Source: Promethearchaeota archaeon (GTDB lineage: Archaea; Asgardarchaeota; Lokiarchaeia; Sigyniarchaeales; SOKP01). From it: a DNA stretch of 34,727 bases. Below the pieces are notes generated by a model. That model saw only the letters and a program-made list of their open reading frames with translations, had not been told where the DNA came from and ran no database searches. Of this stretch, positions 1 to 34,727 are shown one piece after another (the stretch's first letter is position 1; every line of letters begins with the position of its first letter). The DNA is taken from positions 1 through 34,727 of the forward strand of contig JBHLME010000039.1 in the NCBI GenBank assembly GCA_048938445.1, written 5' to 3'. Position numbers and translations under genes: made by a program.

Positions 1-1080
1 AAGAATGGATTCGCTGGTGAGGATCAACCACGATCTGTATTTCCAACACTCATCGGATATCCAAAATACGAAAGTATAATGACTGATGTCGAGCACTACA
101 CCCGGGAATACTACATCGGAGAAGAGGCCATGCAACTTAAAGGTGTCTTGAAATTAATGTTTCCTGTGGAACACGGAATCATTGAAGATTGGACCGCAAT
201 GGAAAAAATCTGGCATTACACCTTTTACACAGACTTAAGAATCGATCCTAGCGAACATCCAGTACTCTTGACTGAGGCGCCATTAAATCCACGACCTAAC
301 CGTGAAAAAATGGCCGAAATCATGTTTGAGACTTTCAATACTCCCGCTCTTTACGTAGCAATGCAGGCAGTATTGTCTCTTTATGCTTCTGGTCGTACTA
401 CGGGATGCGTTATAGATATTGGTGATGGTGTATCACACGTTGTCCCAATTTTCGAAGGTTTCGCCTTAAGTCATGCCATTCAGAGAATTGACCTTGCTGG
501 TCGAGATATCACGACTTACTTACAAAGATTATTGAGACAAAAAGGATATTCATTTACTACATCAGCAGAAAAAGAAATTGTCCGAGATATCAAGGAAAAA
601 TTATGCTATGTAGCAATTGATCCTGAGAAAGAAATGATGCTTTCAAAGAAAGTCGCGGGAATGGAAAAGTCATACATGCTGCCAGATGGTGAAACCATCA
701 ATGTAGGTGTCGAAAGATTTTTAGCTCCTGAATGTTTCTTTAATCCAAGTGTAATTGGTAAAGAATTAGAACCCTTAGACGATGTTATCGTCGGTGCTAT
801 TTCAGAATGCGATGTCGATCTTAGAAGAGACCTTTACAGCAATATTGTACTTTCCGGTGGTTCTACCATGTTCCCTGGTATCAAGGAAAGACTAACCAAG
901 GAAATTAAAGAACAAATTCCTGAGTCGGTTGATGTAAAGATCATTGCACCTCCTGAAAGAATGTATTCCGTATGGATTGGCGGTTCTATCCTAAGTTCCT
1001 TGAAGACCTTCCACAGAATGTGGGTCACGAGAAGGGAATACAAAGAAATGGGACCTCAAGTCATTCATAGATGCTTTTAA
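1..1080 (+). CDS. Actin (lokiactin-type), 5'-truncated by window edge
   Basis: The frame is open from base 1 ([22 protein letters not shown]), so the ATG at 79 is internal. Actin motifs: [88 protein letters not shown]-terminal HRCF. Confidence 0.97.
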
Positions 1081-1143
1081 GCCCATTAGGGCAATCTTAA
1101 CGATTTTTTTATTAACACTTTTTTTTTATTCTATTTTTTTTTT
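1081..1143 (+). terminator. Probable terminator of the actin gene
   Basis: GCCC-atta-GGGC hairpin immediately after the stop (1081-1092), a second short AATC/GATT stem, then three T-runs of 8-10 nt. Confidence 0.6.
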
Positions 1144-1205
1144 CTAATAATTCAAATAAGTTTCTAATACTTATTATTCAATAATAATCATGTAATCACC
1201 TTATA

Positions 1206-2645
1206 ATGAATTTAACACCAGAATATATTAAAGAAAACTTCGAACAGATAGGAATTAAAGAGGCTATATCACTTCTAAAAGAGTGTATCGATATCTCAAA
1301 AGATTTAAGGTTGAGAAATGAAGCTTTAGAATTTTTGAGTTCAATTGATTTTAATCTGGAGGAACATTTTAAATATTTCGAGCAGCTTTTCATTTCTGAT
1401 GAGAGTATTGAAATTAGAATGACTGCCGGGAAACTTTTAAGAAGTAAATATCTCCATCATAAAAAGATTATCTCATTGTTAAAATATACTTTACATAAAA
1501 TTAAAAGCGTGGAACAAAAGCTCTTATCATTAGAAATGCTGAATCAAATAAATACAAGGGAAAGCCGTAAAATAATCTTGGATTATACCAAAAATTCTCT
1601 GAAAAAGCATTTCAAAGATGATAAAAAGATATTACCAGAAGAGATCTTCAGTTCAAATTATCAACTTGAAATTTCACTTGAAGTTTTAGAAATTTGCGAA
1701 AATATCATCCTTAGAGATTATTACGTGAATGAACATGGATATTTAGTTTCATTTAGAGAAGGCCATATCATATTGCTTAATTGTGAGGGAAAAGAATTAT
1801 CTCACATTTCAGAAATTAAAGGATTAAATAAGCTTACACAACTTGAGTATCTTGTATTACAGAGGAATAAGATTAACCAAATCGAAGGACTTCATCATCT
1901 TAAAAATCTCAAAATTTTAAATTTCGCGAAAAATGAAATATCTATAATTGAAAAACTGCAGGATTTAAAAAATTTAGTCGAAATCGACCTTTCAAACAAT
2001 AATATTAAAAAAATTGAGAATCTCAATTCACTAAAGAACTTGAAAAACTTGTCTTTAGAAAATAATCAGATTGATGAGATACTGAACCTACAATCCTTAG
2101 AAAATTTAGAATCTTTAAATCTAAATCATAATAATATATCCCTGATTAAAAATTTAAACGATTTAAAGAAACTAAAAACTCTAAGCCTTACTTTTAATAA
2201 CATTCAAACTATTTCAGGATTGGATAACCTTGAAAATTTATCTTGGTTGCATCTTAGCAATAATAAAATATCAAATATAGAGGGATTAGCTAAACTCATT
2301 AATTTGAAGGGACTATATCTTTCAAACAATTGCATTACACGGATTTCTGGTTTGGATAATCAACAAAATCTCATAAAATTACAATTGTCTAACAATAATA
2401 TATCTAAAATTGAAGGCTTAAATAACCTTTCAAAATTACAAGAGCTATATCTGGATGACAATTTTATTGAAAAAATGGAGGGATTTGATAATTTAAATCA
2501 TTTGATAATACTTTTTCTCAAGAACAATAAAATTCAAGAGTATAAAAATGTAGATCATCTCAAGAACTTGAACTTTATATTCTTAAATGATAATCCCTTA
2601 AACAAGGAAAGTTGGAATCTATATAACAAGAGATTTAGATTTTAA
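1206..2645 (+). CDS. SDS22-class leucine-rich-repeat protein with helical (HEAT-like) N-terminus
   Basis: About 11 full 22-aa repeats of LxxLxLxxNxIxxIEGLxxLxN plus a terminal LNDNPL cap. The N-terminal 190 aa look helical. Confidence 0.9.
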   Translation: MNLTPEYIKENFEQIGIKEAISLLKECIDISKDLRLRNEALEFLSSIDFNLEEHFKYFEQLFISDESIEIRMTAGKLLRSKYLHHKKIISLLKYTLHKIKSVEQKLLSLEMLNQINTRESRKIILDYTKNSLKKHFKDDKKILPEEIFSSNYQLEISLEVLEICENIILRDYYVNEHGYLVSFREGHIILLNCEGKELSHISEIKGLNKLTQLEYLVLQRNKINQIEGLHHLKNLKILNFAKNEISIIEKLQDLKNLVEIDLSNNNIKKIENLNSLKNLKNLSLENNQIDEILNLQSLENLESLNLNHNNISLIKNLNDLKKLKTLSLTFNNIQTISGLDNLENLSWLHLSNNKISNIEGLAKLINLKGLYLSNNCITRISGLDNQQNLIKLQLSNNNISKIEGLNNLSKLQELYLDDNFIEKMEGFDNLNHLIILFLKNNKIQEYKNVDHLKNLNFIFLNDNPLNKESWNLYNKRFRF

Positions 2646-3003
2646 ATGGTTCAAATGTTTTACATATTGAATCCTTACTTATATATTTGTTTTTTATTTG
2701 GCAATGAGAACGTTCTTTAATGTAGTATAAACAATTTTGACATGTTATTTGATATTTTTTAAGTTTATTTTTAATTTCTCTCAATTTTTCAGGAACTATC
2801 CCTTTATTGAGCCCAGTTTTGAGTTTTTCAAGTGGAGTAGCAGTTATTTTGCAATATATGATATTCGGAGTAGGTGGATCCCATACGTGAATTAATGGAA
2901 TACCATTAGTACTTTTAGCAATTTTAGGACGTTGCTGACCATATCCGCACTTACAAAGATTTTTTCTCAATAAACTACCACATTCTGGACAGAAATCAAC
3001 CAT
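2635..3003 (-). CDS. Small protein with two Cys4 clusters (N-terminal RpoM/TFS-like zinc ribbon)
   Basis: MVDFCPECGSLL..CKCG at the N-terminus and CQNC..C..C near the C-terminus. ATG at 3003 preferred over TTG at 3012. Confidence 0.7.
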   Translation of the reverse strand: MVDFCPECGSLLRKNLCKCGYGQQRPKIAKSTNGIPLIHVWDPPTPNIIYCKITATPLEKLKTGLNKGIVPEKLREIKNKLKKYQITCQNCLYYIKERSHCQIKNKYISKDSICKTFEPFKI

Positions 3004-3274
3004 TAAACTCAATATACCATAATGTTTTGTTATAATTCAATATATTACTATATGAATCACGACTTATCATCATTTCTTTAAATTCCTATTTCAATAAAAT
3101 TCTAATTTATTTTAATCTTTTATTTAGAATTTAATTCATTGATAGAAAATTAGTACTAACATATTCATGATTTAAAGACATTAAATGAACACCTTGAATC
3201 ATTTCATTTTTATGCAGTTAAATCCTATTATCAATTAATACCTTAAAATTAAATTTTAAGTGAGATCGGGTTCA

Positions 3275-4102
3275 ATGTCAAAAGGAAAGGAGATAGTTTT
3301 CAAGCCACGATTGATAAAGAAAGATGACATGTATGGTAAAGAAGGATACACGCTTAACCTAATAAAACCTAATATCTACCAATTTGAGGCTAGAGGTGCT
3401 GGTTGTCATGTCTATCTCGTAATTGGTGAAAATCTCAATATATTAATTGATACGGGTATAATTTCTAAATTTAACAGTTTTAATTATCTTTTGACTACTG
3501 AAGTAGGATTAAAGGTTGAGGATATAAATCTAATAGTCAATACTCATGAACATTTCGATCATATCAGTTCAAATCCCTATTTTCATTGTCCAACAGCAGC
3601 ACACCGTTGGGCAGCAGTTAAAATACAGCATAGTGACGAGTTGATAACTAAAGGGAAAAAATGGGGTGTGGACTTAACAGATTTAAAAGTTAATATCTGG
3701 CTTGAAGATAGAAACATCATCGATTTAGGTAACGTGATATTGAAGGTTATAGAGACTCCTGGACATACTTCTGGGTGTATATGTCTTCATGAACCTGAAA
3801 AGCATTACACTTTCACAGGAGATACGTTATTTTCCGGAGCAACATCAAACATATATGAATCAGGGTCCATTTCAGAATACATTCAATCACTCAAAATATT
3901 AAACACGTTAAAAATTAATAGTTTCTACCCTAGTCACGGATTTTGGGTAATTGGTGAGGATAAAGTGAAACAGGAAATTGAAGCATCAATCACAAACGCA
4001 GAAATGGAACTACAAACGTTCATACACCGAGTAAAGAGCAAACCATTAGAGCAAGCGAGGCCTCCCCCCTCACTATACAATAGAGAAGAAGATGACTTAT
4101 AA
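3275..4102 (+). CDS. MBL-fold metallo-hydrolase (glyoxalase II-like)
   Basis: LIDTG, THEHFDH (HxHxDH), TPGHT, FTGDTLF, PSHG. ATG at 3275 preferred; GTG at 3260 possible. Confidence 0.9.
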   Translation: MSKGKEIVFKPRLIKKDDMYGKEGYTLNLIKPNIYQFEARGAGCHVYLVIGENLNILIDTGIISKFNSFNYLLTTEVGLKVEDINLIVNTHEHFDHISSNPYFHCPTAAHRWAAVKIQHSDELITKGKKWGVDLTDLKVNIWLEDRNIIDLGNVILKVIETPGHTSGCICLHEPEKHYTFTGDTLFSGATSNIYESGSISEYIQSLKILNTLKINSFYPSHGFWVIGEDKVKQEIEASITNAEMELQTFIHRVKSKPLEQARPPPSLYNREEDDL

Positions 4103-4112
4103 TACAAAAATT

Positions 4113-4733
4113 TTAAGATGTGACTATTTTTATTTCTGCTTCTGCTCCACAATAGTTACAAATTTTTAATTTTTTAGAAAAAATTTCTCCACAATTGGTA
4201 CATCTCTGGAGACGTTCATGAACAATACCTTCTGCAACCTTTTTAAAAGCTTTTTCCACGTTTTCACCCGTTTTTGATGACGTTGCAATAGGATCTCCAT
4301 AAAAATTAAATTTTTTAGCAAATTTAACTGATTCCTTAATATCTACTTGGTTTTCTTCTTTTAGATCTATTTTTGTTGCAATTAAGACTTTAACAATATT
4401 TTCATCAGTGTTATTATCAATTATTTCTAACCATTTTTCAACACCATCAAGAGTATCTTTTCGAGTTGAATCGAATAAGATTAACGCAGCAGCAGCTCCA
4501 TGCACGTATTGGGGAAATAAAACACGATATTTTTCTTCACCCCCAAAATCCCAAATCGTCAAATCTAAGCTTTTTTTTATATCAAGATCTAATTTTTTCC
4601 TTTTGAATGCCACTCCAATAGTGTCTCGCATTTTTTCATTAAACACGTTATCACAATATCTCGCTATTAAACTTGATTTTCCAACGTTTTTATCTCCTGC
4701 GAGTACAATTTTGTATTTTAACATAATATTCAT
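4113..4733 (-). CDS. Rab-like small GTPase with C-terminal zinc ribbon
   Basis: G1 GDKNVGKSS, G2 TIGVAF, G3 WDFGGEE, G4 TKID, G5 TSSK, tail CTNC-x10-CNYC. Start may be 4724. Confidence 0.92.
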   Translation of the reverse strand: MNIMLKYKIVLAGDKNVGKSSLIARYCDNVFNEKMRDTIGVAFKRKKLDLDIKKSLDLTIWDFGGEEKYRVLFPQYVHGAAAALILFDSTRKDTLDGVEKWLEIIDNNTDENIVKVLIATKIDLKEENQVDIKESVKFAKKFNFYGDPIATSSKTGENVEKAFKKVAEGIVHERLQRCTNCGEIFSKKLKICNYCGAEAEIKIVTS

Positions 4734-4839
4734 TACCTAAGAATATTCTCATTACCTCAATATAGAATCTATAAGTAAATGATAAATAAAAGACTTATCA
4801 TTCCTACTTACGTAATATGTTGCTCTATATAATTATATT

Positions 4840-5418
4840 TTATTGATGATTCTTTAAATACTCATCCAAAAAAATTTCGAACAACACCTCATCGTAATAT
4901 TCTGAATTCATATAAAATTGGTTTTTTCTAATACCAATTTTCTTGAATCCCATGCTTTCATAAAGATATAAACCTCTATTATTAGAAGAAAAACAGCTTA
5001 GTATTATTTTCTCTTTATTATATATTCTTTTTGACTCATAAATGGCGAAATCAATCATGGCACGTCCAATTCCTAAATCACGAAACTCTTTTCGAATAAT
5101 AATACCTAAACTAAACACGTGAGTAGCTGCTTCCCATTGCAAATTTGAGAGTTCACATTGTCCAACTATATGTTCTGGAGCCTTTAAATCGGGATTCTCT
5201 GCAACAATACACATTTCGTTTTCTTTTTTTAAATTATCAAACCACACTCGTTTTTCCCAATCTGTTTCAACCGGGGTAAGAACGGGAAGGAATACCGCTT
5301 CTTTTAAAACTTCATTAAAATTATTCCAGACACCTTTTACGTCTGATTTTTTCACGTGTCGAAAGATTATTTTGATTTTTTCTCGAGTTTTTAATTCAAA
5401 CTCTAAGACTTTTTTCAT
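4840..5418 (-). CDS. GNAT family N-acetyltransferase
   Basis: Acetyl-CoA motif FRDLGIGRAMI, plus NNRGLYLYESMGF and G.RKNQF..YYDEVL. Confidence 0.9.
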   Translation of the reverse strand: MKKVLEFELKTREKIKIIFRHVKKSDVKGVWNNFNEVLKEAVFLPVLTPVETDWEKRVWFDNLKKENEMCIVAENPDLKAPEHIVGQCELSNLQWEAATHVFSLGIIIRKEFRDLGIGRAMIDFAIYESKRIYNKEKIILSCFSSNNRGLYLYESMGFKKIGIRKNQFYMNSEYYDEVLFEIFLDEYLKNHQ

Positions 5419-5465
5419 ATGGTAAATAAATAATTTTTTTATATTAAATTGTTTATTTTATTAAT

Positions 5466-5924
5466 ATGGAGAAACAGGAGGATAATGATTCTCAAAAGGA
5501 CAAGGTTGATGCGGAAAAACTTAAAAGTTATATTGATGACATGGCTAAAGGTCAAAAAGCACCAGTTGCAAAAGATTTAGTAACATTAAAGCACGTGGAA
5601 ACCAAAAAACAAACAGTAAGTCAAGAAACAAAGAACTTGGCAGATGCTATAAAAGAAATAGGGGCTTTTGAAGAGAAGTCAGATGAACTTACGAATGATG
5701 AACTAACAATTCTTGAATCTTTTGAAAAAAAAAGGTTATTTTTATCCCGAATTGCCATTATCGTAAATCAAAGCAGAGTCATGATAGGAATGGAGGGATT
5801 TAAGAAAGCAGAATTGGAAGATATTCTCAATAATCTCATAGCTAAGGGATATTTAGATTCACAAGTAGTTAATGAGAACATAGTATACATTCTTACAGAA
5901 AAAGGCGAGGAACGAATTCAATAA
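5466..5924 (+). CDS. Hypothetical protein with C-terminal winged-helix domain
   Basis: C-terminal ILNNLIAKGYL..YILTEKG is a typical winged-helix ending. The N-terminus is charged and low-complexity. Confidence 0.65.
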   Translation: MEKQEDNDSQKDKVDAEKLKSYIDDMAKGQKAPVAKDLVTLKHVETKKQTVSQETKNLADAIKEIGAFEEKSDELTNDELTILESFEKKRLFLSRIAIIVNQSRVMIGMEGFKKAELEDILNNLIAKGYLDSQVVNENIVYILTEKGEERIQ

Positions 5925-5950
5925 ACAGAAAAAATTTATTAAAATTAATT

Positions 5951-6313
5951 TTAGTCTTTTTTTAAGAGCAAGTTTTTAATAGGAATATCAGCAAATTCTC
6001 CCGAAGGGTATTCTCTTCTAAGAGTTAAAGGTAAAATTCTAGATTTTAATTCTAATTGGGCAATTTTTATGGGATCAATCATCTTCTTTGGTTTTTCGAC
6101 CAAAATTGGTGCGCCAAAGCTAATTTGGAGTGCTCTTGCCCCTACAATTCTTGCTTTTTCATATCTCGTGAGAAATATTGACCCAATTTCATGATCAATC
6201 TCAATTTTTGTCTCTTCATCTAAATTCTTGCGATATTTAGACACATCTCTCAAGTATTTTTTAACTTCTTTGTATTTTTTTCTCAATTCTCTTGATTCTA
6301 AAAAACTCGACAC
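5951..6313 (-). CDS. rpo6: DNA-directed RNA polymerase subunit Rpo6/K (RPB6 homologue)
   Basis: LTRYEKARIVGARALQISFGAP, DPIKIAQLEL, LPLTLRREYPSG. GTG start. Confidence 0.95.
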   Translation of the reverse strand: MSSFLESRELRKKYKEVKKYLRDVSKYRKNLDEETKIEIDHEIGSIFLTRYEKARIVGARALQISFGAPILVEKPKKMIDPIKIAQLELKSRILPLTLRREYPSGEFADIPIKNLLLKKD

Positions 6314-6404
6314 GACAAACCTGACCTAAGAAAAAGTAGTTACTATATACTATACAGACTAAAATATATTTTTTTTGTTTTTTGATATAAAATAATAATT
6401 TTAA

Positions 6405-6539
6405 TGCGCGAGGAGGGATTCGAACCCCCGGCCATCGTGATCAAAATCTTAACGATTTTAAGAATTACACGGTGTGAGCGTTTAACGTTTAATGCCTTAT
6501 GGCATAAAAGTCGTTATAGCCAAGCTAAACCACTCGCGC
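6405..6539 (-). tRNA. tRNA-Val(CAC) with two non-canonical introns (28/29 and 44/45)
   Basis: Exons 6539-6510, 6481-6466 and 6433-6405 join into a 75-nt cloverleaf: acceptor GCGCGAG/CTCGCGC-A, D arm GTTT..TAAC, anticodon stem ACACG/CGTGT, loop CT-CAC-AC, variable AGGCC, T arm GGGGG-TTCGAAT-CCCTC. CCA is not encoded. Confidence 0.92.
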
Positions 6540-6672
6540 TAATTTTTTCGTATATTTTTTTTTTAATATTATTAAAAAGTTATTAATTGAATTTAAGAGA
6601 TTCGATGGACTCTAATATTTTATATAATTCTAATCAATTTCTAATTTTGAATAAAATCTATAGTTATTTCTG

Positions 6673-9015
6673 ATGATCATTCAACTAAACAAAGAAGATT
6701 TCATTTCTCATCCCTTAGTAAAACATAATTCAATCATTCGGCGAGCTTATCAAGAAAGTATCTTTATTAATTGCCTAAATAAAAATTCTCTTGTCGTAAT
6801 ACCTACCGGTTTGGGAAAAACTATTATTGCAATAATGCTAAGCGTTCAAAGATTGACTGAAAAACCGGATTCAAGGATAGTGTTTTTAGCCCCCACGAAA
6901 CCTTTAGTTGAGCAACATTATAAATCATTTATAGACCTTACAGAAATTGATCCTGATTCTTTGAAGGTAATCACTGGAACAATTGTTCCAGAAAAGAGAA
7001 AGTTACTTTGGAAAGATGTAAAGGTTGCTTTCATGACACCCCAAGTATTTCAAAATGATATCATATCAAGTCTATATTCAATTCAAGATGTTTCTTTGGT
7101 TATTTTTGATGAATGTCATCGAGCAGTTGGGGATTATGCTTATTGTTATATAGCACAAAAATATATAAACAGTTCAACATCCCCACAGATCTTGGGTATA
7201 ACTGCAAGTCCCGGTTCTACTGAAGAGAAAATTAATGAGATTAAACAGAACTTGTATATCGATCATTTAGAAATCAGGACAGAGCAAGATTCTGATGTAA
7301 AACCCTATATATATGAAGTAGATAATGTCTGGATAAAAATAAAATTGCCTCCCGAATTTTTAGATATAAAAAAAATTCTAGAAGATAAATTAAGAGCATG
7401 TTATAAGTTTCTAAAAGAAAGTGACTTGCTTGATTCTTATGATATAAACAAGGTAAATAGAAAGGATCTTTTGAAAGTGAGCAACATCATTAACCGTAGA
7501 ATTATTACTTCTCATGATGAAGGGGAAAAATTCCAGATGTTTTATGCGAAAAAATTAGCAGCAAATGCAATTAGATTATCGCACATGACAGAACTCATCG
7601 AAACTCAAGGGATTAACGCTTTAAAGGATTATATAGGAAAAAATGAAGAAAAAATCAAAAAAAATAGCGCAAACAAGTCATTAAAGGAATTACATGCGGA
7701 TAAGGATTTTATTAGAGTGAAAGAACTCACTTATTTACTCCAATCAATAGGATTGATACATCCTAAAATTGAAAAACTAAAAGAAATATTAATTAATCAA
7801 TTAAAAGAGAATCGCAATTCACGAATATTGGTTTTTTGTCATTTTAGGGATTCAGTCAATAACATAGTAAGGATATTCAAGGATAACGAGCTAATAAAAG
7901 TTCATAAATTTGTCGGACAAGCGACAAAGGGTTCTGATAAAGGTCTTACTCAAAAAGAGCAGGTAAAACTTCTTGAAGAATTTAAGATGGGAACTTATAA
8001 CACGTTAATAGGAACGAGTGTAGCCGAAGAAGGATTGGATATAGCAGAATGTGATCTTGTAATATTTTATGATGTCGTGCCAAGTGCAATTCGATCCATA
8101 CAAAGACGGGGGCGGACGGGACGAAAAAAGGAGGGTAAAGTATATGTATTAATGGCAGAAAATACTCGCGATGAGGGATATTATTGGGCAGAAAAAACTA
8201 AAGAGAAAAATATGAAACGAAGTTTGAATAAAATGAAAAACTCAGAAAATTCTAAACAAGGTCAATCAAACTTATTGAATTTTATTTCTCAAGAGAAAGA
8301 TAATGATAATGAAAGCTCTCATGAGACTAATGAAATAAATGAGATCATTCAAAAAATAGATGGAGCGGAAAAATATCAGATCTTTTGCGATAATCGTGAA
8401 ACTTCATCACCCGTTGTGAGGATTTTATCATTAATGGGTGTAAATATAAAGTTAGATCAATTATCCGTAGCAGATTATATAATATCCCAGAGAGTAGGAT
8501 TCGAAAGGAAATCTGCACAAGATTTTAGCGATTCTATAAAAGATGGAAGATTGTTCAATGAATTATTAGAATTAAAAAATAAATTTGATCGTCCCATCCT
8601 GATTTTAGAAGGAGATCCATTCTCAAGTTCAAGTATCAACGAAAATGCTCTATATGGAGCAATTGCTTCAATCATTTTAAACATGGGAATTAATATATAC
8701 AAGACAGAAAATCCAAAGGATACGGCAATGTTCTTATATCAAATGGCTAAAAAAGAACAAAAGGAGACAATCTCAAATATAAATTTACGCTTTGAGAAAG
8801 CGCCTCTCGATACATCGCATTTACTTGAATTCATAATTGCAGGAATACCAGGCGTAAATTCTCTTAGAGCAAGAAATCTTTTGAAAGAATTAAAAACTTT
8901 ACAAAATATATTCAATTCCGATATTCCGGATTTAACTAAAATTGATAATATTGGAAAGAAAATTGCCCAACAAATTTATAAAATCAGTAGATATAAGTAT
9001 GACTTAAAATCCTGA
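6673..9015 (+). CDS. hef: Hef helicase/nuclease (FANCM/Mph1-like helicase + ERCC4 nuclease + HhH)
   Basis: PTGLGKT, APTKPLVEQH, DECH, TASPG, TSVAEEGLDI, QRRGRTGR, then DNRE and ERKSAQD nuclease motifs and GIPGV/NIGKK HhH pair. Confidence 0.95.
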   Translation: MIIQLNKEDFISHPLVKHNSIIRRAYQESIFINCLNKNSLVVIPTGLGKTIIAIMLSVQRLTEKPDSRIVFLAPTKPLVEQHYKSFIDLTEIDPDSLKVITGTIVPEKRKLLWKDVKVAFMTPQVFQNDIISSLYSIQDVSLVIFDECHRAVGDYAYCYIAQKYINSSTSPQILGITASPGSTEEKINEIKQNLYIDHLEIRTEQDSDVKPYIYEVDNVWIKIKLPPEFLDIKKILEDKLRACYKFLKESDLLDSYDINKVNRKDLLKVSNIINRRIITSHDEGEKFQMFYAKKLAANAIRLSHMTELIETQGINALKDYIGKNEEKIKKNSANKSLKELHADKDFIRVKELTYLLQSIGLIHPKIEKLKEILINQLKENRNSRILVFCHFRDSVNNIVRIFKDNELIKVHKFVGQATKGSDKGLTQKEQVKLLEEFKMGTYNTLIGTSVAEEGLDIAECDLVIFYDVVPSAIRSIQRRGRTGRKKEGKVYVLMAENTRDEGYYWAEKTKEKNMKRSLNKMKNSENSKQGQSNLLNFISQEKDNDNESSHETNEINEIIQKIDGAEKYQIFCDNRETSSPVVRILSLMGVNIKLDQLSVADYIISQRVGFERKSAQDFSDSIKDGRLFNELLELKNKFDRPILILEGDPFSSSSINENALYGAIASIILNMGINIYKTENPKDTAMFLYQMAKKEQKETISNINLRFEKAPLDTSHLLEFIIAGIPGVNSLRARNLLKELKTLQNIFNSDIPDLTKIDNIGKKIAQQIYKISRYKYDLKS

Positions 9016-9044
9016 GTTATTACATGCTCTTTATTATCTATTAA

Positions 9045-9378
9045 AATGAGAGGAACTTGAAAGGATTTCGATTAAGGTCAATGTCTTAAATAGGGACTAA
9101 AAACTTTTTCTTCCGTGTTATATATTCAGGACATACGCGGAAGAAAGATACTCGATTACAAGATTCTTTTTTTGGAAGGGGACAGGAGGTTAATAATGGA
9201 CACTTACCCTCTAATAAGTCCTTCAATTCTATATCAAGGGACATGATAAGATAATATTACCTGATCCTTATAAATAAAAAAGAAAAACAAACATTTAAGA
9301 AGGATTAATTAAGGTATCATCTCTATTACATTCTCCATTCTACCCTTGGTGAATAATTTGTATATTTTTTTTTTTTTT
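9045..9378 (+). ncRNA. Candidate structured RNA or long structured 3' UTR, family unassigned
   Basis: At least five hairpins, several with G-U pairs that work only on the + strand. More GC-rich than neighbouring intergenic DNA and ends in a T14 run (9365-9378). Confidence 0.35.
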
Positions 9379-9683
9379 ACAGAGATCTTTTTACAAGAAA
9401 AATTAATTCATTATGAAAATCATTTTGCTCATAAAATTTCAGCTAAAAAATTATTAACAATATTATAAAATTCTAAAGTTGCATTTCATTAAATAAAAAG
9501 ATATAGAATTTTACTTCTGTTTGGTTGGACATTTTATAACTTATAAAAATCATTAAGGACAAAAAAAATCTCTTGATGAATGAAAAATGGATAAAAAAGA
9601 TTTTTAATCTTAAGATTTATATTTATAGTATAATTGAGAAATAATATATATTATATAAAATTAATATTGGCAGGAGTTTAAAA

Positions 9684-10274
9684 ATGATAAAATTTAAAGT
9701 CGTTGTCGCTGGTGCGAAGAATGTCGGGAAAACATCGCTTATCAGACGCTATGCTACTGGAAAATTTGATAAATCAACACTTTCAACTATAGGTGTGGAT
9801 TTTGAGACAAAGAAAATAAATGTAGATGGAACTGAAATCCTTTTAAACATTTGGGACTTCGCAGGAGAGAAGAAATTTCGTTTATTATTACCATCTTACG
9901 TGTCGGGTGCATCTGGAGCATTAATGCTATATGATATAACAAATAAAGACTCTCTCAATGATTTATACGATTGGATAAAGGTTATTTCTTCAGTTCCAAA
10001 TGGACCTCACACTAAATTATTAATTGAAGCAAAAATAGACTTAGCTGAAGAACGAGAAATAAGTAAAGATGAAGCCCAAAAAATATTCGATAAATATAAG
10101 TTTCAAGGAGAGATAATCGGCACGTCTTCTAAGACAGGAGAAAACGTGGAAAAAGCTTTTGAAATGTTAGGACGTCAAATATTAAAAAATTCGTTGAAAA
10201 AATGTCCAAGTTGCGATAAACTTTATCCAAAAGAGTTGAAATTCTGCCAATATTGTGGTGCAAAGACACAATAA
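9684..10274 (+). CDS. Rab-like small GTPase with C-terminal zinc ribbon (paralogue of 4113-4733)
   Basis: GAKNVGKTS, TIGVDF, WDFAGEK, AKID, TSSKTGENVEKAF, tail CPSC-x10-CQYC. AGGAG upstream of the ATG. Confidence 0.93.
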   Translation: MIKFKVVVAGAKNVGKTSLIRRYATGKFDKSTLSTIGVDFETKKINVDGTEILLNIWDFAGEKKFRLLLPSYVSGASGALMLYDITNKDSLNDLYDWIKVISSVPNGPHTKLLIEAKIDLAEEREISKDEAQKIFDKYKFQGEIIGTSSKTGENVEKAFEMLGRQILKNSLKKCPSCDKLYPKELKFCQYCGAKTQ

Positions 10275-10456
10275 TAATTCTATTTCTTAAATTTGTTATT
10301 TCATCATTATTTCAATTTTTTCTTGATCTTTCCTAAATTACAGAATTTTCATAAAGAAATAAAGAAATAATATTATAATTTTTAATAAAACATAAAAAAT
10401 ACTGAATATTTAAATAATAAATTTAGAAATTATAGTTTTTAAAATCGTCTTTAATA

Positions 10457-11527
10457 ATGAATTTTGATATAAACCAAGATATCCAAGAAATAATAAGAAG
10501 AATTGAAAAAGAAAACATAACTTATAAGGATAAAACAATTCTGGTTACTGGAGGTGCTGGTTTTCTTGGCTCTTGGATGTGTGATGTGCTAGTAAGACAA
10601 GGAGCTAATTGCATTTGTTTAGATAATTTAACATCTGGTCAATATGAAAACATCGCACATTTAGAAAGTAAAGACAACTTTAGGTTTATAAACCATGACA
10701 TAGCAAGCCCGATATATTTTGGTAAAAAAGAGCATCCAAGTGCTCCATGCTTGAGCGATATTAAAAAAATTGATATAGTAATGCACATGGCAAGTAGAGC
10801 ATCTCCATTCGAGTTTAAAATATTTCCCATACAAATTTTAAAAAGCAATACTCTTGGTACATGGATTGCTCTAGGAATTGCAAAGACTCATAATGCGATC
10901 TTCTTCTATACAAGTACTTCGGAAGTATATGGTAATCCTCCCGCAGAATGGATTCCGACTCCAGAGAGTTATAATGGAAATGTAAATCCAATCGGTCCGA
11001 GAAGTTGCTATGATGAGGCAAAGAGAGCTGGAGAAGCTTTTGTCAAGGCATATGAACTTCAGCATGAGATTAAAGCAAAAATAGTCCGCATTTTTAATAC
11101 TTCTGGACCCCGAATTCGACATGGTCCAGAATTTGGGAGAGTTATTCCCAATTTCATAAATCAAGCGTTAAATGATGAGGATATCACTGTATTTGGAGAC
11201 GGTTCTCAAACAAGATCTTTTACATATGTAGTTGATGAAATTGAAGGCTTCTTAAAAATAGTTGATAATGATAAGACAAATGGAGAAGTGATAAACCTTG
11301 GAAACGACAAGCAATTCACGATTTTAAAACTTGCAGAAATTATAATTGAACTAACAAGTTCAAATTCAAAAATTATTTTTAAACCCCTTCCCATAGATGA
11401 CCCTCTTAGAAGATCTCCAGATTTAACAAAAGCTAAACAAATTTTAAATTGGGAACCAACGACGAGATTAAAGGAAGGTCTAATTAAAACAATAGCCTGG
11501 TTTAAAGTATATGACCGAAAAGAATGA
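10457..11527 (+). CDS. UDP-glucuronate decarboxylase (UDP-xylose synthase-like extended SDR)
   Basis: TGGAGFLGS, ASRASP, TSTSEVYG, GNVNPIGPRSCYDEAKR, RIFNT, FGDGSQTRSF, DDPLRRSPD. Confidence 0.9.
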   Translation: MNFDINQDIQEIIRRIEKENITYKDKTILVTGGAGFLGSWMCDVLVRQGANCICLDNLTSGQYENIAHLESKDNFRFINHDIASPIYFGKKEHPSAPCLSDIKKIDIVMHMASRASPFEFKIFPIQILKSNTLGTWIALGIAKTHNAIFFYTSTSEVYGNPPAEWIPTPESYNGNVNPIGPRSCYDEAKRAGEAFVKAYELQHEIKAKIVRIFNTSGPRIRHGPEFGRVIPNFINQALNDEDITVFGDGSQTRSFTYVVDEIEGFLKIVDNDKTNGEVINLGNDKQFTILKLAEIIIELTSSNSKIIFKPLPIDDPLRRSPDLTKAKQILNWEPTTRLKEGLIKTIAWFKVYDRKE

Positions 11528-12029
11528 TAGAAAATTAAATTTAGACATCAGTAATAAGCATTTTCAAAAAATTGTAACTGCTAGCTTGCTTATTGGAATA
11601 ATTACGGTTTTTGGTTTCATAATCTATTATAATTTTACTCCTGAGGAGGGTTTTGTAATATTTGGTATTTTAAATGAAAATCAAGAAGCAGAAAATTATC
11701 CTACAAATGCAACAGTTAGAGAAAATGTATCTTTTTTCATAAGCGTTGAAAATTACTTATATACACAATTCTCATTTAATATCATAATAAGAACGGGAGA
11801 TAATACAACGGTATTAAATGCAAGTGGTGGAAATGGAGTCTATAACAAAACTGTTCCTTTATCTCCAGTTATTTTAAATCCAGGGCAATCTTGGATGTCG
11901 GATAACCTATCAATTTCGTTTTGGAATACAAATAATAATCCTAAAATAATTATTTTCGAATTGTGGGAAGTTCTTCCAACTCCAAGAATATATAATATTC
12001 TCTGGTTGAGATTAAACATTACGACATAG
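11511..12029 (+). CDS. Membrane-anchored archaeal protein, DUF1616-like
   Basis: One N-terminal TM helix, F.ILNE..AENYP, C-terminal LWLRLN, several N-x-S/T sequons. Overlaps the upstream gene. Confidence 0.65.
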   Translation: MTEKNDRKLNLDISNKHFQKIVTASLLIGIITVFGFIIYYNFTPEEGFVIFGILNENQEAENYPTNATVRENVSFFISVENYLYTQFSFNIIIRTGDNTTVLNASGGNGVYNKTVPLSPVILNPGQSWMSDNLSISFWNTNNNPKIIIFELWEVLPTPRIYNILWLRLNITT

Positions 12030-13404
12030 CATTACTTCCACCAAGGATTTGTACTTCACCAATTCTTACATAAGGGGCTTGAAAAGAACCATAAATTTCA
12101 AATTCTTTTGAAATTGCGTCGATTTTTGTAAATAGATCTAATAGATTAATTGCAATCATTGTCTCATTTAATGGATGTTTAATTTCACCATTTTCTATCA
12201 AATTTCCTTGTAGTATCAACCCTGAAAAATCTCCGGTTGCAAAATTTGGAGAATCTCCAGTATAATCCATTAAAATTCCCCTTTTTACATCTTTTATGAT
12301 TTCTTCTTTCGAAACGTTTCCTGGTTTAAGAATAAAATTCGAGCTCCCTATATAAGGTATAGAGCTATAAGAAGATCTTGAAGCATTTCCAGTACTCTCT
12401 GTTCCTTCTTTATTAGCAGTATAACTATTATGTAATAATCCTGATTTCAAAAGTTTCCCATTTTCAATTATTGTTCTATTTTGACAAGGAACCCCTTCAC
12501 CATCAAATGAAGATGAACCAGCAGCACCATCGATTAAAGCATTATCTTCAATAGTTAAATTGTTTGATCCGATTATAGTGTCCAATTTTCCAACTAAAAA
12601 TCCTCTTTTATATTGATAAGTTTCAGCATTAATCGCCATAGAGATTGACTGCAATATCAAATCTATTGCGCCATTAGGAGTTAAAATCAATGGACATTTC
12701 ATATTTTTTATTTTTTTCCTATTTAAATTACTTTTTGCTTTTTCTAATGCTTTCTCAGCAATTTTAAGAACATTAATATCTTTTAGGTTTCTTTGAGATT
12801 CCCATTCGGATCCTGAGGATTTGTCTTTTGAAAATTTATCTTCTACAATTATTTGTGAATACACCATGCAATTGGTATCTTTATCTTGAACTTCAAGACC
12901 ATTAGAATTCAAGATCATGGTTTTTGAATAAGCGGATTTAAAAATCGCACTCTGAGATATTGCTTGATCATCATCCATACAAACTCTGATAATATCTTCA
13001 ATATATGCTGTTGAATCCTCAATTTGGAGTTCTTTAAGATTTTTATCAAATAAACCTTTCACATTGGGATAATTTTGATAAGATGATGGTAAATCACGAA
13101 AATCAAGATCTTTTGTACCTGCTTTCATCATTTTAACGGCGGTATTTACCATCTTTTCAATTGATGCTTTTTTTACTGTATTTGTAAATGCAAAACCTAA
13201 CGAACCCCTATTATCAATTACTCTAATTGATATACCCTCATCGCTTCCCATTTCACTATTTTTTATTGAATTTTCTTCTACTTCTAATGTAAGATATTTC
13301 GATTTTTCAAAATAGACTTCAGCACACTTGACATTTGCTGAATTTTGTTCAGCAAGATTTAAACTATAACTTGCTAACGAACGATAGTCAATTTTATTAT
13401 CCAT
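12019..13404 (-). CDS. pmbA: TldE/PmbA family protein
   Basis: GISIRV..GFA, FDGEGVP, STGNASR, NFATGDFSG, no HExxxH. The ATG directly follows the tldD stop. Confidence 0.9.
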   Translation of the reverse strand: MDNKIDYRSLASYSLNLAEQNSANVKCAEVYFEKSKYLTLEVEENSIKNSEMGSDEGISIRVIDNRGSLGFAFTNTVKKASIEKMVNTAVKMMKAGTKDLDFRDLPSSYQNYPNVKGLFDKNLKELQIEDSTAYIEDIIRVCMDDDQAISQSAIFKSAYSKTMILNSNGLEVQDKDTNCMVYSQIIVEDKFSKDKSSGSEWESQRNLKDINVLKIAEKALEKAKSNLNRKKIKNMKCPLILTPNGAIDLILQSISMAINAETYQYKRGFLVGKLDTIIGSNNLTIEDNALIDGAAGSSSFDGEGVPCQNRTIIENGKLLKSGLLHNSYTANKEGTESTGNASRSSYSSIPYIGSSNFILKPGNVSKEEIIKDVKRGILMDYTGDSPNFATGDFSGLILQGNLIENGEIKHPLNETMIAINLLDLFTKIDAISKEFEIYGSFQAPYVRIGEVQILGGSNAMS

Positions 13405-14859
13405 TTAATTTAAACCTCCTATGATTACATCTTCTACTCGAATATATGGTCCTCCATCGCAAACTCTTACACTTTGCCCTCCTTTTCCACACATCCCATC
13501 ACTTGTATCAATTTCTTTACCAATTGCAGATATTTTATTTAAAACTTCAAGGGTCATAGCTGTAAGAGAAGCATCTCTCATCATTTGTTTTTTTTCTCCG
13601 TTTTCAATTAAATATGACATTTTACATTTAAATTGGAAGTTTCCTGTTATTGGATCGGTGTAACCATATTGAAATTCTTCACATAAAACACCTTTTTTTG
13701 TATCTGAAATCATTTCATCAATCGTCCAATCCCTTGGTTCAAGCATCGTGATTCCCATACGTACTTGGGGTTTATCAGAATCCGATGCTGCCCTTCCATG
13801 ACCATTTGGAGAGACATTCATTCTAGATGAAGTTTCTAGGTTATGTAAAAAGTTTTTCAAAACACCTTTTTCAATTATAACCGTTTTTTGAGAAGGAATT
13901 CCTTCAGAATCAACAAAATAGCTTCCAAATAATTCATATGGCAAGTTAAATTTTTTTCCTTGTCCAATTGTAGGATCATCATAAATAGTAACATCTTCAA
14001 TTGCGACTTGTTCACCAATCCTTCCTTTAAGAAGACTTTCCTTATTTAATACTAAATCTGCTTCAACTGCATGACCAAATGCTTCATGAACAAAGGTTCC
14101 TGTTAATTTTGGGTCCATTATTATTGTAAATTTACCTCCAACGGGGGATTTTGCATCCAATAACGCAATAACTTCCTCTGCTGTTTTTTTACTTAAATTT
14201 TTGGCTTTATCAGTTTCTGTTATCTCAAATCCTCCCAAACCACCAACAGAATTAACTGCTCTTTGAATGGTACCTTTTTCTTGAGCATATACAGAATTCA
14301 TTATTCTTAAAAAAGATAAATCTTGAGATATTAGACTCCCAAATGAATTGAGAAATAAATTAGATGAATTTTCATCCATATAAAATGTGCGAGTATTAAT
14401 AATTTGTGAAGAAAAACTTGATGCAAATTTTTCATGATATTTGATTAGATCTATTTTTTCCTCGACAGAAACATCCATTAAATTTTTTTTAATATTAACT
14501 TTAAAATTTGTGATTAGTGGATCTCTTTCCTTTATTTTGAATTTGTTGTTCGTCAAGGATTCTGAAAATCGAGCCAATTTAATTGCTTTAAGGAATCCAT
14601 TAGTAATAGATTTTATATCAAGATCTTTCAATACGTAAAAACCCCAACCACCATTAATAAACGTTCTTATCCCACATTCAGATATCAAGGAAGATGAGAT
14701 CTCTTTACTTTTTTGATCCGTAAAATCTAAAGCCATATCTTCACTAACATTACACTTAATATCCCAGTATTCGATTTTATTTGAAGATAGTTGATTTAAT
14801 TTATCTATCAATGCCTCATCGATGTTTTTTAATTCTTCTTTAATTTCCATTATTATCAT
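13405..14859 (-). CDS. tldD: TldD family metalloprotease
   Basis: HEAFGHAVEAD zinc motif, DSEG, NGHGRA..PQVRM, CGKGGQSVRVCDGGP. Start may be 14850. Confidence 0.93.
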   Translation of the reverse strand: MIIMEIKEELKNIDEALIDKLNQLSSNKIEYWDIKCNVSEDMALDFTDQKSKEISSSLISECGIRTFINGGWGFYVLKDLDIKSITNGFLKAIKLARFSESLTNNKFKIKERDPLITNFKVNIKKNLMDVSVEEKIDLIKYHEKFASSFSSQIINTRTFYMDENSSNLFLNSFGSLISQDLSFLRIMNSVYAQEKGTIQRAVNSVGGLGGFEITETDKAKNLSKKTAEEVIALLDAKSPVGGKFTIIMDPKLTGTFVHEAFGHAVEADLVLNKESLLKGRIGEQVAIEDVTIYDDPTIGQGKKFNLPYELFGSYFVDSEGIPSQKTVIIEKGVLKNFLHNLETSSRMNVSPNGHGRAASDSDKPQVRMGITMLEPRDWTIDEMISDTKKGVLCEEFQYGYTDPITGNFQFKCKMSYLIENGEKKQMMRDASLTAMTLEVLNKISAIGKEIDTSDGMCGKGGQSVRVCDGGPYIRVEDVIIGGLN

Positions 14860-14988
14860 TTACAGCTTCGATTTGATTGAGATATATCTTTATTATTTAA
14901 TTATTTAAAGAAAAACAATTTAAATCGCATTAATTTAAATTCTATCCTTAAAAGAAGTGAAGAAAATTCGTTTAAATATCTTTCTTTT

Positions 14989-15240
14989 TTAAATTAAAGA
15001 TATGTTTTTATCATGATTTATGTAGTTTGTAAGCATTTCTTTTTTAGAACCTTTTTTAAGCTTCTTAATTATCATTATAGCTTCATTGACAGAGCAATAT
15101 TTAGAAAATTTAAAAGCTCTCTTAAATTGAAAGGTTCTATTACATTTCCAACATTTTTTAGACTTTAAAGACTTGTTTGAATAATACCAGGAACCACAAA
15201 AAGCACATCTAAAAAAAATATATTGTTGGTAAATAGTCAT
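14989..15240 (-). CDS. Small basic zinc-ribbon protein (DUF1922-like)
   Basis: YIFFRCAFCG..KSKKCWKC. Confidence 0.6.
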   Translation of the reverse strand: MTIYQQYIFFRCAFCGSWYYSNKSLKSKKCWKCNRTFQFKRAFKFSKYCSVNEAIMIIKKLKKGSKKEMLTNYINHDKNISLI

Positions 15241-15432
15241 TATTAATTTTTATTAATGGTTTTCTATTAAATATAAACCGCAAAAGAATTTTCTAATTTT
15301 CATGAGACTGATTTATTTTTTAACTAATAATAAAGATATATTTCTAAAGTAATCATTACAAATCTTGAAATAAAAAGAAATATTAATTTAATAGCGTTTA
15401 ATCATAAAAAATAAAAAGATCAGAGAAATATC

Positions 15433-16791
15433 ATGAGTCATAAATTTATCCATCCTATAGAAACTCGTTATAGAACGGATATTGCCGAGTTATTTACCGA
15501 AGAAAAGAAATTGGAAAATTGGTTAAAGGTGGAAGCCGTTTTAGCAAGAGTACATGCAAGATTGGGTAATATTCCCAAAGAATTTGCTGAAGAAATTAAT
15601 AAAAAAGCTAATATCAAGGATGTTAAAATTGAACGAGTAAAAGAAATTGATAAGCAGATACATCATGACTTGATGGCAATGGTTAAAGGATTAACAGAAC
15701 AGTGTGAAGGTGAAGCAGGAAAATACATTCACCTAGGAGCAACTAGCTATGATATTGAAGACACTGCAATATCAATGCAATTAAAAGAAGCGTTAAACTA
15801 CATCAAAGGATCATTAAAAGCACTCTTAAAGCAACTCATCAATTTAATGGAAAATAAAAAAGAACTAATATGTATTGGTCGTACGCATGGACAGCATGCC
15901 ATTCCAACGACGTTTGGGATGAGATTTGGTGTCTGGGCCTATGAACTTGATCGTCATCTTGATAGAATTTCTGAAACCTTAAATCGTATCTCTTATGGTA
16001 AAATGTCTGGAGCAGTTGGTACGATGGCTAGTTTTGGTGATAAAGGGATTGAAATCCAGGAATTAGTAATGAAAGAATTAGATCTAAAACCTGTTTTAAT
16101 TGCAAACCAAGTCGTGCAAAGAGATAGACACGCAGAAGTAATATTATTGACATCTTTAATAGGACAATCATTAGCAAAAATTGCACGAGAAATAAGAATT
16201 CTTCAGAGAAATGAAATAGCGGAGATATTTGAACCATTCAAGGAAGACCAAGTAGGTAGCTCGACCATGCCACATAAAAGAAATCCTCATAAGTCAGAAA
16301 GAATTTGTAGTTTAGCAAGAATCATTAAATCAAATTCAATTGTTGCTTTAGATAATATAGTGTTAGAGGATGAAAGAGATTTAACCAATTCCGCAAGTGA
16401 ACGAGTTATTTTTGCTGAAAATTTCATATTTTTAGATTTCATGATTAAGCAACTGACCCAAATTATGGAAGGTTTAGAATTTGATGAAAAAAAAATAGAA
16501 AAAAACCTTAATCTCACGAAAGGCGCATGTTTAGCGGAGAAAGTAATGGTAGAACTGGTTAATAAAGGAATTGGAAGGCAAGAAGGTCATGAAATTTTAA
16601 GACAAGCAGCTATTCAAGCAAGAAATGAAAATGAATTCATGAAAAATGTACTCATGAAAAATGAAAAAGTAAAAGATAAATTCACTAAGAAAGAACTTGA
16701 TGAAATCTTGGATCCTCATAAATATATTGGTAAAGCAATTGAGCAAGTGCAGAATTTAAGTGAAATATTAAAGAAAAAATATAATTTTTAA
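15433..16791 (+). CDS. purB: Adenylosuccinate lyase
   Basis: HHDLMA, HLGATSYD, GRTHGQHA, SGAVGT, GSSTMPHKRNP, ERDLTNS. Confidence 0.97.
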   Translation: MSHKFIHPIETRYRTDIAELFTEEKKLENWLKVEAVLARVHARLGNIPKEFAEEINKKANIKDVKIERVKEIDKQIHHDLMAMVKGLTEQCEGEAGKYIHLGATSYDIEDTAISMQLKEALNYIKGSLKALLKQLINLMENKKELICIGRTHGQHAIPTTFGMRFGVWAYELDRHLDRISETLNRISYGKMSGAVGTMASFGDKGIEIQELVMKELDLKPVLIANQVVQRDRHAEVILLTSLIGQSLAKIAREIRILQRNEIAEIFEPFKEDQVGSSTMPHKRNPHKSERICSLARIIKSNSIVALDNIVLEDERDLTNSASERVIFAENFIFLDFMIKQLTQIMEGLEFDEKKIEKNLNLTKGACLAEKVMVELVNKGIGRQEGHEILRQAAIQARNENEFMKNVLMKNEKVKDKFTKKELDEILDPHKYIGKAIEQVQNLSEILKKKYNF

Positions 16792-16798
16792 TAAAAAT

Positions 16799-17980
16799 AT
16801 GTCTGAAAATGATAAACTATACTCTCGATTAGGAGTGTCGTCCAATAAGGAGGAAGTACATAAAGCTATAGAAAAACTGGATAAAGGTCTTTTCCCTGGT
16901 GCTTTTTGTAAAATCGTAGAAGATGTAAATGATCGCCCAGAATATTGTTCAATTTTCCATTCGGATGGAGCAGGTTCTAAATCAAGCTTAGCTTACATGT
17001 ATTATAAAGAAACTGGAGACATTTCTCCCTTTAGAGGGGTTGTTAGAGATGCAATTGTAATGAATATCGATGACATATTGTGCGTGGGTGCTACTGGTCC
17101 GGTTTTTTTGTCCAATAATCTAGGAAGAAATAGTAAATACATATCTGGAGACATCATTGCAACAATAATCGAGGAATATAATGAATATTGTGGTAAATTA
17201 ACATCATTAGGATTGAAAACAATAATGTGTGGTGGTGAGACTGCAGATATAGGGGATATCATAAAAACTATAATTATTGATGCATCGGTATTTGTATCAA
17301 TGAAAAGAAAAAATGTAATTAATGCAAATAATATTCAATCTAGTGATATTATCATTGGCTTGGCTAGTGATGGAAAAGCTTCATATGAAGAAGAATATAA
17401 TAGTGGTATTGGTAGTAATGGCTTGACACTCGCTCGACATGGCACTCTTAACCATAAATATTATCATAAATATCCCGAATGTTATGATTCCCTTATTGAA
17501 GAAAAGTCTGTTTTTTTTGGAATTCATAATTTAAAAGAGAAAGTAAAAGGAATAGGACTTACGGTTGGAGAAGCATTATTATCACCAACAAGAACTTATA
17601 CTCCAATTATCTTAGAAATCGTAAAAGAATATGGAAATGATGTTCATGGAATTATTCATAACACTGGTGGAGGTCAAACTAAAAATCTTCATTATGGAAA
17701 AGGTATTCACTACTTGAAAAACAATTTATTTAAAATTCCAATAATTTTTGAAATCATACAGAATTCCTCAAAGACTAAATGGAAAGAAATGTATAGCGTG
17801 TTTAACATGGGTCATAGATTAGAGTTGTATTGCAATGAATCGATTGCGAATGAGATTATGAAGATTTCTAAGAAATATGATGTAAACGCAAAAATTATAG
17901 GTCAATGTGAAAAATCTTCCTTGAAAAATAAAAATATGATTACTATCAAATCCGATCGGGGAGATTTTGAATATCCATAA
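16799..17980 (+). CDS. purM: Phosphoribosylformylglycinamidine cyclo-ligase (AIR synthase), long type
   Basis: DGAGSKS, MNIDDILCVGA, GGETAD, GSNGLTLARH, LLSPTRTY, HNTGGG, EMYSVFNMG. Follows purB by 7 bp. Confidence 0.92.
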   Translation: MSENDKLYSRLGVSSNKEEVHKAIEKLDKGLFPGAFCKIVEDVNDRPEYCSIFHSDGAGSKSSLAYMYYKETGDISPFRGVVRDAIVMNIDDILCVGATGPVFLSNNLGRNSKYISGDIIATIIEEYNEYCGKLTSLGLKTIMCGGETADIGDIIKTIIIDASVFVSMKRKNVINANNIQSSDIIIGLASDGKASYEEEYNSGIGSNGLTLARHGTLNHKYYHKYPECYDSLIEEKSVFFGIHNLKEKVKGIGLTVGEALLSPTRTYTPIILEIVKEYGNDVHGIIHNTGGGQTKNLHYGKGIHYLKNNLFKIPIIFEIIQNSSKTKWKEMYSVFNMGHRLELYCNESIANEIMKISKKYDVNAKIIGQCEKSSLKNKNMITIKSDRGDFEYP

Positions 17981-17993
17981 TCAATTTAGTAAA

Positions 17994-18959
17994 ATGTCAA
18001 AAAAATATGATATTATATGCATAGGTGCTGCTTTAGTAGATATGGTTGCTAAAGTAGAACGCCATCCACTTGAAGATGATGAAGTCTTCGTATCAGATTT
18101 AAGTCTTTTTTCTGGTGGAGCAGCAGCGAATACTGCTTTTGCATGTGCATCATTAGGTTTGAAATCTGCTTTTCTTGGAAAACTAGGAAAAAATGATACA
18201 TTCGGATTAAAAATAATTGATGATTTTAAAAAAGGAAACGTTATTATAGATTTAATAAAATATTCTGATGAGCATGGAACGGGATCTGCATATGTTGCCT
18301 TAAATGACAAAGCTGATAGAAGAATTTATGCACACAGTGGTGCAGCAAATTATCTCTCAGAAAAAGACATCATATTAAATGAAATAAATCAATCAAAAGT
18401 AATATACTTAAGTAGTCTTAAAAATATTAAACCTTTTATCGAAGCGGGAATGATTGGAAAAAAAAACGGAATTCCCGTGATTCTTAATCCTGGAATGTTA
18501 ATCATAGACCAAGGTTATGATAAAATATCCTCTTTATTGGGTGAAATCGATGTCTTGATATTATCCCAAAGAGAATATACAACATTAATGAAGATTGAAA
18601 GTATAGAGTTAGAACATACCATTGTAAAACAAACTTCAACAAAACTATTTGAATTAGGTCTAAAAATTTTAATAATCACATTAGGAAGTAGAGGAGCCTT
18701 TATTCTTTCGGAAAATAAAATAGATTTGATTCCGACCATTGAAATAGAAAATATAAAAGACACTACAGGGGCAGGAGATGCCTTCTCAGCAGGGTTTATT
18801 TATGGTTTTGTTCAAAGTTTACGTTATGGATTTACTAATCTAAAGAAAAATGTAAAAATTGGAAACTATATTGCAGGAAAATGCATTCAAGAATTGGGTG
18901 CAAGAAATGGAATTCCAAATGAAGAACAGCTTAAATCCTTCTTAAATACTTTAAAATGA
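17994..18959 (+). CDS. PfkB/ribokinase-family kinase
   Basis: GGAAANTA, GKLGKNDTFG, ITLGSRGA, DTTGAGDAFSAGF. ATG at 17994 preferred over TTG at 17967. Confidence 0.92.
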   Translation: MSKKYDIICIGAALVDMVAKVERHPLEDDEVFVSDLSLFSGGAAANTAFACASLGLKSAFLGKLGKNDTFGLKIIDDFKKGNVIIDLIKYSDEHGTGSAYVALNDKADRRIYAHSGAANYLSEKDIILNEINQSKVIYLSSLKNIKPFIEAGMIGKKNGIPVILNPGMLIIDQGYDKISSLLGEIDVLILSQREYTTLMKIESIELEHTIVKQTSTKLFELGLKILIITLGSRGAFILSENKIDLIPTIEIENIKDTTGAGDAFSAGFIYGFVQSLRYGFTNLKKNVKIGNYIAGKCIQELGARNGIPNEEQLKSFLNTLK

Positions 18960-19021
18960 AAAAATTTTTAATATAATAATTTAATTACTCATCATTCAAT
19001 TATAATAATGTTATATTATCA

Positions 19022-20080
19022 ATGATGGAAAAAGAAAAGTCAACTAAGACTAAAATTATTGAAGATAGACTGTATTTTTTTATTGAATTAGTCATAGTAT
19101 TTATTGGAGGATTCTTTTTAGTTTTTATTGCTGAAATTATCACAAGTATCTTGGACCCATCAAGTATTTTATATGGTCCCTTATACTTTTTAATTAAATC
19201 AATAATAATTCTTGTTACAGTTCCATTATTTTTACATTTAGCATATTTGATATTAAAGGACCAGAAAGAAGAAAATCAAGAAAAATTTCAACTCAGCCCT
19301 ACTTTTGGCCATTTAAAATTATATACAATATCTAGAAATAATTTCAAATATCAATTCTTATATGGTTTCTTAATTTTGTTTTTAATATTTATTCCATTGG
19401 ATTTTTTTACTTACTTAATCCCTGGAATGATTGAATATCAAGCAGAAAGCTTAATAAATCCATATAATTCTTTAGGAACGTATTTTACACAATCCTATGA
19501 AATTTTTATAGCATCAGCAATAATAATTCACATTTCCGTTGCATTAATGGAAGAAACTCTAGCAAGAGGCTTGATTGCTAAAAGAGGCAGTGAATATTAT
19601 AATAAAATATCTGCCGTGATTATTTCATCTATATATTGGGGGATGGGTCATTTATTCTATGTTATTTTCAATCCAATTCAGTGGGGATTTTCTATAATAT
19701 GGTTTTTACAAGCTTTCTTTATTGGAATAATTTTATCAAGTTTTATTATAAAAAAAAAGTGGTTATTTCCATTAATTTTTGCTCATGCCTTGAATAATAT
19801 AATTTCAGCTCATACAATTTGGAATTACAAGCAAGGAAATAATTTTTTAGTGATAACTATATACCTTTACGTTCCTTTATTGATAATAAGTATTCTTTTA
19901 TTGATTTGGCAATTTTCAAGGATAAAAACTGCAGTTTCAACGGGATTTAAAGAATTTATTTCTTATTTTAAACCAGATTCTAAAAGGAATGAATCTGGGG
20001 GGGATTTGGGGATTCGAATTCTTTTTGATATAATAATGGGAATAATAATTTTTTTATTAGGTTTATTGGTAAGTCTATAA
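19022..20080 (+). CDS. CPBP (Abi/Rce1-like) intramembrane glutamic protease
   Basis: Multiple TM helices with EETLARG, WGMGH and HALNN motifs. Confidence 0.88.
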   Translation: MMEKEKSTKTKIIEDRLYFFIELVIVFIGGFFLVFIAEIITSILDPSSILYGPLYFLIKSIIILVTVPLFLHLAYLILKDQKEENQEKFQLSPTFGHLKLYTISRNNFKYQFLYGFLILFLIFIPLDFFTYLIPGMIEYQAESLINPYNSLGTYFTQSYEIFIASAIIIHISVALMEETLARGLIAKRGSEYYNKISAVIISSIYWGMGHLFYVIFNPIQWGFSIIWFLQAFFIGIILSSFIIKKKWLFPLIFAHALNNIISAHTIWNYKQGNNFLVITIYLYVPLLIISILLLIWQFSRIKTAVSTGFKEFISYFKPDSKRNESGGDLGIRILFDIIMGIIIFLLGLLVSL

Positions 20081-20094
20081 AAGGTGTCTCATCA

Positions 20095-20613
20095 GTGGTA
20101 AAATTTGGAATTCTTTCTGATACACATATTTCTGAAGATGAAGATCCAATAAAAGTCAATAAACTTCTTGACAGATTAAAGAAAGTTTTCCATGATGTTG
20201 ATGAAATCATACACGCAGGTGATGTGTGCGTGGATTTTTTTTTGAATGAATTAAACATGCTTAAACCTACTAAATGTGTTTCAGGAAATATGGATAAAAT
20301 AATAAATCTAAAGAAATTTTTAACATTTAATATTTCTCAGTATAAGATTGGAGTGATCCATGAACTTCCAAATGATCTAGAGAAATTTACACGAGAAAAT
20401 GGACTTCACATTCTCATCTTTGGCCATACTCACCAACCACTCATTAAGGGTACGCTCTATAATGTATTGATTCTAAATCCAGGTTCTCCAAGTAAACCAA
20501 AAGCGCCCCCCAAAATAATTGGTTTTAAGGAACCAATTGCAAGAAAAACCGTATTGACTTTAGATATAAATGAAAAAAATGAAATGATAACTACTTATAT
20601 TATTAACTTATAA
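20095..20613 (+). CDS. YfcE/MJ0936/Vps29-like metallophosphoesterase
   Basis: SDTH, HAGD, GNMD, GHTH, NPGS. GTG start. Confidence 0.9.
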   Translation: MVKFGILSDTHISEDEDPIKVNKLLDRLKKVFHDVDEIIHAGDVCVDFFLNELNMLKPTKCVSGNMDKIINLKKFLTFNISQYKIGVIHELPNDLEKFTRENGLHILIFGHTHQPLIKGTLYNVLILNPGSPSKPKAPPKIIGFKEPIARKTVLTLDINEKNEMITTYIINL

Positions 20614-20697
20614 TAATGTTAAAATACAATGATAAAAAAATAAATATAAGAATATGATTATTATTCATATCCAAAAAAATTAGCGAGAGAAAAACAT

Positions 20698-21096
20698 ATG
20701 GTTTCTAAACTTGAATTAGTCTTAAAAGAATTAAATGAAAACGGAAATTTTAGAGCATCATTATTTTCAACGGATACGGGATTGGTGTTATCTTCGCAGA
20801 AAGCAGGAGATATTGACGAGACTGTCGTGGCAGCAATGGCAACTTTATTGAGCGACGCGGCTTATGCTGCATCGCAAGATTTGAAATTATCTGAAATGGA
20901 CAGTATGAAAATAAAATATAAGAGAGAATTAATAATTTGTCGAAATATTTACATTCCTGGTGCGGATACTAATTTTATTTTAGCAGTATTGTCAGAATTA
21001 CCAGATTCTGATGATGTTGAGAAATATTTTGATTCCCTCTTGGACTGGGCAATTGAAAACAGTCAAGCAGATCTGATAAAATTATCTAGTATCTAA
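20698..21096 (+). CDS. Roadblock/LC7 domain protein
   Basis: Helix-beta-beta-helix pattern LELVLKEL..SLFSTDTGLVLSS..DETVVAAMATLL, 132 aa. Confidence 0.82.
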   Translation: MVSKLELVLKELNENGNFRASLFSTDTGLVLSSQKAGDIDETVVAAMATLLSDAAYAASQDLKLSEMDSMKIKYKRELIICRNIYIPGADTNFILAVLSELPDSDDVEKYFDSLLDWAIENSQADLIKLSSI

Positions 21097-21111
21097 GCTC
21101 TTTTATTATTT

Positions 21112-21747
21112 TTATTTTAATGACTTGAAAAAATTTATTACTTCGTTTGCTATAAGCCCTTCATAACTCCAATAGAGATGATCTGCGCCATCTATAACTT
21201 TAAACGATTTTGGATCTTGATATGAAGCATAATGCTTTTCAAAATTTGACAAGGGGATAAAACTATCTCGATCACCTTGTATAAATAGTTTAGGTTTCTC
21301 GGTTTGAGATAAATCTTCATATTTTCGGTTATATAAATCAAATGGTAAAGAAATTGCTGCAAATCCTATAATCTTATCAGAGTAATTAATAGTAGAACAT
21401 CCAATTGCGGCACCAAAAGAATAACCGCATAAAAATATTTTATCCACACCTAATTTTTCAATTAAATAATCAATACATGCCTTAACATCGCTATGTTCCC
21501 CGCTTCCGTTAGATAGATTACCTGTAGACCTTCCAACTCCTCTAAAATTAAATCTCAAGCATGAAATATCTTGATTAATTGATTTCTCAAAAATACCCGA
21601 AATGACATTATTATAAAAATTACCTCCCATTCTAGGATCGGGATGACAAAGTATAATTGCTGAATCTTTTTCAGATGTTGATTCATAAAATTCTGATTCT
21701 AATTCAATATCATAATTAGTTATGATATAGTTTTCAATTTTGACCAT
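21112..21747 (-). CDS. Alpha/beta hydrolase
   Basis: HPDPRMGG, RFNFRGVGRS, GYSFG nucleophile elbow, QGDRD, GADH. Confidence 0.92.
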   Translation of the reverse strand: MVKIENYIITNYDIELESEFYESTSEKDSAIILCHPDPRMGGNFYNNVISGIFEKSINQDISCLRFNFRGVGRSTGNLSNGSGEHSDVKACIDYLIEKLGVDKIFLCGYSFGAAIGCSTINYSDKIIGFAAISLPFDLYNRKYEDLSQTEKPKLFIQGDRDSFIPLSNFEKHYASYQDPKSFKVIDGADHLYWSYEGLIANEVINFFKSLK

Positions 21748-21788
21748 AATTTTATTTAATTATCAAAAGTATTTTATTATTGTTGATA

Positions 21789-22643
21789 ATGAATTACAAT
21801 AAGATCATGATAGAACAAAAGATTAAGCAGTTCATAATGGAAGATTGTAATTTTAAAGATTGTAGCTCTCAATTTATTCCCGATGGCACTTCTAGTAAAG
21901 CAAAAATTATCGCAAAAAGTGATGGTTATATCTCGGGACTCGAGGAATTACAAATAATGTTTAACGTTCTCAATGTTGAATCAACTCTTAGAAAAAAAGA
22001 TGGAGATGCTATAAGTAAAGGAGATGTCATCATAGAGTTAAAGGGGGATACAAAAAGCATTTTACTTGGAGAAAGAGTAGGACTTAATCTTTGTACTCAC
22101 ATGAGTGAGGTGACTTCAACTACAAGACTGTTTGTCGATATCGTTGAAAAATCTCAAAAAAAGACTAAAATTGCATGCACTAGGAAAACTCTACCTGGTT
22201 TAAGAATTTTTGATAAAAAAGCTGTCGAGATTGGCGGAGGAGACACGCATAGATTTTCTCTCGATGACATGATATTACTGAAGGACACTCACTTAAGATA
22301 CAAAGACGGAGATGTAGTAAAGTTATTAAAGGATGTGAAAAAAACGGCAAGTTTTTCAAAAAAAATAGAAATTGAATTAGAAAAAGTTGAGGATGTTTTA
22401 ATAGCTGCTAGAAATGGAGCTGACATTATCATGCTTGATAATATGAATCCTCAGCAAGTAGGTAATGCGATTAGTAGTCTTGTTGAAAATAATTTGAGAG
22501 AAAAGGTAATTATCGAGATTTCAGGTGGAATTAATAGAACCAATATATTGGATTATCTAGTTTATGAACCAGATATCATTAGTAGTAGTGAAATAACTCA
22601 AAATCCTAGCGTGATAATCGATTTATCTCTTAAATTTAATTAA
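21789..22643 (+). CDS. nadC: Quinolinate phosphoribosyltransferase
   Basis: GERVGLN, CTRKTLPGLR, GGGDTHRFSLDD.ILLKDTH, IEIE, DIIMLDNM, EISGGI. Confidence 0.95.
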   Translation: MNYNKIMIEQKIKQFIMEDCNFKDCSSQFIPDGTSSKAKIIAKSDGYISGLEELQIMFNVLNVESTLRKKDGDAISKGDVIIELKGDTKSILLGERVGLNLCTHMSEVTSTTRLFVDIVEKSQKKTKIACTRKTLPGLRIFDKKAVEIGGGDTHRFSLDDMILLKDTHLRYKDGDVVKLLKDVKKTASFSKKIEIELEKVEDVLIAARNGADIIMLDNMNPQQVGNAISSLVENNLREKVIIEISGGINRTNILDYLVYEPDIISSSEITQNPSVIIDLSLKFN

Positions 22644-22660
22644 AATAAGATGTGTATAAT

Positions 22661-23053
22661 TCAATCAATTATTATCTCGTGAATAGTACAAGAGACATCT
22701 TTAATATTTTCTAGTTTTTGGTATAAATCTTTAATCATTCCAAATTCACCCACAGCAAGAACAGTTTCAATTTTTTTTTCGACGATACGCCAATCTGAAA
22801 TATTTTTTATGATAGAATTAAACCGTGAATATAATTCGGAAATCTCATCAATTATAACCTCTTTAAATGGATATACTAAATGTAATACTATTATTTTATA
22901 TCCTTCTAAATCGTCAAATTTTTGATGGTTGTTGATAAAATTTACGATTGCTCCTCTTAATGCCTCACTCTTAGAGGAGAATCCACTCTTTCTCCTGACT
23001 TTTTCAAATCTATCTAACAAATCATCATTTACTTGTAATGAAATTATTGGCAT
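22661..23053 (-). CDS. CopG/NikR-like ribbon-helix-helix regulator with ACT-like C-domain
   Basis: IISLQVNDDLL.RF..GFSSKSEALR.AI. The NikR-like C-domain lacks the nickel ligands. Confidence 0.8.
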   Translation of the reverse strand: MPIISLQVNDDLLDRFEKVRRKSGFSSKSEALRGAIVNFINNHQKFDDLEGYKIIVLHLVYPFKEVIIDEISELYSRFNSIIKNISDWRIVEKKIETVLAVGEFGMIKDLYQKLENIKDVSCTIHEIIID

Positions 23054-23192
23054 TATAAATTCATTAATGAAAAGTAGATTAATAAGTTTAATTCTTGATT
23101 AATTTTATTTATAGTTTAATGCGATAAATTAGTTTTATAGTAACTTTTTTTCTAAGAATTAAATTACTTAATTTTTTTATAAATCTTTGATA

Positions 23193-24731
23193 TTAAGCAG
23201 ATTCTTGCCTCCATTCGGCCATACAATCTCCGCAAATATATTTCTTACCGTAAACTCTTGGTGAAAAACTAATAATATTGTCTTTATCAACAACTTCTTT
23301 TATAGGATATTTATCCTGATTCCCACATACTGGACATGTACGTCTACCATGAACTATCTTCACTAGCCTTGATTGATCAGATTTTTCTTCCTTCTCTACT
23401 TTAGGTGTAGAAATTATAGTAATCGGAGCCATTGGCTCTTCTTTAGATAATTCTTCAATAGAATCCATTTCTACTTCTAATTCTTTAATTAATCTTTCTC
23501 TTTCTTTCATTAATTGATTAGATATACCATGTAATTCTTCTGTTAAATCTAAAGATTCTTCATTTAACGAAAAAGTTACGTTTTTAGCTTGATTAATAAT
23601 TTGATCAAGTTCCTTTTTTAAATGAGAGGAAAAAGATGGTGATGAACTTATCCTGCTTTCTAATTTTTCTTTAGTTTTAGAGATGATGTTCAGAGTTTTA
23701 GGCTTGCTTGGTATTTTTTGTGGAATTTCTTTTTGGATTAATTCCATTGGAACCTCACTTTCTCTCATTCTTTTTTCCCTCTCCATCAAGCTAGTTCTGT
23801 GTGCTATTATCTTAATTCTAGCTTGCTTTAATTTTTCTTTTCTTCTATTTAATTTCTTTTTTAACTTAACTATCTCCTCAGGTAGAAGAGATTCTTGTTT
23901 AGGTTTCTTTGCTGAATGTAGTCGAATTAATTTTGCTATATTTTGTTTTAAAGATGAAATTTCTTTATTTTTTTTGTCTAAATCTTGTTTTGCATAAAAG
24001 CTAACATCTTTAAGTTTATTTCTTAACTCTTCAATTTCATTCGTTTTTTTATTCAATTCCATTAATTGAACTCGTGAACCTACTTCTTGTTGTGCTTTCA
24101 TTTCTAGTTGTCTATTTGATTTCTCTACTAAAGACTTTTGAAATTGAATATTTTGGGTTAATTCATTTATCTTATTGTTTAGATATTGTATTTTACGTTC
24201 TAATGCTTCTCGTTTTTTTTTTTCTTCTTGATAACCATACATCAAATTCCCATCTTGGATATAAGAGGGTGGTTGATAAGATCGGGGATAGGTTTGCTGA
24301 TAGGATTGAGGGTAGGATTGTTGATAGGGTGGTTGATAAGTTTGTGGATAAGATTGTACTTCTTCTTCATATAATAGATTTTCAGTGTCCAGTAAAATAC
24401 TTTTAACTTCTATAGCTTCATATTTATTAATTTTTTCAAAGGGGTAAAATCTATATAATTCATCCTCATATTCAGTTTGTAAGAAAAGAGATAGTTTATG
24501 AGCACTTCGGATAATTTTTATTCCAAATCGTTCAATGATTAAAATATCTCCTAATATATGTAAAACATCTTCTGGGGCCCCTGAAAAGTCAGATTGTGCT
24601 ACTTTATAATGTTTTTTGTATATTCTTCTATTTGTTATGACATAATTTCGTTCATTAGTACTATCTTTAGACATTACTTTATGCCATAATATTTTTTCTC
24701 CAGGAATAAATAAAGTTTTGATTATTTCCAC
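23193..24731 (-). CDS. Multidomain protein: PH-like N-domain, Y/Q/P repeat, coiled coil, C-terminal zinc ribbon
   Basis: PGEKILW..YVITNRRI, QSYPQTYQPPYQQSY repeat, long K/E/L heptad region, CPVCG..YICGDC..W. GTG start. Confidence 0.75.
   Translation of the reverse strand: MEIIKTLFIPGEKILWHKVMSKDSTNERNYVITNRRIYKKHYKVAQSDFSGAPEDVLHILGDILIIERFGIKIIRSAHKLSLFLQTEYEDELYRFYPFEKINKYEAIEVKSILLDTENLLYEEEVQSYPQTYQPPYQQSYPQSYQQTYPRSYQPPSYIQDGNLMYGYQEEKKKREALERKIQYLNNKINELTQNIQFQKSLVEKSNRQLEMKAQQEVGSRVQLMELNKKTNEIEELRNKLKDVSFYAKQDLDKKNKEISSLKQNIAKLIRLHSAKKPKQESLLPEEIVKLKKKLNRRKEKLKQARIKIIAHRTSLMEREKRMRESEVPMELIQKEIPQKIPSKPKTLNIISKTKEKLESRISSSPSFSSHLKKELDQIINQAKNVTFSLNEESLDLTEELHGISNQLMKERERLIKELEVEMDSIEELSKEEPMAPITIISTPKVEKEEKSDQSRLVKIVHGRRTCPVCGNQDKYPIKEVVDKDNIISFSPRVYGKKYICGDCMAEWRQESA
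24258..24358 (-). repeat. Degenerate 12-bp tandem repeat within CDS (tyrosine every 4th residue)
   Basis: GATAR-like cores recur every 12 bp on the + strand and GGGTGGTTGATAAG occurs twice. Confidence 0.85.
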
Positions 24732-24934
24732 TTATGCAACACCGTGAATAAGAAAAAATTTTATAATAACTAAATTTTAAACATTCAATACTAGAGTAAA
24801 ATTTTATATATTTATTTATTTATATAATTATCTTTATTGTCTAATAATACTTTAATTTTGTCTAATCTATTTTTTTTAAAATACATTATTAGTTGTAATT
24901 TAAAAAGAAATGAATATGTTTTGTTATAATTCTT

Positions 24935-25600
24935 TTATTTCTTTCTAAGATTAGAAAATAATCGTTCATGCATTTCATAAAATTTATCTAAATTTTCATT
25001 TTCAAGAATAACAGGTTTTCCTATCTGTAAAGCACCCCAGTAGAGATATGCTAACTTTTCAACTAGTTCAGCATATTTTACAGCATTAATAACTGATTTT
25101 CCACAAACAATTACACCGTGATTAGAAAGCAATGCAGCATTTTTATTACCTAACGCTTTTAATGCAACTTCACCAACTTTTTCAGTATGAGCTTCTCCAT
25201 AAGGAGCGAGATCAATAGATCCACCTAAAAATACGACCTGTTCTTCCATTATTATGGGTACATGTTTCCTTGTTATTGAAAGCATTGTTGCATATGGTGA
25301 ATGAGTATGTATCACACATTTTACCTTGGGTCGAGCTTTATATATTGCGAGATGTAGTTTAGTTTCCGTAGATGGTATCTTACCTTTCCCAATAACATTA
25401 CCATTAAAATCTAAATGAGTAATTTGTTCAATCGTTAAGGAATCATATTGATTTGCTGTTGGAGTTATAAAGATCTCTTCTTTTCTTCCATTCCTAACAC
25501 TGATATTCCCTTCGTTATTATCATTTAATCCTTTTTCAAAGATTTTCTTAGCACCATCTACAACTTCTTTTCGAAATTTTAATTCTTTATCTTCTACCAT
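24935..25600 (-). CDS. Class II aldolase/adducin family protein (FucA-like)
   Basis: EGNISVR, ITPT, PSTE..LH..IY, HTHSPYAT, NHG. ATG at 25600 preferred. Confidence 0.92.
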   Translation of the reverse strand: MVEDKELKFRKEVVDGAKKIFEKGLNDNNEGNISVRNGRKEEIFITPTANQYDSLTIEQITHLDFNGNVIGKGKIPSTETKLHLAIYKARPKVKCVIHTHSPYATMLSITRKHVPIIMEEQVVFLGGSIDLAPYGEAHTEKVGEVALKALGNKNAALLSNHGVIVCGKSVINAVKYAELVEKLAYLYWGALQIGKPVILENENLDKFYEMHERLFSNLRKK

Positions 25601-25718
25601 ATTATTATTGAATGTAAACAATTTATTAAAAATCACCATAGTCTCTTATATTAAATTAAATGTAAATGAGTGCTTTTTCAGAAACAAATTACTTTTTTTA
25701 AAATTTTAATATATAATA

Positions 25719-26810
25719 ATGGATAGAATTATTTTACATTGTGATTTAGACTGCTTTTTTGCCGCAGTAGAAGCACGAGATAATCCTGAATATAAAGGAA
25801 AACCCATTATTATAGGAGCAGATCCGAAAAGAGGGAATGGAAGAGGTGTTGTAAGTACTTGTTCATATGAGGCAAGAAAATTCGGAATTCATTCAGCATT
25901 ACCCATTTCACAAGCTTATAGATTATGTCCTGAGGGTATTTATCTTAAACCCAGTCATGATAAATACATTACTGTTTCTAACCAAGTCATGTCCATTTTA
26001 AAAAGTTATTCTGATAAATTTCAACAAGCAGGCATTGATGAGGCTTATATAGACATTACAGAATCTATCAAAGACTTTAAAGAAGGGAAAATAATAGCTG
26101 ATTCTATTAGAGAAAGAGTTTACAAAGAAATAGGGATAACTATCTCCATAGGAGTTGCTCCAACGAAGTCCATTGCAAAAATTGCTTCAGATCATGAAAA
26201 ACCAAATAGTACTACAGTTGTTCCTCCGAATTTAATATTTTCTTTTCTAAAAAATCAAGAAATCACGAGAATTCCCGGTATAGGAAAGAAATCAAAAATC
26301 TATTATAACACACATGGAATTAAAACTATAGGAGATATCATTGTAACGCCCTTAGAAAAGATGATCGAATTATTTGGCAAGAATGGTAAATGGGCATGGA
26401 ATATTGCGCATGGCAATGATAATAGAGAAGTAGGTGAATTTCATGGAAACCGAAAATCAATTAGCAAGGAGCGGACTTTTCATAAGGATACAAATGAGAT
26501 GACATTCATTATCCCAAAATTAGAAGAATTAAATGAAAAAATCCACTATAAATTAAGCAAAAATAAGGTGTTTTATAAAACAATTACAATTAAAATTAGG
26601 TTTGAAGGTTTTATAACACATACAAGGTCAAAAACATTCCCATTTCATATTAGAAATGAAAAAACAGCTCTTAAAGTCTTGTTAGAGTTATACCAAGAAT
26701 TTAATGACATTAAAAAGAAAGTTAGATTAATAGGTGTTAGATTTTCTAACCTAAAAAGAGAAATTAAACAAAAACAAATTACTCTATTTAATTATAACAA
26801 ATACATTTGA
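25719..26810 (+). CDS. dinB: Y-family DNA polymerase IV
   Basis: HCDLDCFFAAVE, CSYEARKFGIHSA, GIDEAYID, AKIASD..KP, IPGIG, RKSISKERTF, VRLIGV. Confidence 0.96.
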   Translation: MDRIILHCDLDCFFAAVEARDNPEYKGKPIIIGADPKRGNGRGVVSTCSYEARKFGIHSALPISQAYRLCPEGIYLKPSHDKYITVSNQVMSILKSYSDKFQQAGIDEAYIDITESIKDFKEGKIIADSIRERVYKEIGITISIGVAPTKSIAKIASDHEKPNSTTVVPPNLIFSFLKNQEITRIPGIGKKSKIYYNTHGIKTIGDIIVTPLEKMIELFGKNGKWAWNIAHGNDNREVGEFHGNRKSISKERTFHKDTNEMTFIIPKLEELNEKIHYKLSKNKVFYKTITIKIRFEGFITHTRSKTFPFHIRNEKTALKVLLELYQEFNDIKKKVRLIGVRFSNLKREIKQKQITLFNYNKYI

Positions 26811-26929
26811 TTTATAATTTTACTATAGTAAAAAATCTTTTACTAACAAAAAAAAGAAATACAAATATATACATAAATTATTATATAATTTATAATAAGT
26901 TTTATACTATTTCACGGGTGAAATGGGTA

Positions 26930-27343
26930 ATGGGAAAAATAATTCAAGATATTTGGATACTCACGAAAACAGGAATTTCAGTTTATAATAGAGTCTATGA
27001 TCCAGAAAAATTAGATCAACAACTATTTGCCATGCTGATGAGTGCTATAAATTCATTTGCAGATGAGGTATATATAGGAGGGATATCAAGCTTTGAGTTA
27101 AGTGATAAAAAATTTAGTATCATTAAACATAATGATTTCCTATTTGTCGCAAATTCTGATCCTAAGGTAAAATGTAAGAAAGTTGTAAATGAACTTGAAG
27201 CGATATCAGAAAAATTTTTTAAAGCTTACCCCCATAATGTATTAGAGAATTGGGATGGTGATGTCAGTATTTTTGATAATTTTGAAGATCATATTCAAGA
27301 TTCAGTACAAAAGAAGTTAAATAATTTTATGGCCATGATATAA
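26930..27343 (+). CDS. Longin-like domain protein
   Basis: IQDIWILTKTGISVY..DQQLFAMLMSAINSFA..FLFV..L..I.EKF..Y..F..F longin pattern. ATG at 26930 follows GGGTGA; the ORF-track extension to 26807 is AT-rich intergenic DNA. Confidence 0.72.
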   Translation: MGKIIQDIWILTKTGISVYNRVYDPEKLDQQLFAMLMSAINSFADEVYIGGISSFELSDKKFSIIKHNDFLFVANSDPKVKCKKVVNELEAISEKFFKAYPHNVLENWDGDVSIFDNFEDHIQDSVQKKLNNFMAMI

Positions 27344-27468
27344 ACTTCTTTTTTTTAATATTTTTAGAATATCTTTTTTTGTTATAATTAATAATCTGAA
27401 ATTATTAAAATAAATAATAATTGTTGTAAAATATAATAAAATTCTATATATTGAAAGTAAATAAAAAA

Positions 27469-27822
27469 ATGAATGCTATTGGAATTGTATTTTTATATGA
27501 TAGAAAATTAGGCCCTCCAAAAGAAATATCCGTAGAATTCAAGGAATTTTTTGCACAAGTAACTGAAAATTTAGTAAAGGAAGGATTATTAGATTTACCA
27601 GAGCTTAAAAACATAATTGACTCTCAAAAAATTTATTGGGGTGGAATTCGAGAAAATTTTAATGAAATAATAAGTGATACTGATGCAATTGGTAAGTTAG
27701 GATGGATAACTTTTAAAAATCATACAGATATTGAAGCGAGGGATGAATTAAAGAGTCTAATCTATGATGAATCAAAAGCTCCTTGGGGATTTACTCTTAT
27801 TGTGTGTGTTATATATGGATAA
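27469..27822 (+). CDS. Hypothetical protein
   Basis: Clean ORF with globular composition filling the gap; no recognised motif. Confidence 0.7.
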   Translation: MNAIGIVFLYDRKLGPPKEISVEFKEFFAQVTENLVKEGLLDLPELKNIIDSQKIYWGGIRENFNEIISDTDAIGKLGWITFKNHTDIEARDELKSLIYDESKAPWGFTLIVCVIYG

Positions 27823-27826
27823 TAAA

Positions 27827-29884
27827 TTAATTCGTAGCTAATATCTTATTAATTTCTCTTTTTAAACCCGAATTTTGGGGATTTCTATTTAAGTCATTCA
27901 AAAAGTATACTAATTTATATAATTCAATTTTCTTAAGAAATTCCTTATCTATTGGTTTCTTATAATATTTTTCATAACCGTCATAAAAGGCTTTATTTAA
28001 TTCTGATAGTCTAAATATCCTTAAAGTTAAGTATTCAAAAGGTGCAAAATCCATAGCTCGCACGCCAACTCTCCAATTTTCGAAATTTAAGAATCCATTT
28101 ATTCTAATTGCTGAAGTTTCATCTTTAATAATGATATTCTGACCATGAAAATCGTTATGTAATGCGATTGATTCATACTCTTCTTCAATTAATGTATAAT
28201 TGTCCTTTATATATTCTTTAATTTCTTTATTGAGGTTTATTTTATTTTTTTTTGCTTCTGCTAAAATATATTCAAATTCCTTATCAAATATTTCAAACCA
28301 AGATTTTTTACTTGTTTCTTTTCCAATTTCCGTTACTTTCTCATAAAATGAATTAAATTTTATGCCATGAATTTTTGCTAACGTTTTTCCAGCATTTTTA
28401 AAAAAAATATTCAACTTTGGAATTTCTAATTCAAAGTTTTCCATTTTAAATCTTTTTTTATAATAATAAAAAGGTTTACCCGGAATATATTCTTGTATCG
28501 TGTAATTACATGGAAAGAATTGTTTTGACTCATCAAAATAAATTAAATTTGGAACAGGAATAATTGGATGTTTTTCAGCATCAAATATATAATTACCCTT
28601 AACCTTTGATATTATTTTTTTTATCTCATTTCTGAGTTCGGGGATTTCAGCGTGTAGTGTACCATCAAGAAAAGGATATAATAATTTTTCCCTACATATT
28701 TCAGTTTCATTACTGGATTTTAGATCATTAAAACGAAGAATTAAGTCTTGATCAAATTTTATCCGATAAATTGTACTAGTTTTCTGATTTCGATCATAAG
28801 GACCTTTAATCCGCCTTATAACACCCAAGTCTTTAATATCTTCTATTACTTGAAATTTTTCTTTCAATTCAAGGAAGTTAAATAATTCATTTCCAACGGG
28901 ATATAACTTATCGATATAATTTAGATTTAACAAATAATGAATAGTAACATCGATCCTATATAAAACAAATTTTTCTACTGGTTTCTGAAATTCCAGAGAA
29001 AAATTCATCGTATCATTATATGAAAGCTCTAAACTATCTTTATATAAGGAATAAAACGCATATTTAAGGCCTCTTTGCTGCTTCCCGAATTTAGTTTGAT
29101 TGTCATAAATTTTATCACGGAATTCATTAATAGCTTCTTGATATTGAGCAATTTTTAAAGGATCTTCTTCAACTGCTGCGAGATATAGCTTTTTGCATAC
29201 ATTTAACACATTACTAATGCTTGGAATAAGAGCGGAATACTTTCTCTTCTCTTTGGGTATTAATTGAAGAAATTGGGAAAATTGACGTTCTTTTCCACAA
29301 CAAACTGAAAAATTTTCACTTATATTTTGAATATATCCCTTATAATTCCCCAATTTTTCTGACGAATCCTTGATTCCAATAATATTTGGGTATTTAATTA
29401 ACTCGGTTAAAATATTTTGAGAAATATTATTACCTGCAAATAAAGTTGGATTATTGTATAATATAATTTTATTATCTACATTTATCGAGTCAAGGATATT
29501 AATAAAAAATGATTTCAAATCATCCTCAACTAATTTTTCAGTTAAAGGAGAGGGAAGTAGGAAATTTAAATTTTTAAATTTCTTTCCAAACATTTCAATT
29601 TCATCAATAATTCTATTAGAATTATTCTGGAAAATTCCGGATATAATTGGTTTTTTTTGAACATCATTTCCAAGAACAAAATTGATAAGTTTTGATTTTT
29701 CCTCTAATCTTTCTGAGAAACTATTTCCTTCACCAGTCGTACCAAATAATAGAATTGAATCAGCTCCATTTAAATATACATGTTTAAGTAGAATTGATGT
29801 CATATCAAGATTTATTTTAAAATTTTTGTCAAAAAAAGTAAGAGTCGGACAAATGATACCATTAATTGGGATATTTTGAATCAC
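27827..29884 (-). CDS. DHDPS/NAL-family lyase fused to APH/choline-kinase-like domain
   Basis: N-half GTTGEG, LYNNP, GIKDSS. C-half IPVPNL, IQEYIPG, LAKIH, LHNDFHGQNIII, LNFE, MDFA. Confidence 0.85.
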   Translation of the reverse strand: MIQNIPINGIICPTLTFFDKNFKINLDMTSILLKHVYLNGADSILLFGTTGEGNSFSERLEEKSKLINFVLGNDVQKKPIISGIFQNNSNRIIDEIEMFGKKFKNLNFLLPSPLTEKLVEDDLKSFFINILDSINVDNKIILYNNPTLFAGNNISQNILTELIKYPNIIGIKDSSEKLGNYKGYIQNISENFSVCCGKERQFSQFLQLIPKEKRKYSALIPSISNVLNVCKKLYLAAVEEDPLKIAQYQEAINEFRDKIYDNQTKFGKQQRGLKYAFYSLYKDSLELSYNDTMNFSLEFQKPVEKFVLYRIDVTIHYLLNLNYIDKLYPVGNELFNFLELKEKFQVIEDIKDLGVIRRIKGPYDRNQKTSTIYRIKFDQDLILRFNDLKSSNETEICREKLLYPFLDGTLHAEIPELRNEIKKIISKVKGNYIFDAEKHPIIPVPNLIYFDESKQFFPCNYTIQEYIPGKPFYYYKKRFKMENFELEIPKLNIFFKNAGKTLAKIHGIKFNSFYEKVTEIGKETSKKSWFEIFDKEFEYILAEAKKNKINLNKEIKEYIKDNYTLIEEEYESIALHNDFHGQNIIIKDETSAIRINGFLNFENWRVGVRAMDFAPFEYLTLRIFRLSELNKAFYDGYEKYYKKPIDKEFLKKIELYKLVYFLNDLNRNPQNSGLKREINKILATN

Positions 29885-30086
29885 TGTTTTTCACCACTTA
29901 TTCATGAATAAAATTAGTTGGAATAGAAAAGAAAAGCGTTGTGGTTGTCATAGAATAATTTGATTATAGAGAAATAATTATTAAAATTTATCATTAAAAA
30001 TACCAAATATTCTTATTAGTTATAAGAAAGTGAAATATAATATTTAAATGAAATTAGAATAATAATAAAAAAAAATAAATTATATT

Positions 30087-30854
30087 ATGAAAATGGAAGA
30101 TTCTAACTTCTTTTTCAATATTGATGAAATTAAAATTCCATTGGTTACAACAGGAACGAGTCCATTTATAGGAGCAGGACAGTTTGGTATCAATGGTCCC
30201 ATTTGGAGAAAAAAATTTTTAAACAATACTGAAGCAATGGTAGATATTTTAGAAGCAAGTTATAAAGCAGGAGCTCGTGGAATTGAAGCAATCCCTGTTG
30301 GAAAAATCATAGATTCTGCTCGCATCATGTCTGAAAGATATTCTGATTATGTCATAACAGGTTCAACATTACCATATGAACATTCTGGAATACACACTTT
30401 AATAAATGCGGATGCAAAAATGATATTTGTTCATGGGATGATTTCAGATGCGAAAGGAAGAGAATTAATAAAATTATTGGATATTATATCTGATCATGGC
30501 GTTATTCCGGGTATCGCCACGCACGATCCAATTCCTACAATACAACATGTAATTGAAAATGATTTAAATGTAAGGGCATTTCTAATTCCTTTTAATGCAG
30601 AAGGATATCTCATGGGAAATCAATTCAAGCTTGAGGAACTCGTTAACAGCACTAAAAATTATTCATTTATTGGAATGAAAGTTTTAGCTGCGGGTAAAAT
30701 TAGACCAGATAGAGCATTAAAGTATATATCTCAGCATAATATTGATGCTGTATCAATTGGAATTACAAATGTCCAAGAAGCAATGATAACCAATAAGATC
30801 GCATCGGAAATCTTAATTAAAAAGGATAAAAAAACATTTAAGAATCATGGTTAA
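30087..30854 (+). CDS. Aldo/keto-reductase-like TIM-barrel protein
   Basis: GTSPFIG, PGIATH, IPFNAEG, IGMKVLAAG, AVSIG. Confidence 0.65.
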   Translation: MKMEDSNFFFNIDEIKIPLVTTGTSPFIGAGQFGINGPIWRKKFLNNTEAMVDILEASYKAGARGIEAIPVGKIIDSARIMSERYSDYVITGSTLPYEHSGIHTLINADAKMIFVHGMISDAKGRELIKLLDIISDHGVIPGIATHDPIPTIQHVIENDLNVRAFLIPFNAEGYLMGNQFKLEELVNSTKNYSFIGMKVLAAGKIRPDRALKYISQHNIDAVSIGITNVQEAMITNKIASEILIKKDKKTFKNHG

Positions 30855-30910
30855 ATAATAAATATATTCATTCGGTATTTTGAATAGATTATAATAATAA
30901 TAATACTAAG

Positions 30911-31426
30911 GTGAAATTATTGGGTAAAAATGGAAGTGTAAGATACGTAGCTGTGCTTGGTGGTTTACTAGGAGTAGTTGCTATAATTATCGGGTTAATT
31001 CCATCTGACGCAAGTTGGTGGTATGTTCGAGAAACTTTTACAAATGCAAGTGCTATACTCAATGCTTTTGGATTCTTTACTCTTAACAATGGTAGTATTG
31101 TCTTTGCTGCGGACTATTTAATTTTAATAGCAGGTTTGTCCTTTCTAATTGGCTCTCTATTAATCATATTTAGTGCTAGCAAGAAGAAAAAAGCTATTGC
31201 CATTTTCTCTGGATTTTTAATGATTATTGGATTAGTTATTTTTTGTGTAGGTTTATATGCAAAAAATAATTGGGAATCTGTCAATGTTTTACTTTTCTGG
31301 TTAAATACTGAATCAAATGTGTTTTTCGGTGAAAGTTTCACTGTTAGATGGGGATTAGGTTTTAGTTTTTATTTAGCTATAGTAGGCGCAGCGATAGGTA
31401 CAATTGGAGCCCTAGTTATGAAATAA
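30911..31426 (+). CDS. Four-TM membrane protein
   Basis: Four hydrophobic segments, WWY after TM1, KKKK loop between TM2 and TM3, WGLGFSFYLA at TM4. Confidence 0.75.
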   Translation: MKLLGKNGSVRYVAVLGGLLGVVAIIIGLIPSDASWWYVRETFTNASAILNAFGFFTLNNGSIVFAADYLILIAGLSFLIGSLLIIFSASKKKKAIAIFSGFLMIIGLVIFCVGLYAKNNWESVNVLLFWLNTESNVFFGESFTVRWGLGFSFYLAIVGAAIGTIGALVMK

Positions 31427-31491
31427 AGAGAATTTTATCTCTTTTTTTTTCTTTTGAATAAAATAACAAAATTAAGAGTACAATTCGATAT

Positions 31492-33186
31492 TTATATTTT
31501 TTTTGATTCCTTAAACACTTCAAAAATTTCTTGTTCGAATTCAACCGTATCTTCTGGTAGAAGTGTAGGGTCTCCTAAGAGTTTTGATTTATAGTATATT
31601 TCTGAACCCCTTTCAACATATTCCAAAACCGTATAAGCGCCCTCTAAATGACTTCCACAACATAAGCTTCCATGATTAGGTAATAATAAAGCATTTTTTT
31701 TTTCTAAACTGTTTATTACATTTTCAGCAAGTTCAGGGCTTCCAGCTTCCCCATATTCTGCACAAATGATTTCTCCACCAACGTAAGGTACCAATTCTTC
31801 AATTATTGGAGGTAAAGTCATTTTATGAGTGCTTAAAATTGTGGAATAAATACCATGAGAATGGATAATGGCATTCACGTCATCCCTAGCTTTATATACT
31901 CCCAAATGTAAAAATTTCTCTACAGAAGGATTTCTTTCTCCTTCTATAACCTTTCCTTCCATATTAATAGTGAGAATATCTTCGGGTATCATATCAACAT
32001 ATTTAACATTACTTGGAGTTATAAGCACGAATTCCTCATCATCTTGTTTGACTCTCACGCTTATATTTCCTGCGGAACCAATAACATGGCCATCTTTCAA
32101 TAATTTTTTACATGTTTTTACAATTTCATTCTTTAATTCATTATTATCATCATTTTTTATTTTCATATGATCACCTCTTTTTACTTTAAAAACTTCAGGA
32201 TTAAGGATATTTTTTGGTATTTGACCATTTAACCATTCTTTTATATCTGTCAATAATAAATTAGATTGAATAACTACTACTTCTTCAGTATCACCACCTA
32301 TGTGAGGTGAAACGATAGCATTTTCTAATTCTAAAAACTCATTATCCTCATCTATAGGTTCCATTGGAAATACATCCAATGCGGCACCAGCAATTTGCTT
32401 CTCTTTTAATGCATCATACAGAGCATCATAATCAACGAGACTTCCTTTAGAAGTATTTATGAGAATTGCTGTTTTTTTCATCATTGCTAAACGATCTTTA
32501 TTTATAAGATTATCATTTTCATCTGTTGCTACTGTGTGAATTGTTATAATATCAGAATTTTTCATTAATTCATCAATATCCACTTTTTTACCATACTTCA
32601 CAATTGTTTCATTATTAACATAAGGATCATAAATTAATAAAGAAACTCCGAAAGCTTTTAACCGGTCTGCAACCCTACGACCAATCTGACCTAATCCAAT
32701 TATCCCTGCAGTCTTTCCGTTTAATTCAAAACCTTGAAATTGATTAATATAATTGATATAATCTTCAAAATCTATTAATTCAAAATCATCAGAATGTAAT
32801 ACTCTTTCTAGATTTTGAAGTTTTCTCGCTAACATTAGAATGTATGCTATGGTTAACTCTGCTACCGCAACTACATTTCTTAGAGGAGTTTTAGTTACAG
32901 GAATTCCCTTTTCAGTGGCAGCATTTAAATCAATATTAAATGGGTCTCCCCTACAAGATACAAGGAATTTTAAATTAGTTTTTTCGAATAACTCTTTTTT
33001 TTTTAAATCATCTGTTTCCGTTATAAAAATATCATAACCATCTAATTTTTCCGCAAGTACATTGATATCTAAATAAATAATGCCTGTTTCACGCCATGGC
33101 TCATAAGTAACATCCATTAAATTCTTTAATTCTTCCAAACACTCCTTGGTTATACTTGCTGTTATTAAAGCTTTCATTTTTTTCAC
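31492..33186 (-). CDS. D-2-hydroxyacid dehydrogenase (SerA2-like) fused to class II aldolase
   Basis: GIIGLGQIG, YDPY, INTSKG, LDVFPMEP, PHIGG, then SAGNISVR, ITPS, PSVE, HSH, NHG in one frame. Confidence 0.92.
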   Translation of the reverse strand: MKKMKALITASITKECLEELKNLMDVTYEPWRETGIIYLDINVLAEKLDGYDIFITETDDLKKKELFEKTNLKFLVSCRGDPFNIDLNAATEKGIPVTKTPLRNVVAVAELTIAYILMLARKLQNLERVLHSDDFELIDFEDYINYINQFQGFELNGKTAGIIGLGQIGRRVADRLKAFGVSLLIYDPYVNNETIVKYGKKVDIDELMKNSDIITIHTVATDENDNLINKDRLAMMKKTAILINTSKGSLVDYDALYDALKEKQIAGAALDVFPMEPIDEDNEFLELENAIVSPHIGGDTEEVVVIQSNLLLTDIKEWLNGQIPKNILNPEVFKVKRGDHMKIKNDDNNELKNEIVKTCKKLLKDGHVIGSAGNISVRVKQDDEEFVLITPSNVKYVDMIPEDILTINMEGKVIEGERNPSVEKFLHLGVYKARDDVNAIIHSHGIYSTILSTHKMTLPPIIEELVPYVGGEIICAEYGEAGSPELAENVINSLEKKNALLLPNHGSLCCGSHLEGAYTVLEYVERGSEIYYKSKLLGDPTLLPEDTVEFEQEIFEVFKESKKI

Positions 33187-33251
33187 ATTTAATGGTAATA
33201 AAAAAATTAATAAAAAAATTAAATATTTGATAAAAATTAATATTAGTTTAT

Positions 33252-33602
33252 TTAAAACATTAAACTTCTTAGTTTCATCAAATTCCTAATTTGTCCTTCT
33301 ACAACCTTAATCTTTCCTGCACTGTAAGCTTTAACAGCTCCCAGCTCTTTATTAAATAAGTCTAAAATCACTTGTTCAGATGTGAATTCTATTTTAACAG
33401 GTGCAGTATCATCTCCAGTATTATCTTTTATTTCAATTCCTTGGTCGTTGTTAACGTTAATAACAAATTTCCTTCCAGTGTCTAAAAAAGTAATTTCAAT
33501 AGGATCGTTATATTTAGCCAGTTTTTTCCTGACTTTTTCATCATTATTATATCTATCTTCGATTTCCTTGAGACATGATGGTATATCTTCAAAAGATGAC
33601 AT
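33252..33602 (-). CDS. SCP2 sterol/lipid-binding domain protein
   Basis: LFNKELGAVKAYSAGKIKVVEG..NLMKL, the SCP2 C-terminal signature. Confidence 0.82.
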   Translation of the reverse strand: MSSFEDIPSCLKEIEDRYNNDEKVRKKLAKYNDPIEITFLDTGRKFVINVNNDQGIEIKDNTGDDTAPVKIEFTSEQVILDLFNKELGAVKAYSAGKIKVVEGQIRNLMKLRSLMF

Positions 33603-33781
33603 TTTTCTTTATCTCCTAATTAATTTGTGTTAATCTTAAGTAAGAAATAGAATTGAATAAATTTAAATAAACCTTAGAAGATTTTCAAATTTGTTATAAT
33701 TATTTAGAATAAAATAACATTATTTAACATAAATAAGATTTATTTTAGTTTTCCATTAATGATTAAAAATAAGGTGATATA

Positions 33782-34579
33782 GTGGCTCTTAATGAAATCT
33801 TTTTTGAATTTTCCAATAAAGACAGATTTGATCTTTTTAAATGCTTATACAATGAGAAAAAAAGACATAGCGAGCTTGAAAAAGAATTAAAAATTCCAGG
33901 TCCTGAAATTTCAAGACATCTAAGTAGGTTATTAAAGAAAAAACTTATCAATAAAACTGGTGATAAGCTCTATGAAATGACTGAAATTGGGAGGATTTTT
34001 TATAGAGTCATGAATATTCTAAAAACCTCCTTGAAGTATGAAGAGTTCTTTAATTCACATGAGGTTAATTCAATACCTTTGAATTTTATTTTACAGTTAG
34101 GAACATTAAAATCTATTAAAGTTAATGATAAAACAATGCATAATATTGATATGTGGTCAAAAATCATTAAAGAATCTGATAAATTTATTTTTGCCATTAC
34201 AGATGAGTTCCAAGATTCCTTACTTCCAATCGTTGAGAAAAAATTAAACTACCAATCGATTGAAATACGTGCAATAATTGCTAAAAATGTGTTGAACTCA
34301 TCTTCACATGAATCCTTTAAAGATAGGCATAAATTTTATGAGAAAATGGATATTTTTCAAAATATTAGAGTTTTAGATGATATTAACGTTTCCTTAATAG
34401 TTTCTGATAAAGGAGCCATAATTTTTCTTGGTAAAGAAGGAAAAATTGATTATAGCGAATGTATCAATGGATCTGACATTACATTTCTGAATTGGAGTAA
34501 AGATTTGTTCAAATGGTATTGGAAAATTGGAGCGTCTTTAGATAATTTTATAAAAAAGAAATTTTATAATATTGGATAA
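33782..34579 (+). CDS. ArsR-like HTH transcriptional regulator with archaeal C-terminal domain (DUF1724-like)
   Basis: FSNKDRF..EISRHLSRL..YEMTEIG, FFNSHEVNSIP, W..DLFKWYW. AGGTGA upstream of the GTG start. Confidence 0.85.
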   Translation: MALNEIFFEFSNKDRFDLFKCLYNEKKRHSELEKELKIPGPEISRHLSRLLKKKLINKTGDKLYEMTEIGRIFYRVMNILKTSLKYEEFFNSHEVNSIPLNFILQLGTLKSIKVNDKTMHNIDMWSKIIKESDKFIFAITDEFQDSLLPIVEKKLNYQSIEIRAIIAKNVLNSSSHESFKDRHKFYEKMDIFQNIRVLDDINVSLIVSDKGAIIFLGKEGKIDYSECINGSDITFLNWSKDLFKWYWKIGASLDNFIKKKFYNIG

Positions 34580-34610
34580 AATTAAAGGTAAATAATATTA
34601 ATTAATATAG

Positions 34611-34727
34611 TCATAATTCATCAATTTTTGATTTTAAATTCTTCCAATCTGTATAAATTGAATCATATTGCTTAGAAATGGAGGGGTCAACATTAAATTT
34701 TTTTGACTCTATTAACTTTTCAATCAT
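34611..34727 (-). CDS. 3' end of a gene entering from the right, probably an FGGY-family sugar kinase
   Basis: Not in the ORF track. Reads ..MIEKLIESKKFNVDPSISKQYDSIYTDWKNLKSKIDEL*, similar to the F..P..Y...Y..W terminal helix of FGGY kinases. Only 38 aa are visible. Confidence 0.45.
   Translation of the reverse strand: MIEKLIESKKFNVDPSISKQYDSIYTDWKNLKSKIDEL

Follow-up and report, generated by a model that had tools for sequence, protein, structure and literature searches.

A putative three-exon tRNA-Val(CAC) gene with two non-canonical introns in a Lokiarchaeota-type Asgard genome

The stretch of DNA analysed here (referred to as the window) is 34,727 bases in its full length. On the minus strand, reading from 6539 to 6405, a 7-nt acceptor strand comes first, and further along there is a textbook T arm (GGTTCGAATCC) followed by the complementary acceptor strand and an A discriminator; the span is 135 nt, compared to about 75 nt for a usual tRNA. 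ARAGORN reports no tRNA anywhere in the 34,727-base window, there are zero Rfam matches for tRNA in the window at gathering thresholds, and a permissive Rfam scan of positions 6300–6650 (351 nt) gives no match to the tRNA model. The sole tRNA-clan match in this segment is a tmRNA fragment lying on the T arm, with a score of 8.8 bits; the other weak Rfam matches (BTnc060, ST7-OT3, CRISPR-DR, a plastid psbI-rps4 3′UTR element, and CPEB3) are treated as chance.

The initial annotation of this DNA had proposed a three-exon tRNA-Val(CAC) gene for this locus, and had warned that standard annotation may miss it; for ARAGORN and the Rfam tRNA model the warning is borne out. Because both miss the gene, tRNAs would seem to be lacking from the genome, and it may be the tRNA from this locus that reads GUG codons there. 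A scan of the window for T-loop motifs and GC-rich islands yields no candidate for other hidden tRNAs, the only other T-loop match (at 3567, plus strand) and the remaining GC-rich islands falling within listed ORFs.

An uninterrupted ortholog and the exon boundaries

A species-representative genome collection was scanned with the 3′-terminal 22-mer of the gene, with 78 loci among the matches listed. By title, 77 of these are bacterial tRNAs, which have the T arm and acceptor end in common with the query, and the locus that was read is the remaining one, L077 (SDNY01000041.1, from a MAG labelled Promethearchaeota), the sole archaeal comparator among the 78 matches listed; the window's own genome is absent from the matches listed. 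Promethearchaeota is a phylum within the Asgard kingdom Promethearchaeati in the NCBI taxonomy. L077 carries an uninterrupted tRNA-Val(cac) that is detected by ARAGORN and that reaches 64.6 bits on Rfam RF00005, where the gathering score is 29. The two sequences are collinear on both flanks over window positions 4147–8984, with 72.8% nucleotide identity over 2433 bases in the adjoining gene for a 780-residue helicase-nuclease and 65.3% identity over 2130 bases in the genes on the other side of the tRNA, and the L077 tRNA is therefore the positional ortholog.

A MAFFT alignment of the locus with this ortholog, which is blind to any motif, opens two gaps, of 28 and 32 columns, whose ends coincide exactly with the intron boundaries that had been proposed, and the parts of the gene are as follows.

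6405..6539, minus strand: whole tRNA-Val(CAC) precursor gene, 135 nt, with no CCA encoded
6510..6539, minus strand: exon 1, 30 nt, comprising the acceptor 5′ strand, D arm, G26, A27 and C28; 29/30 identical to L077 2948–2977
6482..6509, minus strand: intron 1, 28 nt, at tRNA position 28/29 (5′ strand of the anticodon stem); absent from the ortholog (28-column gap)
6466..6481, minus strand: exon 2, 16 nt, A29 to A44, comprising the remaining anticodon stem and the whole anticodon loop; 16/16 identical to the ortholog
6434..6465, minus strand: intron 2, 32 nt, at tRNA position 44/45 (start of the variable loop); absent from the ortholog (32-column gap)
6405..6433, minus strand: exon 3, 29 nt, comprising variable loop positions 45–48, the T arm, the acceptor 3′ strand and discriminator A73; 27/29 identical to the ortholog

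When the exons are joined in silico the product is a 75-nt cloverleaf, which ARAGORN calls as tRNA-Val(cac) with a perfect 5-bp anticodon stem. The cloverleaf pairs of this spliced product are standard in 20 of 21 cases, and the lone mismatch, U13·U22, is also present in the ortholog. The anticodon CAC is at 6476–6474 and A73 at 6405 (both on the minus strand). Valine identity is marked by A35, C36 and the discriminator A73, all of which are present in the spliced tRNA. A D loop of 10 nt, the length it has when the ortholog is aligned to the Rfam model, gives the junctions their numbering as 28/29 and 44/45.

Of the 75 positions of the spliced product, 72 match the ortholog. One of the three differences falls in the D loop, another in the variable loop, and the third at pair 50:64, which is G·U here and A-U in the ortholog, such that pairing is kept; judged from the aligned sequences, this substitution pattern is that expected of a tRNA gene under selection. 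The Rfam tRNA family threshold is passed by this closely matching ortholog, and the unspliced locus fails it. In the test applied to archaeal tRNA introns, the intervening sequences are absent from the compact ortholog and their removal restores a tRNA. As far as sequence comparison can speak, the intronless syntenic ortholog is decisive for the exon boundaries, and an exhaustive search finds that one boundary set alone, (30,58,74,106) in precursor numbering, reproduces the product.

Several elements of the earlier proposal can be judged at this point. A tRNA-Val(CAC) in three exons is upheld both by the ARAGORN call on the spliced 75-mer and by the ortholog. The sizes and coordinates that had been given for the introns (28 nt, 6509–6482, and 32 nt, 6465–6434) are exact to the base, with every motif described for them present, and both junctions at the non-canonical sites 28/29 and 44/45 are confirmed by L077. 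The claims of a perfect anticodon stem after splicing and of a middle exon of only 16 nt (6481–6466) agree with the ARAGORN structure and with the ortholog, respectively. An intronless positional ortholog in a relative with approximately 73%-identical flanking genes also provides a clean before-and-after pair for the gain or loss of tRNA introns.

Splicing motifs and competing readings of the locus

Because the intron boundaries are set by the intronless ortholog, they are independent of structure, and with these boundaries fixed the in-register pairing of each intron was compared with that in 100,000 shuffles per intron. The elements of the splicing motifs are as follows.

6512..6515, minus strand: intron 1 central helix (H), 5′ strand AACG (tRNA positions 23–26), pairing with CGTT at 6487–6484
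6484..6487, minus strand: intron 1 central helix, 3′ strand CGTT, within the intron (fold and register test)
6488..6508, minus strand: intron 1 inner hairpin (h′), with a 5-bp stem and a 4-nt loop (MFE and centroid folds)
6468..6471, minus strand: intron 2 central helix (H), 5′ strand CGTG (tRNA positions 39–42, the 3′ strand of the anticodon stem), pairing with CACG at 6439–6436
6436..6439, minus strand: intron 2 central helix, 3′ strand CACG, within the intron, with the same letters as anticodon-stem positions 28–31
6441..6461, minus strand: intron 2 inner hairpin, 8 bp including one G·U, with a 5-nt loop (MFE and centroid folds)

Both central helices have four of four Watson-Crick pairs, in register for a cut after the second base of a 3-nt bulge (bulges ACT and AAA for intron 1, TAA and ATG for intron 2), and the mirror register gives 0/4 pairs for either intron. 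Shuffled sequences with an in-register helix of four Watson-Crick pairs occur at a frequency of 0.00314 for intron 1 and 0.00063 for intron 2, and chance alone does not account for the central-helix motif. For the 135-nt precursor the folding energy is −42.2 kcal/mol compared to −31.5 ± 3.3 for shuffled sequences (z = −3.2; 0/200 as good), and its centroid structure holds both central helices together with both inner hairpins.

The structural part of the initial annotation needs some refinement. The helices AACG/CGTT and CGTG/CACG that it described, with their bulges, are in the sequence as fully paired and in register, and its two inner hairpins are both predicted in the MFE and centroid folds, but it did not mention an irregularity in each intron. 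In intron 1 the h′ stem is extended by 2–3 A-T pairs across one bulged or mismatched T, and in intron 2 three unpaired bases (TTC) in the 5′ strand, facing a lone T in the 3′ strand, separate the bulge from the hairpin, such that the 5′ ‘bulge’ is really a 6×1 internal loop. It had also regarded both motifs as relaxed with a poor flanking helix, and the folds agree, having no outer helix beside either central helix and thus not the strict hBHBh′ form; outside H no base pairs are possible next to that of intron 1, and at most one C-G pair next to that of intron 2. Since the outer helix is missing and the 5′ site of intron 2 sits in a 6×1 loop, the introns belong to the relaxed HBh′ class rather than the strict one.

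We note two additional features of this region. First, a long-range 5-bp helix between 6521–6517 and 6434–6430 (minus strand), present in both the MFE and centroid folds, joins D-loop bases to the intron 2/exon 3 junction and closes both intron domains into a three-way junction; since the 3′ cut site of intron 2 falls within this helix, its formation would work against a clean bulge at that site. Secondly, AAACG is present twice around the 3′ splice site of intron 1, at 6490–6486 and 6483–6479 (minus strand) with 2 bases between the copies, and AACG is found a third time at the end of exon 1 (6515–6512, minus strand). These repeats could be a trace of the origin of the intron, or could simply follow from the palindromic AACGTT underlying the central helix.

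The relaxed nature of both motifs, and the fact that a close relative manages without either insertion, leave some room for the locus to be a tRNA-Val pseudogene, in which two unrelated small insertions are never removed. We consider this improbable, however, as all 75 exon positions are intact, with the three differences from the ortholog lying in loops or preserving a pair, and random insertions would each need to bring an in-register 4-bp Watson-Crick helix, with probabilities of 0.003 and 0.0006. Moreover, neither ARAGORN nor the scan for T-loop motifs and GC-rich islands finds another tRNA of any kind in the window, so no replacement for a decayed gene is seen there.

A different architecture for a genuine tRNA gene, with one long intron and another anticodon or with shifted cut sites, is a poorer explanation still and in our view very unlikely. 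Run in its intron mode (-i) on the precursor, ARAGORN does return a tRNA-Arg(tct), i(35,42), with a 42-nt intron and a 93-nt product, although in this model the anticodon stem contains a mismatch and the extra arm is too long. The intron-mode calls are also inconsistent across the precursor and the two half-spliced forms, being Arg(tct), Leu(taa) and Gly(gcc), and we have rejected all three, as they contradict each other and the ortholog. A helix shifted by one base, UAAC/GUUA (candidate 29/59), likewise has four of four Watson-Crick pairs, but its use would delete two anticodon-stem bases. Against any such arrangement, the intronless ortholog fixes the mature sequence, and no boundary set but the one given above leads to it. 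A metagenome-type assembly is the probable source of the window, but that the insertions are an assembly or binning artefact is the least credible of these readings, given that the flanks are collinear with those of the ortholog on both sides and that each insertion is small, clean, and hairpin-bearing with an in-register helix, which are not structures that assembly errors create.

Proposed processing of the precursor

The reading that we favor, and consider very probable, is that a Lokiarchaeota-type Asgard archaeon has at this locus a functional tRNA-Val(CAC) gene, which would be expressed as a precursor of about 135 nt with two EndA-type introns, to be cleaved and ligated. In this precursor the 3′ strand of the D stem together with G26 (AACG) would pair with the 3′ end of intron 1, and the 3′ strand of the anticodon stem (CGTG) with the 3′ end of intron 2, with each pairing providing the 4-bp central helix of a relaxed HBh′ motif, that is, a central helix and an inner intron hairpin without an outer helix. 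The archaeal splicing endonuclease would cut after the second nucleotide of each 3-nt bulge, and an RNA ligase would join the three exons into the 75-nt tRNA, with CCA added afterwards. We infer the cleavage by EndA, the ligation, and the CCA addition from the established processing of archaeal tRNA introns.

The central helix of intron 1 needs the D stem to be melted, and that of intron 2 excludes the anticodon stem; because the intron helices use the 3′ strands of both stems, the precursor is unable to adopt the full cloverleaf. In partition-function folding of the full precursor the pair probabilities are 0.62–0.67 for the intron 1 helix and about 0.54 for the intron 2 helix, with the anticodon stem at no more than 0.02. 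Removal of intron 2 leaves the intron 1 helix at about 0.70. When intron 1 is removed, the intron 2 helix drops to about 0.09, because the anticodon stem then forms (0.79–0.87). As a thermodynamic prediction, these probabilities suggest either that both introns would be cut on the intact precursor, or that intron 2 would be cut first.

A more speculative extension of this model, to which we attach only tentative belief and which may well be wrong, is that the two introns are functionally coupled, with the splicing of intron 2 dependent on the presence of intron 1. By splitting the 5′ strand of the anticodon stem, intron 1 would leave the 3′ strand free to build the splicing helix of intron 2. 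If such coupling is real, there would be an obligatory order, with intron 2 cut first or both introns cut on the intact precursor, and intron 2 would be tolerable only in a gene already bearing intron 1; the locus would then offer a concrete example in which one tRNA intron made the gain of a second possible.

Relationship to other archaeal tRNA introns and genomic context

In canonical archaeal introns, as described in PMC4090602, the central helix is formed by the 5′-exon strand and the intron. Both introns here are similar to a canonical 37/38 BHB intron as outlined in that review, with a 4-bp central helix between the exon 5′ strand and the intron, two splice sites that lie on opposite strands at a distance of 4 bp, and predicted cleavage behind the second base of the bulge. 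They depart from it in being at 28/29 and 44/45 rather than at 37/38, in lacking the outer helix h, and in that the motifs can form only at the expense of the D stem and anticodon stem of the precursor.

The tRNA genes of the Thermoproteales are described as having up to three introns per gene, with hBH or HBh′ motifs and a heteromeric, broad-specificity EndA (PMC4090602, PMC4033280). The locus is similar to their multi-intron tRNA genes (Sugahara et al. 2007/2008, as cited in PMC4090602 and PMC4033280) in the non-canonical positions and the relaxed motifs, but the Thermoproteales belong to TACK and the host here is an Asgard archaeon. A further point beside the Thermoproteales is that no second copy of intron 1 or intron 2 is found within the 34.7-kb window with up to 3 mismatches allowed. 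The text of the two reviews (PMC4090602, PMC4033280) makes no mention of positions 28/29 or 44/45.

The initial annotation had stated that multi-intron tRNAs are known mainly from Thermoproteales, which is out of date, as Asgard cases are reported in PMC11291895 and in a preprint (Goswami et al. 2026; 10.64898/2026.10.13.758758). According to PMC11291895, in three complete Asgard genomes 92–95% of tRNA genes contain introns, often at non-canonical positions, and more than half have several. The preprint describes the finding of such introns by comparison with compact relatives, as was done for the present locus, reports that tRNAscan-SE misses 25–30% of intervening sequences in Asgard genomes and that many intron gains in Asgard tRNA genes are lineage-specific, and gives canonical motifs only about 20% of the time for missed insertions in the anticodon stem and variable region; it treats the entry and loss of tRNA gene introns as the central open problem (10.64898/2026.10.13.758758). 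The locus is similar to the cases described in these two sources in several respects: an Asgard host, several short introns per gene (the published median is 22–23 nt), non-canonical positions including the anticodon stem and the variable region, relaxed motifs, which are common there, a gene missed by standard tools, and gains seen as presence or absence between relatives. The focal lineages of the published work are different from that of this locus, being Atabeyarchaeia, Freyrarchaeaceae and Jordiarchaeaceae, and ‘Lokiarchae’ and ‘Promethearchae’ have 0 occurrences in the main text of the preprint, supplements aside (10.64898/2026.10.13.758758).

For the splicing endonuclease, PMC5829648 describes the Asgard EndA, from four Asgard genomes, as an (αβ)2 enzyme with an L1 loop linked to broad specificity, and points to unidentified disrupted tRNA genes behind the incomplete tRNA sets of Asgard genomes. 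A gene that ARAGORN and Rfam miss is exactly the concern raised for Asgard genomes in that paper. The initial annotation's suggestion that this lineage would need a broad-specificity splicing endonuclease is thus already in the literature for Asgard archaea. Earlier publications on this group likewise cover multiply interrupted tRNA genes and their escape from annotation tools, and the locus fits this picture; beyond its value for annotation and as one member of an ortholog pair, it is an ordinary instance of a described phenomenon.

A Pfam scan of the window covered 33 ORFs, 25 of which have some match, and none of the 33 matches an EndA family at E ≤ 1e-5. The genes most relevant to the origin of the window and to the surroundings of the tRNA are as follows.

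1..1080, plus strand: actin (Pfam Actin, 396.7 bits), open at the window start
1206..2645, plus strand: leucine-rich-repeat protein (Pfam scan)
4113..4733, minus strand, and 9684..10274, plus strand: two Ras-family small GTPases (Pfam scan)
5951..6313, minus strand: Rpb6/RpoK-like RNA polymerase subunit ORF (PF01192, E 1.9e-07)
6673..9015, plus strand: Hef-like protein of 780 residues, with DEAD/Helicase_C, ERCC4 nuclease, and helix-hairpin-helix domains (Pfam scan)

Actin, Ras-family GTPases, and leucine-rich-repeat proteins are eukaryote-like signature genes typical of Asgard genomes. Together with other genes of the window, a G+C content of about 30%, and the synteny with L077, the actin and GTPase genes support an Asgard, Lokiarchaeota-type origin, and the assignment to an Asgard lineage that had been made earlier fits the actin, the two GTPases, and the synteny with a Promethearchaeota MAG.

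The Rpb6/RpoK-like ORF follows the tRNA on the same strand, some 90 nt further downstream, an arrangement that is kept in L077, and co-transcription of the two is possible. On the other side the gene for the Hef-like protein divergently adjoins the tRNA and is also conserved in L077, with about 73% nucleotide identity. Elsewhere in the window there are two unusual domain fusions, one of a DHDPS-family domain with an APH phosphotransferase (685 aa, 27827–29884, minus strand), and the other of a 2-hydroxyacid dehydrogenase with a class II aldolase (564 aa, 31492–33186, minus strand); a stand-alone class II aldolase is located at 24935–25639.
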